Source: a virus | Direction: 5' to 3' (one strand) | UHGV virus genome: UHGV-0106651 | DNA length: 18,055 bases | Shown: positions 1-18,055 of the stretch, piece after piece | How the letters are laid out: every line of letters begins with the position of its first letter | How positions within the stretch are numbered: position 1 is the first letter of the stretch | Notes under the pieces: model-generated | Database searches by the model: none | What the model was told of the DNA's origin: nothing | The model's input: the letters and a program-made list of their open reading frames with translations, nothing else | Made by a program: the position numbers and the translations under genes

Positions 1-49
1 CCGATCTCCATCGATGTTACTCACCGATCTCCTTCACGGTAATACGCAA

Positions 50-340
50 TCAGTCAGCGCCCTGCGCAGGCTGTCGGGTTTGAGCATCGTTTTCGTCCTG
101 ACAGTGTTTAATCATTTTTACCTGGCTGGCACAGCGTGCCAGCGCGTTCTCAAGCTGCCGGATATCGGCACTTAAATCGCCGTTCGTCTGCGGGTCACTG
201 CCCGGCATCGGGCAAAGGCTCACTTTCGGGCAGGCGTTGGCGACAATCACTGGCGTCAGTGCAGGCGGGGCGCTGGTGCAACCGGCGCACAGCATCAGGC
301 AGGTCAGCACCGTACCAGCGGCGAAAATCTTCGTTTTCAT
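50..340 (-). CDS. lysC: LysC (Rz1-like outer-membrane spanin lipoprotein), nested in an alternate frame inside lysB
   Basis: Internal ATG at 338-340 (reverse complement) in the 50..457 ORF gives a 96-aa product starting MKTKIFAAGTVLTCLMLCAGC, a lipoprotein signal with lipobox LCAGC. It lies wholly within the lysB reading frame, as for Rz/Rz1 pairs. Confidence 0.75.
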   Translation of the reverse strand: MKTKIFAAGTVLTCLMLCAGCTSAPPALTPVIVANACPKVSLCPMPGSDPQTNGDLSADIRQLENALARCASQVKMIKHCQDENDAQTRQPAQGAD

Positions 341-620
341 TAAGTAACCTCGTGATGGTTTTCTCGCGCTGAGCTTCACGCTTTGCGGCGTTCTCCAGTT
401 CCTGACGCAGTGCCACCTGCGCCAGCTCGTTTTTGTCTGCCCTGGTGAGGGCAACATGAAGCTGGTTTTTCAGCATGGTGATGGTCGTCTGCTGTTCACT
501 GGCGACGTTGTTCGCCCTGTCCAGCGAGGCGCGCAGGCTGGCATTTTTGTGTTTCACCAGATACAGACCGGCCACCGCCAGCGATAACAACACAACCAGC
601 ACAATCATCAGTTTTGACAT
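195..620 (-). CDS. lysB: LysB (Rz-like inner-membrane spanin), 141 aa
   Basis: N-terminal transmembrane segment (MSKLMIVLVVLLSLAVAGLYLV) followed by a charged coiled-coil-like region. Same length and position as P2 lysB, directly downstream of lysA. Confidence 0.8.
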   Translation of the reverse strand: MSKLMIVLVVLLSLAVAGLYLVKHKNASLRASLDRANNVASEQQTTITMLKNQLHVALTRADKNELAQVALRQELENAAKREAQREKTITRLLNENEDFRRWYGADLPDAVRRLHQRPACTDASDCRQRLPESEPLPDAGQ

Positions 621-1033
621 GGTTCCCGCCCCTCAAGACGCTGACGACAGGCTTTACGTATCAGCCGGAAAAACAGCGACGCCACGAGATAAATCAGTGC
701 AGTAAAAATCCACCCGGCGGCAACCAGCGAGATAAACGTCGCCACCATCACCACCAGAGCCGCCGCCCGTCTGCGCCACGGCACCGGCTGCAAAAACAGC
801 GACGTGACAATCTTCACGGCCAGCGATTCCGGCGGCAGCTCCCGCCCGTAGCGTTCAAGTACATACTCAGTGGCATACACGCCGACACCACCGGCAACCA
901 CACAGATAACTGTCGCCAGAATCGCCCAGGCGGCGACAAAATTGACGGCCACGCTCTGCGGGTAAATCAGGGACAGTGCCAGCATCAGCGCCAGCGACAC
1001 GTTCAGCATCAGTGAAAGGGATAATTTCTTCAT
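608..1033 (-). CDS. lysA: LysA, membrane protein of the lysis cassette (141 aa)
   Basis: Strongly hydrophobic 141-aa product with several predicted transmembrane segments, positioned between K and lysB as in P2. Confidence 0.8.
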   Translation of the reverse strand: MKKLSLSLMLNVSLALMLALSLIYPQSVAVNFVAAWAILATVICVVAGGVGVYATEYVLERYGRELPPESLAVKIVTSLFLQPVPWRRRAAALVVMVATFISLVAAGWIFTALIYLVASLFFRLIRKACRQRLEGREPCQN

Positions 1034-1047
1034 GGTGTTTACTCCGT

Positions 1048-1545
1048 TTAAGCCGGTACGCCGCCAGCGGTACGCCAGACGGTGACCAGTTTTTCCAGTG
1101 AATGCTCACGCTGACCGTAACCGGCTCCCGGCAGGGACGCCCAGATATTGCGACAGCGTGAAATGGCGCGCTCAATGCGTCCCTCCCGGATGTCATCCAG
1201 TGCACCGCGTTCGCGGATCAACTGAATTGCGAGTCTGTCCTGTGACAACGGACTGAAATCCGGCAGGGCAAGCTGTTTGCGGTAATGCGGCCAGAACAGG
1301 TAAAGCTGCTGATAGCGACCGGAGGCCGTGGATTTTTCACCGCGACGGTTAAACACCTTCGCCGGTCGGCCATACGCGAACGGGTGGTCACTGTAGTCGG
1401 TGAAAATTTCCGGCTTCCCGTCCAGTCCGGTGACTATCACGTCATAGCCCCGGTTTTTCGTCAGCGGATGATTCGCCGTCCCTTCGGACACGGCCAGCAT
1501 GTCGAGAAAGGCGGCGATATTCTGATGTGTGTTAATTACCGGCAT
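1048..1545 (-). CDS. K: Endolysin (phage lysozyme), gpK, 165 aa
   Basis: 165-aa ORF starting MPVINTHQNIAAFLDMLAVSEGT, matching remembered P2 gpK in length and in position after the holin. Confidence 0.85.
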   Translation of the reverse strand: MPVINTHQNIAAFLDMLAVSEGTANHPLTKNRGYDVIVTGLDGKPEIFTDYSDHPFAYGRPAKVFNRRGEKSTASGRYQQLYLFWPHYRKQLALPDFSPLSQDRLAIQLIRERGALDDIREGRIERAISRCRNIWASLPGAGYGQREHSLEKLVTVWRTAGGVPA

Positions 1546-1826
1546 TACGGTTTCCCCCTGCCCTTAAAGCGGCGCTGAATGGCAATCTCAATCACCTGAT
1601 AACCGGCGATACCCAGCATGGAGCCAATGCCGCACACCGCAGGCAGTGACAGGTCAGGAAACTGCACCAGAACAACACCGGCAACCATCGAGACAAAACC
1701 ACCAAGCAACATGCGCCCGATAAACAGACGCGGGGTGATGGGTTCACCACCGGCAAGCACCTTGCCGACAACAATCAGCACCCCAATCATGAAAAGCGAC
1801 AGGACGCTTTTTTCTTCTGCTGTCAT
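1545..1826 (-). CDS. Y: Holin gpY, 93 aa
   Basis: Small membrane protein with two to three hydrophobic helices and a charged C-terminus (RRFKGRGKP). Its stop overlaps the K start. Confidence 0.85.
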   Translation of the reverse strand: MTAEEKSVLSLFMIGVLIVVGKVLAGGEPITPRLFIGRMLLGGFVSMVAGVVLVQFPDLSLPAVCGIGSMLGIAGYQVIEIAIQRRFKGRGKP

Positions 1827-1829
1827 GCG

Positions 1830-2033
1830 TTACTCCCACAGATTGACAGTTTCAGCCACGGGCGCGGTCTGAACGTCGGGCAGTTCGACGGCGGTGCCGT
1901 GTGGCAGCACCGCACCCAGTTCAGCCAGTCCCGGATTTGCGGCGAGCACGGTCTCAACCACGCCCTCAGTGCGCCCGTAATACCGGACACAAATGGCGTC
2001 GAGCGTGTCGCCCTGTAGCGCAAAGGTCTTCAT
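1830..2033 (-). CDS. X: Tail protein X (LysM-like), 67 aa
   Basis: Internal ATG at 2031-2033 (reverse complement) gives MKTFALQGDTLDAICVRYYG..., a 67-aa product. Its start overlaps the L stop (TGATG). Confidence 0.8.
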   Translation of the reverse strand: MKTFALQGDTLDAICVRYYGRTEGVVETVLAANPGLAELGAVLPHGTAVELPDVQTAPVAETVNLWE

Positions 2034-2542
2034 CAGATTTGACTCACGATGCAGCGCGGCTTGTCCTGGATGCGCGCCACCGCCCAGCGCATATCCCGCC
2101 ACAGCTCATCAATGGTGCTGTCAATGCTGTCGGCCTTCTTGTCGCCCTTGGCACTGGCATCCACGCCGCGGTAACGCTCATAAAGCGACGCGGTCGCCAT
2201 CGCACACACAGCGCGCTCGTAGTAAAAAACTTTGATGCTTTCACCGTCGATGTCGTCCGCCGGAACGTCCGCCAGACGCGTAAAACCGGCGGCAATTTTC
2301 TGTTCGCGGTACTCGTACAGCTCCGCATTTGTTTCAGCCATGCCTGACTTGATGGCCTCACGCAGACGGGCGGGGGCGACGGTCTGCTCAAGGCGCATAC
2401 GTTCCCGGACGCGCTTCGGGTCGATATCGGGAAAAAAGAACGTGTTTTTAATCACCGGCTCGTCGCCTGCCGGTTGCGGGATGACCACCGTACCCTCACC
2501 GGACACGGGAGCCTCCTTTCGCGGAATAATCAGCGTCATCAT
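2033..2542 (-). CDS. L: Head completion/stabilisation protein gpL, about 169 aa
   Basis: Start placed at the ATG giving MMTLIIPRKEAP, as remembered for P2 gpL. The longer 189-aa track ORF has an N-terminal extension with no matching signal. Confidence 0.8.
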   Translation of the reverse strand: MMTLIIPRKEAPVSGEGTVVIPQPAGDEPVIKNTFFFPDIDPKRVRERMRLEQTVAPARLREAIKSGMAETNAELYEYREQKIAAGFTRLADVPADDIDGESIKVFYYERAVCAMATASLYERYRGVDASAKGDKKADSIDSTIDELWRDMRWAVARIQDKPRCIVSQI

Positions 2543-2641
2543 GACTACCTCTGAAAAGTCGGGCGGTGGACGCCGGTGCAGTGTCAGGTGACTCACCCTC
2601 ACTGACCGACGTGCCGCCCTGGCGCGGGGCGCATTCGGTTG

Positions 2642-3385
2642 TTAACTGGCTTTCTTTTTCGGGCGTCCACGTTTTGCCGGTGTCACGCTCCGGGTCTTAC
2701 GCGGGGTACGGGTGGCCGCTTTTGGCTGCGGCTCCGGCTTCGGTTTCAGCTCCCGCTCCAGTCGTTCAATCTCTTTTTTGACGCCTGCCTGACAGTCGAG
2801 CTGTGTCGCACGTTGCAGGTGCGCCAGCGCACCGGCGGCATCACCACCGTCACGCAGAAACAGACCGGTGATTTTGTGCAGCTTTGCGCGCACTTCATCA
2901 GGCATGTCAGCAGCGGCAGTCAGTTCAAGGGTCTCCGTCAGCAGGCGGGTATCCACAGACTCACCGGCAGCGTGGGCACGCATGGCCGCAAGCGCGACCT
3001 CCTCGGTGAACATGTACGGCGGGGTGCGGCGGTGTTTACCCGGCATGGTCAGACCGTACTTCAGGGCATAACGGGCAATCTCCAGCGCACCGGCAATATC
3101 GCCGGTATCCAGACGCCACAGCATGACCGTCATCAGAATGTCATCCTGTGCACCTTTGCCCTGCTCCAGCACGCCGTTCACCCACGGCAACCAGAACGGC
3201 AGCAGTTCGCGTTTTTTCGCGGCCTTCAGCTCTTTTGAATAAATCGCTTTCAGTGTGCGCTGGTCTGCGGCGAGCTTAACCAGCATCTGCTCATAGACAG
3301 TTGCATGTCGCAGCGGGGCGGCTTCCCGCTGCGCGGTCATCGCTGCCGAGACCCGCATCATGTGGCGCTGTGCGGGACTCGTCAT
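2642..3385 (-). CDS. M: Terminase small (endonuclease) subunit gpM, 247 aa
   Basis: 247-aa product with a basic C-terminal tail (PKKKAS), in the P2 gpM position after N. Confidence 0.85.
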   Translation of the reverse strand: MTSPAQRHMMRVSAAMTAQREAAPLRHATVYEQMLVKLAADQRTLKAIYSKELKAAKKRELLPFWLPWVNGVLEQGKGAQDDILMTVMLWRLDTGDIAGALEIARYALKYGLTMPGKHRRTPPYMFTEEVALAAMRAHAAGESVDTRLLTETLELTAAADMPDEVRAKLHKITGLFLRDGGDAAGALAHLQRATQLDCQAGVKKEIERLERELKPKPEPQPKAATRTPRKTRSVTPAKRGRPKKKAS

Positions 3386-3388
3386 CGG

Positions 3389-4462
3389 TTACGCTCCCGG
3401 CTCTGCGGTCGCTTTAGCCGGTGTGGAGAAGTCACCGACCTTGATTTTTTCCACCAGACAACCGGCGGCGTAGTCTTCCACCACGTAATCAATGTTCATT
3501 GACTCGTAGTTCTCCACGCGGTCGAGTTTCGGGTTTTCCTCAATCACGCGGCGATGGCTGTCATCCATGTAGTAGATGGACAGGTTTTCCAGCTTCGTGA
3601 TGAGCATCGCATCCGCCGGGAAGTACGGGACGCGTACCGCCGGCAGATTACCGATGCGTTTCTGGCTGATGATGACGTCAGCGGCCAGCATTTCGCTGTT
3701 GTCCTGCTCTTTGTTAACGATGGGGAAATACTTGTCCGCCAGTAGCTGACGCCCCACAATCACCACAAGGTCAGGGTCTTCCTGATACCACGGCTCAATC
3801 AGGTTGTTGGTCGCATCCATCACCAGTGCATCAAGGCTGGCATAATCACCGCCCTTACCCACGCGGATAACCTCAGAGGTGGTGTGCCCTTCCTCGTCAG
3901 TGACCTTGCTCATCACGCGCGCCGGTGCTTCATTGCGGTATTTCTGCAGCCAGCCGACCGCCACATCCTGCAGCATCGGATTACTGCTGCGGTCAGAGGT
4001 TTCGGCACGCTTCACGCCGTTAAAACCGGCCATGATGAAATCAAGGGACTGGCGTTTGATAATGGCATTACGGATACGGAGCTGGAAATCCTGATAACGC
4101 GCCCACAGGTCCAGCGTTTTGTAGCGGATATAAAAATCGAAGTTAACCTGGTCGCATTCGTACTTGTTGGACGCCAGCTTCGAGAAGTCCTTCGGCTGAC
4201 GCTCGGTGCCACCGGCGGTGTCGGTGGTGCTGGCAATGGGGCCGGTGACACCGATACCAATTTTTTCCCCTTTCATTTCGCTGACCGGCACAATGTTGAT
4301 GCGGGTCAGAAAGTCAGAGGACTCCTGCATGGTGTTCATCAGGGTCTGGGTGACCGACGGTTCAACGGTGAATTTTTTCGACACATCACCGGCGTCGATG
4401 CCGTTCAGTTCGGCAACACGGGACAGGTAGGCATTAAATTTTAAACGGGTTTCCTGGCGCAT
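3389..4462 (-). CDS. N: Major capsid protein gpN, 357 aa
   Basis: 357-aa product starting MRQETRLKFNAYLSRVAELNG, the same length as P2 gpN, sitting between O and M. Confidence 0.9.
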   Translation of the reverse strand: MRQETRLKFNAYLSRVAELNGIDAGDVSKKFTVEPSVTQTLMNTMQESSDFLTRINIVPVSEMKGEKIGIGVTGPIASTTDTAGGTERQPKDFSKLASNKYECDQVNFDFYIRYKTLDLWARYQDFQLRIRNAIIKRQSLDFIMAGFNGVKRAETSDRSSNPMLQDVAVGWLQKYRNEAPARVMSKVTDEEGHTTSEVIRVGKGGDYASLDALVMDATNNLIEPWYQEDPDLVVIVGRQLLADKYFPIVNKEQDNSEMLAADVIISQKRIGNLPAVRVPYFPADAMLITKLENLSIYYMDDSHRRVIEENPKLDRVENYESMNIDYVVEDYAAGCLVEKIKVGDFSTPAKATAEPGA

Positions 4463-4520
4463 ATTTGTTCCTGAAATTAAGGGTTAATCGTGAAGGTTTT
4501 CCCGGACTGACTGACGCCGG

Positions 4521-5375
4521 TCAGCAGTTCGTCATCAGGGCGTCTCCGCCACCGCCGGTGGCCTTGCTGCGGCGCTGCTGGGTCAGACTTTCGGTGTGGT
4601 CGAGACTGTTTTTCAGGCGGGTGAATGCCTGGCTGGTTTCATCCGCCCTGTCAGTCACCTCCTGCTTAAGTGCGGAAAAGGCGTTTTCCATCTCAGCGAG
4701 GCGCTGCTCAGTGGCGCTCAGTTTTTCCTGCACATGTTCAGCAACAGCGGTCACCGCTTCATGCACGTCATTCAGACGGGCGTCATCGCTGGCCTGTTTG
4801 CGGCCAAAAATGGATTTCACCTTTTCGGTCAGGGCGGTGAACACGGTTTCAGGCAGGTCTTCAAATTCCAGCTCAACGGGCGTTGCCACTGAAATCAGGT
4901 TTTCAGGGCTTAATTTGAAGCGGTTCAGGGGGTTGTGTTTTGCCGTGCGGCAGAATTCCAGATATTCCGTGCCGAGGCTTGCCGGGTCATCGGTGACGGC
5001 CAGCCCCACCAGATAACATTTGCCGGTGTTGGCAAAGTTCGGCTGAATCTCCATTGAGGTGTAGACCTTCTGCGCGGCCTTGTTCATCGCGATAAGGTCA
5101 TCGGTCGGGGTGATTTTCGCAAACAGCGCCCATTTGCCTTTCAGCGCCGAATCATCGTCAATCTTTTCGGCCTTCAGTTCAGCCACATCACCATAACGCT
5201 TAAAAATACCGTCAGGCAGGATGCCGCGCAGATGTTCCAGGTTAATACGGCAACCATAGACACGCGGGTCAAAGGTTTCGGCCATTTCCTGAATATCCTG
5301 CGCACTGATGACACGCCCGTCACAGGTGTCACCCTCAACGCCGATACGAAAGAATTTTGAGACTTTTTTTGCCAT
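4521..5375 (-). CDS. O: Capsid scaffolding protein gpO, 284 aa
   Basis: Start at the ATG giving MAKKVSKFFRIGVEG, preceded by an AGGA ribosome-binding site. The 284-aa length matches P2 gpO; the track ORF is extended by 22 codons upstream. Confidence 0.85.
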   Translation of the reverse strand: MAKKVSKFFRIGVEGDTCDGRVISAQDIQEMAETFDPRVYGCRINLEHLRGILPDGIFKRYGDVAELKAEKIDDDSALKGKWALFAKITPTDDLIAMNKAAQKVYTSMEIQPNFANTGKCYLVGLAVTDDPASLGTEYLEFCRTAKHNPLNRFKLSPENLISVATPVELEFEDLPETVFTALTEKVKSIFGRKQASDDARLNDVHEAVTAVAEHVQEKLSATEQRLAEMENAFSALKQEVTDRADETSQAFTRLKNSLDHTESLTQQRRSKATGGGGDALMTNC

Positions 5376-5548
5376 TGTCAGGAGTCCTGAATAGTGATTA
5401 GAGGAGTCACATGTCGGCATCAGTTTCCCGACGATGCGCATCCTCCGCCATCAGTCCCGGATGGCTTATCACTGACACAACAGCACCTTAGCGAATCGCG
5501 GGGCGCGACTCAGTAGCCTTGCCGTGTATTCATCACGGCGAGGTATTC
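5376..5548. promoter_or_regulatory. Divergent late-promoter region between O (minus) and P (plus)
   Basis: 173-bp intergenic spacer between divergently transcribed capsid and packaging operons, the position of the P_O and P_P late promoters in P2. Exact promoter and activator sites were not resolved by eye. Confidence 0.5.
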
Positions 5549-7321
5549 ATGACCATCACCACAGACACCACTCTTTTACACGACCCGCGTCGTCAGGCGG
5601 CGCTGCTGTACTGGCAGGGGTTTTCCGTGCCGCAGATTGCCGCCATGTTGCAGATGAAACGCCCGACGGTGCAGAGCTGGAAACAGCGCGACGGCTGGGA
5701 CAGCGTTGCTCCCATCAGCCGTGTCGAAATGAGTCTGGAAGCGCGGCTGACCCAGCTCATCATAAAACCGCAGAAAACAGGCGGTGACTTCAAGGAAATT
5801 GACCTGCTCGGACGCCAGATTGAACGACTGGCACGGGTAAACCGCTACAACCAGACCGGCAACGAGGCAGACCTTAATCCGAACATCGCTAACCGCAACA
5901 AAGGCGGGCGGCGCAAACCGAAAAAGAATTTTTTCAGCGACGAGGCTATCGAAAAGCTGGAGCAGATTTTCTTTGAGCAGTCTTTCGAATATCAGTTGCA
6001 CTGGTATCGCGCCGGGCTTGAGCACCGCATCCGCGATATCCTGAAATCCCGCCAGATTGGCGCGACGTTTTATTTTTCCCGCGAGGCGCTGCTGCGCGCC
6101 CTGAAAACCGGTCATAACCAGATTTTTCTGTCGGCCAGTAAAACGCAGGCGTATGTGTTCCGCGAATACATCATCGCCTTTGCCCGGCTGGTTGACGTTG
6201 ACCTGACCGGTGACCCGATTGTCCTGGGCAATAACGGCGCAAAACTGATTTTTCTCGGCACCAACTCCAACACCGCACAGAGCCATAACGGCGACCTGTA
6301 CGTCGACGAGATTTTCTGGATCCCGAATTTTCAGGTACTGCGTAAGGTGGCATCAGGTATGGCCTCACAGAGCCACCTGCGCTCGACCTATTTCTCCACC
6401 CCGTCCACGCTGGCGCACGACGCCTACCCGTTCTGGTCGGGTGAACTGTTTAACCGGGGACGCGCCAGCGCCGCCGAACGCGTGGAAATCGACGTCAGTC
6501 ATAACGCCCTTGCCGGTGGGCTTCTCTGTGCGGACGGCCAGTGGCGACAGATTGTCACCATTGAGGACGCCCTGAAAGGTGGCTGCACGCTGTTCGACAT
6601 TGAGCAGCTCAAACGCGAAAACAGCGCCGACGATTTTAAAAACCTGTTCATGTGTGAATTTGTTGACGACAAGGCGTCGGTGTTCCCGTTCGAGGAGCTG
6701 CAACGCTGCATGGTCGACACGCTGGAAGAATGGGAAGACTATGCACCCTTTGCCGCCAATCCGTTCGGCTCCCGCCCGGTATGGATTGGTTACGACCCGT
6801 CACACCGTGGCGACAGCGCCGGATGCGTGGTACTGGCACCGCCGGTGGTGGCCGGTGGCAAATTCAGAATACTTGAGCGTCACCAGTGGAAAGGCATGGA
6901 CTTTGCCACTCAGGCTGAATCCATCCGCAAACTCACCGAAAAATATAACGTTGAATACATCGGTATTGATGCCACCGGCCTCGGTGTCGGCGTGTTCCAG
7001 CTCGTGCGCTCGTTCTATCCCGCCGCGCGCGACATCCGCTACACGCCGGAAATGAAAACCGCAATGGTGCTCAAGGCAAAAGACGTTATCCGCCGTGGCT
7101 GTCTGGAATATGACGTCAGCGCCACCGACATCACCAGCTCGTTTATGGCTATCCGCAAGACCATGACCAGCAGTGGACGCAGCGCCACCTATGAGGCCAG
7201 CCGCAGCGAGGAAGCCAGCCACGCCGACCTCGCCTGGGCGACCATGCACGCCCTGTTAAATGAGCCACTCACCGCCGGTATCAGCACCCCGCTGACATCC
7301 ACCATTCTGGAGTTTTACTGA
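5549..7321 (+). CDS. P: Terminase large (ATPase) subunit gpP, 590 aa
   Basis: Start at ATG 5549 (MTITTDTTLL) with GAGGT ribosome-binding site 5 nt upstream. 590 aa; stop overlaps the Q start (TGATG). Confidence 0.9.
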   Translation: MTITTDTTLLHDPRRQAALLYWQGFSVPQIAAMLQMKRPTVQSWKQRDGWDSVAPISRVEMSLEARLTQLIIKPQKTGGDFKEIDLLGRQIERLARVNRYNQTGNEADLNPNIANRNKGGRRKPKKNFFSDEAIEKLEQIFFEQSFEYQLHWYRAGLEHRIRDILKSRQIGATFYFSREALLRALKTGHNQIFLSASKTQAYVFREYIIAFARLVDVDLTGDPIVLGNNGAKLIFLGTNSNTAQSHNGDLYVDEIFWIPNFQVLRKVASGMASQSHLRSTYFSTPSTLAHDAYPFWSGELFNRGRASAAERVEIDVSHNALAGGLLCADGQWRQIVTIEDALKGGCTLFDIEQLKRENSADDFKNLFMCEFVDDKASVFPFEELQRCMVDTLEEWEDYAPFAANPFGSRPVWIGYDPSHRGDSAGCVVLAPPVVAGGKFRILERHQWKGMDFATQAESIRKLTEKYNVEYIGIDATGLGVGVFQLVRSFYPAARDIRYTPEMKTAMVLKAKDVIRRGCLEYDVSATDITSSFMAIRKTMTSSGRSATYEASRSEEASHADLAWATMHALLNEPLTAGISTPLTSTILEFY

Positions 7322-8349
7322 TGAGCAAGAAAAAAGGGAAAACACCGCAACCTGCGGCAAAAACAATGACCGCCAGCACCCCGAAAATGGAGGCATTCAC
7401 CTTTGGTGAGCCGGTGCCGGTACTCGACCGCCGTGACATTCTGGATTACGTCGAATGCATCAGTAACGGCAGATGGTATGAGCCGCCGGTCAGCTTTACC
7501 GGGCTGGCAAAAAGCCTGCGTGCTGCCGTGCATCACAGCTCCCCGATTTACGTCAAACGTAATATTCTGGCTTCAACGTTTATCCCGCACCCGTGGCTTT
7601 CCCAGCAGGATTTCAGCCGCTTTGTGCTGGATTTTCTGGTGTTCGGTAATGCGTTTCTGGAAAAGCGTTACAGCACCACCGGTAAGGTCATCAGACTGGA
7701 AACCTCACCGGCAAAATATACCCGTCGTGGCGTGGAGGAGGATGTTTACTGGTGGGTGCCGTCCTTCAACGAGCCGACACCTTTTACGCCCGGCTCCGTG
7801 TTTCACCTGCTGGAGCCCGATATTAATCAGGAGCTGTACGGCCTGCCGGAATATCTCAGCGCCCTCAACTCTGCCTGGCTGAATGAGTCGGCCACGCTGT
7901 TCCGCCGCAAGTATTACGAAAACGGCGCTCATGCCGGATACATCATGTACGTCACTGATGCCGTGCAGGATCGCAACGATATCGAAATGCTCCGCGAAAA
8001 CATGGTGAAGTCGAAAGGCCGCAATAACTTTAAAAATCTGTTTCTCTATGCCCCACAGGGGAAAGCCGACGGCATTAAAATTATCCCGCTCAGTGAAGTG
8101 GCGACGAAGGACGATTTTTTTAATATCAAAAAAGCCAGCGCCGCTGACCTGCTGGACGCGCACCGCATCCCCTTTCAGTTGATGGGTGGCAAGCCGGAGA
8201 ACGTCGGGTCGCTGGGTGATATTGAGAAAGTGGCAAAGGTCTTTGTCCGCAATGAACTTATCCCGTTACAGGACAGGATCCGCGAGATAAACGGCTGGCT
8301 TAGCACAGAGGTTATTCAATTCAAAAATTACTCTTTAGACACCAATTAG
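7321..8349 (+). CDS. Q: Portal protein gpQ, 342 aa
   Basis: 342-aa product immediately downstream of P on the same strand, ending at the edge of the AT-rich cargo, as expected for the cos-proximal portal gene. Confidence 0.9.
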   Translation: MSKKKGKTPQPAAKTMTASTPKMEAFTFGEPVPVLDRRDILDYVECISNGRWYEPPVSFTGLAKSLRAAVHHSSPIYVKRNILASTFIPHPWLSQQDFSRFVLDFLVFGNAFLEKRYSTTGKVIRLETSPAKYTRRGVEEDVYWWVPSFNEPTPFTPGSVFHLLEPDINQELYGLPEYLSALNSAWLNESATLFRRKYYENGAHAGYIMYVTDAVQDRNDIEMLRENMVKSKGRNNFKNLFLYAPQGKADGIKIIPLSEVATKDDFFNIKKASAADLLDAHRIPFQLMGGKPENVGSLGDIEKVAKVFVRNELIPLQDRIREINGWLSTEVIQFKNYSLDTN

Positions 8350-8395
8350 CCCTAGTGATTATACGATAATTAGCCCTAGTATTATCTAGGGCTAA
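8346..8395. repeat. Three copies of TTAGCCCTAG (two direct, one inverted) forming a 10-bp perfect stem-loop; likely bidirectional terminator between convergent Q and the cargo operon
   Basis: TTAGCCCTAG at 8346-8355 (overlapping the Q stop codon) and 8370-8379; reverse complement CTAGGGCTAA at 8386-8395 with a 6-nt loop. A T-run follows on the plus strand at 8411-8417. Confidence 0.6.
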
Positions 8396-8408
8396 CAATT
8401 ATATAATT

Positions 8409-8981
8409 CTATTTTTTCATATTGTATATAACTTCGCAAACACCCGTCAGTGTTAATCGGCTATAATTTTCCAATGTAAACACAGGATAATCATAAAAAA
8501 CCTCAGGTTCTGGCAATGGCGAACGAACAGTTGTTCTTTTATTTGACTGCATCCTCCTCGACAATTTACTTATTACACCAATGTAACCCACCTTTCTTGA
8601 CAAATGCCCATGTAATTTCAATACAGAATATAGCCACTTACAAAAATGAATGCCAGTAACTATCTGTTTAGCGGCACGATTTGAGTTATAAGACTTAAGA
8701 TCTATTACGATAAAATAATCCATATCCCTGTACGACGTAACAAAAATCCCATCACAAACAGAGGATAGCCCAGTTAAGGTTGAAGATTTTAAAAATTTCC
8801 AAACTGGTTTAGATACACTAGTAGAATCTAACGAAAATCCATATACACCATTTCCATTCACCAATAATTTCTTATTAGCAGAACTGGGATTATCTTCGCA
8901 TATGACCCAACATGCCTGCTCCCGTGTTAATTGAAATGCAGGATCGATGCAATTCTGTATTACACTGATAATATTACTCAT
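8409..8981 (-). CDS. Hypothetical 190-aa protein, second gene of the cargo operon; possible small TOPRIM-like nuclease partner (speculative)
   Basis: ATG at 8979-8981 (reverse complement) overlaps the upstream ATPase stop by 8 nt (ATGAGTAA), indicating translational coupling. AT-rich. Contains WVICEDNPS and RDMDYFIVID, loosely resembling the TOPRIM glutamate and DxD motifs; no confident domain call. Confidence 0.6.
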   Translation of the reverse strand: MSNIISVIQNCIDPAFQLTREQACWVICEDNPSSANKKLLVNGNGVYGFSLDSTSVSKPVWKFLKSSTLTGLSSVCDGIFVTSYRDMDYFIVIDLKSYNSNRAAKQIVTGIHFCKWLYSVLKLHGHLSRKVGYIGVISKLSRRMQSNKRTTVRSPLPEPEVFYDYPVFTLENYSRLTLTGVCEVIYNMKK

Positions 8982-10410
8982 CTGCCCCCTCACTATCAGA
9001 GGAGTTTTCTACTAACGAATAATATATTTCATCATTATCATCATTAATGGCGTTAATTACCTCATCAAAAGTTACAGCATGAATTCCTTCATTTGATTTT
9101 TGCATTTCATTTACAGAACCGCCATCAAATAAATAAGCAGCAACCATGTTAGAATCTAAAATTGAGTCGATGCTAATTCCTTGCTTACGCATTACAGTGT
9201 TTCGTTTTTCAATCATATTTTCAGAAACGCCATGAAGCATCATTAAGCTATTGATTTCCTTGACAAAATAATCACTGTGAGTACTAACAACAACCCGAAT
9301 ACCAGAGTTAACTAATTTTGCCAAAAATCTTGCAATTACTCGCTGATTTGACGGGTGTAAATTTAACTCTGGTTCGTCAATCATTAGAATGTCACCAACT
9401 TTTGCTTGATGTTCTAAATAAAACCATAAACCAAACAAACTCTTAACAGTAGATGACGATAAATGAAGATCAATTTTTTTGCTTGCAGGTGTTTTACCTT
9501 TCTTATATGTAGAAAAGTAAATTTGCCCTTCAGGATCAACCGAATATTTCCCTGATATTATTTTTTTTACTTCTTCTGCCAACTTATGAAATTGGCCATT
9601 TTTATTTTTTCTATTTACCTTAATCTCATTTAGCCAGTCTATATAATTTGCTATAGGAGCAGAATATCTTGACTTCATTACATCCATTAACAGTGAATTA
9701 AGATCGAATTGCTCTTTTGAAGCATGATGCAATAATGTAGTTCTTCTAGAGCTTAATTCATTAAAAAAAAGATGCAATCCATTCCTTTCAGCAGGAATTA
9801 AGAAGGCCGGACTTTCATCATGCTCGATTTTTAATAACTGACTTAGAGTCAAATTTATAAACCCGTCTACTCTTGGAAAAACAGAATCTAGCAGCGTCAT
9901 TTGTATGATATTACTGTTTTCATCTTTGGATAATAGCATTACTTCTTTTTTGCCAGTTCCTATGACGAGGCTAACATCCAGTTTTTTTTCATAAACACTT
10001 GATGTTAATGACTCTTCATCAATAACCCAGTCAAATGTTGAATTAGAAAAAATCTCATTATCATTAGTACTAAACACATCCCTCAGCATTAAAGATGAGC
10101 TTTTATTAAACTCTTTTTTAATTAACGTGAAGTTATTTTTTATCCAGTCAATCACATCTAACTCAAACTTGCCATTTTCACGAAGAGTTTTGGCAAAGTT
10201 TGCTACTTGTGGCAATTTTAAAGATGGTGATGGCATATTTAGGAAGCCATATAACCCATACATAACCCATGTTTTACCAGTGTTATTCTTCCCACATAAA
10301 AGAGTTAAAGGTTTTGCATTAATCTCTCCTGCAGAGATACACCCAATATTTTTAAATGAAAACTTCCATGATGCTAATTTACTTACATTAATTTCACTTT
10401 GCTTTTTCAT
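8974..10410 (-). CDS. ABC-type ATPase of the AAA_21/AAA_15 (OLD/SMC-like) kind, 478 aa; first gene of the cargo operon
   Basis: Walker A LLCGKNNTGKT near the N-terminus, signature-like HLSSSTVKSL, Walker B ILMIDEPELNLHP, H-loop VVVSTHSD. Strong ribosome-binding site AAGGAAG 5 nt before the ATG. Roughly one-third GC by eye, against a visibly GC-richer phage backbone. Confidence 0.8.
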   Translation of the reverse strand: MKKQSEINVSKLASWKFSFKNIGCISAGEINAKPLTLLCGKNNTGKTWVMYGLYGFLNMPSPSLKLPQVANFAKTLRENGKFELDVIDWIKNNFTLIKKEFNKSSSLMLRDVFSTNDNEIFSNSTFDWVIDEESLTSSVYEKKLDVSLVIGTGKKEVMLLSKDENSNIIQMTLLDSVFPRVDGFINLTLSQLLKIEHDESPAFLIPAERNGLHLFFNELSSRRTTLLHHASKEQFDLNSLLMDVMKSRYSAPIANYIDWLNEIKVNRKNKNGQFHKLAEEVKKIISGKYSVDPEGQIYFSTYKKGKTPASKKIDLHLSSSTVKSLFGLWFYLEHQAKVGDILMIDEPELNLHPSNQRVIARFLAKLVNSGIRVVVSTHSDYFVKEINSLMMLHGVSENMIEKRNTVMRKQGISIDSILDSNMVAAYLFDGGSVNEMQKSNEGIHAVTFDEVINAINDDNDEIYYSLVENSSDSEGADE

Positions 10411-10670
10411 TGAACTTCCTTAATCAATCACATACAAATAAAGAAGACCATTGTTCATGTGAAAAATCAATACTTTCGATACTATACTAAATGACTACGA
10501 ACAATAGTGCTTCACTCTCCACCAATCCTGATAGGTTAAGATATATGGGCTGTTTTCTCAAACTTGCCGCGCTGTACTGAGCCTCCTGTATAAGTCATTT
10601 AATATAATGCGCATCCTAACTCTGAAACAGTAAGTTTATCTGTGCTACATTTCCGTTTTGCATGCGCGCA

Positions 10671-10689
10671 GTGCTTTCCCCGCCTCGCC
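10671..10689. other. cos: cos site: the 19-nt cohesive-end sequence of P2/186-type phages (present here as the reverse complement)
   Basis: GTGCTTTCCCCGCCTCGCC at 10671-10689 is the exact reverse complement of GGCGAGGCGGGGAAAGCAC, remembered as the P2 cohesive end. It lies between A and Q as expected for a prophage. Confidence 0.8.
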
Positions 10690-10811
10690 CGCCCGCTTCG
10701 CGGGTCACATTTAATGCAGTTGCATAAAGGCGTCAAAACCACACCGGTACTGGCAACAAGTGACCATAAAAACGGCTTTTGGCACATGCAAAACAATGCA
10801 CCTAATGCACG

Positions 10812-10841
10812 CACACAAAAACGGGGAAAGTCGCTTCCCCC
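10812..10841 (-). terminator. Rho-independent terminator downstream of the 174-aa gene
   Basis: On the minus strand, a GGGGAA/TTCCCC stem with a short loop is followed by GTTTTTGTGTG, about 12 nt after the stop of the 10852..11376 ORF. Confidence 0.6.
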
Positions 10842-10851
10842 ACAAACATTA

Positions 10852-11376
10852 TCAACGCACCGGAATGTAAGATTCAAGGTCTCTGATTACGGCTTGTTTC
10901 AGTGCTTCAGATACAGCCTCAAGTTCTGGCAATGCTGGCTTTTCACTTAAGTTCGTTTCGAATTCCCCGCTTCCTATTACTAGCGTAAAGCCATTTCCAT
11001 CACGTAGCAGTTTCAAAGGAATAATCACGTTTAACTTAGGATGAGCAACCGGTGACTTATCCACTGTAAGGCCAATAAAAAATGACAAAATCCCATCTGC
11101 ATCAGGCAACAGATCGTGTAACTGAACTTTAGATTTTTCACCATCTTTAATTGCAGCGACAAAAACATAATTTTCAGTGGGGTTTTGCCCTGGATAGCCC
11201 CAGCAAGTTTGCTCAAGCTCAAGCGACCCCTCAAAGTTTTTCGCAATCAGCCCAACAATATTTTGTAAACGCTCTTTTTCCTCTCTCTGTAACCGAACGA
11301 TTTCAATATACTTATCTCTTATAGTCTGAAAAGTAATCACTTTAATCTCCTGAAACGGTTTACACAGAAACAGCAT
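10852..11376 (-). CDS. Hypothetical protein, 174 aa; orphan cargo gene on the replication-gene side of cos
   Basis: Uninterrupted ORF with a purine-rich stretch (AGGGGG) before the ATG and its own terminator downstream. No recognisable motifs. GC appears intermediate between the backbone and the ATPase operon. Confidence 0.6.
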   Translation of the reverse strand: MLFLCKPFQEIKVITFQTIRDKYIEIVRLQREEKERLQNIVGLIAKNFEGSLELEQTCWGYPGQNPTENYVFVAAIKDGEKSKVQLHDLLPDADGILSFFIGLTVDKSPVAHPKLNVIIPLKLLRDGNGFTLVIGSGEFETNLSEKPALPELEAVSEALKQAVIRDLESYIPVR

Positions 11377-11439
11377 TTAACCCCCTGATAATATTTCTTT
11401 CAATAATTTTCCTAACACCAAACTGCGCTCGTGGTTCAA

Positions 11440-11478
11440 CCCCGCCAGCCCTGAAAACAAGTTTCACGACTGGCGGGG
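11440..11478 (-). terminator. GC-rich stem-loop just downstream of the 68-aa ORF; possible terminator of the A-containing operon
   Basis: CCCCGCCAG (11440-11448) pairs with CTGGCGGGG (11470-11478); the loop contains a nested TGAAA/TTTCA stem. No clean U-tract follows, so terminator function is uncertain. Confidence 0.4.
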
Positions 11479-11482
11479 TTCT

Positions 11483-11689
11483 CTATCGTCTGCGTGGTGC
11501 TGGCATAACTCTGGACTGACTGATATAGCTAAACCGCCCGTAATTATCCCGGACTATTTCGGCACACCCGACTAGCTCATCGGGCGTCAGATTTTCGTTG
11601 ACCATAATCTGCTGTAGACGCTGAACAATGGCCATCAGCTTGGCGCTTTTGGCGTTATGCTGCGGTATCTCGCCTGGTATTCTGTGCAT
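11483..11689 (-). CDS. Hypothetical small protein, 68 aa, translationally coupled to the upstream DUF3850-like gene
   Basis: ATG at 11687-11689 (reverse complement) overlaps the upstream TAA stop as TAATG. The track ORF 11483..11701 has an earlier in-frame ATG; the coupled start is preferred. Confidence 0.45.
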   Translation of the reverse strand: MHRIPGEIPQHNAKSAKLMAIVQRLQQIMVNENLTPDELVGCAEIVRDNYGRFSYISQSRVMPAPRRR

Positions 11690-12141
11690 TATCCAAGCCA
11701 CCCGTTTTGCTGTGCACGCTCCACCTGTTCATCTGAATAGTTCCATGCTCCATCCGTGGCAACCATTGCCCCGCCAGACATCCCCGTCTCTGGTTCATAC
11801 ATAACAGCAAGGCCGAGCTGATGCATAATTTCATGATTAATTCTGAATATCAGGCCACGCTCACTAAGTTCTTTCCAGTTCACAATCTCATATGCACCTG
11901 TATTAAGCAGCTCAATACTTAGCAAGACATAATCTTCCAGCCAGTCTGACAGGTCAGTAACATCTGTTATCCGGGCTTCAACCTTTCGCCCCGTATACAC
12001 ACCCTGCACCCATTCACGCAAAATCAACGTGTCCCGGCGCTCATAATTACGGTCATTTTTCCGAAACTCTGCACGTTTATGTCCTTCCAGCACAAGGTCG
12101 AAATATTTTGCGTGAAGCTTTACCTCGTGAATTTTTGCCAT
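11689..12141 (-). CDS. DUF3850-like (ASCH/PUA-like fold) protein with a C-terminal HExxH-containing extension, 150 aa
   Basis: Start MAKIHEVKLHAKYFDLVLEGHKRAEFRKNDRNYERRDTLILREW resembles the remembered DUF3850 consensus. C-terminal part contains INHEIMHQLG. Its ATG overlaps the A stop (TAATG). Confidence 0.6.
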   Translation of the reverse strand: MAKIHEVKLHAKYFDLVLEGHKRAEFRKNDRNYERRDTLILREWVQGVYTGRKVEARITDVTDLSDWLEDYVLLSIELLNTGAYEIVNWKELSERGLIFRINHEIMHQLGLAVMYEPETGMSGGAMVATDGAWNYSDEQVERAQQNGWLG

Positions 12142-14426
12142 TATGTCCACTCCATTACTGTTGAGAATCCCAGCCACTCATCAGCGACCGGATACGTGAA
12201 TTTTTTCCCGTCGTAATTTACGGTCGCGCCACGCACCAGCGCCTCAAGCTCCCATCGCTGCGGCCTGATACCGTTCTGAGCAAGGTCAACGCGGATACGG
12301 GTGATTTGCAATCGTTCAGACCTGGTCAGTCTGGCAGATGGTGCAATTTCATGCGGTTTTAACGGGATTCCGTTTCTTTGCTGACGATTTGGTGTTCTCA
12401 GTCCGTGTTTTAATGCGCCCCTGAGCGCCATCACGACCTCCGGGTCACTCCATTCGATAACACCGTCATCTACCAGATTAAGCACTGCTGCGGCGTGCTC
12501 AGAAGGTGTGGGAGCCGGTAACGAAGTATCACCACCGGTGAGCTTTCCACAGTTATTGACAGGACTCCGAGGCGCGGCGATGCCGCTTTTTAAAGTCAAA
12601 GGCTCCACGACCGGCACTTTCGGCACAATGCGCCAGTCCGTCGTTCTGGTGATATGAATATGACGCGCGCCGAGATGCGGCGCGTAAATGCCGACCACTC
12701 TCTCGACCTCTTCCTCGTACTCGTTAACGTCATCCGACGAGCTACGGGCAACCCTGACAGTCTGACAATCGCGCGGGACATTTGCCCCACCCTGCGCGCT
12801 GATATACAGCGCAAAATCGCCACTGTCTGCGGCAGCGCGTGCAGCCTCGACGCGTTCGTCAAACTCATCAGCAATGCTGACACCGCGGGGCAATTTGCGT
12901 AGTTCACGGTAAGCCCCCATTGTCGGCAGGCCAACAGTTTTAAATTGTGGGATACGCCACGTTGACGCCCATGCGGTAACAGCCGCAGCAGTATCTTTCA
13001 GTGGCCTGCCGGTATCGTTATCGAGCTGACCATCCAGTGCATAGCCATCGATGTTTTTTGAGATGTATTTCGCGATATACCCCGCAGCACCGCCCCGATT
13101 AAGATGTTTTGCCTGAAAACGGTTTCGCGCGGCTCCTCTTTCGTCGCCATCCTCTTTAAGCGCATAGCGACGCATGATTTCGATAATCTGGTTACGCTGG
13201 CGTGGATTACAAAAAAGCATCATATGCCAGTGCGGCGTTCCGTCGTGGTGTGGCTCGACGACTCGCAAACCGTAGACCTGTAAATCATTATCCTTGAATG
13301 CCGTGCGCATCAGGCTCCAGATGCGGCAGAGATAACGCTGCGCATCCTTTGGATTAAATGCCTCATCGTTCCAGCCGTGATTAAGCTGGACGGTTTTACT
13401 TTCGCCTTTTCTGACCTGACGTGTCGGGTGATACTTTGACGGCGCGGTCAGCGTGATAAACATCCCCACATCACCCTCTGCGGCAGCGTAACGCTCAATA
13501 CCGGCGATGGTGTTCATCAGCTCCATCCGGCGAATTTCTGGATTAGAAATACTGCCCATCACCTTACTGATAAGGTCGATGCGCTCGCCGGTTTCCCTGT
13601 TTTCAAGGTCACACGATTTAAGAAATTCCAGATTTGCCTGGCGGCGCGCACGCACATCACGAATGGCATGTTTACTGGCATAAGGAGAACGGTCTTTATT
13701 GACCTCCCCGACAGCAATCAGTAACGCCTCATGCCAGCGCATACGCTGGCCTTTAAGCTGATGAGTCCACCATTCATCGTTAAACAGACGGGCAATGGCA
13801 GAATATGCCTGCCTCGTGGTCATCTGCCCTTTACGGTATTTTTTCAAGTAGAGCGGGGAAATATTGAAAGCACGTGCAGCGCCAGCAACATGACCATACA
13901 GGTGAGCCTGCGCCTCATCCGTAAACAGCGATTCTTTTTCGCCATGGGCATCCACCCAGGCATCGCAGAGTTCCTCATACATCATGAAAAGCTGCGATGA
14001 GATACGGGCGGCAAATTTTTTCAGCTCCTTGTCATTCATTCCCGGCAGGCGCGCATAGTGGTCACGCTCTGCCAGAAACAGTAACGACGCGTCGGTGTTC
14101 ATTTCATGGCGCTGATTCACGCGCTCAATGCGCGGCCATAAACGACGCTGAAAAGTGGCTGTGAGGAAATAAAACCCGTGCACCGGGCTTTTATTGCGCC
14201 GGATGTAGTCATAGCGTGAAGTAAACAGCGAGCGCAAAAAGTAAGGCAGGCGATTAATCGTGGATAAAACACCTTGCACCTGACGCATCTCGTCACGTGT
14301 AAGGGGTCTTTCGCGCCCGACGGCCTCGCGTGGCGCGTTCCATGCATAAGCACCGGTAAACGTCTCACCGGTGCCTGCGGCAAATGCTGACGGAGGGACA
14401 AAACGCCCGGAGGCTTTAACGGCCAT
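12141..14426 (-). CDS. A: Replication initiation protein gpA (rolling-circle HUH endonuclease), 761 aa
   Basis: Start at the ATG giving MAVKASGRFVPPSAFAAGTGE, 761 aa as in P2 gpA. HUH motif TPHWHMMLF and tyrosine-pair region YIAKYISK are present. Confidence 0.9.
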   Translation of the reverse strand: MAVKASGRFVPPSAFAAGTGETFTGAYAWNAPREAVGRERPLTRDEMRQVQGVLSTINRLPYFLRSLFTSRYDYIRRNKSPVHGFYFLTATFQRRLWPRIERVNQRHEMNTDASLLFLAERDHYARLPGMNDKELKKFAARISSQLFMMYEELCDAWVDAHGEKESLFTDEAQAHLYGHVAGAARAFNISPLYLKKYRKGQMTTRQAYSAIARLFNDEWWTHQLKGQRMRWHEALLIAVGEVNKDRSPYASKHAIRDVRARRQANLEFLKSCDLENRETGERIDLISKVMGSISNPEIRRMELMNTIAGIERYAAAEGDVGMFITLTAPSKYHPTRQVRKGESKTVQLNHGWNDEAFNPKDAQRYLCRIWSLMRTAFKDNDLQVYGLRVVEPHHDGTPHWHMMLFCNPRQRNQIIEIMRRYALKEDGDERGAARNRFQAKHLNRGGAAGYIAKYISKNIDGYALDGQLDNDTGRPLKDTAAAVTAWASTWRIPQFKTVGLPTMGAYRELRKLPRGVSIADEFDERVEAARAAADSGDFALYISAQGGANVPRDCQTVRVARSSSDDVNEYEEEVERVVGIYAPHLGARHIHITRTTDWRIVPKVPVVEPLTLKSGIAAPRSPVNNCGKLTGGDTSLPAPTPSEHAAAVLNLVDDGVIEWSDPEVVMALRGALKHGLRTPNRQQRNGIPLKPHEIAPSARLTRSERLQITRIRVDLAQNGIRPQRWELEALVRGATVNYDGKKFTYPVADEWLGFSTVMEWT

Positions 14427-14691
14427 ATGAGCCAAAAGCCTCTGAACAACGCTTGCTGAGTTGCTCAACCTGCGCGTTTAAATCAGCAAAAGACTTTGCG
14501 CTTCCGGTCAGAATATCGTGATGCATCAGGCCGGAAACGAGCTGGCTTAATTTCGGGTAATAACCAACCACCGCCAGCCATTCCTGACCGGCGTTTTTAC
14601 CGCTTTCAGCTCTCTTTTTCTCGTGGAGAATAAACTGAAAGCTGTCACAGGTAACGACATAACGTTCGCCAATTTCTATACGAATACTCAT
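14416..14691 (-). CDS. Small early protein, 91 aa, immediately upstream of A (resembles the small ORFs between B and A in P2)
   Basis: ORF overlapping the A start by 11 nt, in the same orientation and operon. Confidence 0.6.
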   Translation of the reverse strand: MSIRIEIGERYVVTCDSFQFILHEKKRAESGKNAGQEWLAVVGYYPKLSQLVSGLMHHDILTGSAKSFADLNAQVEQLSKRCSEAFGSYGR

Positions 14692-14912
14692 GCCGTTCTC
14701 CGGTAATGTTTGTTTTTTGCTTCAAAGACTGACTGACAGGAAACACAACGCGTGGCTGACGGATAAGCCGCACGACGGGCAGCAGGTATTGGCGCGTCAC
14801 ACTCTTCGCAAACCAGCGCAGAAGCACCGCAATGTTTTACCCTTGCCGCGTTAATCTGGCGCTCCAGTAATTCAGCCTGTTGTTCCTGAATAAAATCTAC
14901 GTTGTCCGGCAT
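14688..14912 (-). CDS. TraR/DksA-family C4 zinc-finger protein, 74 aa
   Basis: CxxC-N17-CxxC pattern (CEECDAPIPAARRAAYPSATRCVSC) typical of TraR/DksA zinc fingers. Stop/start overlap with the flanking small ORFs. Confidence 0.7.
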   Translation of the reverse strand: MPDNVDFIQEQQAELLERQINAARVKHCGASALVCEECDAPIPAARRAAYPSATRCVSCQSVFEAKNKHYRRTA

Positions 14913-14914
14913 TA

Positions 14915-15217
14915 TCAGCTCCTTTTATCGTTCAGTTTCTTAAATTCATCAGCGCAATAGCTGGCGATTTCTGTCATTAATTTCGTCAGTTCATCCACGG
15001 AAGAGATTTGCTTGTGAAAAACAGCGCGTTTAACAAGTAAATTAACCACATCAGACAGTAGGTTTAATTCATTCTGATAAATCGCGATAACAGATTCAGT
15101 TATGTCGCGTTTTCCTTTATCAAGACAAAGTTGAATAAGAGACAAATCACCATTTTCCATAACGGCGATTTTTAAGGCGTTATTCAGTAATACAACTGAA
15201 TGAGAACGGGACATCAA
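14915..15217 (-). CDS. Small early protein, 100 aa, hypothetical
   Basis: ORF in the B-to-A early operon; its start overlaps the upstream ORF stop at 15214-15217. Confidence 0.55.
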
Positions 15218-15438
15218 AGTACCTCCCCGCGAGACAATCCGATATTGTGAAATTTTTCCGACTCCTGACTGAGCAGCTCGACTATCTCCACGCGGGATAA
15301 CTCCGCCTTTGTGATGTGGCGAATCATGGCGTCAAGATGAGAAGAAAAGCGCGTCGCAGCGTCGGCCTGTGCTTCGGTTCTGGCCTGTTGCAGCAGTAAT
15401 GCGTATTTACCGCACTGATTTTCAGAAACTGTATGCAT
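15214..15438 (-). CDS. Small early protein, 74 aa, hypothetical
   Basis: ORF directly downstream of B in the same operon. Confidence 0.55.
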
Positions 15439-15501
15439 GACTTTCTCCAGGCAAAAAGAAGCCCCGCACGATTAAGTGCGTTAAAAACTCTGGTTAATTA
15501 T

Positions 15502-16002
15502 TTAATGCAGATATTGCTCTGGTTTTACCGACGTCAGAATTGTCGGTGCATACTCAAACAGGCTGAATAATTCACGTAATGCACGGAATAAAGCATCACG
15601 CCAGTAACATGATTCTTCATTAATTCGCCAGTATGGCTGGTTAAATTCTTTTTCAGTCAATCCGGCATGCATAAATAAAGTACGGCGCTGACTGACTGTT
15701 AAAAAACTAATATATGCATACTCACTTGCGCCAACCTGACGGCGTTTTGAGAATGCGCCACGCAATTCATCAATTGCACATACCAGTCGTTCACGTTCGA
15801 CGTCGTTCATTTCTTCAAAACGCATCGTTGCGTGACGCTGTTTTAACTGCGCATGGAAGCAAACCGTTAGCCGTTCACGTTCCATCATCTGATTATAATA
15901 ATCGCATGTATCCTGCCAGCGAGGGACGGCCAGATGCTTACCAATTATCCGGCGCATAGCTGCTGGCTGTTTTTCAACAAGATTGAGCGTCATCACTGTC
16001 AT
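15502..16002 (-). CDS. B: Replication protein gpB (helicase-loader-like), 166 aa
   Basis: 166-aa product starting MTVMTLNLVEKQPAAMRRIIGKHLAVPRWQDT, same length and position as P2 gpB. Confidence 0.85.
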   Translation of the reverse strand: MTVMTLNLVEKQPAAMRRIIGKHLAVPRWQDTCDYYNQMMERERLTVCFHAQLKQRHATMRFEEMNDVERERLVCAIDELRGAFSKRRQVGASEYAYISFLTVSQRRTLFMHAGLTEKEFNQPYWRINEESCYWRDALFRALRELFSLFEYAPTILTSVKPEQYLH

Positions 16003-16193
16003 TTCCAGACCCTCCGGCTTTTCAGAAAGGTCAGAGCCTTTTTTAACGGACTCTGTTTTTTGGTGCGGATAATGATTCCCTTACGCCCCTTACCGTGGGT
16101 GATGGTGAAGTCAATCGCCCTGGGGCTTTCGTTACGCAATAACTGAGCAATACAACGAGGCTCATTCATACGGTTCTCCTTAACGTGGTTCAC
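15999..16193 (-). CDS. Small ORF between cox and B (64 aa, or 56 aa from the internal ATG at 16169)
   Basis: Short basic ORF in the position of the small ORF that follows cox in P2. Start codon choice is ambiguous; the longer form overlaps the cox stop. Confidence 0.45.
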   Translation of the reverse strand: MNHVKENRMNEPRCIAQLLRNESPRAIDFTITHGKGRKGIIIRTKKQSPLKKALTFLKSRRVWK

Positions 16194-16455
16194 CGAGACC
16201 TAACCACATCAACCAGCCGTCACGAATCTCTTTAGGGCGGCTTTCATAAGCCAGTTTTAGTCCGTTATTCCATGCCGGAAGGTATACCCAATATTCACCA
16301 GCACGCCCCGATACTGACTGAGGGTCAGTAATCTCAATAACTGGTAATTTCCCTTTCTCAATCATGCCCCTAACAGCTCTTGGAGTTTTACCAATGAGTT
16401 TTGCAAACTCCTGATAAGGCACGGCATCAGTCACGCTTACAAGCTGTCTATTCAT
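16180..16455 (-). CDS. cox: Cox (excisionase and transcriptional regulator of the lysis-lysogeny switch), 91 aa
   Basis: 91 aa, with a C-terminal two-thirds (GRAGEYWVYLPAWNNGLKLAYESRPKEIRDGWLMWLGLGEPR) matching remembered P2 Cox. AAGGGAGAA ribosome-binding site upstream. Confidence 0.85.
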   Translation of the reverse strand: MNRQLVSVTDAVPYQEFAKLIGKTPRAVRGMIEKGKLPVIEITDPQSVSGRAGEYWVYLPAWNNGLKLAYESRPKEIRDGWLMWLGLGEPR

Positions 16456-16576
16456 CTGCTACGATTCTCCCTTAGTGCTTCTAATGGCTCCTAATGGCTA
16501 ATTATTGCCTAAAAGGATAACTCCAGAAGCACAACATTTCACACTATCAGCAAGAAATTACGCAATCGGAGTAATT
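16456..16576. promoter_or_regulatory. Immunity switch region: divergent early (cox-ward) and repressor (C-ward) promoters with tandem direct repeats as candidate operators
   Basis: Intergenic region between divergent cox and C. Direct repeat CTAATGGCT at 16481-16489 and 16491-16499. Confidence 0.55.
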
Positions 16577-16876
16577 ATGTCAATAGACGTTTCGGAGAAG
16601 TTGAAGCTAATCCGTGAATCTGAAAGGTTAAACCGTAAAGAATTCAGTGAATTAACTGGTGTAGCCTACAGCTCACTTTCGAGCTATGAGAGCCGGTCAA
16701 AAAACGCTGGAGTTGAAGCCATAATGAAGGTCTTACAACATCCTAGATTTACTAAATATACTTTGTGGTTCATGACTGATCAGGTAGCTCCAGAAGCCGG
16801 GCAAATTGCGCCCGCTCTCGCACACTTTGGGCAAAACGAAACAACGTCGCCCCACTCCGGTCAAAAGACTGGTTAA
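16577..16876 (+). CDS. C: Immunity repressor C, 99 aa
   Basis: Start at ATG 16577 (MSIDVSEKLKLIRESERLNRKEF) with GGAG ribosome-binding site. The C-terminal half (FTKYTLWFMTDQVAPEAGQIAPALAHFGQNETTSPHSGQKTG) matches remembered P2 C; the N-terminal DNA-binding half differs. Confidence 0.85.
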   Translation: MSIDVSEKLKLIRESERLNRKEFSELTGVAYSSLSSYESRSKNAGVEAIMKVLQHPRFTKYTLWFMTDQVAPEAGQIAPALAHFGQNETTSPHSGQKTG

Positions 16877-16991
16877 CAATTTATCGTGAATATATTCATC
16901 ACAAGTGCCTACTATTGGTGGCTAAATTTCAGCCACCACGAAAAAAGCTATTAGTAGTAGCAAAAAAAAGTACCACTCGGAGGGTTTTCTG

Positions 16992-18005
16992 ATGGCAATC
17001 AAAAAACTCGATGATGGTCGATATGAAGTGGACATCCGCCCTACTGGACGTAACGGAAAACGCATCCGTAGGAAGTTTGATAAGAAAAGCGAAGCTGTCG
17101 CTTTCGAAAAATACACGTTGTACAACCACCACAATAAAGAATGGCTATCAAAACCAACAGACAAACGACGTCTGTCGGAACTGACACAGATCTGGTGGGA
17201 TTTAAAGGGTAAACACGAAGAGCATGGGAAATCTAATCTTGGAAAAATTGAAATCTTCACAAAAATAACGAATGACCCATGCGCATTTCAAATCACGAAA
17301 TCCCTTATCAGCCAGTACTGCGCCACCCGAAGAAGTCAGGGTATTAAACCTTCGAGTATCAATCGTGATTTAACATGTATTAGCGGCATGTTTACAGCCC
17401 TGATTGAAGCGGAGTTATTCTTTGGTGAGCACCCTATCAGAGGGACAAAGAGGCTTAAGGAGGAAAAACCAGAAACAGGCTATCTCACACAGGAAGAAAT
17501 TGCCTTACTGCTTGCAGCACTTGACGGCGACAATAAAAAGATTGCGATTCTTTGCCTGAGTACAGGAGCACGTTGGGGAGAAGCAGCTCGTTTGAAAGCA
17601 GAAAATATCATCCATAACCGCGTCACGTTTGTTAAAACGAAAACAAACAAACCACGCACCGTCCCGATCTCAGAGGCTGTTGCCAAAATGATCGCGGATA
17701 ACAAACGAGGTTTTTTATTCCCTGATGCTGATTACCCTCGCTTCAGACGAACAATGAAAGCAATAAAACCGGATTTGCCAATGGGGCAAGCCACACATGC
17801 ACTAAGGCACAGCTTTGCCACTCATTTCATGATTAATGGAGGAAGTATTATCACGCTACAACGGATACTAGGTCACACGCGGATTGAGCAAACTATGGTT
17901 TACGCTCATTTTGCGCCAGAGTACCTTCAGGACGCCATTTCTCTTAATCCGCTAAGAGGTGGTACTGAGGCCGAGAGTGTCCACACAGTGTCCACAGTAG
18001 AGTAA
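16992..18005 (+). CDS. int: Tyrosine integrase, 337 aa
   Basis: 337 aa with the tyrosine-recombinase catalytic region (HALRHSFATH ... LGHTRIEQTMVYAHF). Same length and position as P2 Int. Confidence 0.9.
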   Translation: MAIKKLDDGRYEVDIRPTGRNGKRIRRKFDKKSEAVAFEKYTLYNHHNKEWLSKPTDKRRLSELTQIWWDLKGKHEEHGKSNLGKIEIFTKITNDPCAFQITKSLISQYCATRRSQGIKPSSINRDLTCISGMFTALIEAELFFGEHPIRGTKRLKEEKPETGYLTQEEIALLLAALDGDNKKIAILCLSTGARWGEAARLKAENIIHNRVTFVKTKTNKPRTVPISEAVAKMIADNKRGFLFPDADYPRFRRTMKAIKPDLPMGQATHALRHSFATHFMINGGSIITLQRILGHTRIEQTMVYAHFAPEYLQDAISLNPLRGGTEAESVHTVSTVE

Positions 18006-18055
18006 CGTTTAAGGGCTTTCAGTGGTAATTTATGCCGCTCAAACCCGCATTGTAC

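Follow-up and report, generated by a model that had tools for sequence, protein, structure and literature searches.

The gpA-gpQ interval around the cohesive-end sequence (cos) is a published hotspot for defense systems in phage P2 (PMC9122126; PMC9519451; PMC13586616). On the Q side of cos, P2 has the stop codon of portal gene Q, then 5 nt, then a hairpin called tQ, and then the remainder of a 167-bp spacer that runs to cos. The tQ hairpin is annotated as a putative rho-independent terminator of the P operon (P2 bp 160 to 181; NC_001895); it has a 6-bp stem made only of G-C pairs, followed by a run of six T residues, and no gene converges on it. Ribosomes strongly repress terminators that stand a few base pairs past a stop codon, with recovery at a distance of about 18 to 30 nt, and in reporters built on the lambda terminator tR2, efficiency climbs steeply between about 8 and 30 nt from the stop (PMC4824070). 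The prototype of the PD-T4-4 system, to which the cargo described below is similar, was reported from an ICE-like element and not from P2 (PMC9519451).

We analyzed a window, by which we mean the whole 18,055-nucleotide stretch of UHGV virus genome UHGV-0106651, which is a P2-like prophage of E. coli (it matches strain UTAK-5 at 100% identity over a 1-kb query). As in the P2 hotspot, a predicted anti-phage-type system is found between Q and A, beside cos, but relative to cos it is on the Q side, and the P2 genes old and tin are on the A side. Just past the Q stop codon, the window has a 10-nt motif, TTAGCCCTAG, in two direct copies and one inverted copy. The second and third copies form one symmetric hairpin in a short gap (about 60 nt) between converging stop codons, and in this they resemble the bidirectional intrinsic terminators between convergent bacterial genes that Ju, Li and Liu reportedly described in Nat Microbiol in 2019. 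The symmetry of A-tract, stem, and U-tract is weak in the window, however, and clearer in a related locus from Pantoea (L011).

The cargo (8409 to 10410, minus strand) is a PD-T4-4-like predicted defense pair. Its adjacent A (ATPase) and B proteins match the corresponding PADLOC models, the A model with an E value of 1.6e-111 and full coverage of the model, and the B model with an E value of 5e-12 over 3 to 158 of 190 positions. The cassette is 2.3 kb long and low in GC (about 33%), and it replaces the entire 167-bp Q-to-cos spacer of P2, tQ included. Approaching cos from the Q side, homology to P2 does not return until about 8 nt short of the 19-mer (from about 10663), and across cos, on the other side, about 45 to 60 nt are conserved. 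Q-side cargo is in the minority: E. coli genomes have the Q 3' region at 1,883 places and the P2-type spacer at 1,770 (about 94%). The cassette is present in 19 of 5,426 E. coli genomes, of which 3 are identical to the window and 16 have a sister allele, with E. coli W as its example, that is 89.7% identical to it. No isolated phage in INPHARED has this cargo. Two assemblies labeled "DH5alpha," H35 and H47, carry the W-type P2-like prophage with its cassette; in a K-12 derivative, this is a surprise that points to mislabeled strains. The positions of the features are given in Table 1.

Table 1. Features of the prophage from gene P to gene A, in window coordinates.
Feature	Position	Strand	Description
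Gene P	5519-7321	+	
Portal gene Q	7321-8349	+	342 aa; P2-like, 97-100% identity to ~8300
AT-rich alternative Q tail	8301-8349	+	Last 16 codons and stop, protein ending ...LSTEVIQFKNYSLDTN; junction at 5' edge
Duplication unit 1	8335-8358	+	TTAGACACCAATTAGCCCTAGTGA; real last four Q codons (LDTN), stop, unused 5' arm 8346-8355
Duplication unit 2	8359-8382	+	TTATACGATAATTAGCCCTAGTAT; ghost Q C-terminus (LYDN and stop in the window), working 5' arm 8370-8379
Outer stem, imperfect, AU-rich	8358-8407		22-nt arms, 82% complementary; not conserved in E. coli W
Core hairpin	8370-8395		Stem TTAGCCCTAG/CTAGGGCTAA, 10 bp, perfect; loop TATTAT
PD-T4-4 B-like gene	8409-8993	-	194 aa (NCBI: 190 aa); stop TAG 8411-8409
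PD-T4-4 A-like ATPase	8974-10410	-	478 aa; AAA_15/AAA_21
Upstream region of cargo operon, presumably promoter	10411-10662	-	Part of cassette, without P2 homology
P2 19-nt cohesive-end sequence (cos)	10671-10689	-	Exact
Replication gene A	12141-14468		Further accessory genes between cos and A

The repeat itself is much as the first-pass annotation of this DNA had reported. The motif occurs on the plus strand at 8346 to 8355 and again at 8370 to 8379, its reverse complement is at 8386 to 8395, the stop codon of the Q open reading frame (TAG, 8347 to 8349) lies inside copy 1, and copies 2 and 3 pair perfectly over 10 bp around a 6-nt loop. Searched with a tolerance of one mismatch, the 18-kb window has three matches to the motif, all of them inside 50 nt, where about 0.56 would be expected by chance; three were reached in 2 of 200 shuffles. 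The direct repeat is longer than had been described, extending to 22 nt (8335 to 8356 against 8359 to 8380, 18 of 22 identical) with a period of 24, and was equaled in 2 of 500 shuffles. The inverted repeat also extends, imperfectly, to 22-nt arms at 8358 to 8379 and 8386 to 8407.

The same annotation had placed the three copies exactly at the junction between phage backbone and cargo, and here the comparison with P2 gives a different answer. Identity between the two Q genes breaks about 48 nt upstream of the repeat, inside Q, at about position 8301; beyond the highly similar part of the gene, it falls to 75% over 8281 to 8340, and the Q protein ends in ...LSTEVIQFKNYSLDTN in the window versus ...LGQEVIRFKNYSLDTDND in P2. 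The 19 E. coli genomes with the cargo are also the only ones in which the AT-rich Q tail was found. This linkage, together with the drop in identity after about 8300, places the junction inside Q, and the repeat lies wholly within the imported module. In the Cronobacter relative, Q homology to other phages likewise ends inside the gene, about 30 nt before the stop codon. No cargo-free phage with the three copies was found: P2 and 74 other phage records lose similarity to the window at 8342, and at the position equivalent to the repeat, P2 has tQ.

The direct repeat is a 24-nt tandem duplication that comprises the end of Q, from the last four codons through the stop, and the hairpin's 5' arm. 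The first unit in E. coli W (TTAGACGATAATTAA...) encodes LDDN and a stop, which is the true Q end, and unit 2 (TTAGATGATAATTAG...) likewise encodes LDDN and a stop, identical to the real Q end of W, so that the second unit carries a ghost of the Q C-terminus. The arm of copy 1 is degraded in W (TTAACCC-AAT), while the hairpin of unit 2 has been retained, and copy 1 is thus apparently free of pairing constraint. The duplication is confined to the E. coli lineage, and none of the other relatives that we read has one. It would have arisen in a single event on the E. coli branch of the cassette family, after which the upstream unit would have kept the coding sequence and the stop and the downstream unit the pairing. 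Copy 1 would then have no role of its own, being a by-product of the 24-nt duplication. A switch in which copy 1 and copy 2 alternately pair with the 3' arm was considered and rejected, because both pairings share the same 3' arm and tail and so give no opposite outcomes, and because copy 1 is degenerate in W.

Relatives of the cassette are few, the B protein having only 9 homologous clusters among 5.8 billion proteins. Ten loci with a B homolog were read, and nine have the cargo pair facing a P2-type portal gene in convergent orientation: the window, E. coli W (L003), L017, L006, L007, L008, L011, L012, and L015, which span E. coli, Cronobacter, Scandinavium, Pantoea, and metagenomes. The tenth, L014, is a short metagenome contig in which the neighboring open reading frame was not recognized as Q. 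All nine of the Q-adjacent loci have one dominant hairpin between the converging stop codons, in a gap of 45 to 60 nt, and the spacing from the Q stop to the hairpin is 5 to 7 nt in the relatives. Every lineage has a hairpin, down to a B-protein identity of 53%, although the intergenic sequence around it is otherwise scrambled. In Cronobacter sakazakii (L008), the ATPase is split into two open reading frames (143 and 322 aa). The Pantoea loci (L009 to L011) have the PD-T4-4-like pair beside a broken portal gene and the host genes yebY and copD, and this looks like a decayed prophage that retained its defense cassette.

A homologous stem is common to the window, W, L006, L008, L012, and L015, and the E. 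coli stem is in register with those of the GCCCCTA group. The hairpins outside E. coli read TGCCCCTAA-N9-TTAGGGGCA in L006, GCCCCTAA-N7-TTAGGGGC in the C. sakazakii locus, and TTGCCCCTA-N10/11-TAGGGGCAA in L012 and L015. In the stem alignment, 90.9% of cells pair, against 28 to 63% when the partners are slid, and RNAalifold, unaided, predicted the same helix. Changes on both sides were seen at two stem pairs (G-C to A-U and C-G to G-C). A third compensatory pair, G-C in the window and A-U in L006, was found by eye; it is masked by gap placement, the two innermost pairs of the window being hidden behind loop gaps in the arm-to-arm alignment. The helix has been kept in diverged relatives through these compensatory changes, in a sample of six sequences in which E. 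coli versus the rest is essentially a single branch. The sample stayed at six because the B family is small; protein-guided scans for B added only Scandinavium from genome contigs and only one W-type locus from metagenome contigs. The W hairpin has a G.U pair and an A/C mismatch in its upper stem, and its fold has a z score of about -1.8 to -1.95.

Two other hairpins are unrelated in sequence. The Scandinavium locus (L007) has a stem of 11 to 12 bp, CCTTGAAATCA, followed by U7 on the cargo strand, and by its sequence, this is a canonical, textbook terminator. The Pantoea hairpin (L011) reads AAAGGCUCA-GAUA-UGAGCCUUU, with A-tract and T-tract flanks and U-rich sequence on its 3' side. E. coli STK77-E has another kind of cassette on the Q side, with an AT-rich Q tail and a hairpin of its own. 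The constancy of a hairpin at this site, whatever its sequence, argues for a structural role in RNA and against a sequence-specific DNA site.

In the window, half of the 10 bp in the core stem are G-C pairs, and the hairpin stands 20 nt past the Q stop and 13 nt past the stop of the converging B gene. Folded alone as RNA, the 26-mer gives -15.6 kcal/mol on the plus strand and -15.1 kcal/mol on the minus strand; 86-nt folds in context give -22.4 (z = -4.9) and -25.8 (z = -4.25). It is, then, a stable, G+C-containing stem-loop just past a stop codon, and it resembles tQ in its place, past the Q stop and before cos, and in its stability (-13.0 kcal/mol for tQ). The two differ in that the window hairpin has no sequence homology to tQ, has a 10-bp stem of mixed composition and a weak T tail, lies between converging genes, and is borne by the cargo and not by the backbone. 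Directly 3' of the stem, T accounts for 3 of 8 nt on the plus strand (CAATTATA) and 4 of 8 on the minus strand (TTATCGTA), compared to 6 of 8 after tQ, so neither strand has a U-rich tract of about 5 or more in 8 nt. A run of six T residues on the plus strand (8412 to 8417) follows the imperfect extended stem only, and on the opposite strand it is the last two Lys codons of the B gene. A consensus terminator scan passed over the hairpin on both strands, and a scan of 8100 to 8700 with Rfam 15 returned no covariance model at E values up to 1, a permissive threshold. Because a canonical U-tract is lacking on both strands and the scan made no call, termination at this hairpin is deduced and not directly recognized.

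The explanation that we prefer, and which we think will probably hold, is that the element is a conserved transcript-end hairpin, borne by the cassette, plus a leftover copy from the 24-nt duplication of the Q end; in short, ordinary gene-end punctuation. The structural and evolutionary parts of this account are solid. A terminator function for the hairpin is probable, judging from its sequence and position, and from these we infer transcript termination or stabilization and the strand concerned. The hairpin made by copies 2 and 3 would stand at the 3' ends of two converging units, the late P-Q operon on the plus strand and the defense operon on the minus strand. The defense cassette would have replaced the whole Q-to-cos spacer of P2, and the hairpin would have arrived with it and would most likely do the job of tQ, stopping or stabilizing the ends of late Q transcripts. 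In doing so, it would keep those transcripts from an antisense run through the defense genes and across cos, and in the other direction, it would end the defense transcript before antisense entry into Q. The first-pass annotation had offered two ideas, an insulating bidirectional terminator and a relic or target of recombination, and the former has proved the better supported: the hairpin is kept in relatives, shows compensatory changes, and takes the place of tQ, though it lacks a canonical U-tract and a call in the terminator scan.

The weakness of the tails leaves room for a hairpin that does not terminate. It might instead shield mRNA 3' ends from 3'-to-5' exonucleases in the style of a REP-type stem-loop, with transcription stopping at another point, perhaps by the action of Rho or where converging polymerases collide. 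A stem that is stable next to U-tracts that are weak on both strands, and conserved while the tails vary among relatives, would suit such a role. However, its positional equivalents, namely, P2 tQ, the Scandinavium hairpin with its U7, and those of L006 and L012 (5 of 8 T in their tails), resemble true intrinsic terminators. Sequence alone cannot separate protection from termination, and we regard protection without termination as unlikely, if still worth serious thought.

A variant of the preferred explanation concerns the duplication, which may have been selected and not neutral, restoring termination by freeing an arm from the stop codon. The ancestral Q stop would have stood inside the 5' arm, so that a terminating ribosome blocked folding and late transcription read antisense through the defense operon and cos; with a free copy of the arm moved to 20 nt past the stop, termination would have been regained. 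The change in stop-to-hairpin distance, from overlapping (as deduced for the state before duplication) to 20 nt, is like that studied by Li et al. in 2016 (PMC4824070), but their terminator was lambda tR2 in reporter constructs. Since the relatives live with Q-side spacings of 5 to 7 nt, selection for spacing is not required, and we consider the variant rather doubtful. If true, it would be a natural case of a tuned distance between stop codon and terminator, the effect of which was measured in the reporter work (PMC4824070).

It is quite improbable that hairpin and repeat are simply neutral leftovers, functionless and persisting because the E. coli alleles are young. There are only two such alleles (in 3 and 16 genomes), and the tails are poor, as this reading would have it, but a hairpin is found in every lineage down to the most distant B proteins, with paired changes in the stem.

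That the repeat is a scar or target of recombination, whether as a duplicated junction, as a target-site duplication, or as a place where a site-specific recombinase acts, is very improbable, even though a short direct duplication that includes the end of Q does adjoin foreign, low-GC DNA. The idea of a duplicated junction stands as far as the duplication of the Q end goes, which is real, but the two copies belong to the AT-rich segment that was imported, and the true junction, at about 8301, is upstream of them. The other boundary of the cassette is at cos, and a search at that end found no partner motif. Elsewhere in the window, a 13-mer containing the motif has no further copy with fewer than 3 mismatches, and the matches at 3 mismatches are within chance. 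The first-pass annotation had suggested looking in host genomes for the motif beside other cassettes; it is a single locus in the 19 of 5,426 E. coli genomes that have it, with no copy elsewhere in the 5,426, and the exact hairpin pattern had no match among IMG/VR viral contigs. The duplication is missing from relatives that carry the cassette, some of which have hairpins of unrelated sequence. The cassette, which encodes the ATPase and the B protein only, has no recombinase or transposase gene. The recombinase target that had been proposed is therefore not borne out.

An operator for a DNA-binding protein, consisting of the palindrome and an extra direct half-site 24 bp away, is hardly credible, for although the 10-bp half-sites are perfect and their spacing is near two helical turns, the site is at the 3' ends of converging genes with no promoter-like site called there, W has kept neither the third half-site nor the inner positions of the palindrome, the changes are compensatory for pairing and do not preserve sequence, and the Scandinavium and Pantoea sequences differ at the site.

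The repeat itself is of little import, and the layout of the cassette around it is more useful; the element serves as a marker of how Q-side defense cassettes are built and exchanged. Q-side cassettes of P2-like prophages, a minority class, are single modules that combine an alternative Q tail and a hairpin with a converging cargo operon and a promoter region, and the module ends inside Q on one side and within about 8 nt of the cohesive-end sequence on the other. Because such cassettes delete tQ, they must bring their own terminator. In the packaged linear genome, the PD-T4-4-like cassette would sit at the extreme left end, where one crossover in Q could be enough to swap it, the physical end at cos acting as the second boundary. 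The layout is as expected if cassettes are exchanged in this way, by one homologous crossover in Q; Rousset et al. raised such exchange in 2022 as speculation only (PMC9122126).

Other cargo was seen around cos in the course of this analysis. The STK77-E locus (L019, 3470 to 6000; NZ_CP162190) has a three-gene cargo encoding proteins of 215, 139, and 387 aa, unannotated and with no PADLOC match. A candidate uncharacterized defense system, this cargo is convergent with Q and extends to an exact cos, and its hairpin is GCCGCTA-GTAA-TAGCGGC. The window itself has a second accessory cargo on the gene A side of cos, at 10852 to 11376 and 11689 to 12177, both on the minus strand. The first of these genes encodes a product of 174 aa with no Pfam or PADLOC match, and just downstream of it is a canonical-looking terminator (10843 to 10821, minus strand); the product of the second has DUF3850/ASCH and DUF7415 domains. 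Finally, the B gene has an exact 9-nt direct repeat, CCAATGTAA, at 8471 to 8479 and 8578 to 8586, 107 nt apart, that is kept in both E. coli alleles (4571 to 4579 and 4678 to 4686 in L003) and may reflect chance or coding constraint.

What the first reader, a model, noticed from the sequence alone, without database searches (positions are those of the whole stretch)
8350..12140. cos site located mid-cargo: accessory genes sit on both sides of the cohesive-end site
Seen in sequence: the 19-nt string at 10671-10689 is the exact reverse complement of the remembered P2 cohesive end GGCGAGGCGGGGAAAGCAC. About 2.3 kb of AT-rich cargo (the ATPase operon) lies between it and the Q stop, and about 1.45 kb of further non-core sequence (the 174-aa gene, the 68-aa ORF and the DUF3850-like gene) lies between it and A. 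Inference: in a virion the ATPase operon would be the left genome end and the 174-aa gene the right end, so both are packaged and carried to new hosts. As recalled, Q lies close to cos in P2, so the ATPase operon looks like an insertion at that junction.
Basis: partly seen in the sequence, partly recalled or inferred. Interest (0 to 1): 0.55.

Follow-up and report, generated by a model that had tools for sequence, protein, structure and literature searches.

The report
P2 cos site inside known defence hotspot
This is the normal DNA-cutting (cos) site of a P2-type prophage, flanked on both sides by swappable accessory-gene cassettes, an arrangement that is real but already described and catalogued, so it is ordinary.

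Summary
Window 10671-10689 is, on the minus strand, an exact copy of the P2 19-nt cohesive end. It sits in the 55-bp P2-family cos core (10664-10718) between portal gene Q and replication gene A. The terminase proteins are 98.8% (gpM) and 99.5% (gpP) identical to P2's.

The 2.3 kb on the Q side (8343-10663, GC 30-36%) replaces the about 170 bp that P2 and 186 have there. It carries a PD-T4-4-like ATPase plus nuclease defence operon. On the A side only about 0.67 kb (10757-11422, an orphan 174-aa gene) is variable. The 68-aa ORF and the DUF3850 gene are backbone shared with relatives.

The layout is common:
- 31 of 78 species-representative P2-like prophages have at least 500 bp between Q and cos.
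- 18 of 75 are loaded on both sides.

The two cassettes assort independently in E. coli, with breakpoints at the cos core edges.

This is already known. The gpA-gpQ cos-proximal hotspot was described by Rousset 2022 and Vassallo 2022. The cosL-Q position has been cited as a hotspot since 1996-1999, and phiCTX carries ctx there. This gene arrangement, with four matching protein accessions, is listed in Rousset's supplementary table.

Cleavage at this site is inferred, not shown.

The parts
7321..8349 (+). Portal gene Q (342 aa). It is the conserved anchor on the left of the hotspot.
   Evidence: Pfam Phage_portal. The protein is 97.4% identical to P2 gpQ, and the C-terminus differs (..SLDTN* against ..SLDTDND*). 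Nucleotide homology to P2 ends at 8342.
8343..10663 (.). Q-side variable cassette (2321 bp). It replaces P2 bases 27-199.
   Evidence: blastn breakpoints against P2, L004, L088 and L089. GC is 0.30-0.36. The cassette is present in 19 of 5426 E. coli genomes.
8358..8407 (.). Inverted repeat (22-nt arms, 6-nt gap) between the Q stop and the stop of the convergent nuclease gene. It is probably a bidirectional terminator standing in for P2 tQ.
   Evidence: the repeat finder I1. The simple terminator scan did not call it. The role is inferred.
8409..8981 (-). PD-T4-4_B-like gene (190 aa from the ATG; 194 aa from the upstream GTG at 8993). It is a putative PD-(D/E)XK nuclease effector.
   Evidence: PADLOC PD-T4-4_B E=5e-12. 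phrog_14491 E=1.4e-109. The RefSeq gene model is 190 aa. An ..IVIDLK.. motif is visible in the translation. PD-T4-4 is classed as a PD-(D/E)XK nuclease-NTPase system in 10.1101/2025.07.10.664194.
8974..10410 (-). PD-T4-4_A-like ABC-type ATPase (478 aa). Its end overlaps the start of the nuclease gene by 8 nt.
   Evidence: PADLOC PD-T4-4_A E=1.6e-111, full length. Pfam AAA_15 4.5e-26 and AAA_21. Walker A (GKNNTGKT) and MIDEPELNLHP are visible.
10411..10663 (.). AT-rich leader of the defence operon. It belongs to the Q-side cassette and ends 7 bp from the nick site.
   Evidence: It is shared at about 87-90% identity with the E. coli W prophage cassette. No confident promoter was called on the minus strand. 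No Rfam match.
10664..10718 (-). 55-bp P2-family cos core.
   Evidence: 55-bp blastn match to P2 26..33546 at 90.9%. The 55-bp core of Ziermann and Calendar 1990 is cited in PMC9594776 and PMC5694545. Columns -7 to about +54 are near-invariant in 80 sequences.
10671..10689 (-). 19-nt cohesive-end sequence GGCGAGGCGGGGAAAGCAC. It is the predicted site of the staggered terminase cut.
   Evidence: Exact match. P2 cosL/cosR annotation. Record termini of several sequenced relatives coincide with both ends.
10719..10790 (.). Extended conserved flank on the A side of cos. It includes TTTAATGCAGTTGCAT, a CCAG..CTGG patch and a GCATGC-like patch. It is probably part of the terminase recognition region.
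   Evidence: Column conservation in 76-80 loci. blastn homology extends to 10726-10756 in L003, L005 and L089. The function is inferred.
10757..11422 (.). A-side variable cassette (about 0.67 kb).
   Evidence: Breakpoints against L003, L004 and L089. It is present in only 7 of 5426 E. coli genomes, and 4 of those lack the Q-side cassette.
10821..10843 (-). Terminator-like hairpin followed by a T run, just after the 174-aa gene.
   Evidence: scan_promoters_terminators: 10-bp stem, 5 GC pairs, then TTTTTGTGTGC.
10852..11376 (-). Orphan 174-aa gene of unknown function, transcribed in the same direction as A.
11438..11480 (.). Hairpin (19-nt arms, 89% complementary) just downstream of the 68-aa ORF. 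It marks the backbone edge of the A-side cassette.
   Evidence: the repeat finder. Homology to relatives resumes at 11423-11427.
11483..11689 (-). 68-aa ORF, a candidate counterpart of Wphi gp92. It is backbone, not cargo.
   Evidence: phrog_11386 E=6.2e-38. The stretch is conserved in Wphi, 9W, vB_YpM_50 and H10, and gp92 is annotated under the Wphi match. RefSeq gene model.
11689..12141 (-). DUF3850/ASCH + DUF7415 gene (orf91 homologue, 150 aa). It is backbone.
   Evidence: Pfam DUF3850 8e-17, DUF7415 2.3e-14, ASCH 1.2e-09. P2 orf91 sits in the same position. RefSeq gene model.
12141..14426 (-). Replication gene A. It is the conserved anchor on the right of the hotspot.
   Evidence: Pfam Phage_GPA 6.8e-123. 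96.8% nucleotide identity to P2 A. RefSeq gene model.

Best explanation
The window is a P2-type (Peduovirus) prophage drawn in the reverse of the P2 map.

- **cos site.** Window 10664-10718 is its ordinary cos site. After replication, the P2-type terminase (gpM and gpP) should make staggered nicks at the two ends of the 19-mer 10671-10689 and produce 19-nt 5' cohesive ends.
- **Position.** The cos site lies inside the known gpA-gpQ 'defence hotspot'. Here the hotspot consists of two separate moron cassettes, one on each side of cos.
- **Q side (virion left end).** This cassette is a foreign, AT-rich PD-T4-4-like operon with an ABC-type ATPase sensor and a PD-(D/E)XK nuclease effector. It is presumably expressed from the prophage to exclude other phages.
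- **A side (virion right end).** This cassette is a single orphan 174-aa gene with its own terminator.
- **Exchange.** Each cassette is bounded by the conserved cos core on one side. On the other side the bounds are the 3' end of Q for the Q-side cassette and the backbone hairpin at 11438-11480 for the A-side cassette. These conserved edges could serve as homology arms, so that each cassette can be swapped independently between related prophages.
- **Why cargo can sit so close to the nick on the Q side.** The sequence conserved for cos extends only 7 bp beyond the 19-mer towards Q. Towards A it extends about 36 bp strongly and patchily to about 120 bp.

**Shown here:** sequence identity, anatomy, breakpoints, frequencies and family assignment of the operon.

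**Inferred:** actual cleavage, expression, defence activity and the recombination mechanism.
For: - **cos identity.** The 19-mer is exact and the 55-bp core matches P2. Record termini of sequenced relatives fall at 10671 and 10689.
- **Terminase.** gpM is 98.8% and gpP 99.5% identical to P2.
- **Prophage state.** The same prophage in E. coli UTAK-5 has the full P2 core gene set.
- **Cassettes.** Breakpoints lie at 8342/10663-10664 and at 10756/11423. GC is 0.30-0.36 on the Q side.
- **Operon family.** PADLOC PD-T4-4_A 1.6e-111 and PD-T4-4_B 5e-12.
- **Independent assortment.** The Q-side cassette is in 19 E. coli genomes and the A-side cassette in 7, and only 3 genomes have both. Strain TB06052 pairs the same A-side cassette with a different 645-aa ATPase next to Q.
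- **Generality.** 31 of 78 loci have at least 500 bp between Q and cos, and 18 of 75 are loaded on both sides.
- **cos asymmetry.** The top-base frequency is 0.99 at -7..-1. At -50..-8 it is 0.39-0.56, and at +19..+54 it is 0.86-0.90.
- **Literature.** Rousset 2022 (PMC9122126) describes the gpA-gpQ cos-proximal hotspot. Vassallo 2022 (PMC9519451) calls it hotspot #1. phiCTX carries ctx between cosL and Q. PMC5694545 cites Dodd and Egan 1996 and Nakayama 1999 for the cosL-Q hotspot.
- **Prior listing.** Rousset's supplementary file 6 lists one locus with WP_052918729 + WP_137541457 + WP_072126211 + WP_052918735 + WP_052918731. Four of these five accessions are the ones annotated on the identical region in UTAK-5.
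Against: - No experimental data exist for this element. Cleavage, inducibility and expression are all untested.
- The core differs from P2 at 5 of 55 positions. All five lie outside the 19-mer, and where the window differs from P2 in the A-side flank it mostly matches the family majority.
- No convincing sigma-70 promoter was found for either cassette.
- The PD-T4-4_B match is modest (5e-12). The original PD-T4-4 came from an ICE-like element, not from a P2 prophage.
- The UTAK-5 copy has an IS1 and a truncated tail-fibre-assembly gene outside the window, so that copy may not make infective particles.
Confidence: 0.9

Rival explanations
1. The 19-mer is a relic. Replacing the P2 sequence between cos and Q (P2 bases 27-199) destroyed part of the packaging signal, so the prophage is packaging-defective and cos merely marks a decaying junction.
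For: P2 bases 27-199 are absent. The UTAK-5 copy carries an IS1 in the tail-fibre region. No isolated phage in the phage collection carries this ATPase; the only hits are three Vibrio phage records at 29% identity.
Against: In 76 related loci nothing beyond 7 bp on the Q side is conserved, whether the junction is short or long. 31 of 78 loci carry at least 500 bp there. The viable phage phiCTX has ctx in that position. All terminase and head genes are intact and 97-99% identical to P2. The core and the A-side flank are conserved.
Confidence: 0.06
2. The direction is reversed. Cargo next to Q is ancestral, and P2, 186 and other short-junction phages lost it by deletion, so the operon is not an insertion.
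For: Direction cannot be read from pairwise alignment. Long junctions are frequent, at 31 of 78 loci.
Against: The short junction of 149-250 bp is the majority state (45 of 78). It is shared by P2 and by 186, which is placed in a different genus, each with a terminator in the same place. The cassette has 30-36% GC in a 51-60% GC backbone. It occurs in only 19 of 5426 E. coli genomes, although 2131 have a match somewhere in the 8300-12200 region. Different long junctions carry unrelated genes.
Confidence: 0.05
3. The flanking cassettes are not anti-phage cargo. The ATPase pair could be an addiction or toxin-antitoxin-like module, or serve the phage's own life cycle. The 174-aa gene could be a phage regulatory or anti-defence gene.
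Against: The ATPase gives a full-length PADLOC match to PD-T4-4_A at 1.6e-111 and has the cognate B partner. PD-T4-4 was recovered in an experimental selection for anti-phage defence systems. It was also chosen for defence assays in a later preprint. The locus is the most defence-rich site of P2 prophages.
Confidence: 0.12

Closest known systems
Bacteriophage P2 cos site (cosL/cosR, AF063097) and the 55-bp P2/P4/186 cos core (Ziermann and Calendar 1990)
   Same: The 19-nt cohesive-end sequence is identical. 50 of 55 core positions match. It occupies the same position between Q and A, and the terminase proteins are nearly identical.
   Different: P2 has only 167 bp, including terminator tQ, between cos and Q, and it keeps its cargo (tin, old) on the A side only. 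Here tQ and the whole 27-199 stretch are replaced by a 2.3-kb cassette.
P2 defence hotspot between gpA and gpQ (Rousset et al. 2022, PMC9122126; 'hotspot #1' of Vassallo et al. 2022, PMC9519451; Odegrip et al. 2006)
   Same: It has the same anchors, the same cos-proximal position, high turnover among near-identical prophages and a recognised defence system. The gene arrangement is listed in Rousset's supplementary file 6.
   Different: The text read from those papers treats the gpA-gpQ interval as one hotspot. Here the interval resolves into two cassettes separated by the cos core, and the two assort independently.
Cargo between cosL and the portal gene in other P2-family phages: ctx of Pseudomonas phage phiCTX, ORF1-4 of Ralstonia phage phiRSY1, and retrons Ec67/Ec86 in 186-related prophages (Dodd and Egan 1996; Nakayama 1999; PMC5694545)
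   Same: Foreign genes occupy the interval between the cos nick and the end of the portal gene, and they have their own terminators.
   Different: The cargo differs (a defence ATPase/nuclease operon rather than a toxin, vgr-like genes or a retron), the host differs, and the gene orientation is opposite to ctx.
PD-T4-4 anti-phage system (Vassallo et al. 2022)
   Same: It is a two-gene operon with an ABC-type ATPase (AAA_15/AAA_21) and a small PD-(D/E)XK-type partner. Both PADLOC models hit.
   Different: The original system was found in an ICE-like element, not in a P2 prophage. The match to the B protein is weak (5e-12). Activity of this homologue is untested.

Membership tests
P2-family cos site | 19-nt cohesive-end sequence GGCGAGGCGGGGAAAGCAC (or a close variant) | tested here: met
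   Exact match at 10671-10689 on the minus strand. It is identical to the annotated P2 cosL/cosR.
P2-family cos site | Embedded in the roughly 55-bp core conserved among P2, P4 and 186 | tested here: met
   10664-10718 aligns to the P2 junction over 55 bp at 90.9%. The block is near-invariant in 80 sequences. The 55-bp core is cited.
P2-family cos site | Lies between the portal gene (Q) and the replication gene (A) of a P2-like genome that has cognate terminase genes | tested here: met
   Gene order and Pfam assignments. gpM is 98.8% and gpP 99.5% identical to P2.
P2-family cos site | Physical genome ends of related virions map to the ends of the 19-mer | tested here: met
   Linear record termini of P2, L-413C, P37, fiAA91-ss, MET_P1_103_31, Wphi, HQ103 and P2_AC1 align to window 10671 or 10689.
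P2-family cos site | Cut by terminase in vivo to give 5' 19-nt overhangs in this element | not testable with these tools
   This needs virion DNA end sequencing or read pile-ups from an induced culture.
P2 gpA-gpQ defence hotspot | Variable gene content between conserved gpA and gpQ anchors in otherwise near-identical prophages | tested here: met
   Backbone identity is 94-98% while the cassettes are unrelated. The cassettes occur in 19 and 7 of 5426 genomes.
P2 gpA-gpQ defence hotspot | Contains recognisable anti-phage systems | tested here: met
   PADLOC PD-T4-4_A/B. The arrangement is listed in the P2 hotspot table of Rousset et al..
PD-T4-4 defence system | ABC-type P-loop ATPase (A protein) with Walker A and Walker B motifs | tested here: met
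   PD-T4-4_A 1.6e-111 over 2-458 of 460. AAA_15 and AAA_21. GKNNTGKT and MIDEPE are visible.
PD-T4-4 defence system | Adjacent PD-(D/E)XK nuclease partner (B protein) in the same operon | tested here: inconclusive
   PD-T4-4_B gives only 5e-12. An IDLK motif preceded by an aspartate is visible, but the fold and catalytic residues were not modelled. The 8-nt gene overlap supports co-translation.
PD-T4-4 defence system | Confers resistance to phage infection | not testable with these tools
   This needs cloning and plaque assays.

The most novel reading that the evidence does not exclude
- The gpA-gpQ 'hotspot' may really be two hotspots hinged on the cos core.
- Each side would then be exchanged on its own. 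Exchange might start from the cohesive ends made by terminase and be resolved in the conserved Q 3' end or at the backbone hairpin downstream of the A-orf91-gp92 genes.
- The asymmetric cos signal (7 bp towards Q, tens of bp towards A) would fix where cargo may begin.
- Capsid capacity would couple the two sides. Cargo lengths on the two sides correlate negatively (rho -0.35, p=0.002).
- In addition, the orphan 174-aa gene, with only about a dozen relatives in 1.84 billion representatives, could be an undescribed single-gene defence or counter-defence factor.
Probability: 0.35. Interest if true: 0.35.

Novelty: already known. Interest (0 to 1): 0.12.

Why it matters
It matters little as a discovery. 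It confirms in one more prophage that P2-type phages carry interchangeable accessory and defence genes right next to their packaging site. Such genes therefore travel with the virion to new hosts.

The small useful additions are practical:
- Exact cassette boundaries are now available for this element.
- Cargo on the Q side can start 8 bp from the nick.
- The two sides recombine independently. This could help anyone who mines P2 hotspots for new defence genes or designs P2/P4 cosmids.
- The 174-aa orphan gene is a cheap candidate to test for anti-phage activity.

Tried and rejected
1. The two mechanical ORFs that span cos (10599-10877 minus strand, 10642-10950 plus strand) have no family hits and were treated as spurious.
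2. An Rfam scan of 8300-12200 at E<=1 found nothing, so no retron-type or other known RNA lies next to cos.
3. No assignment was possible for the 174-aa protein.
   - Pfam, PADLOC and NCBIfam gave no hit.
   - A PDB profile search gave nothing below E=0.078.
   - The afdb50 fold library was unavailable.
4. P0004, the top hit of the exhaustive search (2487 aa, 23 matched stretches), is a tandem-repeat translation artefact. It was left out of the alignment.
5. None of the 80 species-representative loci carries a homologue of the PD-T4-4-like genes or of the 174-aa gene. No isolated phage in INPHARED carries a close copy of the ATPase.
6. Odegrip et al. 2006 (PMC1367236) is not held. Ziermann and Calendar 1990 could be cited only through papers that cite it. 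My recollection that about 125 bp is required for cos function is unverified.
7. The promoter scan found no more sites than shuffled sequence gives (14 against 12.3), so no promoter is claimed.

Full report
**1. Observation**

The string GGCGAGGCGGGGAAAGCAC occurs once in the window, on the minus strand at 10671-10689, with no mismatch. Even with three mismatches allowed, shuffled sequence gives 0.01 matches on average. The P2 reference record AF063097 annotates this same 19-mer as cosL (1-19) and cosR (33575-33593).

- Q ends at 8349, 2321 bp from the 19-mer.
- The stop codon of A is at 12141, 1451 bp from the 19-mer.

GC is 0.30-0.36 across 8400-10499, against 0.51-0.60 in P, Q and A. The recollection about P2 is also right. 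In P2 the Q stop is at 187 and terminator tQ is at 160-181. In phage 186 the Q homologue ends at 196 and tW is at 164-187.

**2. What the region is**

The window is a P2-type prophage in the reverse of the P2 map. The order is: head genes, then P (+), Q (+), the hotspot, A (-), the early genes and int (+).

Against the circularised P2 junction:
- Homology runs from inside P to window 8342 (P2 base 200).
- It reappears for 55 bp at 10664-10718 (P2 26 back to 33546, 90.9% identity).
- It resumes at 11921 in orf91 and A.

The 55-bp block corresponds to the core that papers citing Ziermann and Calendar 1990 describe as shared by P2, P4 and relatives. The terminase subunits are 98.8% (gpM) and 99.5% (gpP) identical to P2's, and the portal is 97.4% identical. 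P2 specificity is therefore expected.

Several independently sequenced relatives have linear records that end at the positions matching window 10671 or 10689:
- P2, L-413C, P37, fiAA91-ss (annotated cosR) and MET_P1_103_31 align to 10671.
- Wphi, HQ103 and P2_AC1 align to 10689.

Cleavage in this particular element remains an inference.

**3. The two flanks**

*Q side (8343-10663).* Two overlapping minus-strand genes match the PADLOC models of PD-T4-4.
- The 478-aa ATPase matches PD-T4-4_A at E=1.6e-111 over its full length. It also matches Pfam AAA_15 and AAA_21, and Walker A and DEPE motifs are visible.
- The 190-aa partner matches PD-T4-4_B at E=5e-12 and shows an IDLK-type motif.
- PD-T4-4 came out of an experimental selection for anti-phage systems, where it sat in an ICE-like element (PMC9519451). 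It is classed as a PD-(D/E)XK nuclease-NTPase system (10.1101/2025.07.10.664194).
- A 22-nt-arm inverted repeat (8358-8407) lies between the convergent Q and nuclease genes. It takes the place of P2's tQ.
- The cassette even supplies the last codons of Q (..SLDTN* against ..SLDTDND*).

*A side.* Comparison with phages 9W and vB_YpM_50 and with E. coli H10 shows that homology resumes at 11423-11427.
- The hairpin at 11438-11480, the 68-aa ORF and the DUF3850/DUF7415 gene (P2 orf91) are backbone. Phage Wphi has gp91 and gp92 annotated under its match to this stretch.
- Only 10757-11422 is variable. It holds a terminator-like hairpin (10821-10843) and the 174-aa gene.
- That protein has no Pfam, PADLOC or NCBIfam match. 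Its only family hit is an unknown-function PHROG.
- It has three clusters in 5.8 billion proteins. The exhaustive search listed 12 hits, of which the top one is spurious.

**4. How common the layout is**

I fetched 80 species-representative loci that encode a Q relative. In each I located the Q stop, the cos 19-mer (up to 5 mismatches allowed) and the A stop.
- Of 78 loci with Q and cos, 45 have 149-250 bp between them.
- 31 have at least 500 bp, up to 4244 bp.
- cos to A ranges from 427 to 4951 bp, with a median of 2118.
- 18 of 75 loci have at least 500 bp on the Q side and at least 1000 bp on the A side.
- The two lengths correlate negatively (Spearman rho -0.35, p=0.002). This would fit a capsid-size budget, although that explanation is an inference.

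Column conservation anchored on the 19-mer is asymmetric.
- The seven bases on the Q side (GCGCGCA) are near-invariant.
- Beyond them conservation drops to background, whether the junction is short (0.56) or long (0.39).
- On the A side conservation stays at 0.86-0.90 for 36 bp, with further patches out to about +118.

This explains why cargo can begin 8 bp from the nick on the Q side. It also argues against the idea that replacing P2 bases 27-199 disabled cos.

**5. Independent assortment**

Among 5426 complete E. coli genomes:
- The whole 3.9-kb region is present in three, at 100% identity.
- The Q-side cassette is in 19: those three plus 16 with a variant at about 87% identity, including E. 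coli W.
- The A-side cassette is in 7: those three plus four at 97-99%.
- Only the three identical genomes have both cassettes.

Strain TB06052 combines the same A-side cassette with a different 645-aa ATPase next to Q. The E. coli W prophage combines a related Q-side cassette with an A side that has no annotated gene between cos and A and shares no homology with the window between 10726 and 12163. In these comparisons the breakpoints fall at 10663-10664 and at 10726-10756, the edges of the cos core. The core therefore acts as a conserved hinge between two separately exchanged cassettes.

**6. Comparison with what is known**

- Rousset et al. [quoted passage not shown] They found 1,650 arrangements in 18,150 loci and noted that many hotspots hold more than one system. 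They speculated that cohesive ends promote the exchange (PMC9122126).
- Vassallo et al. 2022 call this site P2 defence hotspot #1.
- A 2026 survey of 8165 P2-like prophages confirms it (PMC13586616).
- The narrower cosL-Q position was already proposed as a place where foreign genes are picked up. PMC5694545 says so, citing Dodd and Egan 1996 on retrons and Nakayama 1999 on phiCTX.
- The phiCTX record shows ctx at 362-1222, between cosL (1-21) and Q (1417-2469).
- Rousset's supplementary file 6 lists a locus with WP_052918729 + WP_137541457 + WP_072126211 + WP_052918735 + WP_052918731. Four of these five accessions are the ones annotated on the identical region of E. coli UTAK-5.

The finding is therefore a correct reading of a catalogued instance of a known phenomenon.

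**7. Verdict**

1. The A-side cargo is about 0.67 kb, not 1.45 kb.
2. The event is a replacement rather than a simple insertion.
3. That both sides are packaged is trivial for a cos phage.

Novelty: already known. The only modest additions are the hinge-like behaviour of the cos core, the asymmetric cos footprint, the negative length correlation and the untested 174-aa orphan gene. Interest is low.

Noticed in passing
window 8344-8356 and 8367-8379: The 13-mer AATTAGCCCTAGT occurs twice, 23 bp apart. The first copy contains the Q stop codon, and the second forms the left arm of the inverted repeat 8358-8407. It might be a junction duplication left by the cassette exchange, or simply part of the terminator structure.
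   Followed up: partly
window 10664-10790 and loci L008-L087: The conserved cos footprint is strongly asymmetric. It covers 7 bp on the Q (left-end) side. On the A (right-end) side it covers about 36 bp, plus patches (a CCAG..CTGG palindrome near +66..+84 and GCATGC near +112..+118). This suggests the terminase-binding part of cos lies entirely on the right-end side.
   Followed up: partly
loci L008-L087 (survey of 75 loci): Cargo length on the Q side and on the A side of cos correlate negatively (Spearman rho -0.35, p=0.002). The total Q-A gap ranges from 1170 to 6954 bp with a median of 3155. This would fit a shared packaging-size budget.
   Followed up: partly
[not shown]
   Followed up: no
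L094 (E. coli UTAK-5) 2659-5391, outside the window: In a host carrying the identical hotspot, a RES-family NAD+ phosphorylase gene lies between the tail-sheath gene and the tail-fibre genes, where I recall the second P2 hotspot (Z/fun) to be. Next to it are an IS1 and a truncated tail-fibre-assembly gene. That prophage copy may therefore be defective for tail fibres.
   Followed up: no
L088 (E. coli TB06052) 2998-4935: A different Q-side cargo, a single 645-aa AAA-family ATPase, is paired with the same A-side 174-aa cassette. It was not classified.
   Followed up: no
protein P0004: The top hit of the exhaustive protein search is a 2487-aa tandem-repeat translation with 23 weak matched stretches. 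It is an artefact of summed repeat scores, not a relative of the 174-aa protein.
   Followed up: yes

Follow-up and report, generated by a model that had tools for sequence, protein, structure and literature searches.

A probable PD-T4-4-family anti-phage defence operon in the Q-cos interval of a P2-like Escherichia coli prophage

Introduction

PD-T4-4 (Vassallo et al. 2022) is a two-gene defence system of Escherichia coli ECOR58 (RCO57999.1 and RCO57988.1, accessions from Table S2 of that paper), which is described as "ATPase, nuclease" and was validated against phage T4; its phage protection has been reproduced, with two independent studies now reporting it. The second component, PD-T4-4_B, has been modelled as a PD-(D/E)xK protein in the earlier literature, whereas one preprint describes the effector as an HNH nuclease, which conflicts both with the remaining papers and with our fold assignment. 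In PADLOC, the system is represented by the models PDLC04032-04037.

The sole mechanistic data for systems that combine an ATPase with a PD-(D/E)xK nuclease come from WonAB (AWB73975.1 and AWB73976.1), which is encoded in the WASA-1 prophage of V. cholerae and is grouped with PD-T4-4 by the authors who described it (Adams et al. 2025). Each of the two genes and each active site is required; WonA is needed for WonB to be toxic, and defence is abortive and proceeds via inhibition of translation. WonB is toxic when overproduced and non-toxic in the absence of WonA or of WonA ATPase activity, and RNA needed for translation has been proposed as its target. In an ABC-ATPase survey that is cited by Adams et al. 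(2025), operons of this kind appear as "OLD-ABC ATPase + novel REase".

The gpA-gpQ region of P2 is a known hotspot, and the P2 old gene sits in this same cos-proximal hotspot. Here, we analyse a gene pair at this position in the viral genome UHGV-0106651, of which the whole stretch of 18,055 nucleotides is referred to as the window.

The inserted segment and its boundaries

A BLASTN comparison with the P2-like phage KC618326, which lacks the cassette, reveals that homology ends at position 8342 and restarts at 10664, and that approximately 2.3 kb in the window takes the place of approximately 175 bp separating cos from the end of Q. The inserted segment defined by this comparison and by the GC profile (8343..10663, no strand) is AT-rich, with a GC content of 0.30-0.36 in windows over 8400-10600 versus 0.55-0.59 in the P and Q genes. 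The left boundary is formed by the portal gene Q (7321..8349, plus strand), an ORF convergent with the second gene of the cassette and annotated as "phage portal protein" in the RefSeq record of the identical prophage of strain UTAK-5. At the right boundary, the 19-mer GGCGAGGCGGGGAAAGCAC is found as an exact match on the minus strand (10671..10689; chance expectation, 0 matches), which we take to be the P2 cohesive end; 24 P2-like phage records share an identical stretch of 36-37 nt at 10664-10700, which is consistent with this identity. In an E. coli W prophage, the cassette and cos occur as one contiguous module with 86.9% identity over positions 8201-10726.

These comparisons support the view that the cassette is a two-gene unit that a P2-like E. 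coli prophage acquired horizontally in its cos-proximal variable region. The exact locus (WP_052918735 and WP_072126211) and the E. coli W variant both already appear in Rousset et al. (2022), a survey of the P2 hotspot whose supplement lists the arrangements of genes from gpA to gpQ. An earlier reading of the same DNA, made from the letters alone and referred to below as the sequence-only reading, had described an AT-rich cassette in a GC-richer backbone, bracketed by a hairpin and cos and located in a defence hotspot, and each of these points is borne out.

The hairpin lies between the two convergent genes (8370..8395, no strand) and was identified by direct reading of the sequence and by RNA folding. 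It reads TTAGCCCTAG-ATAATA-CTAGGGCTAA, with a perfect 10-bp stem that extends to 11 pairs in the RNA fold, and the 76-nt region has a folding energy of -25.2 kcal/mol (z = -4.9), a stability reached by 0 of 200 shuffled sequences. A simple terminator scan makes no call at this hairpin because no T-run follows the stem; the hairpin is nevertheless likely to function as a bidirectional terminator. An extra copy of the 10-mer TTAGCCCTAG is located at 8346-8355, where it overlaps the Q stop codon.

Upstream of the cassette, and still inside the inserted segment, direct reading of the sequence reveals a non-coding region (10411..10663, minus strand) and a Shine-Dalgarno sequence, AAGGAAG, ahead of the first ATG of the operon. 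The promoter scan detects no consensus sigma-70 site on the minus strand of this region, and its counts over 8200-11600 are no higher than in shuffled sequence. A terminator-like hairpin further upstream (10821-10843, minus strand) argues against read-through from the A-side genes, and the cassette presumably possesses its own promoter within 10411..10663.

The ATPase

The first gene, hereafter gene A (8974..10410, minus strand, ORF from ATG), encodes an OLD-type ABC ATPase of 478 aa that belongs to the PD-T4-4_A family and is named "AAA family ATPase" in RefSeq. All of the ABC-ATPase motifs are intact: CGKNNTGKT (Walker A, G40-K46-T47), LSSSTVKSL (signature, S319-S324), ILMIDEPE (Walker B, D345-E346-P347-E348) and STHS (H-loop, H378). 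In an alignment of 37 family sequences, the invariant columns are G40, K46 and T47, S319, S320, K323 and S324, D345, P347 and E348, and H378, which confirms the complete motif set that had been read from the letters. A C-terminal extension (residues ~425-462) is conserved as well. The protein is 45-50% identical to many gamma-proteobacterial homologues, and phrog_13167 among the PHROGs matches it over its full length.

When the PADLOC models are used as single profiles, the PD-T4-4_A model PDLC04033 matches gene A with an E-value of 1.6e-111 (372 bits), and residues 16-466 align with positions 2-458 of the 460 in the model. A second PD-T4-4_A sub-model, PDLC04032, also matches (1.8e-56). Additionally, weaker matches are obtained to AriA (1e-29), Old (5.7e-15), GajA and AbiLi, of which those to Old and GajA are confined to the Walker B/H-loop region (residues ~335-390). 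In Pfam, AAA_15 (4.5e-26) and AAA_21 (2.6e-15) both score above their gathering thresholds. The closest solved relative by sequence is 6p74, a class-1 OLD protein (1.6e-6).

The Walker B/H-loop region also gives weak local matches to transporter ATPases and UvrA, as might be found if gene A encoded the ATPase of an ABC transporter, or an ABC protein of the UvrA/SbcC type acting in DNA repair, that happened to precede an unrelated small ORF. However, these matches span only ~50 residues with scores far short of the family cut-offs, neither a permease nor a membrane partner is present, and the small ORF accompanies the ATPase as a conserved, co-linear gene in 75 of 78 species, which leaves this explanation with a negligible probability.

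The partner nuclease

The second gene, hereafter gene B (8409..8981, minus strand), encodes a 190-aa protein of the PD-T4-4_B family. The ORF as a whole (8409..8993, minus strand) would give 194 aa from a GTG codon, and the ATG at 8981, from which the protein has 190 aa, is the start used by RefSeq, where the product is a "hypothetical protein". The junction of the two genes reads ...GCAGATGAGTAATATT..., in which the ATG of gene B and the TAA stop of gene A overlap by 8 nt (ATGAGTAA), as the sequence-only reading had reported, and a GAGGGGG Shine-Dalgarno sequence is located directly upstream of this ATG. Through this 8-nt overlap, gene B is translationally coupled to gene A.

The PADLOC PD-T4-4_B model PDLC04037 matches gene B with an E-value of 5.3e-12 and a modest score of 43.9 bits, and residues 3-153 align with positions 4-158 of 190, which corresponds to a coverage of ~80% of both the protein and the model. 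The E. coli W orthologue matches the PD-T4-4_B model with an E-value of 1.7e-15. Across 93 aligned representatives of the B family, D77 is present in 93/93, position 94 is occupied by D or E in 93/93, K96 is found in 91/93 and Q106 in 92/93; the predicted catalytic residues of gene B are D77, D94, K96 and Q106.

A structural model of gene B was predicted with AF2 from the alignment of 93 sequences (pLDDT 93.9), which replaced a poor model obtained from only eight sequences (pLDDT 58.9). The model resembles the nuclease domains of McrC, Can2, FokI and NucS, and no TOPRIM protein is found among the matches; in the Foldseek search against the PDB, no match is significant, and the weak matches are enriched in restriction endonucleases. 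The conserved motif and the predicted model both indicate that gene B contains a PD-(D/E)xK catalytic core, that is, a restriction-endonuclease fold.

The sequence-only reading had seen weak TOPRIM-like motifs in the partner and a layout resembling split OLD, RloAB, AbiL or PARIS, in which the ABC ATPase would act with a short degenerate TOPRIM nuclease of the AriB/DUF4435 type. The OLD-type core of gene A, its weaker matches to AriA, Old, GajA and AbiLi, the proximity to 6p74 and a genome position shared with P2 old would all suit such a system. The evidence from the partner points elsewhere: at E <= 1, gene B has no match to DUF4435, a Toprim family, DUF3226 or DUF4276 in Pfam and none to AriB, Old or GajA in PADLOC, its motif is D...(D/E)xK rather than E...DxD, and its model matches restriction-endonuclease folds. 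Thus, of the Pfam families that the sequence-only reading had named, AAA_15 and AAA_21 are found in gene A and the four partner families are not found in gene B. Additionally, the PD-T4-4_A match of gene A exceeds its AriA match by ~80 orders of magnitude in E-value, and gene A stops at residue 478 without a TOPRIM domain. A split OLD-, PARIS- or AbiL-like system is therefore extremely unlikely.

On this profile and fold evidence, the TOPRIM/PARIS/AbiL reading was rejected. The pair does not belong to PARIS, as the partner has no DUF4435, TOPRIM or AriB signal and AriA is not the best match of the ATPase, nor to OLD or Gabija (GajA), as TOPRIM is neither fused to the ATPase nor present in the partner. 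What is shared with P2 Old, GajA and PARIS AriAB is the OLD-type ABC ATPase core (AAA_15/AAA_21), whereas the effector fold differs, with PD-(D/E)xK here and TOPRIM or DUF4435 in those systems, and gene A matches those families at E-values weaker by 80 or more orders of magnitude than its PD-T4-4_A match.

Membership in the PD-T4-4 family

The linkage of the two genes was assessed in 78 loci collected with the gene A alignment as the query, and in 75 of these loci, which are from different species, A is located upstream of B, adjacent and co-oriented. A B homologue of 183-186 aa lies directly downstream of the ATPase in Acinetobacter, Vibrio and Aeromonas, and the A-B linkage is strict across phyla. 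Relatives of the pair are also essentially the sole cargo of 4-5-kb ColE1-type plasmids in E. coli and Klebsiella.

The locus has the components of PD-T4-4 in the expected order, namely an ATPase with a full-length match to the PD-T4-4_A profile and, downstream with an 8-nt overlap, an adjacent and co-oriented partner that matches the PD-T4-4_B profile at a modest score. As in PD-T4-4, an ATPase of ~460-478 aa is followed by a nuclease of ~190 aa, the operons are of similar size (2002 bp here versus 1973 bp in ECOR58), each resides on an E. coli mobile element, and the PD-(D/E)xK effector found here is of the class modelled for PD-T4-4_B. The validated system resides in an ICE-like element, whereas the pair described here resides in a P2 prophage. 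The proteins were compared with those of PD-T4-4 through profiles, and membership is accordingly established at the profile level.

Within the family, the broad models PDLC04033 (372 bits) and PDLC04037 (44 bits) are the only ones that the pair fits, whereas PDLC04032 and PDLC04035 are fitted by other relatives from E. coli and Vibrio with scores of up to 768 and 313 bits, respectively. An alignment-based homologue search returned 44 matches, none of which is a canonical-type E. coli protein. Ten 190-aa representatives sampled in PADLOC include the core-like members P0235 and P0237 and no seed-level member, and none of the accessions retrieved for the clusters of core-like representatives is from E. 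coli. Gene B is 29% identical to P0235 over 158 aa. Judged by sequence, the pair is a diverged sub-clade of PD-T4-4 with predicted defence activity.

The modest match of gene B (44 bits, 29% identity to the core-like member) could instead signify a truly new defence system, in which a generic ABC ATPase is shared and the PD-T4-4_B match reflects distant superfamily similarity. Gene B is in addition a "hypothetical protein" that itself has no Pfam match; no Pfam family matches more than one of 76 family members at E <= 0.1, NCBIfam has no matching family, and the gene B profile has no match to PDB sequences even at E <= 10. However, profile searches connect gene B to 137 representative clusters in an unbroken series, and 91 of the 93 aligned B-family representatives match the PD-T4-4_B model with scores that run continuously up to 4.7e-86. 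Length, catalytic columns and location downstream of the ATPase are uniform across the B family, and gene A matches PD-T4-4_A end to end, which makes a new system quite improbable.

The cassette is thus very probably a PD-T4-4-family operon of two genes that serves in anti-phage defence and that a P2-like E. coli prophage carries as accessory cargo in the interval from Q to cos, with A as the ATPase and B as the PD-(D/E)xK nuclease; a proposed mechanism is outlined below. The sequence-only reading was right to see an anti-phage defence system, which is the best reading of the cassette. Its suggestion of a divergent or undescribed variant has to be given up, as both proteins match PADLOC models of a named and validated system, A along its full length and B along ~80% of it. 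A full-length match of the pair to a named system was among the outcomes that the sequence-only reading had itself set as refuting, and this outcome is reached fully for A and largely for B. The cassette belongs to an already named system family and opens no new mechanism.

Discussion

WonAB resembles the pair described here in being a prophage-borne two-gene operon that combines an OLD-type ABC ATPase with a PD-(D/E)xK nuclease. Differences are apparent in size and motif spacing: WonB (~16 kDa, catalytic K71) is ~50 residues shorter than gene B (190 aa, K96), and the motif positions of WonA (K34, E300 and H333) indicate shorter inserts than in gene A (K46, E346 and H378). The comparison is one of architecture, fold class and motif positions, and WonB may not be orthologous to B.

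By analogy with WonAB and with nuclease-NTPase systems generally, A may dimerise around ATP in the lysogen and hold or license B in a complex. A cue from an infecting phage would alter the ATPase cycle of A, upon which the nuclease B would become active and cut nucleic acid. Its target may be DNA, either of the phage or of the host, or an RNA needed for translation, in line with the proposal for WonB. Infection would then be halted, and the infected cell would probably be lost with it (abortive infection). Complex formation, trigger and substrate are all extrapolated from these systems, as is a mode of protection that is abortive and not direct.

The toxicity of overproduced WonB could also suggest a toxin-antitoxin or addiction module that stabilises the prophage or plasmid, with B as the toxin, A as its antidote and no real anti-phage role, and both the Pfam label of AAA_21 ("putative AbiEii toxin, type IV TA system") and the small ColE1-type plasmids on which relatives are nearly the only cargo would agree with this. 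However, WonB is harmless when WonA or its ATPase activity is missing, and this dependence of toxicity on WonA rules out simple sequestration in WonAB. Carriage on small plasmids fits mobile defence cargo equally well, and the phage protection by PD-T4-4 in two independent studies likewise favours defence, so that an addiction module has little probability.

For the defence operon favoured here, the divergence of the nuclease, which is only ~29% identical to a core-like PD-T4-4_B member, makes a different trigger or substrate possible. It is conceivable, although rather unlikely, that the fast-evolving enterobacterial P2-borne sub-clade (ATPase 45-50% and nuclease ~29% identity) answers a different phage trigger than the ECOR58 type or cuts a different substrate, for example RNA, as with WonB. 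Separately, and as speculatively, the position on the Q side, which is also that of the E. coli W module, could represent a second cargo slot, exchanged jointly with cos and separate from the classical A-side old/tin slot.

The main value of the finding lies in annotation. Both gene families are of "unknown function" in PHROGs, and the RefSeq names "AAA family ATPase" and "hypothetical protein" could be replaced by that of a PD-T4-4-type ABC-ATPase/PD-(D/E)xK nuclease defence pair. Relatives of PD-T4-4 are carried by P2-like phages of E. coli and Vibrio, by ICE-like elements and by tiny ColE1-type plasmids, and PD-T4-4 becomes one more named system in the cargo of the P2 cos-proximal hotspot.

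Organization and location of the cassette

The gene content and order of the window are those of a P2-like prophage of E. coli, with the order P (terminase) → Q (portal) → hairpin ← B ← A ← cos ← three small ORFs ← replication gene A. The two ORF calls in the cassette, the 478-aa ATPase (gene A, 8974..10410, minus strand) and its 190-aa partner (gene B, 8409..8981, minus strand, counted from the ATG), agree with the CDS in RefSeq, which likewise annotates both in an identical prophage. The gene A stop and the gene B ATG share 8 nt (ATGAGTAA), and a GAGGGGG Shine-Dalgarno sequence is present 5' of this ATG. The GC content is 0.30-0.36 over 8400-10600, compared with 0.55-0.59 in the adjoining P and Q genes. 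A hairpin (TTAGCCCTAG/ATAATA/CTAGGGCTAA, 8370-8395) is present between Q and B, in a region that folds much more stably than shuffled sequence (z = -4.9). There are three copies of the 10-mer TTAGCCCTAG: those at 8346-8355, where the stop codon of Q is overlapped, and at 8370-8379 are direct and that at 8386-8395 is inverted, so that two alternative hairpins are possible. The cos 19-mer (10671-10689, minus strand), an exact match with no chance expectation that we take to be the P2 cohesive end, lies within 36-37 nt that 24 P2-like phages share without a mismatch. The sequence-only reading, an AT-rich two-gene cassette bracketed by a hairpin and cos, is borne out by these features.

In a comparison with KC618326, which is P2-like and lacks the cassette, homology breaks off at 8342 and restarts at 10664, which indicates that approximately 2.3 kb of AT-rich DNA replaces approximately 175 bp from the end of Q to cos and that the final Q codons derive from the inserted segment. 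Because the cassette (8343-10663) lies between Q and cos, it occupies the very terminus of the linear DNA that is packaged. The cassette is present in 19 of 5426 complete E. coli genomes; 3 copies are identical and 16, including those of E. coli W and LY180, are approximately 87% identical and occupy the same location. Cassette and cos form one contiguous block common to E. coli W (86.9% identity, 8201-10726). In KC618326, the cargo cdtABC is located between cos and A, as are old and tin in P2. The location of the cassette is the gpA-gpQ, cos-proximal region known as a hotspot (Rousset et al. 2022; Vassallo et al. 2022), and the earlier suggestion of a defence hotspot was right in kind.

On the A-gene side of cos, a second low-GC patch (0.39-0.45) contains a 174-aa ORF (10852-11376, minus strand) with a terminator-like hairpin after it (10821-10843, minus strand). 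This ORF has no match in Pfam, PADLOC or NCBIfam, matches only phrog_5091 (unknown function) at 1.7e-13, and may represent another cargo gene, independent of the cassette, in the classical old/tin position. Two further small accessory genes are found between this ORF and replication gene A (11483-12177, minus strand): a 72-aa ORF (phrog_11386, unknown function) and a gene for an ASCH/DUF3850 + DUF7415 protein (Pfam, 8e-17 and 2.3e-14; phrog_1812).

Conserved motifs and profile matches of the ATPase

Gene A matches the Pfam families AAA_15 (4.5e-26) and AAA_21 (2.6e-15). In a 37-sequence family alignment, the ABC-ATPase motifs that had been recognized from the sequence alone are all kept, namely Walker A (G40, K46 and T47), the signature (S319, S320, K323 and S324), Walker B (D345, P347 and E348, with E346 nearly invariant) and the H-loop residue H378, as is a P206-x-E208-R209 element. 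Given the conservation of all nucleotide-binding motifs, the gene A protein should be an active ABC ATPase. Its best match in PADLOC-DB is PD-T4-4_A (PDLC04033, E 1.6e-111), with an end-to-end alignment. The next matches are to PDC-M47A, to another PD-T4-4_A model and to AriA, the last at only 1e-29. Old, GajA, PtuA and AbiLi match around the Walker B/H-loop region only, and the closest solved structure by sequence, the class-1 OLD protein 6p74, scores only 1.6e-6. A transporter or DNA-repair ATPase would find its basis only in local Walker B similarity.

The partner is a predicted nuclease

Gene B has no match in Pfam, NCBIfam or PDB sequences, and it matches the PADLOC model PD-T4-4_B (PDLC04037, E 5.3e-12) over approximately 80% of both protein and model. 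A word-indexed search recovers close enterobacterial relatives only, and an exhaustive profile search recovers 137 representative clusters, nearly all of them standalone proteins of 180-200 aa. In a 93-sequence alignment of this family, D77 is invariant, position 94 is E or D throughout, and K96 and Q106 are kept in 91 and 92 sequences, respectively; this pattern conforms to the classic D...(D/E)xK signature. The AlphaFold2 model built from the same alignment (pLDDT 93.9, pTM 0.90) is a confident one and places D77 and D94-x-K96 on neighbouring strands, after which comes a long helix bearing Q106. A Foldseek search with this model gives no significant match, and the weak matches are enriched in restriction endonucleases. 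Taken together, the conserved motif, the model and these weak matches indicate that gene B encodes a divergent nuclease of the restriction-endonuclease fold and not a TOPRIM protein. The split-OLD, PARIS or TOPRIM architecture proposed from sequence is contradicted by both profile and fold evidence, PD-T4-4_A being the best match of the ATPase.

Linkage of the two genes

ATPase homologues from Acinetobacter, Vibrio and Aeromonas (45-50% identity to gene A) carry a B homologue of 183-186 aa directly 3', that of Acinetobacter being 39% identical to gene B. Relatives of gene A number at least 597 in species-representative genomes. Among the best 80 of these loci, 78 have room downstream, and in 75 of the 78 a B-family ORF follows immediately on the same strand, in Proteobacteria, Campylobacterota, Cyanobacteria, Clostridia, Latescibacterota and others. 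This linkage across phyla, together with the translational coupling, shows that genes A and B form a functional pair. The remaining three loci (L036, L040 and L067) have no recognizable B-family ORF downstream, which might reflect an effector swap. Another locus, L046, has two B-family ORFs approximately 1.3 kb apart (5133-5735 and 7076-7690).

Relationship to PD-T4-4 and WonAB

PD-T4-4, a system of E. coli ECOR58 that was found through functional selection on T4, is annotated as "ATPase, nuclease" and was validated under its native promoter (Vassallo et al. 2022). A second study reproduced the T4 protection and classed the effector as PD-(D/E)xK and the accessory protein as a P-loop NTPase. 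The operons are of similar span (1973 bp for the PD-T4-4 ORFs, 2002 bp for the window pair). Adams et al. (2025) modelled PD-T4-4_B as PD-(D/E)xK and placed the system with WonAB and "OLD-ABC ATPase + novel REase" operons. The effector is given as PD-(D/E)xK in PMC12137116 and 10.1101/2025.07.10.664194 and as an HNH nuclease in a preprint (bioRxiv 10.64898/2026.07.10.737580); the HNH label does not fit gene B of the window, which is clearly predicted to be PD-(D/E)xK.

By profiles, the window system is assigned as a diverged member of the PD-T4-4/OLD-ABC-plus-REase family. The window pair fits the broad models only (PDLC04033, 372 bits; PDLC04037, 44 bits), whereas pairs from small plasmids and Vibrio phage 1.202.O reach up to 768 and 313 bits with PDLC04032 and PDLC04035. 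P0235, a core-like PDLC04037 member (136 bits), is 29% identical to gene B over 158 residues. The window pair is a separate sub-clade within the PD-T4-4 family. A truly new system is unlikely, because the members of the B family grade into one another and the PD-T4-4_B model is matched by 91 of 93 representatives.

In their supplementary table, Rousset et al. give the exact arrangement WP_052918729 + ... + WP_072126211 + WP_052918735 + WP_052918731, as well as the pair of E. coli W (WP_000744812 + WP_001350078), under the label "AAA_15/AAA_15/AAA_21 + hypothetical"; the locus is absent from the list of systems tested in the main text. The locus is already catalogued and the system already named, and the suggestion that it was undescribed does not hold.

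Vibrio phage 1.202.O, a P2-like member of the Peduoviridae, also has a PD-T4-4-type pair (2501-4532; A against PDLC04032, 614 bits; B against PDLC04035, 63 bits), located between repressor and integrase and thus at another cargo site within this phage family. Such a pair is the main cargo of small ColE1/Rop-type plasmids of 4-5 kb from E. coli (pSCU-105-5, 1352-3350, and pCUVM53-4, 497-2555) and of Klebsiella plasmids of approximately 4.26 kb. Identity to the window ATPase is 25-31%, and the pair of pCUVM53-4 scores near seed level (PDLC04032, 768 bits; PDLC04035, 313 bits).

Proposed mode of action

The analysis shows an intact ABC ATPase, an intact PD-(D/E)xK nuclease, obligatory genetic linkage, and AT-rich cargo in a known defence hotspot. 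In WonAB, neither gene and neither active site is dispensable for defence, the toxicity of WonB depends on active WonA, and defence is abortive without lysis, with genomic DNA intact and translation stopped. By analogy, an ATP-bound A dimer would bind B, a phage-derived cue would alter the ATPase cycle of A, and B would then be licensed to cut nucleic acid, either DNA or RNA, which would abort the infection. Carriage of relatives on tiny plasmids would suit a pure addiction module, but the genetics of WonAB and the phage phenotypes of PD-T4-4 speak against this role. The remaining interest of the cassette lies in how far its sub-clade has diverged and in its location on the Q side of cos; the classical slot of old and tin is on the A side.

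Follow-up and report, generated by a model that had tools for sequence, protein, structure and literature searches.

A rare, mobile single-gene cassette in the cos-proximal defence hotspot of a P2-like Escherichia coli prophage

The moron concept of Hendrix and Juhala, exemplified in phages such as HK97 and lambda, designates a promoter-gene-terminator unit that is lodged between backbone genes. In phage P2, old and tin are carried on the strand opposite to gene A and are transcribed into an mRNA that runs from near cos towards A. The OLD nucleases, to which P2 old belongs, combine an ABC-type ATPase domain with a Toprim domain. Tin is reportedly non-enzymatic and poisons the single-stranded DNA-binding protein of T-even phages. 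Tip and Aqs1 of Pseudomonas are soluble, non-enzymatic proteins that are expressed from the prophage and block superinfection by binding to host proteins.

In P2-like phages, the cos-proximal region between gpA and gpQ is a reservoir, or hotspot, of anti-phage systems (Rousset et al. 2022, PMC9122126). According to published estimates, only a minority of the P2 hotspot genes of unknown function, 15–32%, are predicted to be defensive (PMC13586616). The orphan gene presented here is one among hundreds of uncharacterised genes in this already described hotspot. Its arrangement was already included in the supplementary locus table of Rousset et al. 2022, where the gene appears as 'hypothetical' (PMC9122126). 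We describe it as a real, rare and mobile cassette, the start codon of which has been corrected. It can reasonably be regarded as an anti-phage candidate.

The window, i.e. the whole stretch of 18,055 nucleotides that was analysed (UHGV virus genome UHGV-0106651), is a P2-like E. coli prophage, the orientation of which is reversed relative to the standard P2 map. The int and repressor (C) region is found at 16505–18005 on the plus strand. It is followed leftwards on the minus strand by the early operon with gene A (12141–14468), a DUF3850/ASCH orf91-like gene (11689–12177), a 72-aa ORF (11483–11701) located upstream of the orphan gene, and the orphan gene with its terminator (10812–11376). The P2-type cos lies 122 nt past the T-run of the terminator of the orphan cassette, and its 19-nt cohesive end sequence GGCGAGGCGGGGAAAGCAC (10671–10689, minus strand) matches exactly that of P2. 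Beyond cos are a two-gene PD-T4-4 defence system (8409–10410, minus strand), the Q portal and P terminase genes (5519–8349, plus strand), and, to the left of P and Q, the capsid genes (minus strand). Gene order and the cos match therefore place the orphan gene between gpA and gpQ, adjacent to cos.

The PD-T4-4 genes were recognised by a PADLOC scan of the window (PD-T4-4_A, E = 1.6e-111, 478 aa; PD-T4-4_B, E = 5e-12, 194 aa). As PD-T4-4 is located on the Q side of cos, between cos and Q, and the orphan gene on the opposite, A side, the prophage has distinct slots for cargo to either side of cos. The GC content is 0.39–0.44 in the orphan gene, 0.50–0.59 in gene A and the P and Q genes, and about 0.33 in PD-T4-4, the latter to be compared with about 0.52 for the backbone. 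These three differing levels indicate three separate compositional modules, namely the orphan gene, the backbone and PD-T4-4.

Gene model and expression signals

A prior sequence-only reading of the window had reported a stand-alone ORF of 174 codons on the minus strand. This ORF is present at 10852–11376, its longest form starting at ATG 11376. A variant that is 87% identical occurs in another prophage (L005), and comparison of the two yielded a dN/dS of 0.17, with 62 nucleotide differences distributed 17/8/37 over the first, second and third codon positions. The remaining two reading frames of the ORF contain 12 and 19 stops. On this comparison of variants, the ORF is a real gene under purifying selection.

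A chance ORF, or a decaying remnant without function, might be suspected as Pfam, NCBIfam and PADLOC returned no match, as the one matching family, phrog_5091, is not annotated, and as one copy of the family (P0003) is truncated or frameshifted. This explanation is extremely improbable. It is effectively refuted by the dN/dS value and by the confident predicted structure of the product, and it is also at odds with the concentration of the differences at third codon positions and with the existence of full-length homologues, down to about 20–25% identity, in other genera.

The start codon had to be revised. The sequence-only reading had paired ATG 11376 with a purine-rich AGGGGG acting as a ribosome-binding site. 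The AGGGGG is present, at 11386–11381, 4 nt before the ATG, but the roles attributed to it and to the ATG are probably wrong. As judged from sequence comparisons, translation most likely begins at GTG 11340. The coding sequence in this likeliest form spans 10852–11340 on the minus strand, from GTG 11340 to the TGA at 10852–10854, and encodes 162 aa. A Shine-Dalgarno sequence, AGGAG (11347–11351, minus strand), is found 6 nt upstream of the GTG. Both the match to the phrog_5091 profile and the distant homologues begin at the position of residue 13 of the 174-aa form. In the lambdoid copies, the upstream frame contains stop codons, and the TTAAAT motif presented below is kept but without an ATG at this place. 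Residues 1–8 of the AlphaFold model have a pLDDT below 50, and the PGAP annotation in one genome gives a protein of 162 aa. Furthermore, ATG 11376 overlaps a −10-like hexamer and the AGGGGG lies inside the spacer of the promoter-like motif. A transcript from the candidate promoter would begin downstream of this ATG. The combination of ATG 11376 and AGGGGG as start codon and ribosome-binding site was rejected, GTG 11340 being favoured by the evidence from homologues, profile, motif and model. In the L019 subfamily, the promoter-like site is placed differently, and a longer form of the protein could be translated there.

A Rho-independent terminator follows directly after the stop codon, at 10811–10843 on the minus strand, and consists of a stem-loop and then TTTTTGTGTG. 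It corresponds to the GGGGAA/TTCCCC stem with a T-run that had been noticed from the letters of the window. The stem GGGGAAGCGACTTTCCCC occupies 10840–10823 and is followed by GTTTTTGTGT; a 10-pair version at 10843–10821 was delimited by a terminator scan. RNA folding gave a free energy of −18.8 kcal/mol with z = −2.2. The terminator is kept in the copies of the cassette that are 97–100% identical, and a terminator directly after the stop codon is also found with the homologues of L019 and L012. No terminator was found after the gene in the L005 copy. L019 has a further terminator upstream of the promoter-like site, and an upstream terminator is also present in L023, an organisation typical of morons.

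The GC-rich stem-loop that had been described as separating the A operon from the gene is present as well, at 11438–11480 on the minus strand. It lies where the early (A) operon ends, between the 72-aa ORF and the orphan gene, and marks the backbone side of the left limit of the cargo (about 11412). This hairpin is strong (−33.6 kcal/mol, z = −5.9 by RNA folding), and none of 200 shuffled sequences was as stable. It was considered as a part of the cassette and rejected, since it is a conserved backbone element shared with other P2-like phages. On the minus strand, the hairpin has a short U-run only; on the plus strand, it has a U-rich tail. In P2, the old-tin transcript would converge on this hairpin. 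The hairpin may be a bidirectional terminator retained from the P2 arrangement. An Rfam scan of the whole window gave no match.

Upstream of the gene, a promoter-like motif TTGAAA-N17-TTAAAT is found at 11375–11403 on the minus strand, with a −35-like hexamer at 11403–11398 and a −10-like hexamer at 11380–11375. It is preceded by an A-rich stretch GGAAAATTA. The pattern TTGAHM-N17/18-TTAAAT has 1 match in the window, as compared to 0.04 expected by chance. Nine distinct upstream sequences were anchored on the conserved protein start (M/V-I-T/K-F). They display TTGAAA, TTGATA or TTGAAC, then 17–18 nt, then TTAAAT. The motif was found exactly once per locus, and always 5' of the gene, in each of 12 loci, namely those among the fetched ones in which an enteric-type homologue and its upstream DNA are present. 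The carriers are P2-like (the window and the divergent L005), Mu-like (L023) and lambdoid (L024 and L025). In all of them, 34–35 nt separate the motif from the start codon, and the spacer and leader sequences have diverged. We infer from this conservation that TTGAAA-N17-TTAAAT is the cassette's own candidate promoter, with an imperfect −10. A simple sigma-70 scan did not flag the motif because its −10 lacks an A at position 2. A promoter-like motif that moves with its gene is a clean example of hotspot cargo carrying expression signals between unrelated backbones.

L023 (7860–7915) and L024 (7830–7885) have in common an element of about 60 nt, consisting of GCTGACGGGCTGGYAATA, a hairpin and a T-run, which precedes the promoter-like motif by about 100 nt. 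This element folds as a terminator in L023 and is degenerate in L024. The mobile unit in the Mu-like and lambdoid carriers may include an upstream insulator terminator.

Boundaries, mobility and relatives of the cassette

When 50,697 phage records were searched by megablast, only the flanks of the cassette were matched. Homology at the nucleotide level with P2, Wphi and Yersinia P2-like phages begins at 11412–11428 and extends outwards, with the hairpin included. On the side of cos, an alignment with P2 cosR indicates that the backbone homology resumes right after the T-run of the terminator. Taken together, the flank matches and the cosR alignment delimit a cargo of about 600 bp, at about 10811–11412. 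Three TGCAT repeats spaced by about 10 nt are found between the terminator and cos, at about 10775–10806 of the window (minus strand), and are common to the cosR flank of P2 (L018). They may belong to the packaging signal. These repeats mark the exact point where the backbone sequence resumes.

The cassette is rare. It was found in 7 of 5,426 complete E. coli genomes. The flanking backbone was matched in 248 of these 5,426 genomes, 241 of which have the flanks only. The cassette is thus missing from about 97% of the E. coli genomes in which the flanking backbone was matched, and it is missing from P2. The notion of a stand-alone variable cargo is borne out by the matches restricted to the flanks, by the small fraction of flank-matching genomes that carry the gene and by the position in the gpA–gpQ hotspot.

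In four P2-like lineages that have the cassette, four different defence-type modules are adjacent to it. The neighbour is PD-T4-4 in the window. In L003 (1961–3898), L021 (6607–8553) and L022 (7983–9929), it is a 645–648-aa AriA/Old/AbiL-like ABC ATPase located between cos and Q. A HEC-02A/PD-T4-4-like ATPase with a 205-aa protein is found in another P2-like lineage. In L005 (8636–10289), the neighbours are an RmrA-like HTH and M78 peptidase protein (PADLOC RmrA, E = 3.7e-35) and a PIN-domain protein. This L005 gene pair, which comes after the homologue, resembles a RosmerTA-type module. In L003, L021 and L022, the cassette is 97% identical, and the Q-side cargo has been exchanged, the A-side cassette having been retained. 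We considered and dismissed a functional link to PD-T4-4, as the adjoining module differs in every lineage.

The window and L005 are only distantly related in their backbone, with gpA 30% identical and the portal 56% identical, whereas the orphan gene, with about 35 nt upstream of it, is 87% identical. This discrepancy indicates that divergent phages acquired the cassette horizontally, in the same slot. The best explanation for the locus, as read from the sequences, would be a moron-type cassette of about 600 bp that comprises a candidate promoter, a 34-nt leader, a 162-codon gene and its own intrinsic terminator.

More remote relatives, at 20–48% identity, are always single-domain proteins of 157–182 aa encoded at accessory positions in temperate phages. 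In a Mu-like phage, the gene is found after GemA/Mor. In an enteric lambdoid phage, it lies between DnaC-like/DUF977 genes and the nin/Q region. In the lambda-like phage L019, it immediately precedes the small terminase subunit and is flanked by terminators on both sides. It is located between NinG/tRNA and the holin in 12 Pseudomonas aeruginosa phages, and at the end of a prophage in Halopseudomonas, to which related marine contigs can be added. No partner gene is conserved across the carrier contexts, and none of the Pseudomonas, Mu-like or lambdoid carriers has a defence module beside the gene. In 6 of 7 contexts, the gene points the same way as the lytic operons that flank it, unlike old, tin and fun of P2.

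Some of these positions could suggest that the protein assists its carrier in the manner of a chaperone, for instance in packaging at cos, in the timing of lysis or in replication. The gene adjoins cos in the window, the small terminase subunit follows it directly in L019, it adjoins lysis genes in the Pseudomonas and Halopseudomonas phages, and the predicted fold is chaperone-like. Such a helper is nevertheless very improbable, considering that P2 itself and most of the flank-matching E. coli genomes do without the cassette. Other positions of the gene, behind Mor and within the nin region, are remote from packaging and lysis genes, no neighbour is conserved, and the packaging systems of P2, lambda and Mu differ.

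The size of the family was probed with large protein collections. A word-indexed search of 5.8 billion proteins returned 3 matches when queried with the single sequence; with the family profile, it returned 11 clusters at 90% identity. An exhaustive HMMER search of 1.84 billion cluster representatives returned 12 matches (50%-identity clusters), 11 of which are genuine, and no multidomain fusion hinting at a function was found in this search. Its top match, P0004, is a 2,487-aa tandem-repeat protein aligned through 23 short stretches, and was discarded as a repeat-summed artefact. No homologue was found in plasmids by tblastn. Within the sequences thus covered, the family is very small, patchy and confined to phages.

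Predicted protein and candidate functions

The only family matched by the window protein is phrog_5091, with E = 1.7e-13 over residues 13–169 aligned to profile positions 2–157 of 164; this family has no functional annotation. Pfam and NCBIfam gave nothing above noise for the window protein or for 17 family members. PADLOC-DB v2.0.0 gave 0 matches for the window protein and a single stray match at E = 0.01 among the 17 family members. A match to nec1 at E = 0.098 was far below threshold, and no similarity to a known virulence or fitness factor was found. Neither a signal peptide nor a DNA-binding motif was found, and the family scans gave no match to the ATPase or Toprim domains of OLD-type proteins. 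No homology to P2 structural or replication proteins was found for the orphan protein; such a homology would have contradicted the sequence-only reading. Searches of PDB sequences with the protein and two profiles gave no match, and neither the RefSeq accessions nor phrog_5091 led to a mention of the protein in the literature searched.

A transmembrane segment is absent, the maximum 19-residue Kyte-Doolittle mean being 1.1 and the GRAVY −0.07 to −0.13. The orphan protein is therefore not a classical membrane Sie protein. With a pI of about 5.0 and a net charge of about −6, it lacks the extremely acidic surface of DNA mimics such as Ocr, and neither homology nor a close structural likeness to DarA, Acr or other known anti-defence proteins was found.

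An AlphaFold model was obtained with a 17-sequence alignment (mean pLDDT 88.9, pTM 0.81). The predicted fold is globular α/β, with a long helix (residues 16–51), eight antiparallel strands and a C-terminal helix (residues 149–168). In the model, a two-layer sandwich is predicted, with both helices packed on one face of the eight-stranded antiparallel sheet. A Foldseek comparison of the predicted structure, as had been advocated, was run against the PDB and BFVD and retrieved nothing at E ≤ 0.001. In fold comparisons, scores of 7.5 and 6.9 were obtained with the FP domains of PI31 and Fbxo7, respectively, 6.5 with actin-capping protein, 6.1 with P1 DarA and 5.0–5.8 with type III secretion chaperones. 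For the FP domains and the class I type III secretion chaperones, the sequence identity over the aligned regions is 6–14%. The number of strands and the lengths of the helices differ from those of the orphan protein. The resemblance would be a likeness at the level of the fold and not membership.

The conserved columns of the family are L52, Y70, V71, F99, P113 and K114 only. As they contain no plausible catalytic set, the protein is presumed to be a non-enzymatic, probably oligomeric binding protein. Overall, the product would be a soluble, mildly acidic, non-enzymatic protein of about 18 kDa. Given the likeness of its predicted fold to protein-protein interaction modules, it probably acts by stoichiometric binding of a target and not by catalysis.

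The target could belong to the host. A regulator or adaptor that brings about lysogenic conversion, by binding a host protein and thereby altering host physiology, stress response or surface, would be compatible with the moron anatomy and the hotspot position, which fit any prophage-expressed cargo, and with a fold that resembles adaptor and chaperone modules. As the family is present in Escherichia, Pseudomonas and Halopseudomonas, the target would be a widely conserved protein. Host modulation of this kind is considered distinctly unlikely, in view of the negative results for signal peptide, DNA-binding motif and likeness to known virulence or fitness factors, and of the recognised or candidate defence module that adjoins the cassette in the four P2-like lineages examined.

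Alternatively, the target could be part of an immune system. A small acidic inhibitor, made in lytic growth or after induction, could neutralise by binding an immune protein of the host or of a rival prophage. The orphan protein is small, soluble and mildly acidic (pI about 5), without apparent catalytic residues, and its family is patchy, rare and phage-confined, as would suit such an inhibitor. In P2-like, Mu-like and lambdoid carriers, early or late lytic operons run in the same direction as the gene, so that read-through in lytic growth is possible, which would suit counter-defence equally well. In the window, read-through from the early operon is conceivable despite the strong intervening backbone hairpin, which, lying just upstream, should nonetheless limit it. 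The gene's own promoter-like motif, found across unrelated backbones, and its own terminators suggest an expression uncoupled from lytic timing. Moreover, a systematic survey found anti-defence genes in only 28 of 1,511 P2-like phages (PMC13586616). Counter-defence, although the foremost of the rival readings, appears rather unlikely on these grounds.

Our best guess, held with somewhat less than even confidence, is that the orphan protein is a non-enzymatic binding protein for phage exclusion. Judging from its location only, the cassette would be transcribed independently of the lytic programme, also from the repressed prophage. The protein would then protect the lysogen by sequestering or poisoning a component needed by an incoming phage. 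By analogy, this mode of action would resemble the logic of P2 Tin, albeit with an unrelated protein. A wider proposal, possible but doubtful, is that the protein is the founding member of an undescribed family of single-protein, non-enzymatic factors of phage conflict, either anti-phage or anti-defence. This family would have a fold without close viral relative, whether solved or predicted, and would have spread as a promoter-to-terminator cassette among P2-like, Mu-like and lambdoid phages of Enterobacteria and Pseudomonas.

If the protein does protect the lysogen or disarm a defence, it would be a new single-gene, non-enzymatic player in the conflict between phages and bacteria. The cassette would then offer a compact, easily cloned 600-bp unit, with natural variants from three phage types for the identification of the target. 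The immediate value lies in the corrected gene model and in a well-delimited candidate for assay.

Comparison with P2 old/tin, hotspot cargo and morons

The sequence-only reading had assigned the gene to the tin/old slot of P2. The position between gpA/orf91 and cos matches, and tin and the orphan gene are alike in being non-essential variable cargo in the same genome slot. The direction is however opposite, as the orphan gene is on the A strand and is oriented towards cos, and the protein is unrelated to Tin and OLD. No sequence relationship to Tin was detected (hhalign probability of 0.2% over 7 columns), and Tin has 253 aa, as compared to 162 aa for the orphan protein. No match to either domain of the OLD nucleases was found in the orphan protein, which has a length of only 162–174 aa. 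Unlike the old-tin unit of P2, the orphan gene is a single-gene unit with its own terminator. Tip and Aqs1 are smaller than the orphan protein, and their target, the type IV pilus ATPase, is not applicable to E. coli.

The orphan gene shares its location with the hotspot cargo of Rousset et al. 2022 but matches no known defence family, and we did not find it among the systems reported as assayed in that study (PMC9122126). As its neighbours vary, it is not part of any of these systems.

The comparison with morons should be read with the difference that the promoter of the cassette is deduced from comparative conservation and has an imperfect −10, and that expression from the prophage is likewise deduced. 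The traits that the cassette has in common with morons are its own terminator, a GC content unlike that of the backbone, its presence or absence among related phages, and its occurrence in unrelated phage types.

What the first reader, a model, noticed from the sequence alone, without database searches (positions are those of the whole stretch)
11483..12141. DUF3850-like protein with a C-terminal HExxH motif and a 68-aa ORF, chained to gene A by TAATG overlaps
Seen in sequence: the A stop overlaps the start of a 150-aa ORF (TAATG), whose stop in turn overlaps the start of a 68-aa ORF (TAATG), implying tight translational coupling to the replication gene. The 150-aa protein has a DUF3850-like N-terminus and a C-terminal INHEIMHQLG segment. 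Inference: the HExxH could be a zinc-metallopeptidase-like site or coincidental. Coupling to A suggests a replication-linked accessory or anti-host function rather than random cargo.
Basis: partly seen in the sequence, partly recalled or inferred. Interest (0 to 1): 0.45.

Follow-up and report, generated by a model that had tools for sequence, protein, structure and literature searches.

The report
Phage P2 orf91-type accessory genes
These are two real, already annotated small genes at the end of the replication operon of a P2-like prophage of E. coli: the full-length form of P2 "orf91", which joins a nucleic-acid-binding-type domain to a phage-specific domain of unknown function, and a separate 68-residue protein. 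The HExxH motif that suggested a zinc protease is a lineage-specific coincidence.

Summary

The zinc-peptidase reading fails. The motif lies in Pfam DUF7415, and across 147 family members the first His is R, K or T (His in only 14). Glu (121) and the second His (142) are conserved. No peptidase profile or fold matches, and the domain is only about 55 residues.

The locus is P2 orf91 (truncated in P2 itself) plus a small gene, phrog_11386. RefSeq calls the same two ORFs. Three complete E. coli genomes carry the locus at 100% identity, and about a quarter of E. coli P2-like prophages have it.

The new point is context. In 80 viral contigs, DUF7415 genes sit directly after gpA (31) or before it (16-17), in several fusion arrangements including a swapped DUF7415-DUF3850 order. 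Stand-alone copies follow gpL (16). This supports a dispensable accessory of the replication module. The mechanism is inferred only. Overlapping junctions are the rule in this operon.

Ordinary and already known as a gene; function unknown.

The parts
12141..14426 (-). gpA, the P2-type rolling-circle replication initiator (nickase). Its TAA stop at 12143..12141 shares one base with the next start codon.
   Evidence: Pfam Phage_GPA E 6.8e-123. RefSeq calls a 2286-nt 'replication endonuclease' in an identical prophage. Sequence read.
12150..12153 (-). GGAG Shine-Dalgarno-like sequence, 8 nt upstream of the ORF150 ATG and inside the 3' end of A.
   Evidence: Read directly. Conserved in the six-phage alignment.
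11689..12141 (-). ORF150, the full-length orthologue of P2 orf91: 150 aa with two domains (DUF3850/ASCH + DUF7415).
   Evidence: phrog_1812 E 2.3e-80 over the full length. L-413C orf91 is 150 aa at the same position. RefSeq calls it 'DUF3850 domain-containing protein'.
11914..12132 (-). DUF3850 / minimal ASCH (PUA-like) domain, residues 4-76, carrying the motif G21-x-K23-x-x-E26-x-R28.
11734..11886 (-). DUF7415 domain, residues about 86-136: helix 89-94, helix 97-109, beta-hairpin 111-114/124-127. A further helix, 137-145, follows.
   Evidence: PF24187 E 2e-14. 196 clusters at E<=1e-3 in an exhaustive HMMER search. Column counts. AF2 pLDDT 92-97 with a 91-sequence alignment.
11821..11835 (-). 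H103-E104-I-M-H107. This is a lineage-specific HExxH on the conserved N-x-E-x-x-H-P-x-G-L-A helix of DUF7415.
   Evidence: Helix assignment.
11698..11702 (-). GGTGG Shine-Dalgarno-like sequence, 8 nt upstream of the ORF68 ATG.
   Evidence: Read directly. Conserved in the phages that have both genes.
11483..11689 (-). ORF68: a small basic protein (pI 10) of unknown function (phrog_11386). It is the last conserved gene before the variable gpA-gpQ hotspot.
   Evidence: phrog_11386 E 5e-38. 172 homologues in Enterobacteriaceae. 34 phage records including PSP3 gp37. dN/dS about 0.1 at deep divergence.
11438..11480 (.). Strong 18-bp hairpin starting 3 nt after the ORF68 stop. It is conserved in related phages, and the conserved backbone ends just beyond it (about 11412-11428).
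   Evidence: RNA fold dG -37.7 kcal/mol, z -4.8, 0 of 200 shuffles as stable. Conservation. Megablast boundaries.

Best explanation
The region holds the last two genes of the early (replication) operon of a P2-like prophage.

ORF150 is the full-length form of P2 orf91. It has a minimal ASCH/PUA-like domain (DUF3850), the fold that binds RNA, modified bases or nucleosides in its characterised relatives. This is joined to DUF7415, an acidic alpha/beta module of about 55 residues that is phage-specific. ORF68 is an independent, conserved, small basic protein.

Both genes are translated at the tail of the A message, through one-base stop/start overlaps with their own Shine-Dalgarno-like sequences. 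This is the usual junction type in this operon. Both genes are dispensable accessories.

The HExxH is not a zincin site. The conserved features of the helix are N102, E104, H107, P108 and G110, and the first His is a substitution confined to one lineage.

Inferred mechanism, not shown: DUF7415 is a portable docking or ligand-site module that travels with replication-initiator genes and with nucleotide- or nucleic-acid-processing domains. In ORF150 it would tether or regulate an ASCH nucleic-acid-binding activity at or around A-driven rolling-circle replication.
For: Shown:
- ORFs, overlaps and SD-like sequences.
- Domain hits above the Pfam cut-offs.
- 3iuw match by sequence and by fold, followed by ASCH, YqfB, YTH and EVE neighbours.
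- Synteny with P2, Wphi and L-413C orf91 directly after A.
- Identical ORF calls in RefSeq.
- First His not conserved; Glu and second His conserved.
- ORF68 under purifying selection: pN 0.12-0.17 against pS 0.6-0.8.

Link to replication:
- Of 80 IMG/VR loci with DUF7415, 31 have it directly downstream of gpA and 16-17 directly upstream.
- The arrangements differ: DUF3850-DUF7415 after A; the swapped order DUF7415-DUF3850 after A (P0141); a DUF5405(Orf83)-DUF7415 fusion overlapping the A start; separate DUF3850 and DUF7415 genes before A (L053); and a DUF7415 gene abutting a non-homologous Toprim primase (L038 and L051).
- Other fusion partners are a dATP/dGTP pyrophosphohydrolase, an Rv2179c-like 3'-5' exoribonuclease and a thymidylate kinase.
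- In T4-like phages the stand-alone gene lies between nrdD and nrdG. In T5-like phages the domain is in a protein annotated as an exonuclease, near nrdD and the primase.

Dispensability:
- P2 itself keeps only the DUF3850 part; homology ends at about window 11921.
- 186/PSP3-like phages lack ORF150.
- Only 345-396 of the 1377-1712 E. coli genomes that carry this gpA have the locus.
Against: - No experiment or interaction data exist for either domain. No paper in the library mentions DUF7415.
- Adjacency to A is partly expected, because the early operon is short and the sampled loci are phylogenetically related. There are about 7 arrangement classes, not 48 independent events.
- Sixteen stand-alone DUF7415 genes lie in the late operon directly after gpL. 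That position does not suit a replication-only role.
- The DUF7415 domain is acidic (pI 4.6) and has invariant polar residues (N102, H107, S122, D130). It could be a ligand or metal site rather than a docking surface.
- Two related DUF7415 genes are immediately followed by Acb2/Tad1-hairpin genes. This points towards counter-defence instead.
- The relative orientation of the two domains is uncertain (pTM 0.52).
Confidence: 0.55

Rival explanations
1. ORF150, or its DUF7415 module, is an early-expressed counter-defence or host-takeover factor. It would sequester or destroy a nucleotide-derived immune signal or a modified nucleic acid, or inhibit a host defence protein. Its position next to A would only reflect that the operon end is a permissive slot for accessory genes.
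For: - Distribution is patchy and the gene is dispensable.
- It lies at the edge of the gpA-gpQ defence hotspot described by Rousset et al. 2022 (PMC9122126).
- The small acidic module occurs stand-alone in moron-like slots, after gpL in 16 loci.
- Two DUF7415 genes (P0118, P0184) overlap the start of a downstream gene with the Acb2_Tad1_hairpin domain PF24729, the family of cyclic-oligonucleotide sponges.
- It is fused to nucleotide hydrolases and an exoribonuclease.
- PUA-like domains recognise modified bases (PMC7641849, listed).
Against: - No hit to any PADLOC model, and no known anti-defence family in Pfam or PHROGs.
- The Acb2/Tad1 neighbourhood was seen only in two related metagenomic lineages.
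- The repeated, arrangement-independent adjacency to replication initiators, and the fusion to the Orf83-family protein, are not predicted by this reading.
- The NAR 2026 survey found anti-defence systems in only 28 P2 elements, of two types, and did not flag this gene (PMC13586616).
Confidence: 0.25
2. ORF150 is a nucleotide-pool or salvage enzyme. The ASCH domain would hydrolyse or bind a modified nucleoside, such as N4-acetylcytidine as E. coli YqfB does. DUF7415 would link it to other phage nucleotide-metabolism enzymes.
For: - DUF7415 is fused to thymidylate kinase and to a dATP/dGTP pyrophosphohydrolase, and lies next to nrdD/nrdG and nudix genes in virulent phages.
Against: - The YqfB catalytic octapeptide is G-x-K21-x-x-T24-x-R26 with Thr as nucleophile (PMC9599836). 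ORF150 has G21-x-K23-x-x-E26-x-R28, so the nucleophile is replaced by Glu, as in canonical ASCH domains that are not amidohydrolases (sequence).
- Some close relatives even lose E26 (P0021, P0036, P0038).
- DUF3850 is shorter than YqfB (about 77 against 103 residues), and the equivalent of Glu74 was not identified.
Confidence: 0.1
3. The C-terminal HExxH is the active site of a minimal zinc metallopeptidase: two His plus a downstream acidic ligand, with Glu as the general base.
For: - HEIMH is present.
- H103 is kept in 24 of 25 close two-domain relatives.
- The confident AF2 model places residues 97-109 in a helix, so H103 and H107 face the same side.
- Conserved acidic residues follow: E/D at 116 and 118, and D130.
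Against: - Across the family the first His is R57/K24/T18/H14 of 147.
- Only 13 of 150 representatives have any HExxH.
- No peptidase family appears at E<=1 in Pfam.
- No PDB sequence relative exists.
- The domain is about 55 residues and occurs alone as 62-85-aa proteins, too small for a zincin fold (established knowledge of zincin architecture).
- A Pro directly follows the second His in 134 of 147 sequences.
Confidence: 0.03
4. One or both ORFs are non-functional remnants or chance ORFs at the eroding edge of the hotspot.
For: - P2 truncates ORF150, and L-413C truncates ORF68.
- The Wphi record splits ORF150 through several 1-nt insertions.
- ORF68 shows dN/dS of 0.4-0.8 against its closest relatives, with a clustered divergent patch.
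Against: - ORF150 matches two Pfam domains and folds confidently.
- ORF68 stays intact across genera, with dN/dS about 0.1 where synonymous sites are near saturation, and is seen on more than 1000 contigs.
- Both are intact in 345 complete E. coli genomes.
Confidence: 0.02

Closest known systems
Bacteriophage P2 orf91 (NP_046796) and its full-length orthologues (L-413C orf91; Wphi gp91+gp92)
   Same: Same position directly after A, with the same TAATG junction. About 95% nucleotide identity over the shared part, and the same DUF3850 domain.
   Different: P2's own copy keeps homology only to about residue 74 and lacks DUF7415 and ORF68, which are replaced by the tin/old cargo. The Wphi record splits the gene through 1-nt insertions absent from all other relatives, probably sequencing errors. 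No function has been published for any of them: it is listed as 'unknown' in PMC3091744.
PDB 3iuw, Enterococcus faecalis 'activating signal cointegrator' (DUF3850; minimal ASCH, PUA-like fold)
   Different: 3iuw is a single-domain structural-genomics protein with no assigned function and no DUF7415 domain.
E. coli YqfB, ASCH-domain N4-acetylcytidine amidohydrolase (PDB 9kyf)
   Different: The Thr24 nucleophile is replaced by Glu26. Identity is only 14% and the domain is shorter.
Zincin metallopeptidases (HExxH)
   Same: Only the five-residue pattern, on a helix.
   Different: The first His is not conserved in the family. There is no zincin fold, no peptidase profile match and no identified third ligand, and the domain is about 55 residues.
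Pfam DUF7415 (PF24187) proteins of other phages
   Same: Core W-N-E-L-S-x-x-G-L-x-x-R-I-N-x-E-I-L-H-P-L-G-L-A ... T-G-x-S-x-G-A ... D-G-x-W-x-Y.
   Different: Most are stand-alone proteins of 60-100 residues, or are fused to other partners: DUF5405, an Rv2179c-like exonuclease, a dATP/dGTP pyrophosphohydrolase or thymidylate kinase. This lineage has His where most have Arg, Lys or Thr.

Membership tests
Pfam DUF3850 / ASCH (PUA-like clan) | Profile match above the curated gathering score | tested here: met
   PF12961 scores 61.9 bits against a cut-off of 22.9, E 6.6e-17. PF04266 scores 39.4 bits against 21.2.
Pfam DUF3850 / ASCH (PUA-like clan) | PUA-like beta-barrel fold matching a solved member | tested here: met
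Pfam DUF3850 / ASCH (PUA-like clan) | Conserved G-x-K-x-x-E-x-R octapeptide of ASCH domains | tested here: met
   G21-H-K23-R-A-E26-F-R28 in ORF150. K23 and R28 are kept in all close relatives; E26 is lost in three of them.
YqfB-type N4-acylcytidine amidohydrolases | Catalytic Lys-Thr-Glu triad (Lys21, Thr24, Glu74) with Arg26 | tested here: not met
   By octapeptide spacing, Thr24 corresponds to Glu26 in ORF150 (PMC9599836; sequence). The equivalent of Glu74 was not identified.
YqfB-type N4-acylcytidine amidohydrolases | Hydrolysis of ac4C or N4-acyl cytosines | not testable with these tools
   Needs an enzyme assay.
Pfam DUF7415 | Profile match above the gathering score, with the conserved core residues | tested here: met
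   PF24187 scores 54 bits against a cut-off of 27, E 2e-14. N102, E104, H107, G110, S122 and D130 match the family's conserved columns.
Zincin metallopeptidases | HExxH conserved across homologues (both His and the Glu) | tested here: not met
   The first His is present in 14 of 147 family members; R, K or T elsewhere. 13 of 150 have any HExxH.
Zincin metallopeptidases | Zincin fold (mixed beta-sheet plus active-site helix) or a peptidase profile match | tested here: not met
Zincin metallopeptidases | Third metal ligand positioned next to the two His | tested here: inconclusive
   Conserved acidic residues exist at 116, 118 and 130. Model coordinates could not be inspected, so the geometry is unknown.
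P2 early-operon gene orf91 (orthology) | Position immediately 3' of gene A, with sequence homology to P2 orf91 | tested here: met
   95.3% nucleotide identity to P2 across the A 3' end and the orf91 5' part. Same junction.
Translationally coupled gene pair | Stop/start overlap with an upstream SD-like sequence | tested here: met
   TAATG at both junctions, with GGAG and GGTGG 8 nt upstream. The A/ORF150 TAATG is conserved in all six phages aligned. The ORF150/ORF68 TAATG is kept in the window, P2SIAC, YpM_50 and Wphi.
Translationally coupled gene pair | Downstream translation depends on upstream translation | not testable with these tools
   Needs translational fusions or Ribo-seq.
Known anti-phage defence or anti-defence proteins | Match to a PADLOC model or a named anti-defence family | tested here: not met
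   ORF150 gives only a 0.029 chance-level hit and ORF68 gives none. The DUF7415 set gives none. The PHROG families are 'unknown function'.

The most novel reading that the evidence does not exclude
DUF7415 is an uncharacterised functional module found in 821 of 50,697 phage genomes and 196 clusters at 50% identity. Its invariant N-E-H-S-D/G constellation would form a small ligand-, metal- or partner-binding site. It is repeatedly placed next to, or fused with, replication initiators and nucleotide- or nucleic-acid-processing enzymes. It could be a new replisome or dNTP-complex docking domain, or a new counter-defence module, as the Acb2/Tad1-type neighbours hint. ORF150 would be its ASCH-coupled version in P2-like phages.
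Probability: 0.3. Interest if true: 0.55.

Novelty: already known. Interest (0 to 1): 0.27.

Why it matters
As a finding it is ordinary. The genes are annotated in RefSeq, they belong to existing Pfam and PHROG families, and they correspond to P2 orf91, known since the P2 genome was sequenced. The attractive enzymatic idea, a zinc protease, does not hold.

Two things may be useful. First, P2's reference orf91 is a truncated relic of a two-domain gene, so work on the reference phage says little about the full gene. Second, the uncharacterised DUF7415 module is widespread in temperate and virulent phages. It shows unusually consistent placement beside replication initiators, in several fusion orders. 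That gives a concrete, testable handle on a domain with no literature.

Tried and rejected
- The first AF2 run used a shallow 25-sequence alignment. It gave pLDDT about 61 for the C-domain and put the HExxH in beta-strands. I first took this as evidence against a metal site.
- The word-indexed homologue search found only enterobacterial relatives, in which HExxH looks invariant. This was misleading until the exhaustive HMMER search.
- PDB searches with the DUF7415 profile found only a chance flagellin repeat at E 0.19.
- PADLOC and NCBIfam gave nothing for ORF150, ORF68 or ORF174.
- Rfam gave only a sub-threshold RybB-terminator-like hit on the hairpin.
- A profile search of PDB sequences did not retrieve YqfB, so the catalytic-residue comparison rests on octapeptide spacing.
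- Literature searches for DUF7415 and orf91 gave no functional data.
- An obligate ORF150-ORF68 pair, for example a toxin-antitoxin, was considered and rejected because each occurs without the other.

Full report
**Observation.** The window is a P2-like prophage. It runs int, C, cox, B, orf80-83, A, a variable region, then Q, P, O, N, M, L. Everything in the finding is on the minus strand.

gpA (Pfam Phage_GPA, E 6.8e-123) stops with TAA at 12143..12141. The last A of that stop is the first base of the ATG of a 150-aa ORF (12141..11689). That ORF's TAA (11691..11689) likewise shares its last base with the ATG of a 68-aa ORF (11689..11483). Both junctions therefore read TAATG.

GGAG (12153..12150) and GGTGG (11702..11698) lie 8 nt upstream of the two ATGs. 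RefSeq/PGAP calls exactly these CDSs in a 100% identical E. coli prophage.

**What the locus is.** Megablast against phage genomes finds 74 Peduovirus-type records. The 150-aa gene is the orthologue of P2 orf91.
- L-413C annotates a 150-aa orf91 at the same place.
- The P2 reference keeps homology only up to about window 11921 (residue about 74). Its copy then runs into unrelated sequence ahead of tin and old.
- Wphi is annotated as gp91 + gp92 because its record carries several single-base insertions that no other relative has, probably sequencing errors.

Among 5426 complete E. coli genomes, 396 carry the locus. Of these, 345 cover at least 80% of it and 3 are 100% identical. By comparison, 1712 genomes carry the 3' part of this gpA. 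So about a quarter of E. coli P2-like prophages have the pair.

The region between gpA and gpQ is the published P2 defence hotspot (Rousset et al. 2022, PMC9122126). ORF150 and ORF68 sit at its gpA-side edge. The conserved backbone ends about 55-70 nt beyond the ORF68 stop.

**N-terminal domain.** Residues 4-76 match DUF3850 (E 6.6e-17) and ASCH (E 1e-9), both above the Pfam cut-offs. They also match the solved DUF3850 protein 3iuw by sequence (E 3.4e-12).

The ASCH octapeptide is present as G21-x-K23-x-x-E26-x-R28. In YqfB-type N4-acetylcytidine amidohydrolases the corresponding residues are Lys21, Thr24 and Arg26, with Thr as the nucleophile (PMC9599836). ORF150 has Glu at that position, so it is not a YqfB-type enzyme by that criterion.

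**C-terminal domain and the HExxH.** Residues 86-128 match Pfam DUF7415 (E 2e-14). Among close enterobacterial two-domain relatives the segment GLVFRINHEI[LM]H[PQ]LGLA is almost invariant, which on its own would look like an active site.

An exhaustive HMMER search with residues 78-150 found 196 clusters at E<=1e-3. In 147 aligned domains the residue counts are as follows:
- H103 position: R57, K24, T18, H14.
- E104: Glu in 121.
- H107: His in 142.
- N102: Asn in 145.
- G110: Gly in 147.
- S122: Ser in 143.
- D130: Asp in 131.
- P108 position: Pro in 134.

The domain is about 55 residues and exists alone as proteins of 62-85 residues. The zincin reading is therefore rejected.

What survives is a conserved N-x-E-x-x-H-P-x-G-L-A helix (residues 97-109, pLDDT 92-97), followed by a beta-hairpin and a helix. 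A non-zincin metal or ligand site using E104, H107 and D130 cannot be excluded, because I could not inspect the coordinates. An earlier low-confidence model that placed the motif in strands was discarded.

**Context of DUF7415 elsewhere.** I classified 80 IMG/VR loci, most on contigs of about 30 kb, by the gene flanking DUF7415:
- 31 have the DUF7415 gene directly downstream of gpA.
- 16-17 have it directly upstream, overlapping the gpA start. There it is fused to DUF5405, the P2 Orf83 family. In L044 it is a 132-aa protein in a close P2 relative.
- 16 are stand-alone genes of 62-85 residues directly after the head-completion gene L, in the late operon. Pfam of their neighbours gave GPL in 11, holin in 14 and tail X in 6.
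- 2 abut a non-homologous Toprim primase (L038 and L051).
- 5 are Rv2179c-like exonuclease fusions lying 1-2 kb upstream of gpA.

A distant P2-like contig has the swapped order DUF7415-DUF3850, again directly after gpA (P0141). L053 has separate DUF3850 and DUF7415 genes before gpA. Other fusion partners are a dATP/dGTP pyrophosphohydrolase (three cases) and thymidylate kinase.

tblastn finds the domain in 821 of 50,697 phage records:
- In T4-like Jiaodavirus it lies between nrdD and nrdG.
- In T5-like phages it is in a protein annotated as an exonuclease, near nrdD and the primase.
- In Slopekvirus it lies near a nudix hydrolase.

Two related metagenomic DUF7415 genes are immediately followed by genes with the Acb2_Tad1_hairpin domain.

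**ORF68.** It matches phrog_11386 (E 5e-38) and no Pfam or NCBIfam family. It has 172 homologues across Enterobacteriaceae, one of them seen on at least 1000 contigs. It also occurs in 186/PSP3-like phages: PSP3 gp37, SW9 and 613R3. There it follows tumA and dinI rather than ORF150, and is separated from them by about 195 nt.

Nei-Gojobori comparison with these distant copies gives pN 0.12-0.17 against pS 0.6-0.8, so dN/dS is about 0.1. It is a real gene, independent of ORF150. It is basic (pI 10).

Against its nearest relatives dN/dS is 0.4-0.8, with a clustered divergent patch near the N-terminus. I did not explain this.

A very stable hairpin (11438..11480; dG -37.7 kcal/mol, z -4.8) follows its stop and is conserved.

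**Coupling.** The overlaps are real and conserved. The A/ORF150 TAATG is present in all six phages aligned. The ORF150/ORF68 TAATG is kept in the window, P2SIAC, YpM_50 and Wphi.

However, six of the eight junctions of this operon overlap by 1-11 nt (coordinates). The overlap is therefore the operon's normal style and is not a specific mark of partnership with A.

**Explanation and rivals.** These points are firmly supported:
- the identity of the genes;
- the domain composition;
- expression as the tail of the early operon (from the sequence architecture);
- dispensability (truncated in P2, absent in 186-like phages, present in about a quarter of prophages);
- rejection of the zincin reading.

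The rest is inferred. DUF7415 appears to be a portable module that accompanies replication initiators and nucleotide- or nucleic-acid-processing domains. In ORF150 it would couple an ASCH-type nucleic-acid-binding domain to A-driven replication.

The main rival is a counter-defence or host-takeover role. Its support is the patchy distribution, the small acidic module, the moron-like late-operon copies and the Acb2/Tad1-type neighbours. Against it, no known anti-defence or defence profile matches.

A YqfB-like salvage enzyme is unlikely, because the nucleophile is missing. A remnant or chance ORF is excluded by conservation.

**Verdict.** It is a replication-operon accessory with a DUF3850 domain. 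It is not a metallopeptidase, and the TAATG coupling is not special to A. The genes are already annotated and correspond to a long-known P2 ORF of unknown function. Interest is low to moderate, and comes only from the uncharacterised but widespread DUF7415 module and its consistent placement beside replication genes.

Noticed in passing
window 8409..10410 (-): The hotspot cargo is a PD-T4-4 anti-phage system. The 478-aa AAA_15/AAA_21 ATPase matches PD-T4-4_A (E 1.6e-111), and the overlapping 194-aa ORF matches PD-T4-4_B (E 5e-12). It lies between ORF174 and the portal gene Q, only about 60 nt from the Q stop.
   Followed up: partly
window 10852..11376 (-), terminator-like site 10843..10821 (-): A 174-aa ORF of unknown function (phrog_5091, E 1.7e-13; no Pfam, NCBIfam or PADLOC hit) lies between ORF68 and PD-T4-4 on the same strand as the early operon. 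A canonical intrinsic-terminator-like hairpin with a T-run follows it. It may be read through from the early operon or belong to the cargo.
   Followed up: partly
window 11438..11480: A conserved 18-bp hairpin (dG -37.7 kcal/mol, z -4.8) starts 3 nt after the ORF68 stop. On the minus strand it lacks a U-tail. On the plus strand it is followed by UUCUCUAUCGUCU and gives a sub-threshold RybB-terminator-like Rfam hit. It may stop convergent transcription from cargo such as tin/old in P2, or mark the recombination boundary of the hotspot.
   Followed up: partly
L015 439-908, L016 53-522, L102 2268-3171: In low-GC metagenomic contigs, two different DUF7415 proteins (81 and 132 aa) are each immediately followed, with overlapping stop and start, by a gene with the Acb2_Tad1_hairpin domain (PF24729). 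That is the family of anti-CBASS and anti-Thoeris sponges.
   Followed up: partly
L043, L055, L057-L060, L063, L073, L074, L076, L077, L082, L083, L089, L092, L097; also L014 5001-5213: In another branch of P2-like phages, a stand-alone DUF7415 gene of 62-85 residues sits in the late operon directly after the head-completion gene L and before tail gene X or the holin. This position does not fit a purely replication-linked role.
   Followed up: partly
L047 2716-3189 and similar loci; L044 2992-3390; L053 2507-3273: DUF7415 is fused to DUF5405 (the P2 Orf83/Orf81 family) in the slot that overlaps the gpA start. L053 has a separate DUF3850 gene just upstream of that fusion. L044, a close P2 relative, has a 132-aa DUF7415 protein before A, and ORF68 directly after A.
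   Followed up: partly
L001 (Wphi NC_005056) 3662-4177: The Wphi reference record carries several isolated 1-nt insertions relative to all close relatives. They split the orf91 orthologue into gp91 and gp92 and shift part of ORF68. They are most likely sequencing errors in the 2003-era record.
   Followed up: partly
window about 11640..11665 (N-terminal part of ORF68): A cluster of about 8 substitutions within 20 nt distinguishes this window's ORF68 from otherwise 95%-identical relatives. It raises dN/dS to 0.4-0.8 against the nearest relatives, compared with about 0.1 against distant ones. This could be local recombination or diversifying change; it is unexplained.
   Followed up: no
L099 3477-3710; L100 3309-3737: In T4-like Klebsiella phages a 77-aa DUF7415 protein lies between nrdD and nrdG and is annotated 'MazG-like'. 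In T5-like phages the domain is part of a 142-aa protein annotated 'exonuclease'. Both names look like transferred annotations rather than evidence.
   Followed up: no

Follow-up and report, generated by a model that had tools for sequence, protein, structure and literature searches.

A P2-like prophage switch, most likely of the P2 Hy dis (E. coli B) immunity class, with a candidate C operator around the Pe -35 and a tandem repeat on the Pc/Cox side

The DNA analyzed here is a stretch of 18,055 nucleotides of the viral genome UHGV-0106651 (hereafter called the window), which belongs to a P2-like prophage and carries at its end a regulatory region with the gene order cox - spacer - C - int. 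The cox gene (16180-16455, minus strand) encodes Cox, a protein of 91 aa acting as repressor of Pc and as excisionase; it matched Pfam Phage_Cox with an E-value of 1.7e-42 and the structure of P2 Cox (PDB 4LHF) with an E-value of 6e-51. The sequence GGGAGA at 16466-16471 on the minus strand was read as the candidate Shine-Dalgarno sequence of cox. The C gene (16577-16876, plus strand) encodes an immunity repressor of 99 aa which carries Pfam HTH_3 and matched P2 C (PDB 2XCJ/2L49) over its full length with an E-value of 2.5e-39. The C start codon is located at 16577; hence, the cox-C spacer ends at 16576 and comprises 121 nt (16456-16576). The int gene is located downstream at 16992-18005 on the plus strand. 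A search for Rfam families in the window gave no hit.

With about 100 aa, an N-terminal HTH, a conserved C-terminal half, and a position upstream of int as the first gene of the Pc operon, C shows the features of a P2-type C repressor. Comparison with P2 C revealed 64 identical residues out of 99 (64.6%), which are unevenly distributed: residues 1-55 showed 24/55 identities (44%) as compared to 40/44 (91%) for residues 56-99. Cox and P2 Cox share 76 of 91 residues (84%); all 15 differences are located within residues 2-48, and identity is complete over residues 49-91. The original prediction, made from the DNA sequence without database searches, had stated that C resembles P2 C in its C-terminal half only and that Cox differs from P2 Cox at its N-terminus; both statements were confirmed by these alignments. 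The gene order and the face-to-face arrangement of Pe and Pc are also those of P2 (class I, AF063097).

The immunity class of the switch was determined by comparison with phage and bacterial genomes. A megablast search of phage genomes returned vB_EcoM-720R8 as the sole full-length match (99.6%), and P2 and its relatives matched the flanks only; a complete P2 Hy dis genome was absent from the phage collection searched. Among complete E. coli genomes, the cox-to-C segment was found at full length in 347 out of 5426 (about 6%), including E. coli B, and 350 records matched at an identity of at least 99%. In E. coli B REL606, ogrK and yegR (on the chromosome around yegQ) flank a P2-like prophage which is defective; C, Cox, and the whole 121-nt spacer of this prophage are 100% identical to those of the window. 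From the cox stop codon to the C stop codon, the window and REL606 differ by just two nucleotides, both of which are silent and located inside cox. The immunity region of P2 Hy dis derives from a defective prophage of E. coli B, as reportedly described by Cohen in 1959 and by Renberg-Eriksson in 2001.

Three switch classes were typed experimentally, namely P2, P2 Hy dis, and WPhi (PMC1904268). The C protein of Hy dis was reported to be 63% identical to P2 C (PMC1904268), as compared to the 64.6% determined for the window. Furthermore, primer A3-44 (CCTTTCAGATTCACGG), with which the operator of Hy dis had been amplified (PMC1904268), matched exactly at 16612-16627 on the minus strand with 0.01 matches expected by chance, and residue E33, which is carried by Hy dis Cox (PMC3936717), is also present in the Cox protein of the window. 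Via the E. coli B prophage, the primer, and the published values, no difference from Hy dis class II was detected except for two. The C proteins of WPhi and the window are 49.5% identical, and the published value for WPhi and Hy dis is 44% (PMC1904268). In addition, T25 is given for Hy dis Cox (PMC3936717), and the window has T24 and P25 instead; this mismatch may reflect an alignment offset, the proline of WPhi being found at position 24 of the alignment as well. Based on the identity with REL606 and the exact match of primer A3-44, the switch of the window is most likely of the immunity class of P2 Hy dis and E. coli B. This type of switch, together with its repressor and operator, has already been characterized experimentally, and nothing new is added to it here.

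The operator of P2 Hy dis consists of two 8-bp half-sites separated by 26 bp (2.5 turns) from centre to centre; they flank the -35 of Pe, and O2 carries a natural point mutation (PMC1904268, PMC2995052). Pairs of 8-mers spaced by 8-45 bp and differing at no more than one position were searched for in the region, and three families were obtained: the tandem repeat (10 bp), AGAAATTA / AGTAATTA (17 bp), and TCGGAGTA / TCGGAGAA (26 bp). The latter is the sole pair in the region with a spacing of 26 bp at this threshold. Its copies differ by one mismatch and are located on both sides of TTGACA at 16578-16583 on the minus strand, which overlaps the C start codon and agrees in position and sequence with the annotated -35 of P2 Pe. 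Seven other P2-type classes share the motif ATGTCAA, in which the Pe -35 and the C start overlap. On the minus strand, TAATTT at 16555-16560 follows the -35 at a distance of 17 bp, which corresponds to the geometry of P2 Pe; it is the candidate -10 of Pe. A consensus scan of 16300-16750 for promoters and terminators returned neither Pc nor Pe; the Pe -10 matched the consensus at just 3/6 positions, and the -35 of Pc was poor.

The copy TCGGAGTA at 16566-16573 (plus strand; TACTCCGA on the Pe strand) is located in the spacer between the -35 and -10 of Pe and is designated candidate half-site O2; it overlaps the C Shine-Dalgarno sequence GGAG at 16568-16571. The copy TCGGAGAA at 16592-16599 (plus strand; TTCTCCGA on the Pe strand) is located upstream of the Pe -35 inside C codons 6-8 and is designated candidate O1. 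The assignment of O1 and O2 to these copies follows the usage for P2 and is provisional. As positive controls, the same repeat search returned the operator of P2 (ATCTAAAC twice, 22 bp) and that of WPhi (GTCACCAATA twice, 34 bp); on the other strand, the proven P2 and WPhi operators read GTTTAGAT and TATTGGTGAC, respectively (PMC1904263 and, for P2, the annotation of its genome). The P2 operator is arranged around the -10 of Pe, whereas the pair of the window (TCGGAGWA twice, 26 bp) is arranged around the -35. This arrangement, i.e. an 8-bp pair with a single natural mismatch spaced by 26 bp around the Pe -35, is that of Hy dis class II (PMC1904268). The published geometry and the identity with the E. 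coli B prophage both point to the TCGGAGWA pair at 16566-16573 and 16592-16599 as the probable C operator. Because the pair overlaps the Shine-Dalgarno sequence and the conserved S-E-K codons, part of the similarity between its two copies has other causes.

P2 Hy dis is documented as heteroimmune (PMC1904268). In the switch of the window, the P2 half-site ATCTAAAC was absent even when one mismatch was allowed. Residues T33, Y36, and R41 of P2 C were proposed to read bases and were named as determinants of specificity (PMC2995052); at these positions the C protein of the window exclusively carries serines (T33S, Y36S, and R41S), and its recognition helix reads YSSLSSYESRS as compared to YGTLSYYESGR in P2. 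The absence of the P2 half-site and the differences at residues 33, 36, and 41 support heteroimmunity to P2 well, albeit indirectly; as a property of this class, it is not new. Together with the correspondence between the switch and that of the E. coli B prophage, these sequence features indicate an immunity specificity which is almost certainly different from that of P2, in agreement with the original prediction.

A different repeat is located in the half of the spacer next to cox. At 16481-16499 on the plus strand, the tandem repeat CTAATGGCT c CTAATGGCT was found with exact copies at 16481-16489 and 16491-16499, as had been noticed before. In a wider register, GCTNCTAATG occurs twice followed by GCT (16477-16499; GCTtCTAATG / GCTcCTAATG / GCT) with a period of 10. 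For a 121-nt spacer, an exact run of 9 nt at an offset of 8-12 nt was obtained in 39 out of 20000 mononucleotide shuffles and in 88 out of 20000 first-order Markov simulations, corresponding to a p of about 0.002-0.004 for the chance occurrence of such a repeat. The tandem repeat therefore exceeds chance in the spacer. Over the whole window, similar short tandem runs were counted four times with 0.3 expected. A third near-copy, CTAATAGCT at 16946-16954 on the minus strand, was dismissed as being at chance level, with 3.3 one-mismatch matches expected.

The two copies of the tandem repeat represent two out of four units which are phased by 10-11 bp and constitute candidate cox boxes over Pc at 16476-16514, as suggested by positional alignment with P2. 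On the minus strand, these units read TTAGAAGCA (16484-16476), TTAGGAGCCA (16494-16485), ATAATTAGCCA (16505-16495), and TTTTAGGCA (16514-16506); their starts are located at 16476, 16485, 16495, and 16506. The array aligns with the P2 units TGCGTTTAA / TGTCTTATAA / TGCCTTTTAG; these contain TATAAT, annotated as the Pc -10, and the perfect cox box TTAAACGCA (cox strand). Cox boxes were described to start 10-11 bases apart and to overlap the -10 and -35 of Pc (PMC3936717); the array next to cox comprises several copies with a start spacing of 10-11 bp and, by alignment with the annotated Pc -10 of P2, overlaps Pc. Recombination directionality factors, including the related protein Apl, typically bind to direct repeats with a spacing of one helical turn (PMC7498355). 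In addition, a perfect 8-nt inverted repeat (GTGCTTCT / AGAAGCAC, 16475-16482 and 16525-16532) brackets the phased array; it is about what is expected by chance for 241 nt and was discarded as a signal.

The four units were also compared to the strict cox-box consensus TTAAA(G/C)NC(A/C). They scored 6/8, 5/8, below 6/8, and 6/8, which gave P = 0.56 against shuffled sequences, whereas the Pc region of P2 itself scored 8/8, 6/8, and 7/8. Because matches are not enriched over shuffles, membership in the cox-box consensus is not claimed; the assignment relies on positional homology, phasing, and co-variation. The Pc-side units of the window can be written as TTAGRAGCM and those of P2 as TTAAASNCM. 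In a lenient scan, TCTAAT, CCTAAT, and GCTAAT were the best candidates for the Pc -10; the scan did not distinguish among them, and all of them had a poor -35. Pc of P2 was described as the weaker promoter (PMC1904263). Furthermore, Hy dis Cox complements a P2 cox mutant (PMC3936717), and the attP P' arm and as much of the Cox site annotated for P2 as is contained in the window (17953-18055) are 100% identical to P2. From this complementation and the P2-identical attP, it follows that Cox must recognize boxes of the P2 type. Binding of Cox to the degenerate units at Pc is plausible, and the CTAATGGCT units most likely represent Cox-binding and Pc promoter elements.

A comparison set of 80 related IMG/VR loci was compiled with Cox as the query, and the spacer as well as both proteins were extracted; together with P2 and WPhi, these loci represent nine switch types. 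In the cox-proximal spacer of the eight P2-type classes, the only invariant columns were A29, T30, G32, A38, A39, T40, T47, and T50 (numbered along the spacer of the window). The first six of these columns correspond to the cores of the two tandem units (AAT.G and AAT), and the classes are otherwise just 50-70% identical. A core which is common to heteroimmune classes, including P2, cannot set immunity specificity. In three classes whose Cox N-termini are 100% identical and whose C N-termini are identical at just 58-78%, the identity was 80-89% in the cox-proximal 55 nt and 54-57% in the C-proximal remainder. For P2 and locus L080, which share the C helix and differ in Cox, the reverse was observed with 67% identity in the cox-proximal and 80% in the C-proximal part. 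In WPhi, Cox is about 40-42% identical and the cox-proximal repeat is wholly different (GTCCCTTCTAGG twice, 20 bp apart). The cox-proximal half of the spacer follows the type of Cox and not the type of C.

Within the class of the window, 50 loci yielded 14 distinct spacer variants, and zero substitutions were found in 16456-16529. Variation was almost completely confined to the 25 nt at 16530-16554 between the array and the Pe -10, a stretch in which the convergent transcripts of Pe and Pc presumably overlap; a singleton at 16570 is located inside O2. Both repeat families are essentially invariant among the 50 loci. P2-type switches can be described as being built from two exchangeable half-spacers, which is useful for operator prediction in untyped immunity classes. 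At least five C classes in addition to these are represented by the IMG/VR loci L055, L060, L056, L054, and L078, each having its own C-proximal direct repeats, e.g. TAGAGAATAyCGAA twice, 20 bp apart, in L078; the ATGTCAA overlap of Pe -35 and C start is present in all five. A natural recombinant was also observed in E. coli (NZ_CP189662.1), which has the same C, spacer, and first approximately 35 cox codons combined with another C-terminal part of Cox. Its breakpoint is located near window position 16349 inside cox, and it is therefore uninformative with respect to the spacer.

The original prediction had regarded the two copies of CTAATGGCT as half-sites of the C operator which define a new immunity specificity. 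P2-type C proteins do bind to direct repeats (PMC1904268, PMC2995052), and the tandem repeat is both non-random and invariant within its class. We nevertheless consider this function very improbable: the repeat has a spacing of 10 bp and is located near the cox start, whereas the published spacing is 26 bp around the Pe -35; its units are located 79-102 bp from the Pe -35 on the side of Pc; and they do not have any sequence in common with the TCGGAG pair, whose half-sites with Hy dis geometry are found about 70-115 bp away. Furthermore, a class-specific operator over Pe is not compatible with a unit core that is invariant in eight heteroimmune classes, nor with a half-spacer that co-varies with Cox. 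The comparison of C, Cox, and operator with P2 and WPhi, which had been proposed as a check, supported an immunity other than that of P2, but the wrong repeat had been attached to C. An equally improbable origin of the repeat is replication slippage leading to a neutral duplication without function. The copy is short, perfect, and in tandem, and such runs are not rare in the window; however, the 14 spacer variants vary freely at 16530-16554 and not at all at 16456-16529, and the core columns are retained across classes with otherwise limited identity.

The repeat may also serve as a promoter only, its CTAAT cores being reiterated weak Pc -10-like hexamers to which Cox does not bind specifically. 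One of the units aligns with the Pc -10 of P2, the three CTAAT-containing hexamers ranked at the top of the lenient scan, and the match with the strict cox-box consensus is weak. A single -10 hexamer is sufficient for a promoter, however, and would not need four helically phased units; moreover, all P2-type classes show this phasing, and in WPhi, whose Cox is divergent, it is replaced as a whole. The cox boxes of P2 physically overlap Pc (PMC3936717), so that the roles as promoter and as Cox site are compatible. Taken together, a role as promoter only appears unlikely. Slightly less probable still is a further proposal in which the TTAGRAGCM units constitute either a distinct variant of the Cox box or a secondary C site of low affinity which autoregulates Pc. 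A distinct variant would mean that Cox reads two types of boxes, namely the P2 type at attP and a divergent one at its own Pc, and with either of these functions the Hy dis-class switch would differ mechanistically from P2 on the Pc side.

With good confidence, we favor a face-to-face Pe/Pc switch of the Hy dis class in which C acts on the TCGGAG pair and the tandem repeat is part of the Pc/Cox array. In this switch, rightward transcription from Pc would provide the C repressor, which is predicted to bind to the direct half-sites TCGGAGTA and TCGGAGAA flanking the -35 of the leftward promoter Pe. Binding of C would block Pe and thereby turn off cox and the replication genes. Conversely, Cox produced from Pe would most likely polymerize on the array at 16476-16514 and shut off Pc, and hence C and int. 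Both the binding of Cox to the array units and the choice of a CTAAT unit as Pc -10 are putative elements of this switch.

The proposed switch shares with P2 class I the overlap of the Pe -35 (TTGACA) with the C start and the 10-bp-phased units over Pc. WPhi (class III, NC_005056) has the same architecture, with C acting on direct repeats and a second family of repeats next to cox; it differs in its C and Cox proteins, which are about 50% and 42% identical, respectively, and in the length of its spacer (152 nt), in addition to the operator and cox-proximal repeat described above. A similar arrangement is found in coliphage 186 (PMC7498355), in which an excisionase/regulator acts on direct repeats with a spacing of one turn between the early promoters pR and pL (the Apl operator); phage 186 differs by an excisionase of the Apl subfamily, a repressor of the CI type, and an unrelated sequence of the sites. 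The immunity class, repressor, and operator were characterized between 2001 and 2007, and the switch therefore has little value as a discovery. Its value lies in annotation: the prophage should be typed as class II (Hy dis) and heteroimmune to P2, with 16566-16599 annotated as the probable C operator and the tandem CTAATGG units as elements of the Pc/Cox side.

Outside the switch, a variable cargo slot was observed between the portal gene (7321-8349) and gpA (12141-14468). It harbors the two-gene anti-phage defence system PD-T4-4 (8409-10410, minus strand), which consists of PD-T4-4_A, an AAA_15 ATPase (8974-10410, minus strand, E 1.6e-111), and PD-T4-4_B (8409-8993, minus strand, E 5e-12). 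The slot contains further small ORFs at 10599-12177 on the minus strand; the ORF at 11689-12177 (minus strand) carries ASCH/DUF3850 and DUF7415 domains, and those at 10852-11376 and 10599-10877 (minus strand) gave no match in Pfam or PADLOC. The cargo of the E. coli B prophage is different and comprises an ABC-three-component system and an AAA ATPase; window positions 8300-12463 did not match this prophage.

At the other end, the segment 17953-18055 corresponds to the P' arm of P2 attP and the Cox site, and the window hence ends some 30-50 bp before the att core is reached. At 17976-17996, within the 3' end of int, AGTGTCCACA is repeated with a spacing of 11 bp. The consensus of P2-type Int arm sites was reported as tgTGGaCa (PMC3448106); on its other strand, AGTGTCCACA corresponds to this consensus, and it coincides with the annotated P' arm of P2.

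Follow-up and report, generated by a model that had tools for sequence, protein, structure and literature searches.

A conserved reading frame without a start codon appears to bridge the repressor and integrase genes of P2-like phages

The spacer between the repressor gene C and the integrase gene int of P2-like phages very probably evolves under protein-coding selection in the −1 frame relative to C, as judged by comparative sequence analysis. We consider it reasonably probable (about 0.6) that this frame is translated, from the TGG at 16828 where the folded part of C ends, and that translation of int is coupled to it via a UGAUG overlap and a hairpin over the int start (the TIR hairpin). The frame is open and under purifying selection at the amino-acid level, its length is constrained, its stop overlaps the int start, and the TIR hairpin shows covariation. 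From these features we infer actual translation of the frame, coupling of int to it and a route of ribosome entry. The junction would then be a conserved out-of-frame bridge without a start codon, leading from the repressor gene to the integrase gene.

Results

The C–int locus

The window, by which we mean the whole 18,055-nt stretch of viral DNA analysed (UHGV virus genome UHGV-0106651), is 99.7% identical to Escherichia phage vB_EcoM-720R8 and 95–97% identical to phage P2 from mid-C through int, which confirms the P2-type C–int junction recognized in the initial annotation. The lysogeny switch of a P2-like phage consists of cox, the C repressor and int. According to the list of open reading frames, cox lies on the minus strand (16455–16180) and the C immunity repressor gene on the plus strand (16538–16876, stop codon TAA 16874–16876); int, which encodes a tyrosine integrase of 337 aa, occupies 16992–18005 on the plus strand, also by comparison with P2. 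The 115-nt spacer from the C stop to the int start is 97% identical to that of P2, in which int is co-transcribed with C from Pc.

The C product matches Pfam HTH_3 and PHROG 147 (transcriptional regulator, E 2e-43), and its homologue in vB_EcoM-720R8 is annotated as immunity repressor. Its N-terminal part is heteroimmune relative to P2 and its C-terminal part is P2-like. A mosaic junction lies inside C at about 16740–16750, and the upstream HTH part, the operators and cox are of another immunity type; past this junction the DNA is 95% P2, starting at about C codon 58. The C tail, the −1 frame and int thus all lie on one side of the recombination point and form a single module.

The junction was found at an identity of at least 95% in 755 of 5,426 complete E. 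coli genomes, where only an HTH protein and an integrase are annotated, and also in many other Enterobacterales. The GenBank record of P2 carries no annotation between C and int. A search of Rfam in E-value mode over 16400–17200 returned only noise, and a promoter and terminator scan called no site within the C–int spacer. On the minus strand, a terminator-like hairpin with a T-run (17154–17178) lies antisense in the 5′ part of int; it may be due to chance, as three terminator-like sites were found versus 1.9 expected.

The −1 frame across the spacer

In the window, the plus-strand frame at −1 relative to C extends uninterrupted, stop to stop, over 16780–16992. It overlaps the last 31 codons of C, then covers the entire C–int spacer, and its TGA (16990–16992) overlaps the int start codon in the sequence UGAUG (16990–16994). 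The frame was followed through 85 distinct C–int junctions, of which 78 come from one-genome-per-species bacterial assemblies and the others are phage records and the window itself. The spacer is open in the −1 frame at every one of the 85 junctions, while about 15 would be predicted by shuffles; the corresponding counts are 15 for frame 0, 5 for frame +1 and 5–28 for the minus-strand frames, numbers that also dispose of a minus-strand gene in the spacer. The first base of the −1 stop is found at just three places relative to the int AUG, namely −2 (UGAUG), +1 (AUGA) or +8, the stop of the last class being the TAA in AT TAA G at int codons 3–4. Not one of the 21 distinct spacer lengths, which range from 63 to 145 nt, is 2 mod 3, the class in which the −1 frame would be fused to int; fifteen are 0 mod 3 and the other six 1 mod 3.

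The substitutions are those of a coding sequence. The third codon position of the −1 frame is the substitution peak in every length class (for example, 220/156/525 at the three positions in the 69-nt class), and pN/pS (Nei–Gojobori), calculated over sequence pairs that are not phylogenetically independent, is 0.22–0.49 for the −1 frame in six classes versus 0.78–1.68 for the other two frames. Relatives with 115-nt spacers keep the motif ..Y-(I/M)-H-x-K-C-L-L-L-V-x-K-(F/Y)...R-R-(V/A)-F-stop through mostly synonymous changes; between P2 and one of them (L096) all four changes in K-C-L-L-L-V are synonymous (CTA>CTG, CTA>TTA, TTG>TTA, GTG>GTT). The C-terminal residues of the −1 peptide vary from one length class to another, since the SD and AUG of int determine them. 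The spacer had been taken for a non-coding stretch; with an open −1 frame and coding-type evolution, that description no longer fits. Of the marks of a protein-coding gene, the open frame, triplet indels and purifying selection are present, and an own start codon with RBS is missing.

The peptide itself has no match among Pfam or PHROG families, and searches of 5.8 billion and of 1.84 billion proteins brought up no genuine homologue. A profile search of the 5.8-billion-protein collection gave just two indel-containing JGI ORFs, in one of which the C-terminal part of C is fused in-frame to the −1 peptide, and an exhaustive phmmer search gave spurious repeat proteins only. The frame is annotated neither in P2 nor in RefSeq E. 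coli genomes nor in protein collections, and the literature that was searched contains no description of a C–int ORF or frameshift. In several length classes the peptides carry C-x2-C-x4-C patterns, such as CSKCTKENC, CDKCTVTTC and CSRCKLKNC (the peptides concerned are those of L095, L100, L108–L112, L145–L146, L155, L004, L132, L156, L164 and L127), and P2-type relatives have H/C pairs (HHKC ... HxC). If the peptide is made, these patterns hint at a small metal-binding tail.

The signal in the −1 frame could in principle reflect some other periodic constraint, or be the relic of an ancestral, longer C, the spacer being functionally non-coding. The scarcity of start codons, the lack of a conserved slippery site (both described below) and the lack of homologues would agree with this explanation. 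Yet the constraint is ongoing within each of the six classes, the C tail lacks a consensus RNA structure, and openness in 85/85 junctions together with triplet indels and third-position bias is hard to obtain without translation; we regard a non-coding spacer as improbable.

Overlap of the −1 frame with the C tail

Where the −1 frame runs through the end of C, the synonymous sites of C itself are affected. Among pairs of sequences with the same amino acid, the share using the same codon is 0.2–0.6 along C until about 20 codons before the stop; it then jumps (CTC 0.96, CAC 1.0, NNT 0.98, GGG 1.0) and is high at several later codons, so that synonymous sites of C are near-invariant from codon −21/−19 to the stop. 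In the window this constraint is seen at the plus-strand block CTC GCA CAC TTT GGG C (16817–16832), which encodes L81–G85 of C in P2 numbering. NNT-GGG-C is present in 78 of 79 standard C tails. The T of NNT gives TGG (Trp) in the −1 frame, where a synonymous C would suit the C protein equally; among the universally conserved codons of the −1 frame, TGG 16828–16830 comes first. Five lineages in which C stops 6–8 codons early still have the −1 frame (..L-R-x-x-N-W-L-S-V-Y..) open and conserved.

The C tail yielded no consensus RNA structure, and the synonymous invariance is not explained by one. P2 has no equivalent of the long-range CCGGC/GCCGG pairing that had been proposed for the Wphi class, and this pairing was dropped.

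The place where the constraint begins fits a puzzle already in the literature. Residues 86–99 of P2 C are unseen in the crystal and are fully flexible by NMR even on DNA, the protein being folded up to G85, and the last nine residues are dispensable for repression; the conservation of this tail surprised the authors, who asked what its purpose might be (PMC2995052, PMC4752584). G85, the end of folded C, is encoded by the GGG codon of NNT-GGG-C. Overlap with a second constrained frame would account for a tail that is disordered and dispensable and nevertheless conserved, and would answer the question that the structural work had raised.

A covarying hairpin over the int start

The start of int lies in a two-part plus-strand hairpin (about 16975–17016). 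The inner helix (16982–16987/17004–17009) pairs the 3′ half of the SD (GGAGGG, 16979–16984) and the spacer bases with int codons 4–6, and the outer helix (about 16975–16979/17012–17016) joins int codons 7–9 to the bases immediately upstream of the SD; the AUG is at the top. The same fold was obtained for all 70 distinct int TIRs (mean z −2.4). In an alignment of 60 sequences 88.6% of the cells are paired, versus 30–60% when the partners are slid. Five of the 11 pairs change on both sides, and the 32 compensatory cells compare with 9.4 in shuffles, none of 500 shuffles reaching that number. Compensation is seen, for example, as GGGC/GCUC versus GGGU/ACUC, and as swaps of whole helices (GACAGCU/AGCUGCU, GGGCGC/GCGCUU). 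Two int homologues without a C-type repressor upstream (L106 and L141) keep the SD and the int start region and have no bridging frame.

The initial annotation had proposed an mRNA structure that limits int expression. A conserved structure able to do so does exist; it is located over the SD and AUG and is not the 8-bp hairpin that had been put forward.

Having passed through the 5′ arm of the TIR hairpin, the −1 frame ends at the int AUG or shortly beyond it, an arrangement that is classical for translational coupling. Ribosomes moving in this frame would be expected to melt the hairpin that holds the SD and AUG of int and, by terminating on the AUG, could restart at int, the output of Int then being a small and fixed fraction of the translation of the C operon. 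A few P2-type prophages (L013, L074 and L093) have A7 in place of the A8 run at 16962–16969, hence a spacer of 114 nt, and their −1 stop moves 20 nt into int, off the AUG. They may be natural coupling-defective variants, or mere cases of homopolymer length variation.

The 12-bp palindrome

Two elements within the spacer had been singled out in the initial annotation, and we compared both with chance expectation and with their counterparts in relatives. The first is a perfect 12-bp palindrome, TGAATATATTCA, of single occurrence and without strand assignment. It exists as described but occupies 16887–16898, one base upstream of the 16888–16899 given for it, and begins 10 nt, not 12 nt, after the TAA of C (16874–16876). 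Dinucleotide shuffles contain on average 5.1 palindromes of this length per 18 kb versus two in the window, and a 115-nt spacer would contain one with a probability of 0.03. Since six matches suffice for such a palindrome, and 18 kb of sequence should hold about five, it does not go beyond chance. Substitutions break it in 5 of 80 P2-type IMG/VR loci (T16887C in four, A16890G in one), and in relatives with spacers of the same length the homologous 12-mer is self-complementary at just 2–4 of 12 positions. By inspection, it bears a loose resemblance to a CRP half-site or to a wrongly spaced ARG box. In the −1 frame it reads (CG)T GAA TAT ATT CA(T), R-E-Y-I-H. The palindrome is best seen as arising by accident from the codons GAA TAT ATT C (E-Y-I), and its proposed role as the site of a dimeric protein has no support, given its chance-level occurrence, its breaks in 5/80 loci and its non-palindromic counterparts.

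The second 12-bp palindrome of the window, at 8397, is part of a region (8344–8408) in which AATTAGCCCTAGT is also present as a direct copy at 8344, together with a 10-bp hairpin, TTAGCCCTAG-TATTA(T)-CTAGGGCTAA, at 8370–8393, between the convergent ORFs 7321–8349(+) and 8993–8409(−). This region resembles a bidirectional terminator or a repeat element.

The 8-bp hairpin and the folding of the spacer

The second element, a plus-strand stem-loop formed by TGGTGGCT (16916–16923) and AGCCACCA (16931–16938), was reproduced at exactly the same coordinates, with its 8-bp stem and 7-nt loop, and has a dG of −12.3 kcal/mol. The stem is G+C-rich (five G–C pairs) and lacks a U-tract on either strand, being followed by CGAAAAAAGC; the remark that this is no simple terminator agrees with the scan. 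Perfect 8-bp hairpins with loops of 3–10 nt are represented in the window by 8 matches in 5 places versus 2.4 expected, and the chance of one within a 115-nt spacer is 0.012, which makes the hairpin mildly unusual. In the −1 frame it reads (T)TG GTG GCT AAA TTT CAG CCA CCA, L-V-A-K-F-Q-P-P, the two arms encoding L-V-A and Q-P-P.

In the 80 P2-type IMG/VR loci (Int at least 99% identical) the hairpin is invariant, in spacers so nearly identical that they hold too little variation for covariation. The nearest relatives outside this set, from Citrobacter, Buttiauxella, Klebsiella, Trabulsiella and others, have Int proteins 75–90% identical and spacers that are also 115 nt long and align with the window without gaps. 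The hairpin is absent in L096, L101, L102, L104 and L002, where the homologous 29-mer has a dG of 0 to −1.5 versus −13. The initial annotation had looked to conservation of both elements across P2-like spacers and had counted its lack in relatives against its own proposal; such conservation fails outside the P2 lineage, and the hairpin is missing from close relatives whose spacers have the same length.

The minimum free energy (MFE) structure of the window spacer is a 15-bp helix with four G–U pairs (16909–16923/16946–16960), in which an outer complementarity on the plus strand, CTACTA (16909–16914)/TAGTAG (16952–16957), takes part in a fold spanning 16909–16960 and which competes with the 8-bp hairpin. 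It needs the window-specific T16948, a position occupied by G in P2 and in all 80 IMG/VR loci; in the P2 spacer the 8-bp hairpin is part of the MFE structure. T16948 turns R to L in the −1 peptide. P2-type spacers fold better than shuffles (z −3.3 to −3.7), and members of the Wphi class (z −1 to −4.7) retain a hairpin by means of G–U pairing and a double change, C>U/G>A. Roughly one lineage in three has a hairpin of unusual stability at some place in the spacer body. The other two thirds, the nearest P2 relatives included, have no excess spacer structure (z about 0), the mean being −0.9. A hairpin in the spacer body is lineage-specific and was discarded as a universal feature. The 8-bp hairpin is a real and stable RNA hairpin of the P2 lineage only, and it is not the conserved control element.

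Three roles for the hairpin in a P2-lineage phage can be weighed against these data. The one originally suggested, with the palindrome as operator of a dimeric DNA-binding protein and the hairpin as an attenuator-like structure limiting int from within a non-coding spacer, is the least credible and in our judgement very unlikely. Both elements are identical in P2, and the hairpin combines stability, the lack of a U-tract and invariance in the 80 loci with the z-scores of P2-type spacers just given; but the palindrome is at chance level, broken in five loci and palindromic in no relative, the hairpin is missing in the nearest relatives with spacers of the same length, and the spacer evolves like a coding sequence.

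Alternatively, the hairpin might be a barrier to mRNA decay or a processing element, such that after upstream A/U-rich cleavage or 3′ decay the C message would be protected and int lost, leaving C in large excess over Int. Its stability, its lack of a U-tract and its position shortly after the end of C would suit this role, and the third of lineages with a stable spacer hairpin, as well as the maintenance of one in the Wphi class, point the same way. Against it, two thirds of lineages, with the nearest P2 relatives among them, lack excess structure, and the open frame, the mod-3 rule and the pN/pS values would all go unexplained; we hold this role to be unlikely.

Finally, the hairpin might be the RNA site at which P2 Int binds its own mRNA, the autoregulation having been reported in 1994. 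Int autoregulation of this kind is cited in the literature, where the citing sentence presents P2 int as an example of a viral protein that binds its own mRNA, and the hairpin, which is confined to the P2 Int lineage, does not vary within it. It is, however, lacking beside Int relatives of 80–90% identity, it does not resemble the two copies of GTGTCCACA that form the arm sites for Int where int ends, and the universally conserved TIR hairpin would be the more obvious operator, all of which makes this role quite unlikely.

With the spacer read as a translated −1 frame, the hairpin lies inside that frame and would at most modulate the transit of ribosomes or the stability of the mRNA. It may slow −1-frame ribosomes, protect the C message or bind Int.

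Entry into the −1 frame

The −1 frame is poor in start codons. ATG, GTG and TTG are all missing from it in 45 of the 85 loci, where 7.5 would be expected, and ATG is missing in 77. In the window it has no ATG, and its sole GTG/TTG codons, TTG 16915 and GTG 16918, are downstream of conserved codons. Independent initiation at a conserved start was rejected as a general mechanism, given that start codons are mostly missing. An ordinary independent gene is unlikely because start codons are rare and the TTG and GTG of the window lie 3′ of codons that are already coding-like. The codon ATT 16894 is ATG in L096, L097 and L098 and ATA in L102 and L104; it too is downstream of codons already evolving as coding.

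With most members lacking a start codon, a −1 shift of ribosomes translating the C tail becomes the leading idea. No slippery heptamer or tetramer is conserved at a homologous place of the overlap across all 85 loci. A_AAG at codon −3 (16864–16867 in the window) is found in about 37 of 85, that is, in the P2 type and some other classes, and 26 of 85 are without any Z_ZZN site. Candidate routes are a shift of a non-canonical type at NNU-GGG, which is invariant; diffuse frameshifting at a low level throughout the open stretch, of the kind reported for the MS2 lysis gene; lineage-specific sites; and non-AUG initiation, for example at ATT 16894. A bypass, in which ribosomes would hop from the terminal GGU-UAA of C to the GGU in the int SD, was set aside, as it leaves the amino-acid-level selection across the gap unexplained.

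P2-type spacers have two canonical slippery heptamers in the frame of the −1 ORF, A_AAA_AAG (16941–16947) and A_AAA_AAA (16962–16968), the latter separated by about 6 nt from the int TIR hairpin downstream of it. Ribosomes slipping by −1 at A_AAA_AAA would arrive in the int frame, whose open stretch extends from 16925 to the int ATG, and the product would be an N-terminally extended Int. Both heptamers are unconserved outside the P2 type and may simply reflect a Lys-rich tail.

A broader proposal, which we make tentatively and regard as possible rather than probable, is that in all P2-type temperate phages with a C-family repressor a startless −1 extension is entered by a non-canonical −1 shift at NNU-GGG, where the folded domain of C gives way to its disordered tail, yielding a minor C-X trans-frame protein with a His/Cys-rich tail and delivering ribosomes to the masked int start, with Int made as a small fraction of C.

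Discussion

The features found at the C–int junction resemble those of several known systems and coincide fully with none of them. Yu, Barreiro & Haggard-Ljungquist reportedly showed in 1994 that Int is made from the Pc C–int transcript and regulates itself through its own mRNA. That system and ours share the phage lineage, the transcript and the control of int after transcription; to our knowledge, the 1994 work includes neither a frame across the spacer nor a covarying hairpin over the int start.

Translational coupling, as in many operons and in the MS2 coat–replicase pair, has in common with the junction an overlap of the UGAUG kind and an SD and AUG held in a conserved hairpin. Both signs of coupling were found here, the −1 stop being at or next to the int start in the 85 junctions and the SD and AUG being occluded by conserved structure. 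The upstream partner differs: it is an unannotated, startless frame and not C, which stops 115 nt earlier.

For the lysis gene of MS2/f2, according to Kastelein et al. in 1982, expression is said to need out-of-frame ribosomes from the coat gene that terminate beside the lysis start. Here as there, a downstream start that is hard to reach would be served by the few ribosomes that leave their frame and end near it. In MS2/f2, however, the out-of-frame stretch is short and its peptide unconserved, whereas the C–int frame is 38–70 codons long, is under selection at the amino-acid level and ends exactly on the int AUG.

Cassettes for −1 frameshifting (dnaX, IS911, the G/GT tail chaperones of phages) likewise have a conserved frame without a start that overlaps the 3′ end of an upstream ORF, and such a startless −1 ORF does overlap the 3′ end of C in frame 0. 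The corresponding trans-frame product would be an extended C with a predicted length of about 135–140 aa. In contrast to these cassettes, no homologously placed X_XXY_YYZ or Z_ZZN was found at the junction, nor, over the C tail, a consensus structure that might act as a stimulator, and its most invariant sequence, NNU-GGG-C, is not a known slippery motif. Rho-independent terminators and attenuators share with the P2-lineage hairpin a G+C-rich stem between two co-transcribed genes, but the hairpin has no U-tract, lies inside a conserved frame and is itself unconserved in relatives. The defining properties of a terminator (a U-tract), an operator (conservation) and a canonical frameshift cassette (a conserved slippery site) are all wanting at the junction.

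P2 is a textbook temperate phage, and the low level of Int from its constitutively transcribed repressor operon has so far been only partly explained. The locus is common, yet the frame is annotated in none of the records and collections examined. If this conserved frame between C and int is indeed translated, it would provide a concrete mechanism, in which Int is dosed by translational coupling; and if it is entered by frameshifting without a known slippery motif, this would matter for recoding biology and for gene finders.
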